Shown: positions 1 to 64,000 of the stretch, one piece after another
Position numbering within the stretch: position 1 is the first letter of the stretch
Layout of the letters: every line of letters starts with the position of its first letter
Source of the DNA: an uncultured Methanoregulaceae archaeon
GTDB taxonomy: Archaea > Halobacteriota > Methanomicrobia > Methanomicrobiales > Methanospirillaceae
NCBI GenBank assembly: GCA_963717525.1
Contig: OY970343.1
Coordinates: forward strand, 1,184,001 to 1,248,000
Reading direction: 5' to 3'
Length of the DNA stretch: 64,000 nucleotides
Translations under genes and position numbers: made by a program
Notes under the pieces: model-generated
What the model was told of the DNA's origin: nothing
Databases searched by the model: none
The model's input: the letters and a program-made list of their open reading frames with translations, nothing else

Positions 1-1292
1 CGTCTGGAGCGAGGAGAACCGGTTTTCCTGCGTTGTCGCGGTCGAAGCAGCGCTCGCGCAGGCGGAAGCAGCACAGGGTATGATCCCCCGGGATGCGGCA
101 GGGGAGATCGCAAAGAACGCATCCCGGGCATCGCTTGCCCGTGCAAAGGAGATCGAGGAAGAGATCAGCCACGACATGATGGCGATCGTAAAGGCGGTCT
201 CGGAGGTCTGCGGCGACTCGGGGCGGTGGGTGCATTACGGTGCCACCTCCAATGACATCCTCGATACGGCGACCGGGCTCCAGCTCGCCCAGGCTATGGA
301 TCTCATTGACGCAAAACTGCAAAATCTCCTCCGGGTATTGATACGAAGGGCGGAAGAGACGATCACGCTTGTTGCGGTGGGCCGGACGCACGGGCAGCAG
401 GGCGTCCCGACTACGTACGGCCTCAGGTTTGCCATCTGGGCAAGCGAAGTAGGCCGGCATATCGAACGCCTCGAACAGCTCCGTCCCCGGGTGGCGGTGG
501 GGCAGATGACCGGTGCGGTGGGGACGCAGGCTGCTCTCGGGCCAAAGGGCATGGAGGTACAGGCAGCGATGATGGAGATCCTGCACCTCTCCCCGGTGGA
601 TGTCTCAAACCAGGTCATCTCGCGGGACCGGTACGCAGAGTACTTCATGTTCCTTGCCAATGTCGCAACAACGCTCGATAAGATTGGTATTGAGATCCGT
701 TCCCTCCAGCGCACCGAGATCGGCGAGGTGGAGGAAGCCTTTGGCGCCCACCAGGTAGGCTCCTCCACGATGCCGCACAAACGCAATCCGATAAAATCCG
801 AGCAGGTCTGCGGCCTGGCCCGGATCGTGAGAGCATCAGTCGAACCCGCGCTCCTCAACAATACGCTCTGGGACGAGCGGGATCTCACCAACTCCTCCTG
901 CGAACGGGTACTCTTCCCCGAAGCATCCATCCTTACCGATCACTGTCTCCGGCTCATGACAACGGTTCTCGACAAGCTGGAGATCAACCGGGCGGCGATC
1001 AGGAGGAACCTCGGGTTTCTCCACGGCATCAATATGGCGGAATCCGTGATGATCGAGCTCACCCGGCGCGGCATGAACCGCCAGGATGCCCATGAAAGGG
1101 TGAGGATGGCAAGCATGCAGGCACTCGCCGAGAGCCGGCCGCTTGCGGATGTGCTCGGGGAAGATCCCGAAATAATACGGGTACTGTTCACGAAATGACC
1201 TTGGGACCCTTCTCGCGCCGGATGCCTATATTGGCACTTCAGTGGCACAGGTAAACCGGGTAATCGGAAAACTCTCGCCCCTCGTACGGTGA
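1..1292 (+). CDS. purB: adenylosuccinate lyase (5' partial; apparent +1 frameshift near 1180)
   Basis: Fumarase/ASL signature GSSTMPHKRNP plus HYGATSNDI and GRTHGQ. The ORF stops at 1198, but removing one G at about 1179-1181 gives a normal C-terminus YCSRNDLGTLLAPDAYIG...LVR* ending at 1292. Confidence 0.95.
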
Positions 1293-1530
1293 TTTTCTTA
1301 CCAGGGTCCCGGGGATTCCCTGGCCATTTTTCCTCCACCGGAAATATCCAGAACGGGGAAGAAGGATCCGGTGTGCACGATCTCCCTCATGAGTGGAGAG
1401 GGCATCATCCTCAGAGAGGACGAGAGAAGGAAAACCAGGCCAAAACAGTTTTTTACCGGATTTGTTTCACAGAGAGGGTAAAAACGATAATGACAGGTTT
1501 ATAGGGTGACAGGGTAAAACCAAGGTAATC

Positions 1531-3333
1531 ATGGAGCGGCACATCAGCATCCGGGGATACCGTGTATCTCATACGGATTTTGTCCGCTTCATCGTTATTG
1601 CCTCGCTTACCCTTTCCTCGATCCTGATAACGGCGATCGCTCTTGTCAGGAATGCTGAGGCCATTTATCCCCAGCTCTTCTATTTCCCCATCCTGTACGC
1701 GACCTATTTTTATCCCAAGCGCGGGATCATCCTCTCCGGCATCTGCGGTGTAGTCTATGAATGCCTTGTATACTTCTCGCTCTTCCCGGATACACTGGCC
1801 CTGTGGTCATCTACCGGCCAGGCAATACTCTTTATCTGCATCGCACTTGCCGTTGCCTATTTTACCAACATGATCCGGGTCTCTGAAGCCCGCTACCGCA
1901 GTATTTTTGAAAACTCCCTCCTTGGAGTTATCCTCTTTGATAAGAACCGGTTCACGATCCGTCTTGCCAACCAGCAGGTAGCAACAATGCTCGGCTATAC
2001 CGTTGAGGATTTCAGCCGTATGGCATTTTCAGACCTTTTTTTCTCGCGTGACCTCCAGCGTCAGTTTTTTGAACACCTTGGATCGGGGCAGAACATCAGG
2101 AATTTCGAGACCTGTTTTGCCACAAAGACCGGTGAGCCCCACTGGGTCAACCTTTCCTGGAGCCGTATCGACGATACTATCGTTAGCTGCTCGATCACCG
2201 ATATCAATGCGGAGAAACGTGCACGGGAGCTTGCGGCTGACAGTTCAACCCGGTACCAGCAGGTGACCGAGAACTCCCCCACCGGTATCGTGATCACGGA
2301 ACACACGAAAATTCTCTTTGCCAACCCGGCATTTTCCACATTCTCCGGGTACGGACCGGAAGAATGCATAGGCAGGGATATTGCCGAAAGCGTCCTTGAC
2401 GATGACAAGGACAGGTTCGGGACATTTGCGGGGCGGTGGGATATTCCGGCCCCGGTACCAGCTCGCTCGGAGTTCCGGTTTATCACAAAAAAAGGAGAGA
2501 TCCGGCGTGCGGTCCTCTACTTCACCCCAATCACCCGGAATAACCGGCCTGCAGGACTTGTTAATTTTGTTGACAATACCGAATGGGAAGAATACCGGGA
2601 GCGGATAGAACAGACCAAGGAACGGCGGCGCGAAATGATGCGGGCTGTTGCCCACGATCTCAGGACACCACTCCAGCCGGTGCTGGGATATCTCAACCTG
2701 CTCCTCCAGGACCCCCAGTCTTTCGGGATAACTGACGAGACCCGACAGATCCTTGAACGGTGCGCAAAAAGTGTGGACCAGGAGCGCCAGATTATCAACC
2801 AGATGCTGGAACTTTCAGTGCTCGAAGGGGAGGAAACCAGCCTTGACTATTCCGTCTTTTCCGTGGGGGGGATGGTCAACGCAGTAATAGCAGGCGGAGG
2901 ATATGCCCTCAAGGCAGAGATCGCGATCGATATCCCGGCGGACCTCCTCATTGAGGCAGATCGCCAGAAACTGTCCTACATTATCGATGTGCTGGTTGCA
3001 AACGGGGTGAGTTATTCCAAGCCGCCAAAAAAGATCTGGATTACCTACCGAGGCTCACCGTCTCACCCGTTCCACCGGCTTGCAATACAGGACAACGGCG
3101 TAGGTATCACCGAAGCCCAGCTCGACGCGATCTTCAAACCCGAAGAAGGGGGCAGCACAGAATCCTCCCGCCAGGGATTGGGAGGGTCCGGCTTATCGCT
3201 TGCCATTGCAAAGAAGTACGTCCAGCTGCACGGGGGGTATATCAGCGTGGACAGTACTGTGAACATCGGGAGCACGTTTACCATCCATATCCCGAAAAAA
3301 AGACCAGAAAAGGCTAATCACCATGATACGTAA
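1531..3333 (+). CDS. membrane-bound PAS/PAC sensor histidine kinase
   Basis: About 4 N-terminal hydrophobic helices, two PAS-like repeats, H-box AHDLRTPL, IQDNGVG and GLSLAIAK...HGG ATPase boxes. Confidence 0.9.
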   Translation: MERHISIRGYRVSHTDFVRFIVIASLTLSSILITAIALVRNAEAIYPQLFYFPILYATYFYPKRGIILSGICGVVYECLVYFSLFPDTLALWSSTGQAILFICIALAVAYFTNMIRVSEARYRSIFENSLLGVILFDKNRFTIRLANQQVATMLGYTVEDFSRMAFSDLFFSRDLQRQFFEHLGSGQNIRNFETCFATKTGEPHWVNLSWSRIDDTIVSCSITDINAEKRARELAADSSTRYQQVTENSPTGIVITEHTKILFANPAFSTFSGYGPEECIGRDIAESVLDDDKDRFGTFAGRWDIPAPVPARSEFRFITKKGEIRRAVLYFTPITRNNRPAGLVNFVDNTEWEEYRERIEQTKERRREMMRAVAHDLRTPLQPVLGYLNLLLQDPQSFGITDETRQILERCAKSVDQERQIINQMLELSVLEGEETSLDYSVFSVGGMVNAVIAGGGYALKAEIAIDIPADLLIEADRQKLSYIIDVLVANGVSYSKPPKKIWITYRGSPSHPFHRLAIQDNGVGITEAQLDAIFKPEEGGSTESSRQGLGGSGLSLAIAKKYVQLHGGYISVDSTVNIGSTFTIHIPKKRPEKANHHDT

Positions 3334-3688
3334 GATTGTTGTAATCGAGGACGATCAGCCGATCCTCGACCTGATGGGCATCCTGCTGAAGAAACTGGGA
3401 TATGAGCCGGTGCTTATCGCGAACGGGCTCGATGCACTGACCTCTGTACGGGCAGATCCTCCGGCCCTGATCCTGCTTGACATCATGATGTCGCCGCTCT
3501 CGGGTTGGGAATTCCTTGAACGCCTGCGGACGGAATATAACCTGCGGGAAATCCCTGTGATACTCTTTACTGCATCACCCACGGTTCCGGAAAGGATGAA
3601 ACAACTCAATGATCCCAGACTGGGAATTCTCCAGAAACCGGTCACCTTCGACGAACTCAGAACCGCGCTCGCCCAGTTTCTCGATTAG
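3323..3688 (+). CDS. single-domain response regulator (receiver)
   Basis: VIEDD, LLDIMM, FTA and KP receiver motifs; overlaps the kinase stop. Confidence 0.92.
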   Translation: MIRKIVVIEDDQPILDLMGILLKKLGYEPVLIANGLDALTSVRADPPALILLDIMMSPLSGWEFLERLRTEYNLREIPVILFTASPTVPERMKQLNDPRLGILQKPVTFDELRTALAQFLD

Positions 3689-3877
3689 CATTCCCGTGGA
3701 ACAGGGCACGGCCTTTTTTTCGACAAAGGCTCCCGAATCCTGCCTGGTGCGGGTTCTTTTGAATGAATAAAAGTCTGAGTGCAGACCAGCCGGCAGGCCG
3801 GGACATGCACTATTAATTATGTTGGAAAACGATGGGAATATGGGTGAGGATTTAACCCGGCTCTGCCGGAGGCAGCC

Positions 3878-6800
3878 ATGATCTCGGTCCTGTATGTTGA
3901 TGACGAATCAGCACTCCTTGAAGTAACAAAAGACTTTATGGAGAGAGGAGAGGGGTTTAAGGTTGACACGGCCATCTCGGCTCGCGAGGCCATAGAAAAA
4001 CTGAAGGCAGAACGGTACGATGCTCTGGTCGCAGATTACCTGATGCCGGAAATGGACGGCCTTGAACTCCTCAGGTATCTCCGCCCGCGCTGCAACGGGA
4101 TGCCTTTTATCCTTTTTACCGGGAAAGGCGGGGAGGAGGTGGCGATTGAAGCCCTCAATGCAGGCGCTGATTTCTATGTCCAGAAAAAGGGGTCACCCCG
4201 GACCCAGTTTGCGGAACTTGAGACAAAGATACGGTCGGCCGTCGCACGGCGGCAGAGCGAACTTGCGCTCCGAAGGTCAGAAGAGAATTTCCGGTCCCTC
4301 GTGGAAGGCCTCACGGACGTCATCTTTACCCTCAATGAAGAGGGAATAATCGCATATATAAATCCCGGTATACGCCGGTTCGGCCATGAACCCAAAGACC
4401 TGATCGGCAGGGACTTTGCCACGCTGGTCAGTGCGGAAGATATCCCGGCCGTCGCACGCCAGCTTGCCGATGTTAAACAGGGCTTGCCCGTATCGTTTGA
4501 GTTCAGGATGACCGATGCGAGCGGGCAGCCGCACAGTGTCCGGGCAGCCTGCAGCCCACGGACGGACCATGGACGGTTCATCGGCGGGCAGGGTCAGATC
4601 ACTGATGTCACTGAAACAAAAAACGATGATGACCAGGTGCACAGGCGCATGGATTTGCACCAGGTGCTTTTCAATCTCTCTCCCGACGTGATGCTGGTTA
4701 TCGACCCGGAAACCGGCCTTCCTGTTGAATGTAATGACGGGGCATGCCACCAGCTGGGCTATACCCGTGAAGAGTTTATGGGGTACAACCTGAAGGAGGG
4801 GGAGGTTGCAGATGTACCGCAGAAGATCCGGGAAATGATCCCGGAGATCCTGCAGAAAGGCCAGGCAACCTTCGAGACCCGGCACCGGACCAGAGACGGC
4901 GGGATCCGGGACATGGTTGTGACGGCACGTGTTTTCGACGATGGCACTACCAAGAAAATCGGGGCAATAGTCCATGATGCTACAGAAGAAAACGAGCAGA
5001 AGCGAATCATTTCAGGGCAGGTGCAGAGACTGCATGAGACCTTTGAACAGTCCCCTCTTGCCCAGTTGATCCTCTTTCCTGATGGCCATATAATCAGTGT
5101 TAACCGGGCAGGTGCGGATCTGCTGGGCTGCCCCGTGCACGATATGACGGGAAGATCTGTCGTCGAATTTATGGATAACGGCGAACATGCACGGTTCTCT
5201 GAAAGCCTTGGTGAACTCGCGCGATCCGGCAGTATCCACGCAACCCGGTTTTCCCTCGCTCCCAGGGATGGCAGGAAACCTGTAATCTCCCTTGATGGCA
5301 CGGTCGTCAAAGGTAGTAACGGAGAGATTTGCCAGCTGCTGGTCAGCCTCACCGATATCACCGGATGGGAGAGAGAAACAGCAGGCCTCAAGGAGCTCGC
5401 TACAACAACAGGAGCAGTTATCGCCGGAGCCCGTGAAGGGATATTTGTCTGCACCCCGGATCTGCGCATCACCGGCTGGAATCCTGCGATGGAAGATATC
5501 ACCGGTATTGCAGCACCGGACGCCCTGGGGCAGACTGCCGGCAGACCTGTTGCCGCCTCTCGGGGAAACGGGGGAGGACTCACCGGCGGCGCGTGCACTG
5601 GCCGGTGAGATCGTCGCCACTCCCGATTTCCGGTATGAGTATCCCGCAGCCGGGAAACGGGGATGGGCACGGGCGATATTCTCCCCGCTGCGTGATGCCT
5701 CCGGAAAGATTACGGGGATCATCGGGGTGGTGCAGGAAATAACCGCCCGCATAAAAACACTATTGAGGATAAAAGCGGCAAACCGGCTCTATGCCATCAG
5801 CGCACACGTCAGCGCCACTGCTTCTGTTGTCCACGAGCTGGAGGCGCTGCTTGCCGAAACCTGCCGGATAGCGGTTGACGGCGATACCGTATCGATGGCC
5901 TGGATAGGGCTTTTCGATCATGCGGCCGGCATCCTCCGTCCGGTGGCGCAGGCCGGCACCGGGGGGAATTACCAAAGGGGGGATACCCGATCAACGGTCC
6001 TGGTGAGGGCGGCGGGCTGGCCGGTGACGCGATTCGCACGGGAGCTCCCGCAATCTCCAGCGATACCGAAACTGATCCGGCCGCAGAGCCATGGAGGGAC
6101 GATGCACTCCGGGATGGGTACCGGTCGGAATCTGCCATACCCTTCCGGCTCAAGGGGGAGATCGTGGGCGTCCTGACCCTCTGTTCCGATGAACCATTCG
6201 CGTTTTCAGGAGAAGAGGCAGATGTACTCACGCTCCTCGGTTCCACGCTCTCTTCGGCGCTTGACCTCCTTGATAAAAAAACACTCCAGCGCCGGGCCGG
6301 AAAGGGGGCCACGGGAGCTGGGAGCGGACCCGGTTCTTGGCGGACGGGATCGAATCTGCTGCCGTCCCGTTTGCTGCAGTATATGCTGACGGGAGCACCG
6401 GGGCGGTGAACGCAGCTCTCTGTACTCTGCTCGGTTACACTGAGGATGAGGTGCTTTCACTCCCATTAACAAACCTCCTTGACCTGCCTGCACATGACGG
6501 GGACCGGTTCCAACAGGTACTTGCCACAAAAAAGCCGGACCGTTTCGAGAGCAGTATCAGGAAAAAGGACGGTACCTGCTCCCCCGCCGAACTATTCCTC
6601 CAGGCAATCACGGACGAGACCAGTGGCCAGCCCTGTGTTGGCGTTTTTATCACGGATATCTCCGACAGGAAACAGCGCACAGATCTGCTTGACCGTGAGC
6701 GATTGCAGTACCGCACGTTCTTTGAGACATGCAGCGCCGCTCTCATGATCACGACCCCTGAGGGAACCGTCCTTGCCGCAAATCCAGCGGCATGCCGGTT

Positions 6801-8808
6801 GTTTGGCCAGACGGTTGATGCATTGCGGTCAGCGGGTGGTGGCGGTCTTGCAGGTACCGGAGATCCCCGGTTTCTGGAACTCGTGCGGACGTGCGGTGAG
6901 GCGGGAAGCGCTGACGGTGAACTGCGGTTCATACGGGGAGATGGTACACCGGTTGATGCGATGGTATTCGCTACCCGATTCCCGGATCATGACGGCAGCC
7001 CTGCGTTGAACCTGGTGCTCTTGGATCTTACGGAATACAAAAAGGCCACAAAGGCACGGATACAGGAGCAGGATATGGCCGTGGCCATTCTCGACAGCCT
7101 GCCAAATCCCGTACGGAGATCCGATCCCAGCGGCGAGGCCATCTTTTTCAACAGGGCGTGGCTCGCGTTCACCGGGAGGGATAAGTCCGACGAAAAGGGG
7201 GATGGCTGGACAGAGGGGATCCATCCCGACGATTGGAACCGCTACCGGGAGGCTGTCAGGGAGAATGAGACGGGCCGGGGGACGGCCGGTGTAGAATACC
7301 GTCTCCGGTATAATTCCGGTGAATACCGGTGGATCCGGGAGTTCAGAATACCCGAACCTGCACCTGGCGGCACAGGAGCCGGGTTCATCCATTCCTGCTA
7401 CGACATCCATGAGTACCGGCAGGCTGTCGAGGCACTGGAAGAGGAAAAAACACAGTACCGGGCTATCATCGAGAGCACAGCAGATGCAACCCTTCTGGTA
7501 AGCGGGAAGGTTGCAGATTGCAACGAGGCGGCGACCCGGCTGTTTGCCTGTACCCGCGAGGATCTTATCGGGCACGGCCCGCTGGAGTATTCTCCCCGGT
7601 ACCAGCCGGATGGGAGGGTATCTGCCGATGCCGCGCGGGAGTACCTTGAGGCGGCCCGTGGAGGAACGCCGCAGGTGTTCGACTGGGTCAGTATGAAGGG
7701 TGATGGTACAATGTTCGAGACCAATATCACTCTGACCGCGCTGGACATCGACGGGGAACGGCGGGTACTCGCCGTTATTAAGGATGTGACGGAACAAAAC
7801 CGGGCTGAACGCGAGATCCAGAGGCTTGCTGCCTACCCGCAGATGAACCCGAACCCGGTCATTGAGGTCAGGCAGGACCGGACAATCACCTATGCCAATC
7901 CGGCCACTGCTGCGGTGCTCTCCTCGCTCGGCCTGCCGGATGATCCGGCTGCGTTTTTGCCGGCAGATTTTGATGAGATCGCAGGATCCGAAGATCCGGC
8001 ACAGCCGATGATGAAAGGGCGCGTGGTGCAGATCAAGGAGCGATCGTTCCACGAGTCGGTCTGCGCTGCCCCGGGGCATGCTCCCCTCAGGATCTACGCC
8101 TACGATATCACTGACCGGGTTCAGGCAATGGAAGCGCTCGCGTACGCCAATCACAAACTGGGCATCCTCACGAGTATCACCCGGCACGATATCCAGAACA
8201 AACTTACCGGGGTGATCGGGTACCTTGACCTGCTCCGGGTTTCCCTGCGTGATCCGCAGTTGATAGACTTCCTTGACAAGGCAGAATCTTCGGCTGACGC
8301 CATCCGGCACCACATCGATTTCACCAAGGATTATGAGTCTCTCGGGGGCACAGCCCCGGTCTGGCAGGAGATCGCTCCCATCCTTGCCGATATCAGGTCT
8401 CACTTTGACCTCGGAAAGGTTACCTTTGATGGCCCTGCTCCGGGTTTTACAGTCTTTGCCGACCCGATGTTTACCAAAGTACTGTACAACCTCTGCGACA
8501 ACTCGCTGCGCCATGGGGTGCATGTCCGGCATATACGGATTCACTGCGAGCCGAATGAATCCGGGTGCATGCTCATCTATAAGGACGATGGCATAGGAAT
8601 CCCGCAGGACAAGAAGGAACTGATCTTCGAACGCGGTTACACCACCTCGTCCGGCTCCGGAAAATCATCAGGCCTCGGCCTGTTCCTGGCCCGGGACATT
8701 CTCGCTATCTCCGGGATCGCAATAAAAGAGACCGGTGTACCCGGCGCAGGCTGCCGGTTCGAGATGTTTATCCCCCCCGGGAAGTGGAGGAGCAGGCCGG
8801 CAGAATAA
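3878..8808 (+). CDS. large hybrid sensor kinase REC-(PAS)n-GAF-(PAS)n-HisK/HATPase, about 1640 aa, split by three apparent frameshifts (about 5528, 5963, 6306)
   Basis: N-terminal receiver (YVDDE, DYLMPEMDG). PAS repeats and a GAF (MAWIGLFD...IPFRLKGEIVGVL) continue across frames at G runs. C-terminal TRHDIQNKL, NSLRHG, DDGIG and SGLGLFL. Confidence 0.85.
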
Positions 8809-8983
8809 CTGCGATGCACTTTGTGAGGAGTTCTGCGCAGAGACGCTGCAAATTCATCTGAGGGACATTACCTATTCTGTAAACAGATCTCCGGACTCGT
8901 ACGCTGACCCCACCTCACTTTTTTGGAACTGGTGGGAAACATCTTTTACCTCCTTTTCGGAAAAATCCTTGATGCATAACAAA

Positions 8984-9070
8984 GGGGGGAGCCCCTCACC
9001 TCCCTCACTTCATTTTTTGAACAGGGGGTCACCCCCTCCCCTTGTCTGCGTGAATGTGGGGGGTACCCCC
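8984..9070. repeat. three short G-run/C-run palindromes in a long intergenic region between convergent genes
   Basis: GGGGGGAGCCCC (8984), GGGGGTCACCCCC (9024-9036), GGGGGGTACCCCC (9058-9070). Confidence 0.5.
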
Positions 9071-9345
9071 ATGGGTTTTGGATGCCAGAAGACCGGGCAT
9101 TGAAAACGGGAGCCGGGCTGGCATCCGCACACTACACGAATCTGATCTTTATCAATCCCCTGCCCTTATGCCCCTTCGGGAGCGGCAGCTCGTATCGTTC
9201 GGGAGGGAACAGGAACACTCCAAAACTCATCATTGTGACATTCCTGACAGGACCCGGACAATCCGGTCTGGATCTACAAAAAAATTTTAAAAAATGCCTT
9301 CCCTTTCTATAATCCCTGCCGAAGGAAAAAGGAGAGGGGGAAAGA

Positions 9346-11190
9346 TCAGATATACCGTGCCTTTAAGGAGAGCTTGCGCGGGGTATAGAGCGGGCGGTAG
9401 GGTTTGCCTGCGGTCTCTTTCTTTATCAAGGCAGCAAGGGTATCTGCAGTCAGCTGCTCCTTGTGGGGCTTGTTTGGCTCGGATTTCCTGCGGATGGTAA
9501 CCGTGAGGTTTTTGCTTGCCATCTCATCGTCGCCGATGACGATCACGTACGGCACCCAGTCCATCCCGGCTTCCCGGATCTTCTTGCCCACGCTCTCATC
9601 CCGTTCATCAAGATCGCACCGAATGCTCTGTGCATTGAGGGCCTCGCAGATCTCCTGTGCGTACGCGGTATGGCGTTCGGCAACCGGTACAATACGAGCC
9701 TGGACCGGAGAGAGCCAGGTCGGCAGTGCCGGGACCTTCTGGGTGGAGATGTTCTCGAGGATCGCACAGATCACGCGTTCGACGCTGCCGGTCGGGGAGC
9801 AGTGGAGGATGGGGGGGTAGACCGGGGTGCCATCGTCTTTGAAGTACTTGATATTGAACCGTGTCGAGCTCTCGACATCGATCTGAACGGTCGGGTTCTC
9901 GATAGGGCGGTTTTGTCCGTCAATGGCTGCAAGGTCGATCTTTGCCTCCCAGTAGTGGACACGCTCGGAGAGGATCTCGATAAGCATCGGGCAGTCGGAT
10001 TCTTTCACGATCTTCCTGACCCACGCCTCGTTCTCTTCGTAGAACTTCCTGGTGCACCGGAATGCCGCGACGAGTTTTGTCTCGAAGTCCCGGCCGGTCT
10101 GCCAGCCGATGGCAAGCTGCTCTTCGAAGCACTTCATCGCCTCGGGCATGTCGGTACAGAGCGAGTGCATGTCGGGCATCGTAAACGCACGCAGGCGCTT
10201 TAAGCCGATCACTTCGCCTTTCTGCTCATGCCGGAAGGAGTAGGTGGAGAGCTCGTACATCTTCAGCGGAAGGGTGTTCTTCGAAATGTGCATGTCCCGC
10301 ATGATCGAGAACATGCCAAAACACGCAGCAAACCGGAGCATCATGTTCCGGTTGTTGCTCTTGAACCGGTACTGCCGCTCGCCGAACTTGTCTGCGTGCT
10401 CGGAGATTGCCTTGTCGCCAAGATCGTACATCACCGGGGTCTCAACCGGCGTCGCGCCGTAAGGGAGCAGGATGGCAAGGACGTAATCGCCAAGGAGATC
10501 ACGGATGAGCTTGCCCTTGGGCATCCAGCGCAGGCAGCCGACATCACTTGCCGGCTCGTAATCGACAAGCTCTTTTGAGCGCATCAGGCCCACATGGGCC
10601 GGTTCGCCACCGGTCGGCTCAGCAACACCCAGTTCCTTTTTGACGAGGCAGCCGAACGGGGTATCATCGAGATATTTGTGGTAGTCATGGGTCTTCCCGT
10701 CCGGGGTCATGACAAACCAGTCGTGGGTGGCTTCTTTCTTGCCCAGTTTCTTTGAGACAGCCTCTCCTTCCTCGCCGGGCACGATAGTTTTCGAGAGTTC
10801 CGAGAGTGGATGGCCCTTACAGGAGATCTTGAAGGACTTGTACCAGCCAAACGGTGCACGCTTCACGGCAAACCCTTCTGCGGTAAGGCCCTCTTTGAGG
10901 GCGTTCAGGGCCGGGACTGCCACTTCGGGCCGGGCAAGGTCGCTTGACAGGTGGGCATACGGGTAAATGACAATCTTGTCCGTGTGCACCTGACCGGCGG
11001 TCTTTTGTACCTCTTCGATGGCCTGGAGGATGACACCCTCCATATCCTCTTCGTCGACAGACTCAACTGCGGCAAAGACCGTGAGCGCGTCTTCCTCGCG
11101 GTCCGCGAGAACGGCTCCCTCCTCCGCCATCTTTGTCTTCTTTTTGGCTTCGTATTCGATGTAATCTGAATGTATCAGAAGAAGTCGCAT
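9346..11190 (-). CDS. thrS: threonyl-tRNA synthetase, archaeal type with N-terminal editing domain
   Basis: [16 protein letters not shown] and RAPFGWYK editing domain; [16 protein letters not shown] and [10 protein letters not shown]. Confidence 0.97.
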
Positions 11191-11301
11191 TGCTTCATCT
11201 CCATTCCGGAACGGTTATTCGTATAAAATGGGTTCTTAAGATATATACCCTCATTGCCCCCGGCCGCCCGGCAGGTCCGGGGATTTTCCGGCACATAATC
11301 C

Positions 11302-11853
11302 TTATTTTTTATTCTCGTGGTACCGGGAGAGCGTAGCCTGCCGCTGGTCGAGATACTTGGCATCGGTTTTTTTGTCGTAGGGGTTCTCTGCCCGCTCGGT
11401 CGTATAGAAAACGAGCTGGCCGATCGGCATTCCTGCATAGACCCTGACCGGCCGTGCGTTCACGTTTGCCATCTCAAGCGTAATGGTGCCCCGGAAACCG
11501 GCATCGATCCAGCCACCGGTCTGGTGGAGAGTCACGCCGAGCCGGGCGATACTCGATTTTCCTTCGATGGTGGCAACGATGTTGTCAGGCAGGCCGATGC
11601 ACTCGAGGGTCTCAGCGAGCACGAACTGGCCCGGCATCAGATCGAAAGATTCAGCGTGCTTCTCGTCGACGCCAGAGGTTACGGTCGCCTTGTCGTACGG
11701 GTCAATGACCTGTTTGCCCGGCGTGTACCAGACAAAGTGGTTACCGAGCCGGATATCGATCGAGTTTGGCTGCACGAGGGTGGGATCGAAAGGATCAATC
11801 TTAATATGACCCCGGGCGATGCGGTCCCGGAGCTGCCAGTCCACGAGAATCAT
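11302..11853 (-). CDS. dcd: dCTP deaminase
   Basis: MILVDWQL start, [20 protein letters not shown] and [12 protein letters not shown]. Confidence 0.93.
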
Positions 11854-12073
11854 GGGATTACCCGTTGGTGTTGATTGTTCATAAGTGCTGCCGGGCATAT
11901 CTCCTGATCACCGGATTTCTGATGTTTTTATCTGTGAGACCACCCCTGTTTTCAAAGAAGTACGTCAATTATTCAGGTCCGTTCCCGGCGAATTTGTTTC
12001 AATGAGGGTCCGGGTTTATAAGTCACATTGATAATATGCCTGACCAACATACATAAACTGGGACAAACCACCG

Positions 12074-13307
12074 ATGACCGCAATTGTTCTCCTCTTCAGT
12101 ACCGGTACTTACCCAGGAAAGGTTGTCGTGGCTGGATCAGGCACTCAGATACCATTACCAGCAAACCAGCGGTGAACCCTCAGGCACTCCGGGAGTCGGT
12201 ACCCCGGCGTGTGCGACGATTTTCCTTACCGGTGACGCTCTCTATAGCCTCAACGAAGCTGAATCCCTGAATATATGGTCGTCCGTGCTGTCGTTGCAAC
12301 AGGTCAGGCTCATCTGTGACCGCGATGCTCTGGAGCACCGGGGCATCACCCTTGTCCCGTTAAAAGAACGGTTTCCGGATCAGGTGACCGATCTGCCGGA
12401 CGAGGGCAAAAAAGGCGCCCCGTCTTTCTGGGCCGCCGTTCTCTCCGCGGCCCGGGATCAGTTCCCGCCGACCCCCCTGGGGATCGGGTGGTTGCAGATC
12501 TCATCGCCGTACATGTTTCCCGCTGCGGGATATGGGCTCCTTTGCCTTTCCGCCGCGCTCGATCTCCACTGCGGCGTAAGCCTGTATGCATACCTTGACG
12601 GATGCCATGCATGTCATACCGGCCAGAATCCCGGAGATGCAGAAAATATCGGTGATGCCCTTGAAAGGTTAGCGAAACGTGCGGCAGAAAAAAACCTGCC
12701 CTGCACGGTCATGGTCAGCAGGTATTCTGCCGGCGCACGCGGCTACCAGTCATGGGATGATGGGATGGGGACAATCGGGTCGTCTTGTATCGTCAGGCCT
12801 GCTCATATTAAAGATATGGATGTCATGATCCGCCACATCGGAAACCTCCCTGTCCTGCTCTCAGAGAATGCCGGTATTGTGCACGGCGCCCATTCCCGGG
12901 ATCCGGTTCACGATGCCCCTCATCCCCCGGCAGTTATTGTCCTGATCACCCACAGCCCGTACAGCACCGGGCATGCCTATGGAGGGATCGCGCTTGCCGT
13001 TGCCTGTGCCCACCAGGGGATCCGGACCCAGGTCATCTTCCTTGAAGATGGGATCTATACCCTGACCGGGGAGCACCGGGCGCCCGAGGGGTCATGCTCA
13101 GGACCATTACCCGAGCTCGTCACCCATCTTTCAAAGAGCAAGAACCTGGAGTTCTCTGCACTCTCCCCCTCCTTCCACACGCGCGGGGTTACAAAAAACG
13201 GGACACTTGCGGCGGTTAAAGAGATCGGGTTTCCCGAGCTTGGTACTATCCTGTTTTCGCCACCCCGTGATGCGGGGAGCGGTCTCCGGCGGATCCTGTT
13301 CTTCTGA
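12074..13307 (+). CDS. three-domain DsrE/F/H (TusBCD)-like protein, paralog 1 (apparent +1 frameshift near 12104)
   Basis: Collinear with 23588..24832 (FLTGDALYSL, SPYM, YLDG, ARGY, FLEDGIY, RILFF). ATG 12074 with one base removed gives MTAIVLLFSTVLTQERLSW, which aligns ungapped to the paralog start MTAHFFLIRDILIPERLDW. Confidence 0.8.
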
Positions 13308-13372
13308 CCCTGACGGTACCGGCCCCGTCTGCGGGAAAACCTATTCAAGCAACCCCGGAAAAAGAGACTGCT

Positions 13373-14311
13373 ATGACAGATTCTGCTCTCCGGCTCCGTG
13401 AGGCTGACCGGGCGGAGATCACGGTGCTGGTCGATAATTATATCGACCTCTTTGTTCCTTCGCAAAAATCTATTGACGTGAGACCACCGTTTGCACTGGA
13501 CCGGCCCCTTCTTGCCGAGCATGGCCTTTCCTGTTATGTCAGAGTGTTCGCCAACGGAAAGGAGCACGCCATCCTGATGGATACCGGCCTCTCGTGCGGG
13601 TGCATGCTCCACAATGCCCGTCAGCTCAGGATCAATCCGGGGCAGGCCGGGACGATCGTTCTGAGTCACGGTCATTTCGATCATGTCGGGGGTCTTTCCT
13701 CACTGCTCCAGACTGCAGGGCACCAGATTCCGCTTGTCACCCACCCGGATGCGTTCCTGCGCCGCCGGCTCATGAGCCCGGGGAAAGAACCTGTCGATCT
13801 CCCGCAGCTGGATGCCGTCTCCTTAAAACAGGATGGGGCGGACATCCTTATGCGCCCCGGCCCCTCGCTTCTCGCGTCCGGTCACCTGCTCGTGACCGGT
13901 GAGATAGAACGGACTGTCCCCTTTGAGAAAGGATTTCCCGGAATGGAAGCATGGGCCGGAGATCAATGGGTCCCTGATCAAATCTTAGATGACCAGAGTC
14001 TGGTGATCAATATCAAAGGAAAGGGTCTCGTCGTGATCAGCGGGTGTGCCCATGCAGGGATTATCAACACGATCCGCTATGCCCAGAAGATTACGGGTGT
14101 CGATCACGTATATGCGGTGCTGGGCGGGTTTCACCTGACCGGGCCGCTCTTTGTACCGGTCGTTGGACCAACCATCGATGCAATGAAACGGATAAATCCG
14201 GATTATATTATACCCATGCACTGCACCGGCTGGGACGCGATCAACCGGTTCTTTTCGGCATTGCCCAAAGCCTGTATCCTGAATACCGTGGGGACAACCT
14301 ATAGTTTTTAA
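13373..14311 (+). CDS. metallo-beta-lactamase fold protein (COG1237 / MJ0301-like)
   Basis: AEHGLS, SHGHFDH, SGCAHAG, GGFHL and PMHCTG motifs. Confidence 0.88.
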   Translation: MTDSALRLREADRAEITVLVDNYIDLFVPSQKSIDVRPPFALDRPLLAEHGLSCYVRVFANGKEHAILMDTGLSCGCMLHNARQLRINPGQAGTIVLSHGHFDHVGGLSSLLQTAGHQIPLVTHPDAFLRRRLMSPGKEPVDLPQLDAVSLKQDGADILMRPGPSLLASGHLLVTGEIERTVPFEKGFPGMEAWAGDQWVPDQILDDQSLVINIKGKGLVVISGCAHAGIINTIRYAQKITGVDHVYAVLGGFHLTGPLFVPVVGPTIDAMKRINPDYIIPMHCTGWDAINRFFSALPKACILNTVGTTYSF

Positions 14312-14584
14312 TTATTTTAAAAATTAACTTGCGGCAAATCAACACAGGCAGAATACATTTGATATTCCGATATCGGAGGCCAATTCGCGCGTTGGCAGGA
14401 TTTTGACCCTGTCCGGCTGGTTAGATCGGCCCGGAATTATTTTGTTGAAAAAATATTGGTGAGGAATAAAAGACGAGGGCCAGAAAAACAGAATCGCGTT
14501 CTCACCGGATGTCAATATCTGAAGAAAAACTACGTCGTTAGTTAAGCATTTGAAAAATTAAGAATGCTCGGTTAAAATATTCTG

Positions 14585-14618
14585 GTTTACCATCTGTAAA
14601 CATAACAATGTTTAATTA
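14585..14618 (+). promoter_or_regulatory. putative fwd promoter with overlapping inverted repeats
   Basis: GTTTAC-N5-GTAAAC (14585-14601) and TAAACAT-N4-ATGTTTA (14597-14614) overlap a TATA-like TTTAATTA (14611-14618) in an AT-rich region upstream of fwdG. Confidence 0.45.
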
Positions 14619-14686
14619 CTGTTTCAGGGAAACTCTTGAATTAAGGAATTTGATTCCCAGTAATTGTTTTGTGTGTGTGATAAATT

Positions 14687-14950
14687 ATGGCGTTTTCAGT
14701 ACATGTCAACGTGAACCGGTGCACCGGCTGCGGGAATTGTGTTACCGCCTGTCCGGTAAATGCACTGGAACTGTACACACGTGATCCTGTAACCAATGAG
14801 AAGATCTACCAAGTTCAGGATGGCGTGTCGGTAAGTCTTGATGTCAAGACTGAGTTGTGTGCAGGGTGCGGCGTATGTGTCGAAGCATGCCCGTATGATG
14901 TAATACAGTTATCCGGCAAAGGTTCTGGAGAGTCAGCGGTCAACGTCTGA
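14687..14950 (+). CDS. fwdG: formylmethanofuran dehydrogenase subunit G (2x[4Fe-4S] ferredoxin-like)
   Basis: Two CxxCxxCxxxCP motifs; first gene of the fwd cluster. Confidence 0.85.
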   Translation: MAFSVHVNVNRCTGCGNCVTACPVNALELYTRDPVTNEKIYQVQDGVSVSLDVKTELCAGCGVCVEACPYDVIQLSGKGSGESAVNV

Positions 14951-14977
14951 CCGCAACCATCCTTGTGAGATGATATC

Positions 14978-15388
14978 ATGGTGGAGAAAAAGATCACCCT
15001 TAATATTATTACCTGCCGCACGATCCAGCAGGGCGTCGGCATGGAGGCAGGCAAGACATCCCAGAAATATTTTGATGCCTGCACCATCATCCAGTTGCAC
15101 CCCGAGGATTTCAAGAGACTGGGGGCATGGAAGAACACGAATGTCCGCGTTACGAGCAGTGTCGGGAGCGTCATTTTAAAGGCTGTCGAGACCCGCGAGG
15201 ACCTTGTCCCGGGTCTTGCCCACATCCCGATGGGGCCCTGGGCAAACCATATTGTCCCGGCATACACGTTCTCAACCGGTGAGCCCTGTTTCAAGGGATT
15301 CCCGGCGGATATAGAGGTTGCCGCAAACGCACGGATCATGGGAGCAATCGAAATTCTGCAGGACGCCTGCGGACTTATCAGGAAGTGA
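14978..15388 (+). CDS. fwdD: formylmethanofuran dehydrogenase subunit D
   Basis: RTIQQG, IPMGPWAN and TGEPCFKG molybdopterin dinucleotide-binding domain. Confidence 0.92.
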   Translation: MVEKKITLNIITCRTIQQGVGMEAGKTSQKYFDACTIIQLHPEDFKRLGAWKNTNVRVTSSVGSVILKAVETREDLVPGLAHIPMGPWANHIVPAYTFSTGEPCFKGFPADIEVAANARIMGAIEILQDACGLIRK

Positions 15389-15394
15389 TGACAG

Positions 15395-16720
15395 ATGCCA
15401 AAAGAAGTAACTGATGTTATCTGCCCGTTCTGTGGTACGCTGTGCGACGATGTCCGCATTACTGTCTCCGATGACAATAAGACGATCCTCGGAGTCAAGA
15501 ACGCATGTGCCATCGGCGCCGAGAAGTTCAACCACCAGCGGCTCCCGGGCCGTGTCAAGCGCCCGCGGATGCGCCAGGCCGACGGGACCTACAAGGAGAT
15601 CACCTACGATGAGGCGATTGACTGGACCGCAAAGATGCTCGTCAAGTCACGAAAGACCCTGATGTACGGCTGGGCATCCACCAGCTGCCAGGCCATGAGC
15701 ATCGGCCACGAAATTGCAGAAAAGACCGGTTGCATTGTCGACAACTGTGCAACCGTCTGCCACGGCTCTTCCCTGATCGCCATAGAGGATGTCGGTGTCC
15801 CGAGCTGTACGCTTGGTGAAGTCAAGAACCGTGCTGACCGCGTTATCTTCTGGGGCTGCAACCCGGCACACGCCCACCCCCGCCACATGTCACGGTACTC
15901 GATCTTCCCGCGTGGTTTCTTCACTGTCAAGGGCCACAAGGGCCGGAAGATCTACTGTGTCGACTGCCGGTACACCGATACTGCAAAGTGCGCTGATGAG
16001 TTTATCCAGGTACAGCAGGGATACGACTATGAACTGCTCAACGCGTTCCGCACAGCAGCACGCGGCGAAGCACTCCCCGACACGGTTGGCGGTGTCCCCA
16101 AAGAGAAGATCATCGAGATCGTTGAAGACTTAAAGACCGCACGCTTCGGTATCATCTTCTTCGGTATGGGCCTCACCCATACGATGGGCAGGAACCACAA
16201 TATCGATATCGCCATCAACCTGACCCGTGACATGAACGACTTCACGAAATTTGCGATCATGGCCATGAGGGGCCACTGGAACGTTACCGGTTCCGGCCAG
16301 GTACTTGGCTGGCAATACGGGTTCCCGTACGCTGTTGACCTCTCGAGGAGAGACCAGGCCCGCCACCAGACCGGCGAGACAACCTCGGTCGACCTCCTCA
16401 ACCGCAACGAAGTCGAAGCCTGTTTTTATATTGCAACCGACCCAGGTGCACACTTCCCGGTCGATGCAATGATCAGCAGTTCCAAGAAACCGACCGTCAC
16501 CATCGATCCGCACATCAACTGCACGACCGAGATCTCAGATATTCACATCCCGGTCGCCATGGTCGGTGTCGAAGTCGGCGGATGTGCCTACCGTATGGAC
16601 AACGTCCCTATCGAGACCCGCAAAGTAGTGGACCCGCCGGAGGGTGTGCTGACTGACGAGGAACTCCTGACCAGGATCAACCAGCGCGTTGATGAACTCC
16701 TTGCCAAGGGAGGTGCGTAA
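15395..16720 (+). CDS. fwdB: formylmethanofuran dehydrogenase subunit B (Mo/W-pterin; Cys ligand)
   Basis: CPFCGTLCDD, TVCHGSS, WGCNPAHAHPRH and MRGHWNV. Confidence 0.96.
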   Translation: MPKEVTDVICPFCGTLCDDVRITVSDDNKTILGVKNACAIGAEKFNHQRLPGRVKRPRMRQADGTYKEITYDEAIDWTAKMLVKSRKTLMYGWASTSCQAMSIGHEIAEKTGCIVDNCATVCHGSSLIAIEDVGVPSCTLGEVKNRADRVIFWGCNPAHAHPRHMSRYSIFPRGFFTVKGHKGRKIYCVDCRYTDTAKCADEFIQVQQGYDYELLNAFRTAARGEALPDTVGGVPKEKIIEIVEDLKTARFGIIFFGMGLTHTMGRNHNIDIAINLTRDMNDFTKFAIMAMRGHWNVTGSGQVLGWQYGFPYAVDLSRRDQARHQTGETTSVDLLNRNEVEACFYIATDPGAHFPVDAMISSSKKPTVTIDPHINCTTEISDIHIPVAMVGVEVGGCAYRMDNVPIETRKVVDPPEGVLTDEELLTRINQRVDELLAKGGA

Positions 16721-18427
16721 ATGTCAGAATATATCATCAAGAACGGACACGTCTTTGACCCGGTCCAAGGAATCAAAGGAGACAAGAAAGATATCGCCGT
16801 CAAGGACGGCAAGATTGTTGACACGGTCGGGTCCTCGGCAAAGACCATCGATGCCAAAGGCAAGACTGTCATGGCCGGGGCACTGGATATCCATGCCCAC
16901 GTGGCAGGCCCCAAGGTAAACGCCGGCCGCTGGTATCGTCCCGAAGACAAACACTTCGACTCCCATAAGAAGCCCGGTATCACCCGTATCGAAGGCGGCA
17001 AGTCCATCCCGACGGTCTTTAAAACCGGGTACGCATACGCACGGATGGGGTTCACCTTTGTCATGGAAGCGGCTATGCCCCCCATGTACGCACGCCACGT
17101 GCACGAGGAGATTCATGACACGCCGATCATCGATGAGGCTGCGCTCCCATTGTTCGGGAACAACTGGTTTATCTTGGAGTACCTCAAAAACCAGGAGATC
17201 GAGAACACAGCCGCATACATTGCCTGGATCCTCCGCCAGACCAAAGGATACGGTGTCAAGTGCGTCAATCCCGGCGGCACTGAAGCCTGGGCATGGGGAC
17301 TCAATTGCCTGACTATCCACGACCCGGTGCCCTACTTCGACATCACACCCTCAGAGATCATCACCGGCCTGATGAAGGCCAACGAGTACCTTGGTCTCCC
17401 GCATTCGTTCCATGTCCACCAGAACGATCTGGGCAACCCCGGTAACTACACGGTGACGCTCGACACACTCAAGCTTGCCGAGGGTATCAAGCCGAAGAAC
17501 AACTTCGGCCGCGAACAGGTCATGCACTCGACCCACCTCCAGTTCCACTCGTATGGCGGCGACAGTTTCGCGAACATCGATTCAAAGGCAAAAGAGGTCA
17601 TGGACTACGTCAACAAGAACAAGAACATCACCATGGACACGGGCAATGTTACCCTTGACGAAACCACGACCATGACCGCTGATGGGCCGTTCGAGCACCA
17701 CCTCCATGCGCTCAACCATCTCAAGTGGTTCAACGTGGACGTCGAACTGGAGACCGGCGCTGGTGTTGTGCCATATATCTACAGCCCGAACGTTTCGGTT
17801 AATGCAATCCAGTGGGCCATCGGGCTTGAACTTGCCCTCTTTGCGAAGGACCCGATGCGCTGCTTTATTACCACTGACCACCCGAACGCAGGCCCATTCA
17901 CCCGTTACCCCCGTGTCTATTCCTGGCTGATGAGCAAAAAAGTCCGTGATGAACGCCTGAACACGTTCAAGAACGCTGACAAGGTCATTGGTGCGACATA
18001 CCTCGCCGAGATCGACCGCGAAATCACGCTCTACGAGCTGGCCCAGATGACCCGCGCCGGCCCGGCGAAAGCTCTTGGCCTTGGAAAAGATTACGGGGGC
18101 CTCGCCCCCGGCATGAATGCAGATATTGCGATCTACAACATCGACCCGGACAAGTTCCCCTCCACCGGTGCCGATATCGAGAAAGCGTTTGCAAACGTGG
18201 CGTACCTCTTCAAGGATGGGAAGATCTGTGTTGAAGAAGGGAAGGTCGTTGACATGGGCAACAAGCACACCTTCTGGGTGGATGCCAAGGTCAAGGAGAA
18301 CAAGCAGGTCATGCATGATATCAGGGAAAAGTTCCTCAAATACTACAGTCTCAACGAGAACAACTACCCCGTTCCCGAGAGTTATGCACCGCACCAGCAC
18401 ATTCTGACCGTGGATGCGGTTCAGTGA
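16721..18427 (+). CDS. fwdA: formylmethanofuran dehydrogenase subunit A
   Basis: DIHAHVAGPKVN, KCVNPGG and TTDHPNAGPF amidohydrolase motifs. Confidence 0.97.
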   Translation: MSEYIIKNGHVFDPVQGIKGDKKDIAVKDGKIVDTVGSSAKTIDAKGKTVMAGALDIHAHVAGPKVNAGRWYRPEDKHFDSHKKPGITRIEGGKSIPTVFKTGYAYARMGFTFVMEAAMPPMYARHVHEEIHDTPIIDEAALPLFGNNWFILEYLKNQEIENTAAYIAWILRQTKGYGVKCVNPGGTEAWAWGLNCLTIHDPVPYFDITPSEIITGLMKANEYLGLPHSFHVHQNDLGNPGNYTVTLDTLKLAEGIKPKNNFGREQVMHSTHLQFHSYGGDSFANIDSKAKEVMDYVNKNKNITMDTGNVTLDETTTMTADGPFEHHLHALNHLKWFNVDVELETGAGVVPYIYSPNVSVNAIQWAIGLELALFAKDPMRCFITTDHPNAGPFTRYPRVYSWLMSKKVRDERLNTFKNADKVIGATYLAEIDREITLYELAQMTRAGPAKALGLGKDYGGLAPGMNADIAIYNIDPDKFPSTGADIEKAFANVAYLFKDGKICVEEGKVVDMGNKHTFWVDAKVKENKQVMHDIREKFLKYYSLNENNYPVPESYAPHQHILTVDAVQ

Positions 18428-18438
18428 GGTGACAAGGA

Positions 18439-19239
18439 ATGGACACGATTACACTGACTGTAAAGAAAGTGCCGGAGATCTATCTTGAATGCGAGAGTCT
18501 GAACCCCGACACCTTTGCCGGTAAGACCGCTGATCAGATCGCAAAACTTTCGGCATACCAGGGCAAGGAAATGTCCACCCTCGGTGAATATTTCACCATT
18601 GCGGGCAACGCCGGGGCAACAGCAGCCGAGACGAAGATCATCGTAAACGGTGACTGCTCCAAGATGAAGTACATCGGCGCGAAGATGACCGCCGGTGAGA
18701 TGGTGGTCAACTCCGACTGCGATATGTACACCGGCAGCTGGATGAGCGGAGGCAAGCTCCTTGTCAAGGGGAACGTCCACTCGTTCTGCGGCCTTGCCCT
18801 GAAAGGCGGGGAGTTTACCATCGAAGGCAATGCCGGCAACTACCTCGGCGCCGCATACCGTGGCGACTGGAGAGGGATGTCAGGCGGCGTCCTCCGCGTG
18901 AAGGGTAATGCCGGCTCCGATGTCGCAACCTTCATGACCGGCGGCGAGATGATCATCGAAGGCAATGTCGATATCCACCTTGGCACCCATATGGAGGGTG
19001 GCAAGATCATCCTCAAGGGCAACGCGAACCGCCGTGTTGGTGGCCAGCTGGTCAAGGGCGAGATCTATGTGTTCGGGAAAATCAATGTGATGATGCCCGG
19101 CTATAAGAAAACCGGCGAGGTCGATCTCGAAGTTGACGGTACCAAAGCCAGATTTACCGAATATATCGGAGACCTCGGTGAGCGCCACCCCAAGAGGAAA
19201 GGCGAGACCGTTTACGGCAAGCTCTATATGAAAAAATAA
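18439..19239 (+). CDS. fwdC: formylmethanofuran dehydrogenase subunit C
   Basis: GXGXG beta-helix repeats and AYRGDWRGMSGG. Confidence 0.96.
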   Translation: MDTITLTVKKVPEIYLECESLNPDTFAGKTADQIAKLSAYQGKEMSTLGEYFTIAGNAGATAAETKIIVNGDCSKMKYIGAKMTAGEMVVNSDCDMYTGSWMSGGKLLVKGNVHSFCGLALKGGEFTIEGNAGNYLGAAYRGDWRGMSGGVLRVKGNAGSDVATFMTGGEMIIEGNVDIHLGTHMEGGKIILKGNANRRVGGQLVKGEIYVFGKINVMMPGYKKTGEVDLEVDGTKARFTEYIGDLGERHPKRKGETVYGKLYMKK

Positions 19240-19294
19240 TTTTTTTCATTTTTAAAAACGTTATCCGGTCGATTGGATGGGATCTTTTGATCCC
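19231..19294 (+). terminator. T-rich terminator after fwdC and short hairpin between convergent genes
   Basis: TAATTTTTTTCATTTTT directly after the stop; GGGATC-TTTT-GATCCC hairpin near 19279. Confidence 0.5.
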
Positions 19295-19376
19295 CTGTGA
19301 AGGGGCCTGCTTTCCTCATGGGGGAGGAGGTGCTGCTCGTCAAACCAGCGGTCATAACCGTGTTGCAGCGCACTCG

Positions 19377-19775
19377 TCAAACGGATTCCTGCCGGTCATG
19401 AACTGCACCGCCACCTCCCTGCCGGACATCCATCTTCTGCCCGATTGATGTTTCAATCCCTTTGAGCGTCGCAATCCCTGCCGGGCCTTCCCGGTAGTAA
19501 AAGAGGAGGAGATGGAAAAAATCAGCGGTGAGATCCGCAAACTCTTTCCGGTACCGGACCTCGACGCTGGTATCCCCCACAAAGCCCTTGATGGAGATGA
19601 ACCGTTCCTTCTCAAACGAGAAGTAGGGGTGCCGGAGGTGTGAGAACGATCGGACAGTCCCAAAGCCCTCAAGAAAGTCCAGGAATTCCGGGGTCAGGGG
19701 TTCATCGATCAGGAATTCTTTCATCAGCGAGCCGTCCACGCAGACCTTCGATTGCACCGACCTAAGGATCCGCAC
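19377..19775 (-). CDS. hypothetical protein, translationally coupled to the cysteine desulfurase
   Basis: GTG start overlaps the desulfurase 3' end by 14 nt; protein-like composition, single Cys (KVCVDGS). Confidence 0.7.
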   Translation of the reverse strand: MRILRSVQSKVCVDGSLMKEFLIDEPLTPEFLDFLEGFGTVRSFSHLRHPYFSFEKERFISIKGFVGDTSVEVRYRKEFADLTADFFHLLLFYYREGPAGIATLKGIETSIGQKMDVRQGGGGAVHDRQESV

Positions 19776-20940
19776 TGTCTGCCACCTCGCAGATCGCGGT
19801 GATCGCCTTCCTGCATTCGTCCATCGTGGTAAAGTAGCCAGGGCTCACCCGGATGCAGCCGGTTCCATTATCGATACGCTCGTGGACAAGCGGTGCGCAG
19901 TGGAGGCCGGTCCGGGTGATGATCCTATAGGCCCGCGATAGAATATATCCGGCGTCATCGGGAGGGATCCCGGCAATGTTGAAAGATATGACCGGAAGAT
20001 CGGGATCCGAGGAGTACAACCTGATGTTCCGGTGCCCGGCAAGTTCACGGGTGAAGAGGTGCGTGAGCGTGCGATCATGCGCACCGATAGCATCGATACC
20101 GGTCCTGTTGATAAAGCGAAGGCCGGCATACAGGGAGGCAATACCGGGATAGTTGGGAGTGCCGGCCTCGAAACGCTCAGGCATCCCGGCCGGGTGAGAA
20201 AGCGTCCGCGAATCGGTACCGGTCCCCCCTTCGCGGGTAATGGCCACCCGAGTGGGGTCCCGTATCCAGAAGCCGCCGGTCCCCGGCATGCCGTAGAGTG
20301 CCTTGTGGCCGGTGAAGACAAAGGCGTCCAGGGAAACCTGCGAAAGATCCAGCAGGACGAGGCCTGCAGTCTGCGATCCGTCGACAACAAAGAAAATATC
20401 GTTTACGGCAAGGTATTCCCCGACTGTTCGGATATCCTGTACCGTACCGAGCACATTGCTGCCATGCGTCATAACCACCAGCCGGGTTTCCGGCCGCACG
20501 GCTTTTTTTATGCTGCATGGGTCGACCCTGCCATCGGGGTCTGAAGGCACGACCGTGTACGACAGGCAACCGTCACGTTCGAGAGCATGGAGCGGGCGGA
20601 GCACGGAATTGTGTTCAAGATCGGTCGTGACTACATGGAACAGCGCATCATTGCGACGAGCAAAACCATGTATCAGGGTATTGAGCGAATCCGTCGCATT
20701 CGCGGTAAAGACCCAGCGATCCGGATGTTCTGCAGAGAAGAACTCTGCGAGGAGCTCCCGTGTCTCCGCCGGATAATCAGGGGCTGAAAAAAACGCCGAA
20801 CGCCCGGCCTCTGCAAACGGCTGGCTGAGGCATCGGGTCACCTCAGCAATCACCTCCGGGGGCTTGGGCCAGCTGGTCGCGGCATTATTGAGGTATATAA
20901 ACGGCGTTTTGGCCTGTTGATGCGGATCGGGGAGGGGCAT
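19762..20940 (-). CDS. cysteine desulfurase (PLP aminotransferase class V, SufS/group II-like)
   Basis: YLNNAATS, EHNSV, DGSQTAG, FTGHK (PLP Lys) and RTGLHCAP (catalytic Cys). Confidence 0.9.
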   Translation of the reverse strand: MPLPDPHQQAKTPFIYLNNAATSWPKPPEVIAEVTRCLSQPFAEAGRSAFFSAPDYPAETRELLAEFFSAEHPDRWVFTANATDSLNTLIHGFARRNDALFHVVTTDLEHNSVLRPLHALERDGCLSYTVVPSDPDGRVDPCSIKKAVRPETRLVVMTHGSNVLGTVQDIRTVGEYLAVNDIFFVVDGSQTAGLVLLDLSQVSLDAFVFTGHKALYGMPGTGGFWIRDPTRVAITREGGTGTDSRTLSHPAGMPERFEAGTPNYPGIASLYAGLRFINRTGIDAIGAHDRTLTHLFTRELAGHRNIRLYSSDPDLPVISFNIAGIPPDDAGYILSRAYRIITRTGLHCAPLVHERIDNGTGCIRVSPGYFTTMDECRKAITAICEVADSADP

Positions 20941-21105
20941 GAGCGTACTACATACTTTTTACCGGCGTGCCTTAATGGCTTTGTCGATAATTTTTTAATC
21001 GGAACGCCGCATCCCGGCCCGGGTGACGTCAAAAAAAGATCAAATACAATATGCTAATAAAGCGTGAATTCCTATATGGAGATACACTATTTCGAGGCTA
21101 TTCCT

Positions 21106-21366
21106 ATGGACACGTACAGGTGCATGATGTGTGGTCATATCTATGACCCGGCAAAAGGCGAGCCTAAGGCATTCCAGACCATCCTGTGTAATTTTGAGCA
21201 CATGGATGATTACCAGTGCAAACCCGGTGCAGAGATGTCAGTCAAAGCAGGAACCTCCTTCTCCGCTCTTCCGGGTGACTGGAAGTGCCCGACCTGCGGG
21301 CACCCCAAGTCATATTACCAGAAGGTTGTCCCTGACACCCTTGCATCCATGCGAACGGTCAGCTGA
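21106..21366 (+). CDS. rubredoxin with internal insertion
   Basis: YRCMMCGHIYDP...LPGDWKCPTCG. Confidence 0.85.
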   Translation: MDTYRCMMCGHIYDPAKGEPKAFQTILCNFEHMDDYQCKPGAEMSVKAGTSFSALPGDWKCPTCGHPKSYYQKVVPDTLASMRTVS

Positions 21367-21523
21367 CTAAAAAGTACCGTCCGCATCCTTTTTTACAAAA
21401 TTTCATTAATTTTTTCCCATTTGTTTACAATAAATGATCCCCGGATAGCCGGGCCTGATCCACCGTTGCCGGTGCCAGGACGGGGATTATCTGATCATGA
21501 CTGTCGGGGTCTGAGTTCAGGAA

Positions 21524-21751
21524 TTACTGGTATCCAGCTACTTCGATGCGGGGGATCTTCCCCTCAATGGTCTCCTGGTACAGCCGCTCAGGGAATGTCG
21601 CATGGAAAAGGGCACTGTACGCCTCATAAGGCACCGGCGCATAATATCTCCGCACTCCTCCCGGTAAAACCACAACCAGTCTCTTGTTCTCGATATCGTA
21701 CCCCAGTTCGCGGATCCCATTGGAAACAAATCTGTCCCAGACTATACTCAT
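21524..21751 (-). CDS. KTSC domain protein
   Basis: SNGIRELGYD...L.V...GG...Y..VP...Y..L pattern typical of KTSC. Confidence 0.7.
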   Translation of the reverse strand: MSIVWDRFVSNGIRELGYDIENKRLVVVLPGGVRRYYAPVPYEAYSALFHATFPERLYQETIEGKIPRIEVAGYQ

Positions 21752-21861
21752 TGCACACAACCTCCATGCACAACCGGATTTGGTTGTAACTGCCGACCGT
21801 TATGCCTCCGGGACGATAAATGTTTGCCGGGAGCTGCAATTGAAAAAAGAGACCGAAGAGG

Positions 21862-22737
21862 CTATCCTTCAATCATTTTCACAATGGTCTTTTTGAACTC
21901 ATCAAACTCGAGATCGTCAAGCTGCTCGGGGAGCATCGCACCGCTCGAAGCCTGCCGGTAGATCCAGTAGATGATACGGTCCACCACCCGTAAGACATCC
22001 TCATGAGACTTGACCGTGACTAAGTGCCGCCCGATTTTCGGGTGCCTGCCCCGGCGTCCCCCGACCGTGATCCGGTACTCCGGGTCATCGGCAGAGATGA
22101 GTTTGAACGGGCAGGGGAGGATGCAGAAGCCACACTCCATGCAGAGTTCCTTGTGGAGGACGATGACGCCATTGTCGACCTCGATGGCCTTCTCCCTGCA
22201 GTAATGGGTGCAGGTTCCGCAGCCGGTGCAGAGGCCGGGATCCCGGATCGGGCGCCGGGTACCAGTGATGCCGATCTCGTTGAGGCGTTCGCTCTCGCAA
22301 CCGTTAGGACAGGATGAAATGGCAATACGAACCTTGACAGGCAGTTCCCTGCCGAAAAACTTCTTGTCGATCTCCTGGGCGAGCCCGACACTGTCGATGA
22401 TGCCGAACTTGCAGTGCCGGTTCCCCATGCATGCGGTCACATTGACGACTTCCTCGCGTTCTGCTCCTAGAGGTGTGCCGTTCTTTTCCAGGTCCCCGAC
22501 GAGCTCTTCGAGCTGGCCCGGGTCCACATGAGGCAACTCCACGGTCTGCCGGGTCGTGAGATGGAGGTCTTTTACCCCGTAACGACTCGCAATCTCACCG
22601 AGCCCCTGCATCTGTGCCGGGGTGATCATCCCGGCCGGCATGCGGAGGCGGACGATAACAAAGTTGGGATCGCATTCCGTGATGATCCCACCCCGGGTAT
22701 AGAGTTCCTGATTGATCTGATATTTTTTGAATACCAT
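21862..22737 (-). CDS. siroheme sulfite/nitrite reductase-like protein (Dsr-LP / AsrC-like) with 2x[4Fe-4S] insert
   Basis: HLTTRQ, CMGNRHC (CX5C), SCPNGC (CX3C), CTGCGTCTHYC, CMECGFCILPC and GGRRGRHP. Confidence 0.9.
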   Translation of the reverse strand: MVFKKYQINQELYTRGGIITECDPNFVIVRLRMPAGMITPAQMQGLGEIASRYGVKDLHLTTRQTVELPHVDPGQLEELVGDLEKNGTPLGAEREEVVNVTACMGNRHCKFGIIDSVGLAQEIDKKFFGRELPVKVRIAISSCPNGCESERLNEIGITGTRRPIRDPGLCTGCGTCTHYCREKAIEVDNGVIVLHKELCMECGFCILPCPFKLISADDPEYRITVGGRRGRHPKIGRHLVTVKSHEDVLRVVDRIIYWIYRQASSGAMLPEQLDDLEFDEFKKTIVKMIEG

Positions 22738-22837
22738 AACTGACTATTCCTTCGATGCAGCAACGGATAGAGGTTACGAATGTACCCTAACTGGTAAAGT
22801 ACAAATGATTATTAGACTCCGTCGCGAAGTATGTACC

Positions 22838-23410
22838 ATGGTGAAGCATTCCGAATACATGGAGGCATTTTTTGGCGTGGAGCTGAACCAGAAGTTCGAA
22901 GATATGATAAACGAACTCAAGGATACTGAGGACAACTTAAAAGAGCTCTCCCTTGAGATTGCGAAACTGGAGGGAACCAGGGATACTGCAGAATTCAGCG
23001 AATCCATCAAGGAATGCAGGGCCGTGGCGTACGAGAATGCGCAGCAGATAAAGGATGTGCGCACGTTTCTGGATTTCTACCTCAAATCAGACAAGACCTC
23101 AACTCATATCATTCTCGAACGGGATGCTTACATGAAAATATACCAGATCTTCAAATGGGACGGGTCAGATGTCCGGGATCTCAAGCGCTGGATTGCGGAT
23201 CTCAAGGAGATCTGCGATAAGATCGGGTTAAACATGCGGGATCTCATCAACTTCAAGAAACTGACGTCGCAGCCGGTGCCCCCGGAACTGGTAAAGTTCC
23301 CCGTATATGCTCTCGACCGGCAGGGATACTGCCTGACCGGCCCGGGATTTGATATGGTCCTCCATATCGATGAAGTCCGCGAACAGATGGACAGCAATTC
23401 TCACGAATAA
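22838..23410 (+). CDS. hypothetical protein with N-terminal coiled coil
   Basis: Long ORF with acidic, heptad-like N-terminal half, followed by a T-rich tract. Confidence 0.75.
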   Translation: MVKHSEYMEAFFGVELNQKFEDMINELKDTEDNLKELSLEIAKLEGTRDTAEFSESIKECRAVAYENAQQIKDVRTFLDFYLKSDKTSTHIILERDAYMKIYQIFKWDGSDVRDLKRWIADLKEICDKIGLNMRDLINFKKLTSQPVPPELVKFPVYALDRQGYCLTGPGFDMVLHIDEVREQMDSNSHE

Positions 23411-23587
23411 GATTTTTTTTCTTTGGGACCGGAAGCCGGCATGCCGTCGCCGGTTGTAGTTCTCCATCGTTTTGCCGGTCAGGGTAAGTATTCCCGATTA
23501 AAAGCAGGGATTATCAATAAAAAATCTGTACACCCTGGAGAACATAATAGATAAATAACGTGATCTTCAAATCATCAGTATCCCTGC

Positions 23588-24832
23588 ATGACTGCCCATT
23601 TTTTTCTGATAAGGGACATTCTTATCCCGGAGCGGCTCGACTGGATCGATGAGCTGCTGAAGTTTTATTTTTTAAAACTCAACCCCCAGAGTTTCCGCCA
23701 TACCTCCCATGACCGGGAAGCAGCGTTCACCTTTTTCCTGACCGGTGACGCCCTGTATAGTCTCCAGAACCCGCAGATGGTCGAACTCTGGGAAAGCATA
23801 TTCTCGCTTCCCTCGATAAAAATAGTCTGCGACCAGGAAGAGCTTGCCCTTCGGGGTATCACCGTTGAACACCTGAAAATGAAAAACCCGGATCTGGTGA
23901 TCACCCATAACAGCCTTGCGCTTAACGGGCGGCCGTCCTTCTGGAAAGACGTCATGAAATACGCCCGCCAGCACGAGCAGCCGATCCCGAGCACCATCGG
24001 GTACCTCCACATGGCCTCACCTTACATGCACCGTTCCTCCGGCATCCTCCTCCACTGCCTTGGAGCGGCACTTGAATCCCAAACCTCGTGGGATCTCTAC
24101 TGCTACCTCGACGGGATCCACATCGGACACCAGGGCCAGAACCCGCTCGATATGGAGAATATTGGGGATGGCCTGGAGGATCTTGAGGACCGGGCGGGTA
24201 AACGCGGCCTCCACGGCCAGATCACCGCCAGTGCCACGTGTGCGAGTGCACGGGGGTACTGTACCCGGGAAGAGGGAAAGGAGGGGCTCGTTCCGGCCTG
24301 CACCATCCAGCCAGTGAAGATCCGGGATCTCCACACTATTGCCGCGCAATTCCGGAGCAACCATATCATCCTTGCCGAAAACTGTGCCAGGATCTCCCTG
24401 AGAAAAGAGAATATCCGGCCAACCCTGAGTTTTGATGAGAAATGGAGGGTCCCGCCGGTGACGATCCTTGTCACTCATCACCCGTACGGTTCGGAGTTTG
24501 CCTCGGGCGCGGTTGCCTTTGCCATCGCGTGTGCCGAAAAGGAGATCCAGACCCGCGTCGTCTTCATCGAAGACGGCGTGTATGCTCTTTCCGGCTTACA
24601 CTCATGCGCCAGCCGGCCACAGTGCCTCAACCTGCAGGAGAAGATCGATGCCGTATCCGGAAGCGAGAACCTCCAGTTTTTTGTTTTTGCTCCTTCCCTG
24701 CAGGCAAGGAACATGAGCAAGAACCCGAAACTGACCGGGGTGCTCCCGATCGGTATCTCGGATCTCGGCAACCTCCTCTTCTACCCGCCGACAGGCATCG
24801 TGGCTAATCACCAGAGGATCCTGTTCTTTTGA
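23588..24832 (+). CDS. three-domain DsrE/F/H (TusBCD)-like protein, paralog 2
   Basis: Three tandem DsrE-fold motif sets: FLTGDALYSL...EELALRGI, SPYM...YLDGIH...TCASARG and HPYGSE...FIEDGVY...SLQARN. Confidence 0.82.
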   Translation: MTAHFFLIRDILIPERLDWIDELLKFYFLKLNPQSFRHTSHDREAAFTFFLTGDALYSLQNPQMVELWESIFSLPSIKIVCDQEELALRGITVEHLKMKNPDLVITHNSLALNGRPSFWKDVMKYARQHEQPIPSTIGYLHMASPYMHRSSGILLHCLGAALESQTSWDLYCYLDGIHIGHQGQNPLDMENIGDGLEDLEDRAGKRGLHGQITASATCASARGYCTREEGKEGLVPACTIQPVKIRDLHTIAAQFRSNHIILAENCARISLRKENIRPTLSFDEKWRVPPVTILVTHHPYGSEFASGAVAFAIACAEKEIQTRVVFIEDGVYALSGLHSCASRPQCLNLQEKIDAVSGSENLQFFVFAPSLQARNMSKNPKLTGVLPIGISDLGNLLFYPPTGIVANHQRILFF

Positions 24833-24958
24833 CAGGACTCATTACCTGCGTATTACTCGCGGTATTCCCGTTCCAGCCACACCTGATTCCACTCCCCGGT
24901 GTGCTTGACTCCGGTGATGAGGTGTATGTCGTTCTATACTACACAACTCGGTATTACC

Positions 24959-25708
24959 CTAGATACCTTCTGATGCACTCAGCGCGGCCCCGATTGCACC
25001 CACAATCTGAGGATCGGGCGGTACAAAAACAGGTCTGCCCGTCTCGTTTTCAAGAAGAGTCCGTGCGCAGTTATTCAGTGCAACACCCCCGGCAAAAAAG
25101 ATCTTCCCCGCAGGGGCAACCCGATTCAAGAGGCCTGCGGAACGGCTGATAATCGCTTTATGAACGCCTAAAGCAACCTCATTGCGATCCGCTCCCTGGG
25201 AAATAAGGGAAACCACCTCGGATTCTGCAAACACGGTGCACATGCTGTTGATCTTTTCCGCTTTTTTCGCAGAAAGAGCCGCAGCGGAGAACTCTTCCAG
25301 CGTGAAACCGAGTACGGTCGCCATGACCTCAAGGAATCGCCCGGTGCCTGCGGCACACCGATCATTCATCTCGAATTTACACAGGTTACCTTCACAATCC
25401 AGAGAAATGGCCTTGGTGTCCTGTCCGCCAATGTCAAGGATCGACCCGCAGTCGTTTGAAAAAAAGCGGGAACCCCGGACAAAGGCCGTGATCTCGCTGA
25501 TCACCGGGCAGTCGAGGTGCCCCCTGATCAGGTGACGCCCGTATCCGGTGGCTGTTACCCGGTCATACTCCACGCCCTCAAGGAGATCACGGGCGATCCC
25601 CAGCGGGTTATGGGAGGTTACAGATTTGCGGGAAAGGACAAGCCTGCCGTTTTCAAGCACGGCAAGCTTGATGGTACGCGATCCGATATCAATTCCCGCG
25701 CATCTCAT
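24959..25708 (-). CDS. ATP-dependent reductive activase (HgdC/BcrAD/DCCP-R type ASKHA ATPase)
   Basis: GIDIGSRT, ATGYGR, DIGGQDTK, MNDRCAAGTGRFLE and SMCTVFAESE. Confidence 0.93.
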   Translation of the reverse strand: MRCAGIDIGSRTIKLAVLENGRLVLSRKSVTSHNPLGIARDLLEGVEYDRVTATGYGRHLIRGHLDCPVISEITAFVRGSRFFSNDCGSILDIGGQDTKAISLDCEGNLCKFEMNDRCAAGTGRFLEVMATVLGFTLEEFSAAALSAKKAEKINSMCTVFAESEVVSLISQGADRNEVALGVHKAIISRSAGLLNRVAPAGKIFFAGGVALNNCARTLLENETGRPVFVPPDPQIVGAIGAALSASEGI

Positions 25709-26984
25709 TTCTTCTTCAGGCGCTCGTTAAATGCCTCAATCCGTGTCTTGAGCTGCCCGACATCTTCCTGGCTGTAATCGGTCTCAAGTCGCAGGGTAGG
25801 GATGTGCGATTTTTCCAGTTCCTTCTCCACCGGGCCGCTCTCGATAATATAGGGCTGGCAGAACTGCAGGCTGTAATGGATGACACCATCTGCGTGGAGT
25901 TTTTTTGTCATTTCCTTTACGTAATCAACACGCGAGGGGTTTGGCGTAAAGACTGCACAGTCAACATTGAAATACCGGTCGGTAATGGCATCAAGCAGTT
26001 CTTCCACGGTGTTGCCCTTTACTTCGGTCAGCCACCGTGTGCCCCGTTCTCCCACACAGGACTCCTCGCCCACGATGACGGCATTGCTCGTCTCAACAAG
26101 CATCGGCAGCTTCCAGTTCGGAACGGCCATCGGGCATCCAGATATAATGATACGTGTTGTTCCCTTGGGAGCCACACCCTTATGATCTTTTACCCGCTGC
26201 TCCAGCTCGTCGCAGAGCTTGTTGACCGAATCAGTGAACCGGACAGGATCATCGTGGAAGAAGACCTGGTTGATGAGGAGGGCATCAAGGCCTGAGATCG
26301 GGGCCGGGTCTGCGGCACGGATCGCGGCAAGCCGTATCATCGCCTTCCTCTTTGCATTGACGATATCGATGGCTTTCTTAAGCGATTGGACGGTTATCTT
26401 CTTCCCACTCTCTTTTTCGAGTTTTGCAATGAACTTGCGGTACTCCTCTTTGAGTACCAGCCGGCCTGTCTCGCTCTTTGTCTGCGGGAGATCCATGACG
26501 TAGAGATCCTTTACGAGAGGTCTGAAGATCTCATAGGCCTTTTTCTTGCCATCGCAGGTGTTCTCGCCTACGATCACATCGCACGACTCCACGTAGGGAC
26601 AGAGTTTCCCGAGCTTGAACCCGAACATGGACTTGATGAGTGAACAGGTATTCCTGGGGAGCAGTGCTTCGGCGGCTTCAAAATTCAGCTCGGCACCGGC
26701 GCACAGGCCGACGGCAACACCGTCAACGGCAAGGACGAGTTCCTCCGGGACAAAGACACAGTACGATCCGATCACTTTCCGGCCCTGTGCCTTTGCGTCG
26801 ACGAGTTCCTTGATCCGGAGACCGTGGACCTCGCTCATAACAAAATCGAAGTACTTCATCCCTTCCGGCGGTTCTTCTGGGAAAGGAAGATGTCTGTGTA
26901 TGCTTTTCCCAAAACTGCAAGAAGTGCATCGTGGTTTTTTACATCAATGCCCAGTGATTTCCACATTTCCGTATAATCTGCCAT
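25705..26984 (-). CDS. double-cubane cluster protein (2-hydroxyacyl-CoA dehydratase D/HgdB superfamily); apparent -1 frameshift near 26870
   Basis: ATG 26984 reads MADYTEMWKSLGIDVKNHDALLAVLGKAYTDIFLSQKNR and joins PEGMKYFDFVMSEVHG with one added C. Cys motifs: YCVF, LCAG, TCSL, LCPY, TCDG, SGCP, ESCVG, DCAVF and FCQP. Confidence 0.8.
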
Positions 26985-27009
26985 GGTGTATGACCTGCCT
27001 TTTTTAATG

Positions 27010-27531
27010 TTAGATCTTTTTCACTTCGGCTTTCAGGGTAATTGCATGCTGGATGGTGAACATGCCCATGCAATGTGTGAGAGAATACTCCTTGAGGTCC
27101 GCAAGCTGAGCCTCGGTGACATCGCCCTTGACATCCATGAAGACACGGAATCCATTCACGAGTGGCTGTTTCCCGAGATCGAATTGGGCGGTGTAATCGA
27201 GGTCTGCCTCAACCCGGGTCTTCACATTCGTAAGCGTGATATTTCTCAGGGAGGCTTCGGTAACAAGGGTGCTTGAGAAACAGGCAGCAAACCAAAAGAG
27301 GCCAAACGCCATCGGCCCGGGACGGCTTGCAGGCCCGGCGAAGTTCGGGTGACAGGCTTCCATCGTATAGGTACCGTCCTTTACCTTGACAATCGACCGG
27401 AACTGCGGGCCGCCTTCCTCAAAGAGCCAGTCTCCCTCGATCTTTGCTGTGAATTTTGCATCAACCGGCTTGTTCCGGATCTCCTTTTTGTAATCTACAA
27501 CCTGCTTGGTGTCGATGTTGTTCAGACCCAT
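27010..27531 (-). CDS. OsmC/Ohr-like protein
   Basis: PGP...AACF and HCMG two-Cys pattern; LNNID N-terminus typical of the long OsmC-like subfamily. Confidence 0.8.
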   Translation of the reverse strand: MGLNNIDTKQVVDYKKEIRNKPVDAKFTAKIEGDWLFEEGGPQFRSIVKVKDGTYTMEACHPNFAGPASRPGPMAFGLFWFAACFSSTLVTEASLRNITLTNVKTRVEADLDYTAQFDLGKQPLVNGFRVFMDVKGDVTEAQLADLKEYSLTHCMGMFTIQHAITLKAEVKKI

Positions 27532-27937
27532 AAGTTAACACCCATTGAATGTTGAGCAACATAGGTAAAAAAGTTTTAGTAAATACCATGAATTAATGAA
27601 GACTCATATTTGACACACGATGAGCACGACTTCATGATAAAAAAAACATGGACATGATCCACCCGTTATACAAAAAAGGGTGTTTATGCCTTCGCCTCAG
27701 CTCAAAAGTTATGGGGGACATTCCCCTCCCCCCTTTGGTGCACACGGTATTTTGGGTGAAGCGGCTATAAGGTATCAGGATGTTTTCTTTCCAGCAGTTC
27801 TGTTGTATCATGTAAAGGCTGACCCTTGTTGAGATCACCCCTTCAGGAACCTGATAATCGAATCCGTCATAGAACAATCCCGAAACCATGGTAATTTAAC
27901 TGGTACCTCATGCGCACCCGGCAGTTACTAGAGAAAT

Positions 27938-28717
27938 CTACTCTTTATCTGTATGCGGGGAGAGTTCATGCTCATCGGGCAGGTTTTTGTGACGCCGCTG
28001 TGCTTCTTTCTCCCGTTCGAGTGCATCGGGATCAACATGCCACTCGGTCCGGCGCAGGAGGCCGTGGACAGTGCTTGCCTCCCGGGTTGTCAGGCCGGCC
28101 CTCCCTAGGATGCGCCGGATCATGATCATCGTGTTCTCGCGCTTGAAGGCCGGGTGATGCACTGAGTCCAGAAACCGGTCGATGTGCCGGTACAAATGCC
28201 CCATCTCATAGGGGGAGGCGAGCCGGTACTGGGGAGGGGGGAGATGTGCAAGCTCGTAACAGACGACGCCGACCGCATGGGAGAGATTCATGATCGGGTA
28301 CTCATCCGCGGTCGGGATCGTGCAGATCATATCGCTGCGTTTCACCTCATCGTTGTTGAGCCCCCAGTTCTCGCGGCCAAAGAGGATGGAGACTCTCCCT
28401 TCCGCTGTGCCGATGCGGTCGCGCAGTTCGCGGGGTGAGTAAAACGGCATTCTCATCGGGGTGCAGACCGACTTGCTCACCTGCCCGGTCGTTGCAACAA
28501 CGATGCTGCTCCGGGCAAAGACGTCCTCGATGGTACAGATCTCAGCGTTTTTTAGAACATCCTGTGCATGGGAGGCCCGGCCTTTGGCTTCCTCGCCCAG
28601 CGTGCAGGGGTCGACCAGCACCATCCGGGTGAACCCGAAATTCTTCATCACCCGTGCGGCGAATCCCACGTTTCCCTCATATAAGGGGGCAACGAGCACG
28701 ATGTCGATCTCGGGCAT
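27938..28717 (-). CDS. trmJ: SPOUT RNA methyltransferase, TrmH group 1 (TrmJ-like)
   Basis: GNVGFAARVMKNFG, LFGRENWGL and MNLSHAV. Confidence 0.88.
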   Translation of the reverse strand: MPEIDIVLVAPLYEGNVGFAARVMKNFGFTRMVLVDPCTLGEEAKGRASHAQDVLKNAEICTIEDVFARSSIVVATTGQVSKSVCTPMRMPFYSPRELRDRIGTAEGRVSILFGRENWGLNNDEVKRSDMICTIPTADEYPIMNLSHAVGVVCYELAHLPPPQYRLASPYEMGHLYRHIDRFLDSVHHPAFKRENTMIMIRRILGRAGLTTREASTVHGLLRRTEWHVDPDALEREKEAQRRHKNLPDEHELSPHTDKE

Positions 28718-28725
28718 AAAAAAAG

Positions 28726-29412
28726 TTACTGGACGGCGTCTACCGTTGCCTTGAGGACGGAGACACCCTGGTCATACACCGCGTTTCCTACCACGATCGT
28801 ATCCGCGTACTTCCCCATCTCGGCCGCTTTCTCTGCCGAATTGATCCCGCCGCCATAGTAGAGGATCGCCCGGTCGATCGCCTCGGACGCCGCTTTTACG
28901 ACAGCCGGGTCACCATAGGTCCCGGAATATTCAATATAGACGATCGGGAAACGGAAGTACCGGTCGGCTACAGCGGTGTATGCGGCGACCTCGGCAGGCT
29001 TGAGATCGCAGGCGGCTTTTGTCACCCGGCCCACTGAAGAAGCAGGGTTGAGGACGATGTAGGCCTCGGGTATCACCAGGTCCCACGGGATTTTGCCATC
29101 CTGTTGCTCGACCCAGAACCGGTGTTTGCCCACAATCCACTGCACGTCAGTCGTGTTCAGCACGCTTGGTACAAAGACATACTCGATCCCCTCGACGAGT
29201 ACCGCCTCAGGGCCTGCAGGTTCCATCACCAGCGGCAGATCATACTTTGCGATCTGCTTCTGGAGGACGAGCAGGTTCTCTTTTGTCACGTTCAGGGTGC
29301 CCGAGAGCATCAGTGCGTCAGTGCCGCTCGTGGCGATGGCATCGATGTCACCGTGCCTGAGCTGCTTATCAGGGTCGAGTTTGGTCACATGCACCCAGTC
29401 TTTCCACTTCAT
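28726..29412 (-). CDS. geranylgeranylglyceryl phosphate synthase (group I, PcrB-like)
   Basis: WVHVTKLDPDK, SGTDA, YIEYSGTYG and YGGGI...VVGN. Confidence 0.92.
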   Translation of the reverse strand: MKWKDWVHVTKLDPDKQLRHGDIDAIATSGTDALMLSGTLNVTKENLLVLQKQIAKYDLPLVMEPAGPEAVLVEGIEYVFVPSVLNTTDVQWIVGKHRFWVEQQDGKIPWDLVIPEAYIVLNPASSVGRVTKAACDLKPAEVAAYTAVADRYFRFPIVYIEYSGTYGDPAVVKAASEAIDRAILYYGGGINSAEKAAEMGKYADTIVVGNAVYDQGVSVLKATVDAVQ

Positions 29413-29610
29413 GTCAGTATCAGGAATAGATATGTCGTTTATCCCAATAAACCGGTGCACCGGGCGCGAGTCCGTCACCGGGTCATTGTCCGTGATGCCG
29501 ATCCCGGCAGGGAATTCCGTGATTTCTGAGGGACTATAGGAAACGGGCGGAATGGATAACCATATGTCATGATCCGGTCATAGTGATACATAACGAGGCG
29601 AAAACAGGCC

Positions 29611-29976
29611 ATGAGCGGGAAAGCAGTTCTTCTGGTCGAAGATGACGATATCATAGCAAAGATCGCCGACTGGCGCTTAAACAACCTGGGCTACAAGGTC
29701 TGCGGGCGGGCGGTGTCAGGTGCCGAGGCCATGGAGATGGTGGTAAAAAACAAGCCGGATGTTGTCCTTATGGACATCAACCTCAAAGGGGAGATTGACG
29801 GTATCGAGACCGCAAAGATGATCAAAAAAGGGTTTAACATCCCGGTGATCTATGTCACTTCCCACTCCGATGGCCCGACCCTGGAACGGGCGCGCGAGAC
29901 CAGGCCCGATGGATTTATCATCAAGCCCTTCGATGACAATGACCTCAGGGTGGCCATTGAGCTCGTCCTGAAATAA
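29611..29976 (+). CDS. single-domain response regulator
   Basis: LVEDD, LMDINL..IDGIE, YVTS and IKPF. Confidence 0.92.
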   Translation: MSGKAVLLVEDDDIIAKIADWRLNNLGYKVCGRAVSGAEAMEMVVKNKPDVVLMDINLKGEIDGIETAKMIKKGFNIPVIYVTSHSDGPTLERARETRPDGFIIKPFDDNDLRVAIELVLK

Positions 29977-29986
29977 CCCGGTACTG

Positions 29987-32817
29987 TCAGATCCGGATAA
30001 TAGCATTTTCCTGTTTTTTCCGCATGAGTGACTGGTAGACGAGGATCTTTTCTTCTTCGATCCCGGTGGCGGCAGATAGGATTTTGGCGTTAGCTGCAAT
30101 CAGGCTCTCGCCATTGATGATCCCGGCCCCGGCAAATTTATCCGCAATGGTCGCGGTCATGCCTTTAACCGAGAGCAGTTCCTTTCGCCCTTTTTCCAGC
30201 CTCGCTTTGGGAATCGTTACCGGTATAGGCCGGTGCAGGTATCCGCAGACAAGCGCCAGGTGCCGGTTCACGGTACCGACACTCATGCCGGTCAGCGTAC
30301 TCGAGCTTTTCAACGCCGGCGGCAACAAAATCTTCCGGGCCTTCGATACCCGCCGCGACGTATTTTTTTAGGCTCACCGCAGGGATACCAATCCCTTTCA
30401 AGAGCTGGCCGTTGTGGGTGATCCGGGCCTCGGTGAGAAGGGCACGGGCTTCGTTCTCGCCGATACCAGCCTGCTGGAGCGTCGCAGCACTCGCCCGTGC
30501 GAGGCTTGCCAGGTCGGTCACCCCGGACTCCTTTAACGCTCCCATGATCTTTGCATAGCTGCGCCCTTTCCGGGGGATCAGGTGATTTCTCATAAACTTG
30601 CGACATTCGGAGCGCCGGCGCAGTTTCTCGAGCACTGTTCCTGCCTCATCTTTGAGTTTCTGCGCTGTACCCGGTGCCAGATCAAGGGTTTTTGCAAGAG
30701 CATCAGGTTCGCTGCGGGCGATCTCGGCAACGGTATAGATATGGCGGGCCCGGGCTTTTTCGAGGAGCACCTCATCCATGGAAGGGATCTCGGTGAGCGA
30801 TTCTGCGTTGGAGCTGATATGGTGGCAGAGCGGACAGCCGATGTCCCAGGGGCGGGCGCCTTTCCGCACGAGGCGCACGAAATGGAGGTGGTGCTTCTCG
30901 CAGATATCATCGGTGCGGACCGCCCAGCCCCACTGGGTGACAGGAAGCCCGATGTTGAACGTACACTCAGGGTACCGGGAGCAGCCGATAAACTGGGTCG
31001 AGCCCCGCATATGCTTGATCGCCAGCGTCCCCCCACAGGCAGGGCAGCGGCCAAGATTGAGTTCTTCTGCCGTCCGGTCCCGGATATCATCCCCGATCAC
31101 CTGCTCGTTTGCCTCAAGCTGGTCGAATGCCTTATGCAGCATGCTGCGCGATTCTTCAATCACATCATCGGGAGTACGCCTGCTCTCTTTTATCTGCTGC
31201 ATATGCGACTCGATTGTCTGGGTCATATCGGGTCTGGTGATCGCATCGGCATTATGCTCGAGCGCCTCGGTTACGACACGGCCTACAAGCGTCGGGCGCA
31301 GCGGGTTCCCTTCGACGTACTTGCGGGAGACGAGTTTTGCGATCACCTCGTGCCTGGTACTCTTGGTCCCAAGACCGAGTTCCTCCATTCTCTGGATGAG
31401 CTTGCTCTGCGTGTACCGGGCCGGGGGCAGCGTCTCCTTTTCATCGAGGCTGACTTTTTTTATCGGCAGTTTCTCACCGTTGACAAAGACCGGGAGGATC
31501 GTCTCCCTGGCCTCGGAGAACGGGTATACGGTGTGCCAGCCCGGTTCTGTCAGGAGACCTCCGGTTGTTGTGTAGGTTTCACCGCCGGCATCGAAGTTCA
31601 CTTTCAGGGTTTGCCAGAGGGCATCCGGGGCAAGGGTCGCAAGGAACCGGCGGAGCACCAGTTCGTAGATCCGGAATGCATCGTCCCCGATCCCTTCCTT
31701 TGTTGCGACCCCGGTGGGATGGATTGGCGGGTGGTCCGTGGAGGACTTCTTGCCCCGGGTTGGCTCAGCGCGCCGGTGGGCGATGGTCCATTCCACGTCT
31801 TTTTTAAACGGTGAGTTCCGTATCGTGGCAAGCACGCCGTTTAAATCGAGCGATGCCGGGTAGACCGTGTTGTCCGTCCTCGGGTAAGAGATGTACCCGT
31901 TCATGTACAGTTCTTCAGCGATCCGCATCGCGTTTGCCGCTGAAAAACCAAGCCGTGCAGCGGCAACGATGTAGGTTGTTGTATCAAACGGCGACGGGGA
32001 CCGGTCCTGCTTTGTCCCTTCCCTGACCTCGGTCACCACGAGCGGTTCTTTTGTCCGGTCGCGGGCGAGTTCGGCAGCTTTCTGGTCTTTAAACCGGCCA
32101 TTCGTGTGCCGGGCCTCGATCTGCTCTCCAGACTTTTCCGTCAGGAGACCCAGCAGCCAGTATTTTTCAGGGACAAATTTCTCGATCTCCTTCTCCCGGT
32201 CGACGATCATAGTGAGGGTAGGGCTCTGCACCCGGCCCACCGAGAGGATATTGTTGCCCCCGCGGCGTGCGGCAAGAGAGATGAACCGGGTCAACGATGC
32301 CCCCCACATCAGATCAATGGATTGCCGCGCCTCACCTGCCGCGGCAAGGGCGAAGTCGAGATCTGTCGTATTCGCAAACGCGGACCGGATCTCCTGCGGT
32401 GTAATCGCGGAGAACCGGGCCCGGTCGATCTTCACGTCCCGGTTGACGGCCCGCACGAGCTCGTATGCCTCCTTCCCGATCAGCTCCCCTTCGGTATCAA
32501 AGTCGGTGGCAATAGTGACCCGGTCGGCATGACGGGCCAGTTTCTGGAGGAGAGAGACAATCCGTTTTTCGGTTGGTACCTTGATGGTCTTGGCATCGAT
32601 CAGGCTGCGGGGGGTGTACTTCTCGCTGCGCCAGTTTTCGTAGCCGGGCTCGAAATCGACCTCGACCACGTGGCCGCGCAGCCCGACCGTGGTCGTATTG
32701 CCGAAACTGTAGGTCGAGACCCCGGCATCCTTCTTCTCGATTACTTTGTGACCGCCGGCAAGGATCTCAGCGATCCTGATGGGCCGAGATGTTCTTTTCT
32801 GCAACGATCAGGTGCAC
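29987..32817 (-). CDS. topA: DNA topoisomerase I (type IA) with zinc ribbons and C-terminal helix-hairpin-helix-like repeats; apparent frameshifts near 32782 and 30301
   Basis: GTG start MHLIVAEKNISA, ATDFDTEGE, SVGRVQSPTL, ISYPRTD (catalytic Tyr), GLGTKSTR and CPACG...GCSRYPEC. Confidence 0.93.
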
Positions 32818-32823
32818 GTTAGA

Positions 32824-34273
32824 TCACTGCTCCGTATCCCTGAGAGCCGCAACCATCATCCGGTTAAGCTCGCCCGGATCGGCGCGACCCCGTGTTTTTT
32901 TCATCGTCTGGCCGACAAGGAAGTTCAGGGCCCCGTTCTTTCCGGCCCGGTAGTCTTCAACTGCCTTCGGATTCTCGGTGATCACTTCTTTCACGGCTGC
33001 CAGAAGCGCCCCATCATCCCCGGTAGTTTTTGCAAGATTTAACCGTACAACAATGGTTTCAGGGGCTTCAACGGTCTCTCCTTTGAGCTGCTCGTCGAGC
33101 ATGACCCGGAGAACCTCAATGCCGCTTTTGTCAGTAATGGTTCCGCCTTTGAGGAGGACGAGCAGGCCACAAAACCGTTGCGGGTCCACGGCGTCGATCC
33201 CCATGTCCCGGTAGTTGAGTTCGCCGGCAAGCGTATCGGCAATCCAGGTTGCAGCAAGGCTGCAGATTCCCTTCCGATCATCGGCAACTACAGCCTCAAA
33301 GAAGTTTGCCATCTTAAGTTCGCCGGTGAGAGTCCGTGCATGGTTAAGCGAGCAGCTGATACTGGGCAACAAACCGTTCGCGCCGTGCATTGGGGAGTTC
33401 GGGGAGCACGATCTCTTTTACCCAGGACTGGACGCGTAACGGCCGGAGATCCGGCTCCGGGAAATACCGGTAGTCGTTCTCCATCTCTTTTGACCGGGCC
33501 GACTGGGTGATCCCCCGGGCCTCGAGGTAGTGCCTCGTCTCGCGTTCGACGGTAAGGCCTCGCCGGATCAGGTTCTTCTGTCGGGTCACCTCAAAAGTAA
33601 GCCCCTTCTCGACCCCTTTATAGGAGGTGATATTCTTGATCTCCACGCGTTCGCTGCCCCGGAGCGAGATGTTGGCATCGACACGCAGCGAGCCTTCTTT
33701 TTCGGAATCAAAGACACCGAGATATTCGAGCGTGGCACGCAGCTTGTTTAAGAATTTCCTCGCCTCTTTTGGCGAGCGCATTTCCGGTTCTGATACAATC
33801 TCGATAAGCGGGATGCCTGCACGGTTATAGTCGACAAGGGAGTACCGGCCGCGTTCGGCGTTCCCCATATGCACGAGCCGGCCCGGGTCTTCCTCCACGT
33901 GGATGCGGGTGAGCTGGATCTTCCGCTCCTTGCCGTCGTCCCCCTCAATCTCGACATATCCTCCTTCTGCCAGCGGCTTGTCGTACTGCGTGATCTGGTA
34001 GGCCTTGTCGAGGTCAGGATAGAAGTAATTCTTTCGCGAGAACTCGGACTCGGGAATGACCGTGCAATTGAGCGCCTTTGCCACCCTCATCGCATATTCT
34101 ATTGCGCGCCTGTTCAGGGCCGGCATCGTGCCGGGCAGGCCGAGGCAGACCGGGCAGACATGGGTATTGGGGCCGTCATCCCGGTAATCGGTGGAACAGC
34201 CGCAGAAGAGCTTGCTTTTCGTATCAAGCTGGCAGTGGACTTCGAGACCAACGATAATGTCTGCGTCGATCAT
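32824..34273 (-). CDS. gatB: Asp/Glu-tRNA amidotransferase subunit B; apparent frameshift near 33360
   Basis: [22 protein letters not shown] and [10 protein letters not shown]; the C-terminal Yqey domain ([16 protein letters not shown]) is in the next frame. Confidence 0.95.
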
Positions 34274-35574
34274 GGCTTTACCGCCTGCTCGTACGCATAC
34301 GCAACGTCAACGACACGATCATCCTCGAACGGCCTGCCCATGATCTGGAGGCCGACCGGCATCCCCTGCACCTTCCCGCAGGGCACCGAGATCGCCGGGA
34401 TACCGGCAAGGTTGACCGGTACCGTGAGGATATCAGAGAGGTACATGGAGAGTGGGTCGCTCTTCTCACCCAGCTTGAACGCAATAGTGGGCATTGTGGG
34501 ACCGCAGATCACATCGACATCGGTGAACAGACGGGCAAAGTCCTTTCTCACGTTCTCCCGGGCGACCTGCGCCTTCGCGTAATATTTCCCGTAATATCCC
34601 GAAGAGAGCGCAAACGTCCCGAGCATGATCCGGCGCCGGACCTCAGGGCCGAACCCCTGCTTTCGCATGTCCTGGTATGCCGCATGCCACGATTTATTGG
34701 TATCGGCTGCCGGGCCGTACCGCACGCCATCGAACCGCGCGAGGTTGGAACTTGCCTCGCTTGTGCAGATCACATAGTAGGCAGCAAGCGCGTACTCCAT
34801 CGACGGGATGCTGCAGGGCACAGTTTTGGCTCCAAGCTCTTCGAGCCTGCCGATAGCGCGTTTGACGACCGCAGCAACCTCACGGTCGACACCTGCCCCG
34901 AAATATTCTTTCGGGATACCGATGCGCAGGCCGTCGATCTTCGCAGAAGGGGCATGGCAGTATGGCCGGTCATAGGAGGTGGAATCCCTCCGGTCATGCC
35001 CTGCAATCACCGACATCAGGAGCGAGACATCGGCGACATTTTTTGCCATGGGCCCGATTGTTTCCAGTGAGTTTGCGTACGCGATCAGGCCGTACCGGGA
35101 AACCCGGCCGTACGTCGGCTTAAGCCCGACAATTCCGCAGAATGCAGCAGGACAACGGATCGAGCCCCCGGTGTCGGTGCCAAGGGCCATCCGGACCATG
35201 CCTGCCGCCACCGCTGCAGCACTCCCTCCTGACGATCCTCCGGGCACTCTCCCGGTATCGCAGGGATTGAGCGTGGGGCCGAACGCCGAGTTCTCGGTGC
35301 TTGTCCCCATCCCGAACTCGTCCATGTTGGTCTTGCCGGCAATTGCAGCACCGGCATTTTTGATAAGCCCGACAGCATGGGCATTGTAGGGAGGGACATA
35401 GCCTTTGAGGATCTTCGAAGCGCAGGTGGTCTCGATACCCTGCGTCGATATATTATCCTTGACCGCTATCGCGATCCCGGCCAGTTTTCCCTCGCCGTGG
35501 ACGGGATTGGCACATACATTCAGGAATGCGTTGTACCGGTCGTCTGGTTCAAAACGGATCGTGTGCACGGCCAC
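34270..35574 (-). CDS. gatA: Asp/Glu-tRNA amidotransferase subunit A
   Basis: Amidase signature [21 protein letters not shown] and RRRIMLGT. Confidence 0.96.
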
Positions 35575-35843
35575 TACATCACCCGGGGTGCCTTTATAAA
35601 CCCGTCTTCCTGCGCACCGGCATTGCGCGTCGCCTCCTCCTGCGAAAGCGAGGATTCGACGATGTCCTCCCGGAATATATTATAGAGATCCCGGGCAACC
35701 GTCCCCTCGCCATGCACCCGGTCAAGCACGTCAAAATATTCCACAATGGCATTGAACTGGCCGGTAAAAGTAGCCAGTTCTGCGGTATCGATGCCGATAT
35801 CGGCAAGTTCCCCGATATGTTCCACGTCTTTTTCAGTGACCAT
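35574..35843 (-). CDS. gatC: Asp/Glu-tRNA amidotransferase subunit C
   Basis: 89 aa, REDIV...[10 protein letters not shown], directly upstream of gatA. Confidence 0.92.
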
Positions 35844-36837
35844 GTTCCACCCGTCCGATGTGGTCTATGTAATCTTGCACGGACGTTTTATAACCATTTT
35901 TACGGGCAAGTTTTTTTAGTACTCCCCAGACACCGCTCCCGTACTGCATGGCTTTCTTGCCGTAATCGGCCAGTTCGGGAGGGATATGGCGCCCTGCAAC
36001 ATCGCGCAGCGGGATCTTCCTCACCCCGTCACGCACCTTCGCGTGGGCGGGGATCGCGCGTGCAGCGCGCACGACCCGGACATCAAGATAGGGCATGGAG
36101 AGGTACGTGCCGTGAAGGGCTGCGACTGCCTGGTCACGTTCGGCCTGGAGTTCCAGTCCCGCGACGTCCCGTGCGAGATCGTCTTCGAGAACGGGAGACG
36201 ACAGGTACCGGGCATAGCCGCCGAAGAGCTCGTCCGCCCCCTGCCCGGCAAGGATACGCCGGTACCCGTGCTCACCAGCCCACCGGGCAACGAAATACAG
36301 GGTGACTGCAATGCTGGTATTGACCGGGTCTTTTTTCGGGATCGCGGCGATCACCGCGGGGAGCGCGTCTGCAATCTCGTCTGGAGTTATTTCGACTTCG
36401 GTGCAGGAAAGGCCAAGGATCTCTGCTGCATGCCGTGCCCGTGAAAGGTCATGCGAACCTGCTAGGCCGACGGTCACGCATTCCCTCCTGGCAAGCGCGG
36501 CAACGAGACTTGAATCCACCCCGCCCGAGAGCGCGGTAACGCCCTCGTCGCTTCTGAGCCGGACCGCCGTAACAATCGCTTCTTCAAGGGTACAAGGGGC
36601 AGGATCCGGTTCGATCAAACACCGGACCTGCCTGTCACAGAAAAGCAGACCCTTGGGGCCCGGGCCCGGGATGATGCCGAAATGATCACGTGCATGGCAT
36701 GCACCAAACGAGAGGGAAAATTCACCGCCGAAGGTGCGGACCCGTTCCGGGTCCGTTCTCACTATCTTCTCAACCTCTGCCAGGGAAAGCCGGGTTCCGT
36801 CCTGTTCGACCCAGCCTGTACATTCAAAGGAGGTCAT
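35833..36837 (-). CDS. asparagine synthetase-like protein (AsnB synthetase domain, reduced N-terminal domain)
   Basis: LSGGVDSS PP-loop, GQGADELFGGY, PYLD, K.PLR and KKAMQYGSG. Confidence 0.85.
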   Translation of the reverse strand: MTSFECTGWVEQDGTRLSLAEVEKIVRTDPERVRTFGGEFSLSFGACHARDHFGIIPGPGPKGLLFCDRQVRCLIEPDPAPCTLEEAIVTAVRLRSDEGVTALSGGVDSSLVAALARRECVTVGLAGSHDLSRARHAAEILGLSCTEVEITPDEIADALPAVIAAIPKKDPVNTSIAVTLYFVARWAGEHGYRRILAGQGADELFGGYARYLSSPVLEDDLARDVAGLELQAERDQAVAALHGTYLSMPYLDVRVVRAARAIPAHAKVRDGVRKIPLRDVAGRHIPPELADYGKKAMQYGSGVWGVLKKLARKNGYKTSVQDYIDHIGRVEHGH

Positions 36838-37033
36838 GCACTCGCCGGATACAGTATGGAAACGGCATTGGATATAATGCGTGGCAATCGCGCAACCACG
36901 GATGGCATAGCCGGAAATGCTGGTGCCAGAGGAGAGACTGTGTCCGGCATGTGCCGGCCAGACGGTCTTCTTCACGTCCCGTCTCCCCGGGAGCCACGAT
37001 TCTTTTTATTGTACAGACGAAATACTATAGGGC

Positions 37034-37116
37034 GCGAGGGTACGAAAGTGGCCAACTCGGCTGGACTTAAGATCCAGTTCCGCAGGGATTCATGGGTTCG
37101 ACTCCCATCCCTCGCA
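37034..37116 (+). tRNA. tRNA-Leu(UAA)
   Basis: Acceptor GCGAGGG/CCCTCGC + A73; anticodon arm CTGGA-CTTAAGA-TCCAG; long variable arm; T arm ATGGG-TTCGACT-CCCAT; no intron and no encoded CCA. Confidence 0.95.
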
Positions 37117-37230
37117 TACGCGAGAATTTTTTCTCTTTTATTGTGAGTTTTCCCTGGAATACTTCCCGCTTTCACCCGTACGGAGCATATCAGGAGATAC
37201 CTTATCGGCTCACAGGAAGAACGATCCTGT

Positions 37231-37485
37231 ATGACTCTGATCAAAAAGCACCGGCTGCGGACAAAAAAAACCCTTACCGATAAGTTGCCTGAGATGCTCC
37301 TCGCTGCACTTGCCAACCACGAGGATTTTATCGTAACCTATGAGACCGATACGGAAACAAAGAAGCGATCCCTGTATATCATGACCGGGAGCCTGATCAC
37401 CCCGGAGATGCTTGCTATCCTCAAACAGGAGATCCAGCGCAAAAAAGATGAGGGAAATACCATCGTTACCCGGGACTGGAAATAA
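37231..37485 (+). CDS. hypothetical protein
   Basis: 84-aa ORF with protein-like composition followed by a T tract. Confidence 0.65.
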   Translation: MTLIKKHRLRTKKTLTDKLPEMLLAALANHEDFIVTYETDTETKKRSLYIMTGSLITPEMLAILKQEIQRKKDEGNTIVTRDWK

Positions 37486-37524
37486 GGAGAACTTTTTTTG
37501 AGGTGACGACCCCGGCGGCGTTCT

Positions 37525-37767
37525 TTAGTGCTCGTTGCCAGAGGACTCAGTCCCGATAATACGGGCCACCCGTCCTACCCGTCCGTCTTTAAGCCTCACC
37601 TTGATGCCATGCGGATGTGTAGGGGAGTTGGTCAGGACGTCCTTGACAATGCCCCGGGTCACTTTTCCGCCCCGCTGATCCTCTTTGAGGATGATGTCTA
37701 CAGTGCAGCCGGGGCGAACGGCGTCACGGCGCGTTCCGCTCATTCGCTGGTCAGGTTGTTTATCCAT
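37525..37767 (-). CDS. YwbE / DUF2196 family protein
   Basis: LKEDQR.G..TRG.VKD.LTNSPTHPHGIKVRL.DG.VGRV. Confidence 0.9.
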   Translation of the reverse strand: MDKQPDQRMSGTRRDAVRPGCTVDIILKEDQRGGKVTRGIVKDVLTNSPTHPHGIKVRLKDGRVGRVARIIGTESSGNEH

Positions 37768-37845
37768 GAATATCAGCAGCAGAGAGTGAGAAAGAGATTC
37801 GGCAGGTCTCAGGACAGGAGCAGGTCAGGGGCATAAAAAAAAGAA

Positions 37846-38598
37846 TCAGGGTGAGGGGACATTGTACGACCCGATGCCGGACTCAATCCAGCCAAGGGTG
37901 GTTACCCATCCGTGGTTCCCGCCATGCAGCGTCAGCATACTGATTGTGTTCTGGTACTCGTTCGATGCCGGGGAGAAGATTGTCCATGTATTTGTCCCAG
38001 TGACACTCGCGCTGATGGTCACTGTTGTTGCAGGTACAGCGGAATAATCTGCATAGGTACTGGTCAGGTACTGGAAACAGGAAGGAGTACTGGCAGATGT
38101 TGTGTCCCCAGCCGGACAGGCAACCGGGTGAATACTCTGGACCGGGCGGAATACTGCTGCATTTTCAACCGGCAAGGCCGTTTCGATCAGAGAAGGTGAT
38201 GATACGTTCACCATGAACGTTATCGTTGTCGGCTGTGCAGTCCCGTTGATCGCAGGCTGCCCGATTGTCCTTGCAGAGACTTTTAACAGCGTCGCCTTGC
38301 CGGTCCCAAAGAGCGTAAGGTTCCATTCAGCAGGAACCCCGGAAACGTCCCGGCTGCTGATCTCGGCTACCACCGGCGAGTTCCCGTTCGGAGCTGCTGG
38401 AACCGACAGGAAAAGCGTGACATTTGACAGCACGCCATCGGTCGAAATGGTACAGGTATACAGGTAGGTCCCGTTCAGAGAATTCCTGTATGCCGTATCA
38501 ATATATGACGAGTAGGAAAATACCGCAATGAAAAGCACCAGGATGACAATGAAGAGTCCCATCACAATTTTGATGATCTTATCCATAAGCTCCTCCAT
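37846..38598 (-). CDS. membrane-anchored exported hypothetical protein
   Basis: N-terminal hydrophobic helix followed by a Ser/Thr-rich beta-type domain with several N-X-S/T sequons. Confidence 0.75.
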   Translation of the reverse strand: MEELMDKIIKIVMGLFIVILVLFIAVFSYSSYIDTAYRNSLNGTYLYTCTISTDGVLSNVTLFLSVPAAPNGNSPVVAEISSRDVSGVPAEWNLTLFGTGKATLLKVSARTIGQPAINGTAQPTTITFMVNVSSPSLIETALPVENAAVFRPVQSIHPVACPAGDTTSASTPSCFQYLTSTYADYSAVPATTVTISASVTGTNTWTIFSPASNEYQNTISMLTLHGGNHGWVTTLGWIESGIGSYNVPSP

Positions 38599-38768
38599 GG
38601 CACCGGATCCACCACAGGAGGGCCGATCCCAGACAGGCCCTGTTTCTCCGGCACGCTAGAATACTATTCCGGGACACAGATGAAAAAGTATTGTATTTGC
38701 CGGGCAGGGTATCTGGCCCTGCTCCCCAAAACAGCATGACTATATGATCCGGTGCCGATCATAACTGC

Positions 38769-40097
38769 ATGGAACCGCCCCCTTCCCTTGTCCTTGCTAA
38801 TGTCCAGCTTCCTGAAGGTCGCAGGGCGGATATCACTATCCGGGACGGCAGGGTCGTCCATGCCGGAGCCGGGGGAGTTGCCGACCAGCGGATCGACTGC
38901 ACGGGCCTTTTTGTTCTCCCGGCAGCAGTTGACGTCCATGTCCATATGAGGGGCGGAATTCAGTCGGCAAAAGAGGACTGGAAAACCGGGAGTGCAAGTG
39001 CTCTTGCCGGGGGAGTGACCGTGGTTGTCGACCAGCCAAACACGGTTCCGCCCCTTACGACACCAGATGCATTCCTGGCCCGGGTCCGCGAAGCGCAGGA
39101 GCATTCGTCCTGCAGTTTTGCGATAAACAGCGGCGTTACCCCGGATACACCCGTCGGGGCGATGTGGGCGGCCGGGGCCATGGCCTTCGGGGAGATCTTC
39201 TTTGCCCCTTCCAGTTACGGCGAGGCGCTGGATACTGCGGAGCTCTCCCGTGCGCTCGGGCGCATCCGGGCACTCGGGGGTCTTGCCACGATCCACGCTG
39301 AAGGGATCGCCCCGGGAGAGGACACCGGCCTTGCTGTCCACGATGCACTGCGTTCACCTGAACGCGAGCGGGATGCAGTGATCGCAGTACAGGCCGGTAA
39401 CCCGGACGGGTGCCGGCTCCATTTCTGCCACATGAGCACAGCGGCGGCAGTCGAAGTGGCACACGGAACCGTGGAAGTGACGCCCCACCACCTCTTCCTC
39501 TCCCGCGAAAAGATCAGTGATACCGACTGCCGGTTCAAGGTAAATCCCCCGATCAGGAGCGAGAACGAACGGAAAAAACTCCGGGCGCAGTGGAACCGGA
39601 TCGATATCGTCGCATCCGATCATGCCCCCCACACCGTGGAGGAAAAAGCACTCCCGTTCCCCCGTGCGCCTTCGGGAATGCCGGGCGTGGAGACCATGGT
39701 ACCCCTGCTTATGGCCGATGTGCTCGACCGTAAGATCACCCTGCCCGACCTGATCCGGAAGACCGCCACGGTACCTGCGGCGCTCATCGGCATCCCCCCG
39801 TCAGGTTTTGCCCCCGGGGACCGGGCGGATTTTGCGCTGTACCCGCGTTCTGCGGTGACCGTGGAGCCGGATATTCTGCACAGCAAATGCGGTTGGACTC
39901 CCTTTGAAGGGCACCGCGCGATCTTCCCGAAACTGGTGATCCTTGGCGGCACCGTGGTATACCGGGAGGGGGAGTTTTTCCGCGCCCATCCCACCTGGTA
40001 TCCCGGAAAAGGATACATCCCACCCTCTGATCAGAGAGTTGTTCCGGATCTTGTTCGATCGCAGCACGAAACACTAAAGAGTCCACACAACAGATGA
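38769..40097 (+). CDS. pyrC: dihydroorotase
   Basis: DVHVHMR, DQPNT.P, EVTPHHL, KVNPPIR, ASDHAPH and SKCGWTPFEG. Confidence 0.92.
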   Translation: MEPPPSLVLANVQLPEGRRADITIRDGRVVHAGAGGVADQRIDCTGLFVLPAAVDVHVHMRGGIQSAKEDWKTGSASALAGGVTVVVDQPNTVPPLTTPDAFLARVREAQEHSSCSFAINSGVTPDTPVGAMWAAGAMAFGEIFFAPSSYGEALDTAELSRALGRIRALGGLATIHAEGIAPGEDTGLAVHDALRSPERERDAVIAVQAGNPDGCRLHFCHMSTAAAVEVAHGTVEVTPHHLFLSREKISDTDCRFKVNPPIRSENERKKLRAQWNRIDIVASDHAPHTVEEKALPFPRAPSGMPGVETMVPLLMADVLDRKITLPDLIRKTATVPAALIGIPPSGFAPGDRADFALYPRSAVTVEPDILHSKCGWTPFEGHRAIFPKLVILGGTVVYREGEFFRAHPTWYPGKGYIPPSDQRVVPDLVRSQHETLKSPHNR

Positions 40098-40114
40098 GGA
40101 AGGGTGCCGATAAA

Positions 40115-40277
40115 GCGCACCCATAGGTCCCCGGGTGATCGATTGGCAAGTGCCTGGAAATGATCCATGGGACAACCCGGGTGCGCGACAGGCATCGCCC
40201 GGCCGAGGGTTTTATCCACCGGTGAAGGACGGCAGCAGCCACTGGTGATCCGCGTGTGTTTAAGCCGGGCGACACTT
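40115..40277 (+). ncRNA. putative two-hairpin box H/ACA pseudouridylation guide RNA
   Basis: Hairpin 1: GCGCACCC/GGGTGCGC, then G-ACA (40188-40190), with GGTGA...ATGATCC K-turn motif. Hairpin 2: CGCCCGGC/GCCGGGCG, then ACA (40272-40274) and a T-rich tail. Confidence 0.7.
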
Positions 40278-40297
40278 TCTTTGTACACTGAGGCATT

Positions 40298-40621
40298 ATG
40301 TCCATGATGGCAGATGTACTTCTCGAAGACCGTAAGGGTACCATTCTTTTAATCGAGGTCACTGCCGGTGCAAAATCCGATCTCTTTCCTGCAGGATACA
40401 ATGAATGGCGAAATGCCATCGGATGCCGGGTCACGGCTCCTGCCGTTCACGGCAAAGCAAACAAAGCGGTGATCGGGATTATCAGCTCGACCATTGGGGT
40501 ACCGTCCTCTGCTGTCTCTGTCATTGCCGGGCTTACCTCATCTCAGAAAAAGGTGAGGATTGAGGGTGTCACGAAAGCCCAGCTAGCCGGGCTCCTCTTT
40601 TCAGAACGTGACAGAAAATAA
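40298..40621 (+). CDS. DUF167 / UPF0235 family protein
   Basis: VTAPAVHGKANKAV and G.TS.QK.V.I motifs. Confidence 0.88.
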   Translation: MSMMADVLLEDRKGTILLIEVTAGAKSDLFPAGYNEWRNAIGCRVTAPAVHGKANKAVIGIISSTIGVPSSAVSVIAGLTSSQKKVRIEGVTKAQLAGLLFSERDRK

Positions 40622-40791
40622 TCCGAATAGTCTCCGGAAAACAGGACATTTAAAAGGGGAGTGCTGACATTCGGGATGCTCTTAAAAACATATCCACGAA
40701 GATACACTTTAAGTAATTCCACGTGATATATATAATTTGTACCTATGATCAGGCATTTCATCCATCGCATGATACATGGGGGTGCGTTTAC

Positions 40792-42036
40792 GTGTATTCA
40801 CCGGATACTACCAAGTACCTTATTCACATCAGCCTCAGCGCAGAGGGGGTGGTCGAGAAACCTGACGTAGTCGGTGCCATATTCGGGCAGACTGAAGGGT
40901 TACTCGGCGAAGACCTTGACCTGCGGGATCTCCAGAGGACCGGACGTGTCGGCAGGATCGACGTCCAGATAGCAAGCAAGAAAGGTGAGACTACAGGAGA
41001 GATCCTGATATCCACCTCGCTTGACCGTGCGGAGACGGCGATCCTCGCTGCATCACTTGAGACTATCGATCGCGTGGGCCCCTGTGTCGCGCACGTCTCA
41101 GTGAAGATGATCGAGGACATCAGGGTCAGCAAGCGAAAGAAGATTGTCGAACGTGCAAAGGAGATCCTGATCGAACGTTTCGATGACGGGACGATCGACA
41201 GCGACGAGCTGCTTGACGATGTCCGCCAGACGCTGCGGATCGAGAAGGTCGGGACAATCGGCGACGAGAAACTACCGGCCGGCCCCAATGTCCTTGAATC
41301 GGATGCCATCATCATTGTTGAGGGCAGGGCGGACGTGATCAACCTTCTCCGGTACGGCATCAAGAACGCCGTGGCCGTGGAAGGGACCAACATCCCCAGA
41401 TCGGTCATCGACCTCACCGAGAAGAAGACCACGACCGCGTTCTTCGATGGCGACCGGGGTGGCGAATTGATCCTCCGGGAGCTGCTTCAGGTGGCAGATA
41501 TTGATTACGTTGCATTTTCTCCCCGGGGAAAGAGCGTCGAGGATATGACCAAGAAAGAGGTCATAAAAACGCTCCGGAACAAGGTGCCGGTCGAATATGT
41601 CCGCGACCAGTATTTTGAAGATGCAGCAGAACTGCCGGCAGATCTCGGTCGGCAGGGCCGTCCGGTCCCTGCAGCCGAGGAAGGAAATCGCAGCGATGCA
41701 GCCGGAAGATTAGGTGCGGGACAGAAACGATCCAGGGAGAGCCCGCCGAAGGTCCCGGTAACGATCCGCGATCATATGGAGGATGTGAGAGGCAGGAATG
41801 TTGCCCGGTTCCTGAACGAGGACATGGGGGTCATCCGGGAGATCCGTTCGGAAGAGATTGAAAAGGCGGTAGAGACGCTCGATGAGCCCGCCGCCGGCGT
41901 CGTGGTCGATCGCACGGTCGACCAGAAGCTGCTCGACCGGCTGGTCTGGAAAGGGCTCGAATATGTCGCGGCAAAAGATTTCAAGGGTATTATAAAAAGG
42001 CCGCTAAACATCAGGTTAATGAAAATGAGCTCGTAA
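40792..42036 (+). CDS. dnaG: archaeal DnaG (primase-like, exosome-associated)
   Basis: GTG start after [40 protein letters not shown] and FFDGDRGG. Confidence 0.95.
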
Positions 42037-42099
42037 AAGCGGGCTCGCACAAATTTATTTATGCAAGTTATGCACCATGTAACACTTTGGTGTGGTACT

Positions 42100-42381
42100 T
42101 TGCACAAGGAAGAACTCATCAGCCTTCACAAGATCCTCTACGAGGTCAAGGACTATTTTGAAGAAGTCAACCCTGACCTGAAGTTTACCCAGTACAGCGC
42201 CTTAAAAATTACCCCGTCCCAGATGCATAAGAGCAAGCTTGAGCATAAATACGCCATTTTCGTGCTTGGCAACGAGATCGCAAACGCGATGAAAGATGTG
42301 GACTATACGTCATCGTCCCGGATCTCCGCACGTATGAAGGACCTTGCGGAAAAGACCCTCAAGGAAATGGAATACGCCTGA
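42100..42381 (+). CDS. UPF0058 family protein
   Basis: MHKEELI.LH...HKSK.EHKYAIF.LG (TTG start). Confidence 0.88.
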   Translation: MHKEELISLHKILYEVKDYFEEVNPDLKFTQYSALKITPSQMHKSKLEHKYAIFVLGNEIANAMKDVDYTSSSRISARMKDLAEKTLKEMEYA

Positions 42382-42540
42382 TTTTTCAAGTATCCGTTTC
42401 TCCCGTGGATGGCCGGTAATGGAGGCAATGCGGCGAGGCGGCGCCTTGTACCATACTGCACGGGTAACCCGCTGAAGGTTATACACACCTGTCCTCTGCT
42501 GGAGCATAACGCTAAATCCGATCAGGTGGATCAATCCACT

Positions 42541-43476
42541 ATGCGATACTTCCCTGATCCGGACAGGAATCTCGACCTTGGTGATGTCAACCGGGTTGTC
42601 GAAGCAGCGTTTGCCGATCATGGGAAGGGGCTCGTGCAGATGCCCCCCAAGGTCTATATCACCCTCCCCGCCGGTGATTTCCGGACTATGCCCGGGTTCC
42701 TTCCCTCCCTTGGAATCGCCGGGGTTAAGATAGTGAACGTCCACCCGGATAACCCGAAGGTGGGGCTTCCGACGGTTATGGCGCTCACGATCATTCTCGA
42801 TACGGCAACCGGGAGGCCAACGGCGATCCTGAACGCGACCCGGCTCACGGACATGCGGACCGGGGCGGCAGGAGCAATTGCTGCAAAATACCTCGCACCA
42901 AAAAAAGAGTGCGTTCTCGGCGTCATCGGTACCGGCCGGCAGGCAGAGGCGCAGGTCCATGCTACCGCTCAGGAACTGCCCCTTTCCGGTGTCAGGGTCT
43001 GGAGCCGTAACCCGGCTCACGCTGAAGGATTTGCCGCACGGCTTGCCCCCCTTTCTGCAGAAAGCGTCTCTATCGAAAAAGCCTGCGATTCCGATATCCT
43101 CGTCACCACGACCCCGTCCCGTGTCCCGATCGTCAGGAGCGAATGGATACACCCGGGCACGCATATCAATGCCATTGGTGCCGATGCACCCGGAAAAGAG
43201 GAACTCGACCCGGAGATCCTGCACCGGGCCCGCGTCTTCGTGGACGATCCGGCACAGGCATTCCACTCGGGAGAGATTAACGTACCCATCAGCAGAGGGC
43301 TCTACCAGCCGTGGATGATTTCGGGTACGCTGGGAGAGGTTGTGATTGGTAAACGGAAACGTGAGAGCAAGGATGAGATCACGGTTTTTGATTCCACCGG
43401 GCTTGCTATTCAGGATCTCGCAATCGCATCGATCGCGATGCGCCAGGCATCCGGCATGGAACTGCCGTTTTTATGA
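42541..43476 (+). CDS. ala: alanine dehydrogenase, archaeal ornithine cyclodeaminase/mu-crystallin family
   Basis: GDFRTMP, GVKIVNVHPDN, TDMRTGAAG, GADAPGKEE and FDSTGLAIQD. Confidence 0.85.
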   Translation: MRYFPDPDRNLDLGDVNRVVEAAFADHGKGLVQMPPKVYITLPAGDFRTMPGFLPSLGIAGVKIVNVHPDNPKVGLPTVMALTIILDTATGRPTAILNATRLTDMRTGAAGAIAAKYLAPKKECVLGVIGTGRQAEAQVHATAQELPLSGVRVWSRNPAHAEGFAARLAPLSAESVSIEKACDSDILVTTTPSRVPIVRSEWIHPGTHINAIGADAPGKEELDPEILHRARVFVDDPAQAFHSGEINVPISRGLYQPWMISGTLGEVVIGKRKRESKDEITVFDSTGLAIQDLAIASIAMRQASGMELPFL

Positions 43477-43612
43477 AGGTCACACATTTTATCTGGATCA
43501 CGCCCACGCGGATCCCCGCGACACCTGAGGGCAATCGGCCGTTTGGACTCGCATTGTCCAGGAAGGGCCCCCTCCCCCTTTTAACAGACCATCCATCGTG
43601 AGCTTACCGGTT

Positions 43613-43669
43613 TTAGTTGGATGTACATCCAACAGTCACATGTACATCAAACTGTCGGATGTACACGTG
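43613..43669. repeat. three 19-bp tandem repeats with palindromic ATGTACA(T) core
   Basis: ATGTACA at 43621, 43640 and 43659; perfect palindrome GTTGGATGTACATCCAAC at 43616-43633. Confidence 0.75.
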
Positions 43670-43810
43670 ACAATTCATTTTCGCAGCTGCAGACCTCATG
43701 CCGGGTCACCAGATTAAAAAGTGCGCCGGGTTTTGGATACTTTGACCGATGCAACTCCCGCGGCATGCCACAAAGCCGGTCGAACCAATCAAACGCTCGA
43801 AATAAAAAAA

Positions 43811-45274
43811 TTACTTCTGCTCTTTTGCGAATTTTTTCCAGACCTGCTCGCGGTAAACCGGGCCGCTGTTGTAGGTACAGAAGGGAATCAGTTTGCCATC
43901 CGGCGTTGCGTAATGGATACAGCACCGCTGGACACGTTCGATATCGTAATTATACTTGTCCATGAAATGCATCGTCCCGATGAAGAGCGCATTCCAGTGG
44001 AACTCCCTCAATGCATCGAAGTTCTGGCCGATCAGCGTCTTTCCGATCAGTTTCCAGAACTCCGCGGTGCTCCCCTTCTCGCCTTTCTTGAACGAGGCAT
44101 GGAGCTCCTTAACACCTTCGAGCAGGGTGGCATACTTGTTGATGGTACCACCTTTCTTAAGCTTGTTTGCCATCTGCTCAATCGCCGCAAAGAGGCTCTC
44201 CACGTCGACCATCCGGGTCACCGGCACCATGCCGTCCTTGGTGACAAACACATAGGTGGCCGCACCACAGTGCTCGTGAGCAGTGAAGCGAACCTGGGGA
44301 CGACCGGTGTAGGCCTCCACCAGATCGGAAAACGGCAGCACGCAGGGTACCGGGTAAAAGTCGCTCTTTTTTAATATTCCATCGGTCTGCGTTTCGATGT
44401 CACCGATAAGCTCGGGGATCGTGATCCGTTCCTTCTCAACATCCTCGTCCTTTGCCGCACCGGTAAATGCCACCGGCTGGAAGTTCACGCCCCGCACAAT
44501 CGAGATATGGTCAGCAGCAAATTTCAGGATCTCCCCGACTTCGTTGTCGTTTCTTCCCTTGATGATGGTTGGCACGAGCACCACGCCGAGACCGACCTTA
44601 TTCAGGTTTTCCAGCGCTTTTAAGTGGATCTTTAAAAACGGGTTGGTCGCAGGTGAGATACCGTCAAAATGCAGATACACCGTAGAAAGACCGACATCCT
44701 TGAGCTGCTGGGCAAGGGCAGGGTTATTGGCCAGTTTCACACCGTTTGTAGCGATCTGGACCTGCGGGAATCCCAGCTCTTTTGCTTTTTTGACGATCTC
44801 GACAAGATCGTCCCTCATGGTCGGTTCCCCACCGGAGAACTGCACGGCAGGAGCGGGCACCGGCTTCTCGTTCCGGAGCACCTGCATCATCTTGACGATC
44901 TCGTCAAAACTCGGTTCGTACACAAACCCGCAGGCACGGGCGTTGGCAAAGCAGAAGTCACAGTCGAGGTTGCACCGGTTGGTCAGGTCAATATTTGCAA
45001 GGAGCGTTCCTGAATGGTGGTTGCTGCAGAGGCCGCAGGCGGTCGGGCAGGTATCAGAAGTTACGGGATTCTGGGGATTGGTGACGCCACGACCGATTGC
45101 ATCATATCGTGCGAACCGGTGGTACATCTCCGCATCAGACCAGTACAGGTGCCGGAACTTCCCGTGCTCGGGGCAGGTCCGCACAAGCCAGATCTTCCCC
45201 TCTTCTTCTATGATCTCCGCTTCCAGAACTGATCCACAGACTGGGCAAAGGCTGCGTGTTTTTTTGATTGCCAT
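43811..45274 (-). CDS. tes: tetraether lipid synthase (Tes / GDGT-MAS, MJ0619-type radical SAM)
   Basis: N-terminal CPVC...CPEHG, CPTACGLC..H, radical SAM CNLDCDFCFA, HEHCG and RCCIHY...IPFCTYN. Confidence 0.88.
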   Translation of the reverse strand: MAIKKTRSLCPVCGSVLEAEIIEEEGKIWLVRTCPEHGKFRHLYWSDAEMYHRFARYDAIGRGVTNPQNPVTSDTCPTACGLCSNHHSGTLLANIDLTNRCNLDCDFCFANARACGFVYEPSFDEIVKMMQVLRNEKPVPAPAVQFSGGEPTMRDDLVEIVKKAKELGFPQVQIATNGVKLANNPALAQQLKDVGLSTVYLHFDGISPATNPFLKIHLKALENLNKVGLGVVLVPTIIKGRNDNEVGEILKFAADHISIVRGVNFQPVAFTGAAKDEDVEKERITIPELIGDIETQTDGILKKSDFYPVPCVLPFSDLVEAYTGRPQVRFTAHEHCGAATYVFVTKDGMVPVTRMVDVESLFAAIEQMANKLKKGGTINKYATLLEGVKELHASFKKGEKGSTAEFWKLIGKTLIGQNFDALREFHWNALFIGTMHFMDKYNYDIERVQRCCIHYATPDGKLIPFCTYNSGPVYREQVWKKFAKEQK

Positions 45275-45400
45275 TTTTCCACCCGATGCACCAAGGACAC
45301 GACACTCTTTGGCTTTTAGAGTAACCTTAATCTTTTTATCTGCTCTTTATTAGAGGTATTGGAGTGCTACATTATTAGTGCTGAGTCATTCATAATACCA

Positions 45401-45934
45401 TTGCTCTCGACACTGCTCGCCGCATTCTGGATCATGGTCCCTGCCTATGTCCCTAACCCCGTCGCAGCACTCTGCGGCGGCGGTACACCTATTGATTTTC
45501 ACAAAAACTACGCTGACGGCCGCAGGATCTTTGGCGACGGAAAAACCTACCGGGGCCTCATGTGCGGGGTCCTGGCAGGTATTGCCGCCGGGGCACTGCA
45601 GATCTGGCTCGCCGGTGCATATGGCTGGACATTCCTCCCCCAGCATACCGCAGCCTCGATCATAATCCTCGCATTCGGGGCACTCCTTGGGGATATGGGA
45701 AAGAGTTTTATCAAGAGGCGCCTCGGGAAAGACCGGGGAGAATCGTGGCCGATTGCCGACCAGTATGACCTCGTTGCCGGTGCCTTTATCCTGATGCTGG
45801 TCTTTGACCCGGCCTGGCTCTTTGCAACCATCACGCTGCCAATCCTTATTGTCATCCTGATCCTGACGCCACTCCTCCACCGTGCTGTCAACATTATCGG
45901 GTTCCTGTGCGGGGTCAAGAAGGAGCCCTGGTGA
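45401..45934 (+). CDS. carS: CDP-archaeol synthase (start uncertain)
   Basis: PAYVPN, GGGTPID, GDGKT.RG, GD..KSFIKRRLG..RG..WP.ADQYD and KKEPW. Confidence 0.92.
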   Translation: MLSTLLAAFWIMVPAYVPNPVAALCGGGTPIDFHKNYADGRRIFGDGKTYRGLMCGVLAGIAAGALQIWLAGAYGWTFLPQHTAASIIILAFGALLGDMGKSFIKRRLGKDRGESWPIADQYDLVAGAFILMLVFDPAWLFATITLPILIVILILTPLLHRAVNIIGFLCGVKKEPW

Positions 45935-45940
45935 ATTCCC

Positions 45941-46444
45941 ATGAACGCAATAGCAGATCTCCTCATCAGGAACAAAGCCATCGAATTTGGTGACTTTACC
46001 CTTGCGTCCGGCGCAAAAAGCCGGTACTATGTCGATGTAAAGACCGCTGTCACGCATCCTGAATTTCTCGCGGCGATAGCACATGAGATAGCAGAACGGT
46101 ACGAGTTTGATGTCGTGGCCGGGGTTGCTGTCGGAGGGGTTCCTCTCGCAGTCGCTACGGCGCTCGCCGCAAAAAAACCCTTTGCCATCATCCGGGCCGA
46201 GGAGAAAGACCATGGCAAAAAGACCCCGATCATCGGGGACGTCGAAGGAAAGGAGGTCCTCCTTGTCGAGGATGTCACGACATCGGGAGGATCGGCATTA
46301 TATGGCATTACGATGTTGCGGGACGCGGGTGGCCGGGCAGACCGTGTCGTTACCGTGGTGGACCGGGAGCAGGGTGCTGAGGCAACGCTGAAAGCAAAGG
46401 CCATCGATCTCTTTGCGCTTGTCAGGGTCAGCGAAATTCTCTGA
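45941..46444 (+). CDS. pyrE: orotate phosphoribosyltransferase
   Basis: GDFTLASG..S.YYVD and LLVEDVTTSGGS PRPP loop. Confidence 0.95.
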   Translation: MNAIADLLIRNKAIEFGDFTLASGAKSRYYVDVKTAVTHPEFLAAIAHEIAERYEFDVVAGVAVGGVPLAVATALAAKKPFAIIRAEEKDHGKKTPIIGDVEGKEVLLVEDVTTSGGSALYGITMLRDAGGRADRVVTVVDREQGAEATLKAKAIDLFALVRVSEIL

Positions 46445-46500
46445 ATGGATTGTTCCGAAGCATAAACCATTTTTAACAAACAGAACCCATGTGATGGATA

Positions 46501-47787
46501 ATGAAGATCCTCGTTGTCGGTGGTGGAGGGCGGGAACATGCGATAACATCTGCACTCTCACGCACCAGCGAGAATGAGATCTACTCCGTAATGGCAAAGA
46601 AGAATCCCGGCATTGCCCGGATCGCAAAGCAGATCTGCCTTGCACCGGAGACGGATCTGGCCCGGATCGTGGCATTTGCAAAAAAAACCGGTGTCACTCA
46701 TGCTATTATCGGCCCCGAGGCGCCACTCGAAGCAGGTGTAGTCGACCGGCTCTCTGCAGCAGGTGTCGCTTGTGTCGGACCTACCAGGGCAGCGGCACGG
46801 ATCGAGACGGACAAGGCTTTCTGCCGGGATCTCATGACGCAGTACAAGATCAGCGGGAACCCGGCCTACAGGGTGTTCCACGACACGTCAGAAGCGATCA
46901 CGTTTGTCAAGGACCATAACGGCGATCTGGCCATCAAGCCTATCGGCCTCACCGGCGGAAAAGGAGTCCGGATCATGGGAGAGCAGGTGAATCTTTCCGG
47001 CGCCATTGATTACCTGAGGGAGATCAACGGCGGGGTTGTTCTCGAAGAACGGCTGAAAGGTGAAGAGTTCACCCTCCAGGCATTTGTCGATGGATTCCAT
47101 ATCGTACCCATGCCGCTTGTCCAGGATCATAAAAGGGCATTTGAAGGAGATACCGGGCCAAACACCGGGGGAATGGGGTCGTACTCGATGCCGGACCACA
47201 TGCTCCCCTTCGTAAGCGGGAAGGAGCATACCGCAGCCCTCTCCATCATGGCTTCGGTCGTCGCTGCGATGGCACACGAAGGGTATCCCTACAAGGGGAT
47301 CCTGTACGGCCAGTTCATGAATGCCGCCGGGGGACCGAAAGTGATAGAGTTCAATGCCCGGTTCGGGGATCCCGAGGCGATGAACGTGCTTACGCTTCTC
47401 TCGTCAGACCTTACCGATGCGGTTACCGGTATCACTGAGGGTACACTCTCGTCATCGAAAGTTGCCTTCGAGCATGCGGCAACAGTCTGCAAGTACCTCG
47501 TGCCCGAGGGATACCCGGCAACCCCGATGGCCGGCAGACCGCTTGTCACCGGTGAAAAGGGCGATGCAATCCTCTACTATGCAAACGTGGAGGAAAGGGA
47601 TGACGGGCTCTTTACCCTCACATCGCGAACACTCGCATTTGTGGGGAAGGCAGATACACTTGCCAAAGCAGAACATATTGCAGAACAGGCTGCATCGGCA
47701 GTACAGGGGAATGTCCACCACCGCAGCGACATCGGGACGCAGGCGCTGCTCGACCGGCGGATCGCCCACATGAAGGAGCTGCGATGA
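46501..47787 (+). CDS. purD: phosphoribosylamine--glycine ligase
   Basis: [33 protein letters not shown] and [10 protein letters not shown]. Confidence 0.97.
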
Positions 47788-48695
47788 AGAAAGATTTCCT
47801 CTCAATTCTGGATATCACCAAAACAGAACTCGGTGAGATCCTTTCCGACGCTGAGCGTCTCAAGCGCCAGAAGAGGGCGGGAGTACCTCACGAACTGCTG
47901 CGGGGCACGTCCCTTGCCATGATCTTCGAGAAGTCCTCCACCCGGACGCATATCTCGTTTGAGGTGGGCATGCATGAGCTCGGCGGCCATGCGCTCTTTT
48001 TGAATGCAAAGGATCTCCAGATCGGGAGGGGGGAGGAGATCCGGGACACAGCACGAGTCGCGTCCCGCTACGTGTCCGCAGTGATGATCCGTGCCTACCA
48101 CCACAGTACGATCGAGGAACTGGCGGAACACGCCACAATACCGGTCATTAACGGCCTCTCCGACCGGGAGCACCCATGCCAGCTCCTCGCCGATATCCTG
48201 ACCATCCGGGAACATTTCGGCGATGTCAGGGATCTCGGCGTCGCATGGGTCGGAGACGGGAACAATGTCTGCACCTCCCTTATTCTCTCGTCTGCCCTCA
48301 CCGGCATGTCTGTCACCGTGGCAAGCCCGGACGGCTATGGGGTGTCACCGGAGATCCTTTCACGTGCACGAAAACTTGGCGGGAAAGTGAAGACCGCTCC
48401 CTCACCGACAGAGGCTGTAAAGGATGCACACGTAATCGCCACTGACACATGGGTCTCGATGGGTGACGAAAAAGAGCGGGAGAAACGGCTTGCTGCGTTC
48501 CACGGGTTCACGGTAAACGACGATCTGCTCCGGCATGCAGCCCCGGATGCCCGGGTGCTTCACTGCCTGCCCGCCCACCGGGGCGAGGAGATTACCGGCG
48601 ATGTTCTCGATGGTCCCCAGAGCCTCGTGTGGGACGAAGCGGAGAACCGGCTCCATGCCCAGAAAGCGCTGCTGGTAAAACTCCTCAAAAAATAA
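47784..48695 (+). CDS. argF: ornithine carbamoyltransferase
   Basis: [17 protein letters not shown] and HCLPA. Confidence 0.97.
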
Positions 48696-48732
48696 CGATC
48701 ACAGGTGCCGCAGCATCACGGTTGACCGAAGA

Positions 48733-49008
48733 TTACTCCCCGATAAACTTGCGGACCTCATCGATCATATATTTCTGGACCTGTTCTGCAACATCGCGCC
48801 GGGCACGGAACGCAAGGAGTTCCCGCTCGTCCCCATCCATGTTGGCAAAATTGAGTATCTGTTTGCGCTCCACGACCTCGACATCAAATTTTTTTGCGAT
48901 ATCCAGAATAATGGAGCGGGGTACCCCGGGGGGAATCAGGACATCAAAGAGTTCTTCTTCGGGGATTGTGCTTTTCTGGTTCTGATCGGTTTCTGGCTGG
49001 TCTGACAT
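48733..49008 (-). CDS. conserved hypothetical protein downstream of marker 14
   Basis: 91-aa ORF co-oriented with marker 14, 13 nt downstream; LIPPGVPR motif. Confidence 0.75.
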   Translation of the reverse strand: MSDQPETDQNQKSTIPEEELFDVLIPPGVPRSIILDIAKKFDVEVVERKQILNFANMDGDERELLAFRARRDVAEQVQKYMIDEVRKFIGE

Positions 49009-49021
49009 AGTGGATCCACTC

Positions 49022-50521
49022 CTACTTACCTATTTTGATGCGCCTGCTCATAATACAGGGCCCGCCCCGTACCCCGCCGATGGGGTTTTTGGGTTTCCCA
49101 AGCGAGTTCATGCACCTTCCCATCAGGGAGGCACCACGGGCAAGGCCGTCATCCACGAAGACGAGATGATCGTTTGGCTCGTCAAAGAGGTTGCGCTCGG
49201 TGATCCCTTCCAAAATATATTCGGGTTTCCGTCCCGAGATTGCCGCCCGCCCGGTAAAACCGATCGATGCATTCCGCGGAACAAGGTGCTCTTTTACGGC
49301 AACATCGATAAGGCGGAGCGCCATCCTCGCACAGACACGATCGACCACTTCGTTGAGGACGGACAGGTTGTAGTTTTTGTGGATCTCGGCGCCGATCTCA
49401 AGGAGCTTATCGAGATCGCTGCTGTTCACCCCGCAGTCGCATCCGATCATGGCGATGTGTGACTCCTTCGCGAGCTTCGCGTTAACCGGCACCCGCCCGA
49501 ACCGGTTCCGGTCCGGCGGCACAATCCTGATATCGATGTGCTCATGGCACCGGTTGATGTAATCGTCTACGACCCTGCGGTTACCACCTGAGAAAAACCT
49601 CCCGCTCACGCTGTGCTCGCCGAAGATATCGAGGGCGGTGCCGGTCCGTTCCTGGACAAGGCCGGTTCCCCGGACAATCGCATCGGGAATCGCCCCGGCA
49701 AGGCCGCAGAAGTTCCCGATGGTCTTTGCAAACGGGTTGAGATCGTCAGCCTTGACATCACTGGTGATCCGCCCGTCAAGCGTCGTCCCGAAATCTACAG
49801 AGACACAGGGATTCCGGAAATCGACAGGCGTCCACTTTGCTCCTTCCTTGATCCCGGCCATCGCAAGTTCCCCCTCCATCTCATTTGCGACCATCTCGAC
49901 CCCGGTCGAACCCACAGGCGGGATCACCCCTGCAACAGCGCCGATAAAAACGACCTTGTCGGCAAAACTGAACGGCTGGAGTTTTTGCGACTGGTTGGCT
50001 TTTGTCATGGGTGGCGTCATCTTTCTCGGTGGGACCCCGGCGATCAGGCAGCCGTTTGCAAGCGCGATAACAAAATCCCCTATCTGATCCGGGGACTCCA
50101 TTTCGGCAACAACGCCTGTACTGCGGACAACAAAGTCGAGATCGGTCTGGATGTCAAGATGTGCCTCTTTGTGGCACTGGACAAGGGTATCCCTCACCAA
50201 TTCAGTGACGGCCTTGCGCGAGAGTTTTGTCCCGTCCAGCGTCTCGCCGAAGATCTCCTCGCCGGGCTTTGGCGGTCGTATATCCCGGCTCATGCTCACC
50301 GTCTTGTTGATGACATACGATTTGCCGGTTTCCAGGCTCACCCCGGTAAGGATGCACTTCGTGGTCGTGTTGCCCATCTCGACGGAGGCCACAATAAAAT
50401 AAGGTTTGTTCTTGTATTCCGGGATCTGCATTCCCGCACCGTGCGCGATCGAGGGGGGAGGAGGGCTTTCAACGATATGGGGCCGCGGTTTTACCCAGCG
50501 GCTGAAAAAACTGGCGCACAT
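49022..50521 (-). CDS. methanogenesis marker 14 protein
   Basis: VASVEMGNTTTKCIL, VANEMEGELA, DFGTTLDG and DDGLARGA..M.RCMNSLG...P.GG.RGG.C. Confidence 0.88.
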   Translation of the reverse strand: MCASFFSRWVKPRPHIVESPPPPSIAHGAGMQIPEYKNKPYFIVASVEMGNTTTKCILTGVSLETGKSYVINKTVSMSRDIRPPKPGEEIFGETLDGTKLSRKAVTELVRDTLVQCHKEAHLDIQTDLDFVVRSTGVVAEMESPDQIGDFVIALANGCLIAGVPPRKMTPPMTKANQSQKLQPFSFADKVVFIGAVAGVIPPVGSTGVEMVANEMEGELAMAGIKEGAKWTPVDFRNPCVSVDFGTTLDGRITSDVKADDLNPFAKTIGNFCGLAGAIPDAIVRGTGLVQERTGTALDIFGEHSVSGRFFSGGNRRVVDDYINRCHEHIDIRIVPPDRNRFGRVPVNAKLAKESHIAMIGCDCGVNSSDLDKLLEIGAEIHKNYNLSVLNEVVDRVCARMALRLIDVAVKEHLVPRNASIGFTGRAAISGRKPEYILEGITERNLFDEPNDHLVFVDDGLARGASLMGRCMNSLGKPKNPIGGVRGGPCIMSRRIKIGK

Positions 50522-50638
50522 ATTCTAACGATCTGGTTGTTACGGGATATAAGTTTCTTTTTTACGGTAGATAATTCTGGATACGCCGGGTCTCGCGACT
50601 GATAAAAAAAGAAGATGGGATGGCCTGATTAAGGGAGG

Positions 50639-51850
50639 TTACTTTCTGACGGCATGTTTCTTGTTCTTCTCGGTCATGGCATGGACAAGGCGTGCCTGTA
50701 TCCCGAAGTAATGGGAGACGCCGATTGCATGGCACTGGTCGATGGACGCGCTGTCAAAGGAGACAAGATCCCCGGAGTAGATCGCCTGAGGGGAGCTGCG
50801 TCCGAGGACCCGGACAGATCCCTTGTAGAGTTCGAGATCGACGCTGCCGTTAACCCGCTCCTGCGTCGTGTCAATAAATGCGTTGAGCGCAGCATACAAC
50901 GGTTCGTAGACAAGCCCCATATAGGCAAGTTCCGACCACTTGTCGTCCACCATCCGCTTGAACGCAAGTTCCTGCCGGGTGAGGACAAGACTTTCGAGAT
51001 CGCGGTGAGCGGTGAGGATGACCGTTGCGGCCGGGTGTTCATAGTTCTCCCGTGCCTTGAGGCCGAGGATACGGTCCTCAATCATGTCATTCCTGCCGAC
51101 ACCGTGTTTACCGGCAAGTATGTTAAGTTTCTGGATCAGTCCATAGCAGGAGAGTTTTTTGCCGTTTAAGGCCACCGGAACCCCGCGGGAGAACGTCAGG
51201 CTGATCTTCTCCGGTTTTGCCGGGGCCTTTTCGGGGGAGACTGTCCACAGGAAGATCTCCTCGGGCGGGTAATATGCCGGATCCTCGAGCCGGCCGCCTT
51301 CGATGCTCCGGCTCCAGCAGTTCTCGTCCATGCTCCATGGCTTATCTTTTTTGACCGGTACCGGGATACGATGCTCTTTTGCGTACCCGATCTCCCAGTC
51401 ACGGGTCAGGTTCTGTTCGCGGATCGGCGCAACGACGTCAAGGCCGGCTGCGCGGATAATAAAATCGAACCGGAGCTGATCATTGCCCTTTCCTGTACAG
51501 CCATGGGCAACAGCGGTTGCCTTCTCTTTCTTTGCGATCTTTACCACTTCTTCTGCGATCAGGGGCCGGGCGAGCGAGGTGCCCATCGGGTAACCCTCGT
51601 AGGATCCGTTTGCCTTGATCGCCGGAAGGATGTGCTCCTCAACAAACCTTTCCCGCACGTCTATCGTATAATGGCGATCGGCAAGTTTCCGGCCTTTTTT
51701 CGTGGCCTCCTCGATCTCCTCATCCCTCTGGCCGACATTGACTGCAACCGTGACCACGCGATTGTAGTCATACCGTTCCTTTAAGAGAGGAATACAGATG
51801 GAGGTATCAAGCCCCCCGGAATATGCGAGTATGACGGTACCTTTTCCCAT
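50639..51850 (-). CDS. argG: argininosuccinate synthase
   Basis: [23 protein letters not shown] and SMDENCW.RSIEGG. Confidence 0.97.
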
Positions 51851-51973
51851 GATGGATACTCCCGTTGTCAGATCATCAGTTTGGACGTCTCACCATATAT
51901 TTGCAAAGGATATAAGTCGCACACGGAATCAATCCGTCATTCAAGGGGAAGAAAGCTAAGAACAAAAAGGGAT

Positions 51974-51997
51974 CGTTCAGGAAAGATTCCCTGAACG
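51974..51997 (-). terminator. hairpin terminator after the cupredoxin-like gene
   Basis: CGTTCAGG...CCTGAACG inverted repeat followed on the minus strand by CTTTTTGTT. Confidence 0.5.
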
Positions 51998-52012
51998 CAA
52001 ATATCGCTTGTT

Positions 52013-52507
52013 TTAACTTACGACGATTTTCCAGACAGCGGATGGCTGGAATACCGTTACGTAATTATATGCTCCTTTCTGGCTAAATATGACGTTATAC
52101 ATCTGACCATATGGGATCATGACAGTGCCAAAATCTTGTGCATTATTCGTACTACCGGCAGACTGAATCCCGTGAGGCTTGAAGGGATCGTTGTTTACCC
52201 AGGAAACGGTTGTTCCCACCGGCACATAGAGGGTTCCAACGGGCGTTATGGTCAGATCCTGGGTAAAGGTAATTGTTACGACATTAGGGGTTGGCGCAGC
52301 AGTCGGTACAGCAGTCGGTACGGCAGTCGCATTTGCCGTCATATTGGGGGTAACAACCGGGGTCGGCATAGGGGTAGGAACAGGTGTGGCCGTTGTGGGT
52401 ACTGCAGTTGGCGTGGGCGTTGCGGCCGGGGTAGACGGCTGGGATGTGCATCCCGCAAACAGGATCCCGATGAACAGGACTACAAGAACAACAATTACTT
52501 TCTTCAT
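52013..52507 (-). CDS. lipoprotein with Pro/Thr linker and degenerate cupredoxin-like domain
   Basis: Lipobox FAGC, PT-rich linker, VPVGTTVSWVNND..PH and G.Y.Y near the C-terminus. Confidence 0.75.
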   Translation of the reverse strand: MKKVIVVLVVLFIGILFAGCTSQPSTPAATPTPTAVPTTATPVPTPMPTPVVTPNMTANATAVPTAVPTAAPTPNVVTITFTQDLTITPVGTLYVPVGTTVSWVNNDPFKPHGIQSAGSTNNAQDFGTVMIPYGQMYNVIFSQKGAYNYVTVFQPSAVWKIVVS

Positions 52508-52635
52508 GCATGTTTTTTTGCTATCTCGGTATATAAGGATATTCTATTATTATACGGGTTCAGCCCGCTACCGGGTCACCTGCGCTTCTTCTCCCGGACC
52601 TGAAAAAAAGAAGAAGGAAAATTCGCTCGCCGGCA

Positions 52636-55600
52636 TTATTTAAGGTAATGGCTGATCGGTTCGAGAGTCATCTTCTCGCGCTTGATCGCATCGATTGCAA
52701 GTGCCGCTGCCCGCGCTGCCTGCAGGGTCGTAATATACGGGATTCCGAAGTCGACCGCCGCACGCATGATCTGGTAATGATCCTGGCGGGACTGGCGGTC
52801 CTGGGGCGTATTGATGATCAGCCGGATCTCGCCATGGTGCATCATGTCCAGCACGTTGGGGGAACCCTCCTGCACTTTCCGGACCAGATGCGCCTCCACA
52901 CCCGCATCATGCAGGTAATCTACGGTTCCTTCGGTCCCGTATAGGGTAAGGCCGAGATCACGCAGGCGCCGGGCGATCGGGATCACTTCATCTTTCTGGC
53001 CGATATTAACCGAGACAAAGACATTTCCGTTGAGCGGCAGCTCGTTATCTGCCGAGATGCAGGCCTTGTAAAAGGCAAGCCCGAAGTCATAATCTATCCC
53101 CATCACTTCCCCCGTACTTTTCATCTCGGGCCCGAGTATTGTGTCGACACCGGCCAGTTTGTTGAAGGGCAGGAGCACCTCTTTGACCGCCACGTGATTG
53201 ATCTTTTTCTCATGGAAATCCAGTTCGCGCAGTTTCTTTCCGATCATCACCTTTGCCGCAATCTTTGCAATGGGAAGACCGGTGGCCTTCGAGACAAACG
53301 GAACGGTGCGGCTTGCCCTGGGGTTGGCCTCAAGGATATACACGATATTGTCCTTTACTGCCATCTGGATGTTGACAAGCCCGACAACACCAAGACCAAG
53401 GGCGATCCTCCGGGTATATTCCCGGACAGTCGTAACAATCTCGGGAGAGAGGGACTGAGTCGGGATGACACAGGCAGAATCCCCGGAGTGGATGCCGGCC
53501 TGCTCTATATGTTCCATGATCCCCCCGATGAGGACCTCTTCTCCATCACAGACCGCATCTACATCGAGTTCAATGGCGTTTCTCAGATACGAATCGATCA
53601 ATACCGGGTGATGCCTGCTCACCCGCACGGCTTCTTTCATGTAGGTCTCGAGTTCGACCGTATCATGGACAATCTCCATCGCCCGGCCGCCAAGGACATA
53701 GGATGGCCGGACAAGGACCGGGTAGCCAATCTTCTCTGCCTTTTCCCGGGCTTCCGCCTCTGAATAGGCAGAGCTGTTGGCAGGGCTGGGGATCTGGAGC
53801 GTGTCCAGCAGGACGCTGAAACGGTCCCGGTCCTCAGCAACATCCATCGCATCCGGGGATGTCCCGAGAATTCGTGTGGGAAGGCCCCGCCGTTTTATCT
53901 CCTTTTCCAGAGGTACCGCCAGATTGACCGCGTTCTGGCCCCCAAACTGCACCATCACACCGTAATACTCGTCGGTCATGAGGATGTTGGTGACATCCTC
54001 AAGCTGCATCGGCTCAAAGAAAAGGCGATCGGAGGTATCGAAATCAGTGGAGACCGTCTCCGGGTTGTTGTTGACGATATGGACTTCCACTCCCTCTTCC
54101 CGGAGCGCTTTTACCGCATGTACCGTGCAATAATCGAATTCTATTCCCTGGCCGATCCGTATGGGGCCGGAGCCGAGAATGAGTATTTTTTGTTTCTTAT
54201 CTGGAACGATCTCGCTTGTGCTTTCCCATGTCGAGTAAAAATAGGGGGTGCTTGCAGGAAACTCCGCAGCACAGGTGTCCACCATCTTGTAGACCGGCAG
54301 TCCCACAAGACCCTCGATCACAATTGTTTCCTTACCGGTGAGCGCGGCAATCTCGGTGTTGGTGAATCCATAGGTCTTTGCAAGGAGGATATCCTCGTCA
54401 GTGCTGCCCGCAGCAAGACGTTTTTCCAGATCGACAATATTTTTAATCTTCTCAAGGAAAAATGGCACGATTGCAGTGAGATGTGCAATCTCCTCTAAGG
54501 AAAAGCCCTGCCGGAATGCATCAAAAAGACAATGGAAACGCTCATCGGTCGGGCGGGAGAGGATCATCCGGATCTCGCTCTGGCTCGTGTGCGTCCGGAC
54601 ATCGGTATCGATCGACCGCTTGGCCTTCATGAACGCTTCCTCAAGTGTGCGCCCGATCGCCATCACTTCGCCGGTACTTTTCATGGAAGTGGAGAGCGTC
54701 CGGTCCGCGCCCTTGAACTTGTCAAAGGGCCAGCGGGGAACCTTGACCACAATATAATCAATGGTTGGTTCAAACGACGCCGCGGTGCATCCGGTCACCG
54801 AGTTCTTGATCTCATCCAGACGCAGGCCGATCGCAATTTTCGCCGCGACCCGTGCAATCGGATAGCCGGTTGCTTTGGAAGCGAGCGCTGAAGACCGGGA
54901 TACACGGGGGTTGACTTCGATGACCCGGTACTCCCCTTCCTTAAACGCAAACTGGATATTGCAACCGCCCTGAACGTCAAGGGCCCTGATGATATGGATG
55001 GCAGCGCTGCGCATCATCTGGAACTCATCGTCACGCAGCGTCAGGATAGGAGCAACCACCACGCTCTCCCCGGTGTGGATACCCATCGGATCGACATTTT
55101 CCATGCTGCAGACAATGACACAGGTATCAGCAGAATCCCTCATCACCTCGAACTCGAGCTCCTTCCAGCCCATCACGCTCTGCTCGATAAGAACCTGGTG
55201 AATACGGGACCGGGAAAGCCCTAATTCGACGATCCGGGTCAGTTCCTCCCGGGTCCGTCCAATTCCTCCACCGGCCCCGCCCAGCGTGTATGCAGGGCGT
55301 ACCACCGCAGGCAGGCCGATCTTTGCGATCGCTTCATCTATCTGGCTTAAGGTGTTGATTACCGTGCTCCGGGGGACCGGTTCGCCGATCTCGTTCATGA
55401 GATCCCGGAATTTTTCCCGGTCTTCCCCCTTGTAGATCGCTTCGAGCGGGGTACCAAGGATCTCGACCCCTTTGAGCGCACCCATCTCAGCTCAGCTCTG
55501 CGGTAAGGTTGAGGCCGGTCTGGCCACCCATGCCGGAGAGAATGCCATCCGGCCGCTCTTTTTCGATGATCCGTGCGATGATATCGGCCCGGAGGGGCTC

Positions 55601-55799
55601 AATATAGATCTCGTCAGCCATGTCCGGATCGGTCATGATCGTTGCCGGGTTGGAGTTGACCAGTACCGACCTCAATACCCTCTTCCTTGAGGGAGCGGCA
55701 GGCCTGCGAGCCGGAGAAATCAAATTCTGCACCCTGGCCAATCTGGATCGGCCCTGAGCCGATGATCAGCACCTTCCGGATGTCGGTTCTCCGGGGCAT
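52636..55799 (-). CDS. carB: carbamoyl-phosphate synthase large subunit; apparent frameshifts near 55667 and 55493
   Basis: [37 protein letters not shown], a duplicated second half and an MGS domain; the three ORFs are collinear. Confidence 0.96.
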
Positions 55800-56855
55800 T
55801 TATTTCAGCCCCTGGAAAAGCGCGTCAAAGAAATGCGCTTCGGTATCCCGGGGGCCCCCGTGGGCTTCCGGATGGAACTGTACCGTTGTCAGGCAAAGAT
55901 CTTTGTTCTCAAACCCTTCAACCGTTCCATCGTTGACATTTGTATAGGTCACGCGGCAGCCTTCGGGCAGGGACCCGGCATCCACCGCAAAACCGTGATT
56001 CTGGGTGGTGATGAAGATGCGACCGTCTTTGAACCGCACCGGCTGGTTTGCCCCACGGTGGCCGAACTTGAGTTTGTAGGTATCACCGCCAAGGGCGAGA
56101 GCGGATACCTGGTTTCCCATACAGATCCCAAAGACGGGGAGTTCCCCGAGGAGGTCCTGTATGCAGCGTATCGAATCCGGGGCCTGTTTGGGATCGCCCG
56201 GGCCGTTACTCACAAAGAGGGCATCAGGTTTGCAGGTCCTGACCTGATCAGAGGTGGCGTTATACGGGAATACATACAGGTCCCCGTTCCGCTTCGAGAG
56301 ACTGGTCAGCATGTTCTTTTTGATCCCGAGATCAATGACCGCAATTCGTTTCCCGCTGCCGGGGATACGGTAGGGTTCCCTGCACGATACCTCCGGGATC
56401 GGAACGATATCGCATATTGTCGGGGTCTTTTTTGCCAGGGCTACAGCATACGCCCCGTCTCCGCTCCCCACAACTAGCGCTGCGCGCATCGTTCCATGGA
56501 CCCGGGCCTTGATGGTTAAGGCACGGGTGTCGACACCGGTCATTCCGAGGAGAGAATTTTCTTCAAAAAAAGTTCTGATAGTTGGTTCGTATTCGGGTTT
56601 CTCGCAGATCTCTTTTGCGATGCACCCCAGCGCACAGACGCGCGGGTTCTGGAAGTTTTTAGAATCGACGCCGTAATTGCCGATCTGGGGGAAGGTGAAC
56701 ATCAGGATCTGTCCGAAATAACTCGGATCGGTGAGAGACTCCATGTAACCGGTCATCTGGGTGTTAAAGACCAGTTCACCGGCACATTCACCTTTTACCC
56801 CGAATCCTTCCCCAACAACAAAATCCCCGTCTTCGAATCCCAGAACCGCCTTCAT
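55800..56855 (-). CDS. carA: carbamoyl-phosphate synthase small subunit (alternative start 56864)
   Basis: GELVFNT.MTGY.E.LTDPSY, SNGPGDP, GICMG and QFHPE. Confidence 0.96.
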   Translation of the reverse strand: MKAVLGFEDGDFVVGEGFGVKGECAGELVFNTQMTGYMESLTDPSYFGQILMFTFPQIGNYGVDSKNFQNPRVCALGCIAKEICEKPEYEPTIRTFFEENSLLGMTGVDTRALTIKARVHGTMRAALVVGSGDGAYAVALAKKTPTICDIVPIPEVSCREPYRIPGSGKRIAVIDLGIKKNMLTSLSKRNGDLYVFPYNATSDQVRTCKPDALFVSNGPGDPKQAPDSIRCIQDLLGELPVFGICMGNQVSALALGGDTYKLKFGHRGANQPVRFKDGRIFITTQNHGFAVDAGSLPEGCRVTYTNVNDGTVEGFENKDLCLTTVQFHPEAHGGPRDTEAHFFDALFQGLK

Positions 56856-57122
56856 GGTGTCCATAGATTATGTGCCGGATTAGTTATTAACGCTGATGCA
56901 AAGGACAGAGCCGGGTCACAAGCCGACCTTCACATGAGTCAGATCCTCGTTCGGGAGAAATCTGCTGCAATTACGGTACAAGACCCCGGCGGCCATAAGA
57001 GCAGCGCCAAGATGTCACAGTCGCAGAAGCGGGAAAGAATGCCGGATCAGTATGCCTTCATGAAATGGGATCGCCCGCATCCCCATTTTTATATAGTACC
57101 GGCCGCAATTTTGTCACGGGAA

Positions 57123-57410
57123 GTGATTTACACGTCAACACACGTCAAAGGAAAAGACCGGGGTCCTGTCATGTTGTACGCGCTATCGACCTGCCAGTGG
57201 TGCCACAAGACAAAGGTTCTGCTGGAAGAGCTCGGCGTTGCCTTTGATTACGATTACATTGATCTTCTCGAAGGAAAAGAGCAGGACGAGGCGATGGATA
57301 CGATCGAACGGTGGAACCCCAGCGGGTCGTTTCCTACCCTTGTGATCGATAACAAACGAGCAATTGTGGGGTTCCGTGAGCAGGAAATCCGGGAGGCTCT
57401 TGCCGTATGA
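57123..57410 (+). CDS. glutaredoxin-like protein (methanoredoxin type); start uncertain
   Basis: [17 protein letters not shown] and IVGF. Confidence 0.88.
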
Positions 57411-57922
57411 ATGTCCCGGCAATTACGGAAGATTCTGTTGACGCCACGTATCTCACGCTCAGAAATGATGCCGAAAAAAGCGGTTACCGGCTGAACCCGG
57501 ATAGCGAATTCACAAAAAACCTTGTTCGGGGCCTGTTGAAGAACGAGCAGAGGTACGGGTACTGTTCCTGCCCCTGCCGTCTCGCTTCAGGTAAAAAGGA
57601 GGAGGATATTGATATCATCTGCCCTTGTTATTACCGTGACGACGATCTTGAGGAGTTCGGTGCCTGTTACTGCACCTTGTATGTGAATGAGGCGATCGCC
57701 CATGGCAACCAGAAAGTCGCCCCGGTGCCGGAGCGCCGCCCACCCCGCTCCCAACGGGGGAAGGACCCTGTAGTCCGGATTACGGGGACTGCTGCTTCAC
57801 CGGTCTTTTCCCAGCCAATCTGGCGGTGCAAAGTCTGTGGATACCTCTGTGCACGCGAACAGCCACCGGGTATCTGTCCGATCTGCAAGGCGACAAAAGA
57901 ACGGTTTGAGAGATTTATCTAA
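57407..57922 (+). CDS. ferredoxin:disulfide reductase (FTR catalytic domain + C-terminal rubredoxin-like domain)
   Basis: CPCR, CPC, CYC and WRCKVCGY...CPIC; ATGA overlap with the glutaredoxin gene. Confidence 0.9.
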
Positions 57923-58193
57923 AACTTTTTCTTATGAGATCCTCCCAGAAACAGGGTTTTTATTTTTCATGGGGCACTTGTATTCTCTCCATGTTCCACT
58001 AAAAAATCATACTCACAATACCTGTTTTTCTGTATCAAATTTTTATACGTTCCAGAATAATCACCCTGCAACTGCGTGTTGGATCTTGATAATTGCGATT
58101 CATCCCCTCCTCGCTTCTCTCGGAGTCGCTCGGGCGCCTTATCGGGCCCCTGCTGGGCAGATTACCTGTTTCTCCACTATCCTGGTAATTGAT

Positions 58194-58620
58194 CCGCCGC
58201 GGGGGCTTCCTGCCGGGGGCGGCGGCACTGCTCGTTCATGGGGGTGTGGGGGCGACAGCCCCCACGATATCCCCGCCACTCAATCCGGAAATCCGGCCCG
58301 GGACCCAGCCATTCCGGAAAAAAACCCGCCCCCCCTTTCAAAAAAATCGGTCACCCCCCTCCCCCCACGTGCTGCTCCGCAAAAAAATCGATCGGACCGA
58401 TCGATTTCAAAATCGGTCGGGGCGACCTCTTTTATTCCAGTCTCGCAACATGCGCTTCCACTGGATGTTCAGGAGAGGCGGGGTGATCGGTCCGATCGTT
58501 TCTGAAATTAGCCGGACCTACCGCTCGTACAGCAGGATCAAAGGTAGCCCCCTACCCCCCACGTGCTGCTCCGCAAAAAAATGATCGGACCGATCGATCT
58601 CAGAATCGGTCGGGGTAACC
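58194..58620. repeat. GC-rich intergenic element with hairpins and two ~72-bp direct repeats
   Basis: Repeat copies at about 58355-58427 and 58548-58620 (CCCCCCACGTGCTGCTCCGCAAAAAAAT(C)GATCGGACCGATCGAT...AATCGGTCGGGG); hairpin GTGGGGGC-GACA-GCCCCCAC at 58246-58265. Confidence 0.8.
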
Positions 58621-58717
58621 GCTTTACACACCTTTCCCGGAACCCGGTAAAAGGACGGGACGGAGAATGCTGCATTACCCCAATACTAAAAATACCGTTC
58701 ACACAAACCTATGGTAT

Positions 58718-59056
58718 ATGACTGGCGCGATCCGTGTCGAGATTGTCGGACTGAAATCTTCTGAATGTTCTCCGTTTCCCTGCGATGAAAACCGGACCTG
58801 CGGGTTATCAGAGTGCTATCCCTCAGGAAACCTGGTACAGGCGTTTGATGCATTAAAAGCGAAGGTACAAGAGATCTATGGCAACCGGGTCGAAATGAAA
58901 CTCACCCTTATCGATGACGATGTTCCCGATCATATACGCTCGATACTCGAAAAGGAATATCCACCTATTCCGATGGTTCTCATGAACGGGAAACTCACCC
59001 GGATCGGGAGGATCGTATCCGACCGTATCATGAACGAGATTGAGGCCACTCTTTAA
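58718..59056 (+). CDS. thioredoxin-like fold hypothetical protein with four Cys
   Basis: CSPFPC.....C....C cluster and P.V.MNGK...G cis-Pro-like motif. Confidence 0.7.
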   Translation: MTGAIRVEIVGLKSSECSPFPCDENRTCGLSECYPSGNLVQAFDALKAKVQEIYGNRVEMKLTLIDDDVPDHIRSILEKEYPPIPMVLMNGKLTRIGRIVSDRIMNEIEATL

Positions 59057-59228
59057 CGAAAGTCATGTATATGTGCCTGGTACCGGTTTCTTAGGTAAAG
59101 AAGTACCTGCAGATCCCAATCCTTTCTTTTTTAGAGAAGGAACCGGAAAACGGGGATTTTAAATGGAGACTGAAAAGTGTCTTTTATTGGATTGACCGGC
59201 ATCGCGCTTTAAGGAGGCCAGACACGTC

Positions 59229-60563
59229 TTACACTGATCTCCCTTTTTCCTTCAACCGGGTAAGAACCCGCTCCTTTTTTGCGATTGCAGCCTGTGAAGC
59301 CCGCAGGACTCCCTTTTTCATCTCCTCGAAATCTGCAGATTCCGTGTCCACCACTTTTTTTACCGGCGTATATGCGGACTCCCGGAACCGGGGCTCGAAA
59401 TCATGCTCTTTCCCATCCGTCACCAGGACAGATGCCGGTTCTCCCTTTTCCACGTTCCCGATCTCCCTGCAGTTTACACCGGTTGACCGGATTACCCGGG
59501 TAATCTCATCCGCCGAGGATTTGGGGGCAACGATCAGGAGGGCATCAAGGGAAACGCCGAGATAATCAATCTCTAATGCTTCAAGCATCTTTCGTACCCG
59601 TGGATTGACGAGGGGGAGCGTATCCTCCTCCCTCACCACCATACGGCACCGTGCGGTCTCTGCCATCTCAAAGATGTCGCCCCGGAGACCCCCGTTGGTC
59701 ACATCGGTCATGGCATGGATCTGATCAAATACCGGATTTTTTATCAGCGCTTCACAGGTCAAAAGAAAGTTGAGATTGATAGTCTCTTCGACAACGTCAG
59801 GGAACCCGGAATAGATCGCCGCAGTCGCAATCGTTCCACCGCCCGCACCCTCGGTCATCAGCAGCACATCACCGGGCTGAGTCGATTTCCTGGCCGTCAG
59901 GTGACGGGCCACTCCAACAGCACCGACACAGCCGGTCAGCCGGTTCCCAAGGACCATGTCCCCGCCTATCCTCAGCGTGGAGCCGGTTACGAGGGGCACG
60001 TCCATCATCTCGCCAACGGTCGTGATCCCCGCCGTGTAGTCGAATATCTTTGCCACATCCCCGTCATCGGCCACATGGATGTCGGAAAAGAGCATGACCG
60101 GCGTTGCCCCCATTACGTAGAGATCCCGCAGCGTCGCACGGGTTACATGGAAACCGGCAAGATAGGGATAATCCGAGAGCCGCGAATGCATGCCATCAAC
60201 GGTACAGACGATATACTCGCTACCGGCTTTGACGGCCCCGGCGTCATCCATCTCGTCCACGCCGACTGATGCCCCGGTTTTGCCGATAATCCGGGCAATT
60301 TCCCGGTGTGCAAAAAAATCGCCTTTTCCCCGGGAGCCAACCCCGAACTCCCCCATCCTGACCCCTGCCGGCTCGAACGCAAAAAAATCGCCGGTGAGCC
60401 CCTGCGTATTTTTGACCTCTTCGACAACCGCCCGGGCAAAGGCGTTCGTGTACGCAGGTTTCGAATGTTTTATTTCCGATATACGCCCGGCCAGACTGTG
60501 TATAATTGCATTTTCATCTTCACCGGCGGCAAGATGCTGCCGGACATATTCCTCCACATCCAT
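59229..60563 (-). CDS. AIR synthase-related (PurM/HypE/SelD fold) protein, methanogen type
   Basis: GVGSRG.GDF, DDAG, DGMHSRLS, MTDVTNGGLRGD and FRESAYTPVK. Confidence 0.85.
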   Translation of the reverse strand: MDVEEYVRQHLAAGEDENAIIHSLAGRISEIKHSKPAYTNAFARAVVEEVKNTQGLTGDFFAFEPAGVRMGEFGVGSRGKGDFFAHREIARIIGKTGASVGVDEMDDAGAVKAGSEYIVCTVDGMHSRLSDYPYLAGFHVTRATLRDLYVMGATPVMLFSDIHVADDGDVAKIFDYTAGITTVGEMMDVPLVTGSTLRIGGDMVLGNRLTGCVGAVGVARHLTARKSTQPGDVLLMTEGAGGGTIATAAIYSGFPDVVEETINLNFLLTCEALIKNPVFDQIHAMTDVTNGGLRGDIFEMAETARCRMVVREEDTLPLVNPRVRKMLEALEIDYLGVSLDALLIVAPKSSADEITRVIRSTGVNCREIGNVEKGEPASVLVTDGKEHDFEPRFRESAYTPVKKVVDTESADFEEMKKGVLRASQAAIAKKERVLTRLKEKGRSV

Positions 60564-60622
60564 GCATCCGTATTCGTGCCGGAGCCATAAATACCACCGG
60601 TATTGTCCTGTTTAAACAGATA

Positions 60623-61603
60623 TTACCGGCGCAGGATACCCATAACTTCCGAGAAACAGTGGAGGCCCTCTTCGAACTTTTTTGCCTTGAACAGGGAAAG
60701 TCCTTTGACCACCCCTTCCCTGACATCGTGGGCATCAATATAATAGGCCTGATCAAAAGCGTGGGCTGATTCTTCCAGTCGCCCCAAGGCAAAGCAGGAG
60801 TTACTCAAAACCACCCATGCATCGGCAATCGTTGGATCGTTTGAAAGGGCTTGCCTGAGGCACAAGATTGCCTCATCGTGCAAACCAAGCTTTGAAAGGG
60901 CAAGGCCTTTCCGGTAGAGTGCCTGCGGGTGAAGGGGATTGATGGCAAGCGCACAGTCCAAGGTATCGAGAGCATCACGATAGTTTTTCTGGTTGATAAG
61001 GGCGATTCCCCGGTTATGAAGGGCAGAAAAATAAAAAGGGTATATTTTCAGGGCCCGGTCATAACAGGAGATCTCCTCCTCATAGCGTTTCAGTTTCCCG
61101 AGGGCATAGCCCTTATTCACCCATGCCGAGATGTACCGGCTCCGCAACTGAAGGGCCCGGTCGCAGCACCGGATCTCTGCTTCGTATCGTCCCAGCATAC
61201 CAAGGGCGACACCCTTATTGTTCCATGCGGATGCATTTTCCGGATCGAGTGCGAGTGCACGATCACAACAGGCAATTTTTTCCTCTAACCTGCCCAGTTT
61301 TCCAAGGGCAAACGCCTTGTAATTCCATGCATCGAGACTGGCAGGATCGAGGCACAGTGCCTGATCGCAGCAGTCGATCTCTTCCTGGAAACGTCCCAGT
61401 TTCCCCAGCGCAAAACCCCGCCCGGCCCATGCAGATGCAAGCGACGGGTTTACGGCAAGTGCCAGCGTGAACAAGGTAAGGGCCTCATCATGCCGGCCCT
61501 CTTTGCCCCGCGCAATTCCTTCAGCATAATAATCAAGCGCTGAGGGAGTCTTTCGGTCAGTTTCTACAGGTTCTGTCGAATTCATTTGCGTAGGATATGG
61601 CAC
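60623..61603 (-). CDS. tetratricopeptide repeat protein
   Basis: Repeated 34-aa AW.NKG.AL..LGR.EE.I.C.D.AL..P units. Confidence 0.9.
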   Translation of the reverse strand: MPYPTQMNSTEPVETDRKTPSALDYYAEGIARGKEGRHDEALTLFTLALAVNPSLASAWAGRGFALGKLGRFQEEIDCCDQALCLDPASLDAWNYKAFALGKLGRLEEKIACCDRALALDPENASAWNNKGVALGMLGRYEAEIRCCDRALQLRSRYISAWVNKGYALGKLKRYEEEISCYDRALKIYPFYFSALHNRGIALINQKNYRDALDTLDCALAINPLHPQALYRKGLALSKLGLHDEAILCLRQALSNDPTIADAWVVLSNSCFALGRLEESAHAFDQAYYIDAHDVREGVVKGLSLFKAKKFEEGLHCFSEVMGILRR

Positions 61604-61623
61604 CCGTGCACCCAGTCCCCGTC

Positions 61624-62100
61624 TCAGGTGACCAGGTACCCGTGCTCAACAAGATACCGTTGACGGCGTTCTTCGGCATCGGAGAAAGATTCCGGGATAT
61701 TTTTTTCTGCCTCTTCCCAGACGGCACGTAACATGCGATCATCCGAGTGAAGGTGAAGTGTCCCGGTCACCACACCCAGGACATTTCCTCCGGGAGCGGT
61801 AATTCGCATAATAACACAGCGATAAAATTTGCACTGTGCCGGACTATCGTTATGGATGGTGCATCGCAGAAGATCTCCATCGGGGCGGAGGAAACGGCAT
61901 GCATGGGGATGGTTGTCGGGAAAGGAGCGATCGCAAAAGATCTCCCGTTTGTCTTCATCGACGCAGGCAATAAACTCCGTACCGGTGGATACCGATTCGC
62001 ATGCAAACTCATATGGCCCGATCTGCTTATCGATGATGATATAATCGCCCAGGGACATGCAGCAGGTTCCGCATTGCCGGCAGGTAAACGTCACGTTCAT
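61624..62100 (-). CDS. YkgJ / CxxCxxCC cysteine cluster protein
   Basis: FTCRQCGTCC, CRFL and CTIH..SP.QC..Y.C. Confidence 0.88.
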   Translation of the reverse strand: MNVTFTCRQCGTCCMSLGDYIIIDKQIGPYEFACESVSTGTEFIACVDEDKREIFCDRSFPDNHPHACRFLRPDGDLLRCTIHNDSPAQCKFYRCVIMRITAPGGNVLGVVTGTLHLHSDDRMLRAVWEEAEKNIPESFSDAEERRQRYLVEHGYLVT

Positions 62101-62189
62101 TCCCTCTCACATCATTTAAAAATATCCGTGATACCGGAGGCCATAATCTGAACTCTCCCGTATTTATCTGCTCTGACCACTACGACTCC

Positions 62190-62822
62190 CTACTGGATCC
62201 TTCCTGCCGCGGTCTGAGCCAATTCTTTGAGCGTTTCAAAATCTGTTGTTGTGCCACTCATGGTCACCTCTTCGTACACATCCTTTTTTGTGAAGATAAT
62301 TGAGTACGTCGTGAGAAGGGGATTCTCCGAATCGGTTTTACGATAGGCAAAGGTTTGGTCCCCCATATTCGGGCAGGGGAGTTGGTAGATCTGGGTTGTC
62401 CCTGTTTCCTGTGCGGTGACAGCGCCCTCCTGAACATTAAATACCGTGTTCATATTGGAAAGAGTATAAAGATCGATGACCTGACTGACTGTCGTTAGGT
62501 CGTATTGTTGTTCGTTTAAACGGTAGTAGGTGACTGAATACCCTGCCCTCCAGCCGAGATTTTGCGACATCTGGTCCATTTCCAGATACGAAATGTCAGA
62601 TCGGTCCTTAAGGATATAACCTGACGGCATGTCAGACGGCTGGAGTGCCATTTGCGATACCGGGATTGTCGAAACCGGGCTTATTGTCGTCGGTACTGGA
62701 GTTGGGGCGGTCGTCTGGGTCGGTGCAGGCCCTTGTGGATTTGGAAAAATTGCCGACAGGCAGCCTGCACTGAACAGCACAACGACAAGGATAGCCACGA
62801 GAACACCGGAACCTGTATGCAT
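62190..62822 (-). CDS. putative lipoprotein with Pro/Thr linker
   Basis: Hydrophobic signal with SAGC lipobox, PT-rich linker and globular domain. Confidence 0.78.
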   Translation of the reverse strand: MHTGSGVLVAILVVVLFSAGCLSAIFPNPQGPAPTQTTAPTPVPTTISPVSTIPVSQMALQPSDMPSGYILKDRSDISYLEMDQMSQNLGWRAGYSVTYYRLNEQQYDLTTVSQVIDLYTLSNMNTVFNVQEGAVTAQETGTTQIYQLPCPNMGDQTFAYRKTDSENPLLTTYSIIFTKKDVYEEVTMSGTTTDFETLKELAQTAAGRIQ

Positions 62823-63060
62823 GCCGTACTATTGACGATACCAGATAAAATGCTTGCCGGGATGCCACGTGCCAATCTGAACAGAGCATACGCGAACCTT
62901 TCACAAGAAATTGCCGCGTATAACCCGGGGTGTAGCCGCCTCAAGAGGGTGCAGCCGGATAGTGTGGCAGTTCTTCGGGAGAGAGTACCAGGACACCGAC
63001 AAATATCTTTTTCTCGGCAAACATCCCACGGTTGAACGTAGAGACGGAGGGAAAAGCAGA

Positions 63061-64000
63061 ATGGATGATCCAGAACTCCAGGGTGATGAACAGATACTTA
63101 TCCGGACCCAGGGGGTCCATGTAAAATCGATCTCTTTTGAGGCTATCCTCACCAACAGAGGAATTATCCTTGTTGACCGGTTAAAGAACCTCCTGCCTCC
63201 AAAGGAGATACCCCTTACAACCATCCAGTCCATTGAACCGGGAGAGAACGCAATCCGGGATCTTACCATAACGTTGGGAGTTATCACCAAGGCGGGAGGA
63301 GCGCGGCAGATGGTGCTGACCTTCTCCCGCGAAGGAGGGGGAAACAGGATCAAGGAGCGGGATGAATGGGTCCGCCAGATCCGGGGTTATATTATCCCCT
63401 CGTTTGAGCAGGTGATCCGTAAGGTTATCCCGGGAATAGACCCTCAGCAAGCAGGTCATGAGGATACAGCTCCATTCGGGATCAGGGCCGCGGTTCCTCT
63501 CGCACGTTCACCGGATTTATCCCAGCCTGCAAAAAAGATAATGGAAAATCCCCCTGAACCCTGGAACCCGGCACCTTCACCGGAGCCGGCACCGGAATCA
63601 ATTCTTGGCACATATTGCACCCGGTGCGGTACGAAAGTGCCCGAGGGATCCGGATTCTGCACCAAGTGCGGCACCCCGATTACGGGCCCGGGAGAGAACC
63701 CCGAGGTACCAGTTTCAGCTCCACTCTCTTCTATTCCTGTATTTACACCCCAAAAAGAGCGCCCGATCGACCGCAACATCCGTTCTGTTGACCCACTCAT
63801 TGAGAGATCAACGACGACTCTTCCTCTCGATACGCTCCCGGCAGCCAATCCCCTGCCAGAGGGAGTTCAACCTGTACTTTCTGGATCCGTACCGCCCAAA
63901 ATGGTCGTCCCGGAACAAACTTCCACAACCAAAGTTCCCCCTCCCACACACACCACAAAGAAGCGCTTTATGCCAAAACTCTTCTCCCCAAAAGACATGC
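63061..64000 (+). CDS. PH-like N-terminal domain + zinc-ribbon protein (3' partial, absent from the ORF track)
   Basis: Open frame from ATG 63061 (MDDPELQGDEQILIRTQ...AILTNRGIILVD...ERDEWVRQI), then a Pro-rich linker and YCTRCG......FCTKCG; I found no stop before the window end. Confidence 0.8.
   Translation, partial: MDDPELQGDEQILIRTQGVHVKSISFEAILTNRGIILVDRLKNLLPPKEIPLTTIQSIEPGENAIRDLTITLGVITKAGGARQMVLTFSREGGGNRIKERDEWVRQIRGYIIPSFEQVIRKVIPGIDPQQAGHEDTAPFGIRAAVPLARSPDLSQPAKKIMENPPEPWNPAPSPEPAPESILGTYCTRCGTKVPEGSGFCTKCGTPITGPGENPEVPVSAPLSSIPVFTPQKERPIDRNIRSVDPLIERSTTTLPLDTLPAANPLPEGVQPVLSGSVPPKMVVPEQTSTTKVPPPTHTTKKRFMPKLFSPKDM

Follow-up and report, generated by a model that had tools for sequence, protein, structure and literature searches.

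The fwd operon of a Methanoregula-type genome (G000, 87% complete) lies within a conserved sulfur- and Mo/W-related gene neighbourhood that includes two single-chain DsrH-DsrE-DsrF proteins. Our tentative interpretation, held at a little under even confidence, is that it forms an accessory neighbourhood supporting Fwd and Fdh with sulfur and Mo/W, built round a fused YTD-type relay, and that the window (the whole 64,000-nt stretch of DNA analysed) carries a reduced form of it. The neighbourhood bears on how methanogens short of free sulfide supply the Fe-S- and pterin-rich Fwd with sulfur, and on what Dsr-LP IIIb, double-cubane proteins and DsrE proteins of archaea do.

Gene content and linkage to fwd

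A sequence-only reading of this DNA had listed a set of sulfur and redox genes around fwd, and every one of them was found in place. The KTSC gene (21524-21760) and orf190 (22838-23410) were absent from that list. The features are as follows.

12074..13307, + strand: fusion 1, DsrH-DsrE-DsrF in a single chain, with both CxxC positions Ser
13373..14311, + strand: MBL-fold hydrolase
14687..14950, + strand: fwdG, 2x[4Fe-4S]
14978..15388, + strand: fwdD
15395..16720, + strand: fwdB, Mo/W-pterin subunit (TIGR03129; best PDB match 7BKB)
16721..18427, + strand: fwdA, the sole fwdA found in G000
18439..19239, + strand: fwdC
19377..19775, - strand: desulfurase partner, 132 aa, outside any Pfam/NCBIfam family, invariant C12-x-D14-G15
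19762..20940, - strand: cysteine desulfurase of SufS type (TIGR01977-like) that retains catalytic Lys213 and Cys348
21064..21366, + strand: rubredoxin with an insert; homologues begin near 21106
21524..21760, - strand: KTSC-domain protein, in 18/29 island loci
21862..22737, - strand: group IIIb Dsr-like protein with a siroheme motif and two Cys motifs of ferredoxin type
22838..23410, + strand: orf190, divergent from dsrLP, for a conserved 190-aa protein outside known families
23588..24832, + strand: fusion 2, single-chain DsrH-DsrE-DsrF, Ser215 at the Cys78 position
24959..25708, - strand: ASKHA ATPase activase (TIGR00241)
25705..26984, - strand: double-cubane [8Fe-9S] protein, which other assemblies give as 426 aa
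27010..27531, - strand: OsmC-like protein with Cys84 and Cys154, in 26/29 island loci

The fwdGDBAC genes were called by TIGR03129/03121/03122 with scores over cut-off. The MBL gene is a patchy recruit; few loci (L001 partially, L039 and L196) have it in the interval from fusion 1 to fwdG. Upstream of fwdG, orf190, osmC, csd, rubredoxin, fusion, yedE and dccp we found no common regulatory motif, only AT-rich promoter-like conservation; a palindrome before fwdG (14585) occurs once in G000 and is not conserved.

The neighbourhood is conserved among relatives, and its genes cluster more than chance would give. Fusion genes lie within 15 kb of fwdA in 26 of 38 copies, against about 2.6% expected by chance, a figure drawn from related and hence non-independent genomes. 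Profile matches to the fusion were obtained in 88/134 genomes of the family and in none of the genomes of three other families of the order (0/39, 0/33 and 0/11), all of which have Fwd. The fusion adjoins fwd in at least five gene orders, being inserted between fwdG and fwdD in two loci (L033, L034) and following fwdC-nitroreductase in other genera. Its recurring neighbours are moeA, modABC/tupABC, fmdE and fdhAB; near fwdA stand the window-type dsrLP in 11/14 copies and double-cubane genes in 12/19. Physical linkage by itself makes genes co-occur. Since IscS/IscU, ThiS/MoaD-like proteins and FdhD are encoded elsewhere in G000, the island is accessory.

We did not find this conserved neighbourhood in print in the searched literature, which was mostly outside subscription journals, and to that extent the claim that the system is undescribed stands; it does, however, resemble the known YTD/DsrEFH relay in fused form. 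The one supplementary file searched in connection with DsrEFH type II contains no Methanoregula or Methanomicrobia names. The supplements of PMC11237513, on archaeal fusions, may list the DsrHEF fusion.

Fusion proteins and the yedE-tusA cassette

Both fusions are true DsrEFH/TusBCD-fold proteins, as the sequence-only reading had proposed: profiles and structure comparison agree, with the domains in the order H-E-F. The DsrE profile matched residues 143-254 (E 8e-4) and DsrF residues 296-382 (E 6e-4), the N-terminal domain was assigned to DsrH at 95.9%, and the structure model (pTM 0.90) compared with YchN, DsrE and TusD at Z 14.7-15.2. The two proteins are 38% identical. Aligned with A. vinosum DsrEFH (2HY5) and E. 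coli TusBCD (2D1P), Cys78 of DsrE falls on fusion column 215, where both window fusions have Ser. Fusion 1 lacks either Cys of the CxxC; fusion 2 retains Cys218, Cys238, D175, H178, H181 and Q184, and with them the D-G-x-H-x-x-H-x-x-Q site.

Fusion 2 is under purifying selection (dN/dS 0.11-0.12, against 0.10 for fwdA), which rules out decay of this gene in the window. For fusion 1 the value is 0.20 (versus L039). Its ATG at 12074 is out of frame, with a one-base shift near 12100, and a TTG start at 12084 gives 407 aa; this frame break may be an error or mark a pseudogene. In a relative that is 99% complete (G020), a frameshift interrupts fusion 2, and none of the three Cys is left in the orthologue of fusion 1.

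The form present in many relatives is fuller: yedE (as two genes), tusA, the fusion and the gene of a small Cys protein run divergently from the Dsr-like gene, and orf190, for which the atlas search gave no usable match, opens the yedE-tusA-fusion gene run. The yedE pair and tusA stand directly upstream of the fusion in 15/29 island loci (two pairs of duplicates included). In the window they are absent, and 177 bp separates orf190 from fusion 2; no TusA, YedE or DsrC/TusE was found in the 87% complete G000. The TusA-family protein of relatives has YeeD as its best NCBIfam match, below cut-off, and the moeA-linked copies listed have lost its first Cys. The small downstream protein has an invariant LTCTNL cysteine; its homology to TusA found no support (no BLAST match; hhalign E 0.13).

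Cysteine content tracks the cassette. The Cys78-equivalent and CxxC are intact in all 41 yedE-linked copies, and the CxxC in 11/42 copies that lack yedE as well as tusA. Phylogeny was by FastTree, in which long-branch rows are unsure. Because yedE and tusA sit at the same spot in relatives, a sulfur relay is the best reading for the family. The proposed sulfur mobilisation and delivery system is thus supported at family level, through yedE and tusA in relatives and the ties to fwd and Mo/W genes, and is not supported for this 87% complete genome, which has Ser at Cys78 and in which no TusA, YedE or DsrC was found. These natural single-chain DsrEFH proteins, with Cys/Ser variants that follow YedE and TusA presence, offer parts and residues to test.

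Desulfurase, Dsr-like and double-cubane proteins

The desulfurase is of class II (SufS-type) by its sequence, scoring 367.5 bits with TIGR01977 (9.5 bits below the cut-off of 377) and having both the class V PLP Lys and the RTGLHCAP (RxGxHCA) Cys. The partner accompanies it in 18/18 loci, mostly away from fwd, and is an uncharacterised protein found across the order; its invariant Cys12 makes it a candidate persulfide acceptor. Fold comparison put a TBP-like structure first (Z 7.2, rmsd 3.1 over 91 residues) without settling the fold; its atlas matches are archaeal clusters bearing no names, and no link was found to the HTH/FeS protein of locus L180. The pair resembles SufS-SufE and CsdA-CsdE in having a SufS-type enzyme and a small adjacent partner with one invariant Cys, although the window partner matches no Pfam or NCBIfam family. 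The two genes are a unit apart from the relay, one that may instead draw its sulfur from cysteine. They also occur beside full yedE-tusA cassettes and therefore do not simply replace them.

The Dsr-like protein has the CX5C/CX3C siroheme motif and two ferredoxin motifs of group III. Equivalents of Arg355, Lys460 and Lys462 are present, and Val98 occupies the Arg423 position, where none of 30 aligned rows has Arg; the full group IIId set of four Arg/Lys is thus lacking in the window protein. The missing second Arg places the protein in subgroup IIIb, and with one sulfite-binding Arg gone sulfite is no more than a candidate substrate; nitrite is reduced by a relative whose pocket is altered (PMC9295563). 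That the Dsr-LPs of methanogens lack an established role is outdated for IIId, which matters under sulfite and thiosulfate (10.1101/2024.03.05.583561), and remains correct for IIIb in the literature examined.

The double-cubane protein scored 459.7 bits with NF040772 (cut-off 350), its gene starting near 26984. We ascribe a 5' frameshift to assembly error, as the 426-aa form occurs on 30 contigs with 383/383 identity over the shared part, and the G000 assembly has gatB and topA broken up as well; the same 426-aa form and identity exclude a pseudogene. The published Cys spacing pattern has no literal match in the protein. Two paralogous double-cubane clades recur beside the fusion. SelD gave no match over cut-off in G000 (87% complete), and a reading as a selenium-utilisation cluster (YedE/YedF/SclA/SelD) was dropped because no SelD was found there; with no SelD, the host counts among the exceptional methanogens pointed out in 10.1101/2022.07.06.499078.

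Proposed role, alternatives and known systems

We infer every substrate and transfer step of the mechanism from the folds, residues, gene order, linkage and selection observed above. In the full form of relatives, the split YedE would import a sulfane-sulfur anion (thiosulfate or polysulfide), the CPxC cysteine of TusA would take the sulfur and transfer it to the Cys215 residue of the fusion, from which it would probably go on to the LTCTNL-cysteine protein. The divergently encoded Dsr-like protein could reduce released sulfite, and Fwd, Fdh and the double-cubane protein would draw on this sulfur to meet their Fe-S and pterin demand. In the reduced form of the window, the importer and TusA are gone and Ser replaces Cys215. 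The window fusions are therefore unlikely to work as persulfide carriers of any known type; they are probably kept as ligand- or metal-binding Fwd accessories through the D-G-x-H-x-x-H site and Cys218/Cys238. Several observations weigh against this explanation: 18/27 yedE cassettes in 20-kb loci are not near fwd, the fusion gave no match in three Fwd-bearing families, G020 has one fusion frameshifted and the other stripped of its Cys, the Dsr-LP lacks an Arg, a cable-bacterial relay gave a null result, and there is no shared regulatory motif.

A bolder possibility, which we consider unlikely, is that the single-chain DsrHEF is a dedicated Mo/W-enzyme maturation system, taking up thio-oxyanions (thiosulfate, thiomolybdate/thiotungstate, and thioarsenate at ars loci) and delivering sulfur or metal to Fwd, with fwd-linked duplicates having repeatedly swapped the persulfide Cys for an Asp/His/His/Cys site. 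If true, this binding site would be a new function for the DsrE fold.

Also on the unlikely side, and next in probability, the genes may shield the low-potential Fwd from redox and oxyanion stress, with OsmC and rubredoxin acting against peroxide, Dsr-LP IIIb against sulfite or nitrite, and the YchN-like CxxC fusion as a thiol/polysulfide buffer instead of a biosynthetic donor. The frequency of osmC (26/29) and rubredoxin (21/29) among island loci, YchN as top structural match of the middle domain (tied with DsrE and TusD) and the dispensability of the system in many lineages are consistent with such a role, which nevertheless leaves the moeA, modABC, tupABC and fmdE neighbours, the YedE importer and the insertion inside the fwd operon unexplained.

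The desulfurase-fusion relay suggested by the sequence-only reading is unlikely in this genome, and we give a poor chance to the version in which the desulfurase loads Cys218 or Cys238, perhaps via the 132-aa partner, for delivery to Fwd or the [8Fe-9S] enzyme. Cys238 occurs in 49/54 copies without yedE and in 0/18 non-fwd yedE cassettes, as if it were a new site in the fwd-linked clade; fusion 2 keeps Cys218, and 17/29 island loci have the desulfurase. Against this, both fusions have Ser at the Cys78-equivalent and fusion 1 lacks both CxxC Cys; the pair lies close to a fusion in only 8/42 copies, and near fwdA in 10/26 copies in the genus and 0/16 in other families. The desulfurase also keeps to its own partner and accompanies full cassettes, and IscS/IscU and FdhD are encoded elsewhere.

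Less probable again is a neighbourhood-based reading as thio-oxyanion handling, in which the cassette imports thiomolybdate/thiotungstate or strips its sulfur to serve MoeA and Fwd, and does likewise with thioarsenates at ars loci, the Asp/His/His/Cys site binding the metal(loid). Only two neighbourhood types occur, with Mo/W genes or with ArsP/Acr3/ArsC/ArsR (8 of the 18 non-fwd yedE loci versus 0/15 fwd-linked loci), and the split dsrE-F-H relatives L183 and L187 likewise have ars-type neighbours. Regardless of Cys state, 127-135 of 135 sequences retain D175, H178, H181 and Q184, and passages of PMC11484787 describe Mo as thiomolybdate in sulfidic habitats. Those passages make no mention of DsrE, TusA or YeeE, however, and the ars-linked genomes are related to one another.

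We regard as improbable that the genes are a co-inherited block of unrelated accessories surrounding a second fwd isoenzyme without any link in function. Over the ThrRS tree the block appears or disappears as a unit (9 changes, of which at least 4 are forced), as linkage alone would explain, and the desulfurase pair, MBL and KTSC genes come and go; yet the fusion stands beside different fwd paralogues, in several orders and also in other families (G037, G052, G059), and in 0/38 copies is it far from fwdA on the same contig. The database label, tRNA 2-thiolation as by E. coli TusBCD, has the fold and JGI names in its favour and is very improbable given the patchy distribution, the lack of any TusA or TusE/DsrC found in G000 and of any tRNA-thiolation gene among recurring neighbours.

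For the accessory sulfur and Mo/W neighbourhood that we favour, the closest known system is YTD / DsrEFH type II (PMC13293266), in which TusA passes sulfur to DsrE Cys67 and a Cys67Ser variant is dead; cable-bacterial TusA and DsrEFH took no sulfur from thiosulfate in vitro (PMC13293266). The relatives share with it yedE, tusA and the DsrE/F/H folds in one run and the conserved Cys78-equivalent, a likeness drawn independently of type II profile scores. They differ in the single H-E-F polypeptide, the split YedE, the lack of a detected DsrC, a methanogen host without DsrAB and the tie to fwd and Mo/W genes; the window further lacks YedE, TusA and the catalytic Cys. DsrEFH type I (A. vinosum, 2HY5) and E. 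coli TusBCD (2D1P) match the fold of all three subunits, whereas our proteins are fused, carry CxxC and a family-specific D-G-x-H-x-x-H-x-x-Q-x-P, and have no TusE/DsrC.

Among the other components, the Dsr-LP shares siroheme-[4Fe-4S] and two extra cluster motifs with the M. maripaludis IIId sulfite reductase, but is of subgroup IIIb and lacks the second Arg. The C. hydrogenoformans double-cubane protein (6ENO/7YYL) aligns at E 3e-124 with seven Cys and an adjacent activase, the difference being a window host without detected SelD (87% complete genome). YeeE-YeeD (TsuA-TsuB), which release sulfite and sulfide from thiosulfate (PMC11073785), resemble the PF04143 transporter beside a TusA-family protein in relatives, where, unlike in that system, two half-size transporter genes are followed by the DsrHEF fusion, an arrangement of relatives and not of the window.

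Gene content of the window and fold of the fused protein

ORF and family scans recovered every gene named in the sequence-only reading and added a gene for a KTSC protein as well as orf190, a conserved ORF of 190 aa. The features on which the analysis turns are the following:

12074–13307, + strand: fusion 1, a single-chain DsrH-DsrE-DsrF protein
14585–14601: palindrome GTTTAC-N5-GTAAAC, upstream of fwdG
19377–20940: cysteine desulfurase and its 132-aa partner
22838–23410: orf190
23588–24832, + strand: fusion 2, the second single-chain protein

The genome (G000) is a single 2.29-Mb contig, 87% complete and indel-prone, with gatB (~33300 of the window) and topA (~30300) split by frameshifts. 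The 5' frameshift in the double-cubane gene (~26860) is an assembly error, since a 426-aa form found on 30 contigs is identical at 383/383 positions of the shared part; fusion 1 carries a one-base shift right behind its ATG (~12100). The window's fwdABD operon is the only one found in G000. The palindrome occurs once in this genome, and a search for its conservation in relatives found none.

In an 82-sequence profile of the fusion, the middle third matches A. vinosum DsrE and the last third DsrF; the N-domain, searched as a profile, gave archaeal DsrH proteins at 95.9%. The structure model (pLDDT 86.9, pTM 0.90) matched TusD, YchN, DsrE, DsrF, DsrH, and TusC, with Z of 14.7–15.2 for residues 134–264 against YchN, DsrE, and TusD. 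Together, these matches identify one chain in H-E-F order. Across a 401-genome sample of the phylum, the fused form was found only in the window's order, and other families gave single-domain or split genes. The profile matched 88 of 134 genomes in the window's family (two by single-domain matches only), 3/8 and 2/25 in two other families, and none in three more (0/11, 0/39, and 0/33). Distant fused homologues are labelled Lokiarchaeota and Bathyarchaeota.

Linkage of the fusion to fwd

We examined 38 fusion copies, taken from 44 rows after dropping the two of G000 and four split-gene fragments. In 26 of these, fwdA lay within 15 kb (chance ~2.6%); the remaining 12 were on contigs without an fwdA match, and none was farther than 15 kb from fwdA on a shared contig. 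Proximity to fwdA was also seen for the window-type gene of the Dsr-like protein (dsrLP; 11/14 copies, versus 10/58 for its commoner paralogue), for double-cubane genes (12/19), and for the desulfurase (10/26 within the genus, 0/16 outside it). In gene maps the fusion adjoins different fwd paralogues in at least five arrangements. In some it lies inside the island, upstream of fwdG, or between fwdG and fwdD; in others it follows fwdC-nitroreductase or is divergent from moeA-moeA-fwd. Genes recurring around it include modABC, tupABC, MOT1, fmdE, and fdhAB.

Among 29 loci with orf190 and the fusion (two pairs being duplicates, and some loci cut by 20-kb edges), we found dsrLP in 27, osmC in 26, fwdC in 24, rubredoxin, activase, and double-cubane genes in 21 each, the desulfurase in 17, tusA in 16, and yedE in 15. 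Comparison with relatives shows the proposed neighbourhood to be real, and richer than one genome reveals. On the genus ThrRS tree the block is scattered, with nine changes, at least four of them forced, and clustering no higher than in shuffles. This scatter shows block-wise gain or loss and is not evidence of function, and assembly gaps likewise drop linked genes together.

Several further genes were observed. One clade of fwd paralogues, spanning genera, has a SagB-type nitroreductase behind fwdC (locus L013:685–1440 and many fwd operons). An AA-kinase-family gene, which presumably resembles molybdenum storage protein, adjoins tupA/modA and small conserved ORFs in four loci (L022:1779–2588, L082, L198, and L199). 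A 58-aa Cys-rich protein ending in GCQLGCFK, with no family match, is encoded upstream of moeA and divergent from tusA-fusion (L018:8844–9020 and homologues), and also at G000:C1:2164017–2164193.

Cysteine states and separate sulfur routes

A. vinosum DsrE Cys78 aligns with fusion column 215. Among 135 fusion sequences, the C215/C218 pair is intact in all 41 yedE-linked copies, 8/12 tusA-only copies, 11/42 copies with neither gene, and 36/40 proteins without context. At these columns the window's proteins read Ser/Ser (fusion 1) and Ser/Cys (fusion 2), and searches of the 87%-complete G000 found no TusA, YedE, or DsrC. The window carries a reduced version of the cassette that relatives have in full. 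The relay originally proposed, from the desulfurase through the fusions to Fwd and/or the [8Fe-9S] double-cubane enzyme, is therefore unlikely to operate in this genome. In the sequence tree, fusion 2 branches from among intact yedE-linked copies on a long stem. Its decay was set aside, given a dN/dS of 0.11–0.12, similar to that of fwdA (0.10), and the retention of D175, H178, H181, Q184, R222, and G223 in 127–135 of the 135 sequences. C238 marks the fwd-linked clade (49/54 non-yedE copies, 0/18 non-fwd yedE cassettes). From these sequence patterns, we read fusion 2 as probably retained for a changed function.

The desulfurase and its partner are a unit of their own. In 18 loci from six families, picked from 42 copies and mostly distant from fwd, the partner was always directly downstream. 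C12-x-D14-G15 is shared by all 48 of the partner sequences aligned; a fold search with the partner's model (pLDDT 89) gave no clear match. This two-gene unit is order-wide and often followed by a SAM methyltransferase, which in L132 apparently shares one ORF with the partner; in L116, L117, L121, L124, and L125 the unit lies near another Dsr-LP. Elsewhere in G000 are housekeeping routes: an IscS-like gene, IscU, and a ThiS/MoaD-like gene near 160–162 kb, outside the island, FdhD with a second ThiS/MoaD-like gene near 111–112 kb, and moeA at 772 and 807 kb. Bacterial double-cubane proteins are reported almost always to go with SelD (10.1101/2022.07.06.499078), which was not found in the 87%-complete G000. 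Three loci (L011, L014, and L016) hold two adjacent double-cubane paralogues (~38% identical) with a C-GCAxxG-C-C protein between them.

The window Dsr-LP has Val where Arg423 is expected, which places it in subgroup IIIb of the scheme in PMC3448663. A group IIId Dsr-LP of M. maripaludis is reported to support both growth with sulfite and fitness in the presence of thiosulfate (10.1101/2024.03.05.583561), and an Fsr II with an altered pocket to reduce nitrite (PMC9295563).

The full cassette and its possible roles

In relatives, the full cassette places yedE1-yedE2-tusA between orf190 and the fusion, in a run divergent from dsrLP; the yedE1-yedE2-tusA-fusion order is the YTD arrangement. Usually next after the fusion is a 75–82-aa protein with an invariant LTCTNL Cys. 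This protein (L003:11262–11507 and 20 homologues, all with DF..LTCTNLMI.LK) has no NCBIfam match and is a candidate acceptor replacing DsrC.

Several observations speak against a role in Fwd alone. No fwd lies near 18 of the 27 yedE cassettes found in 20-kb loci, Fwd is also made by three families in whose genomes no fusion was found, and in the genome G020 fusion 2 is broken and fusion 1 Cys-free; the fused system is thus accessory. A rival, less likely reading is that the cassette handles thio-oxyanions (thiomolybdate, thiotungstate, or thioarsenate). In its favour, the neighbourhoods split into those with Mo/W genes and those with arsenic genes, ars genes occurring in 8/18 non-fwd yedE loci versus 0/15 fwd-linked loci; thiomolybdate is reported from sulfidic habitats (PMC11484787). 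ArsP/Acr3/ArsC/ArsR clusters, which also carry DGC, DUF2703, and MtrA-like genes, often border both yedE-fusion cassettes (L089, L092, L093, L096–L098, L101, L103, and L104) and the split dsrE-F-H genes of L183 and L187.

TusA of cable bacteria is described as persulfidating DsrE type II at Cys67, the Cys67Ser variant being inactive (PMC13293266), and E. coli-type YeeE/YeeD as importing thiosulfate with release of sulfite and sulfide (PMC11073785). By analogy with these systems and with the group IIId Dsr-LP, the full cassette may serve to import and relay sulfur, with a sink for sulfite. In M. maripaludis, tusA/tusD and yedE transcripts reportedly respond to selenium (PMC11097638).

In the literature searched, neither a single-chain DsrHEF nor its association with fwd is described, and the available part of an archaeal fusion survey (PMC11237513) does not mention the single-chain form. 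The constituent parts are members of known families; among described systems, YTD/DsrEFH type II comes closest to the fused cassette.
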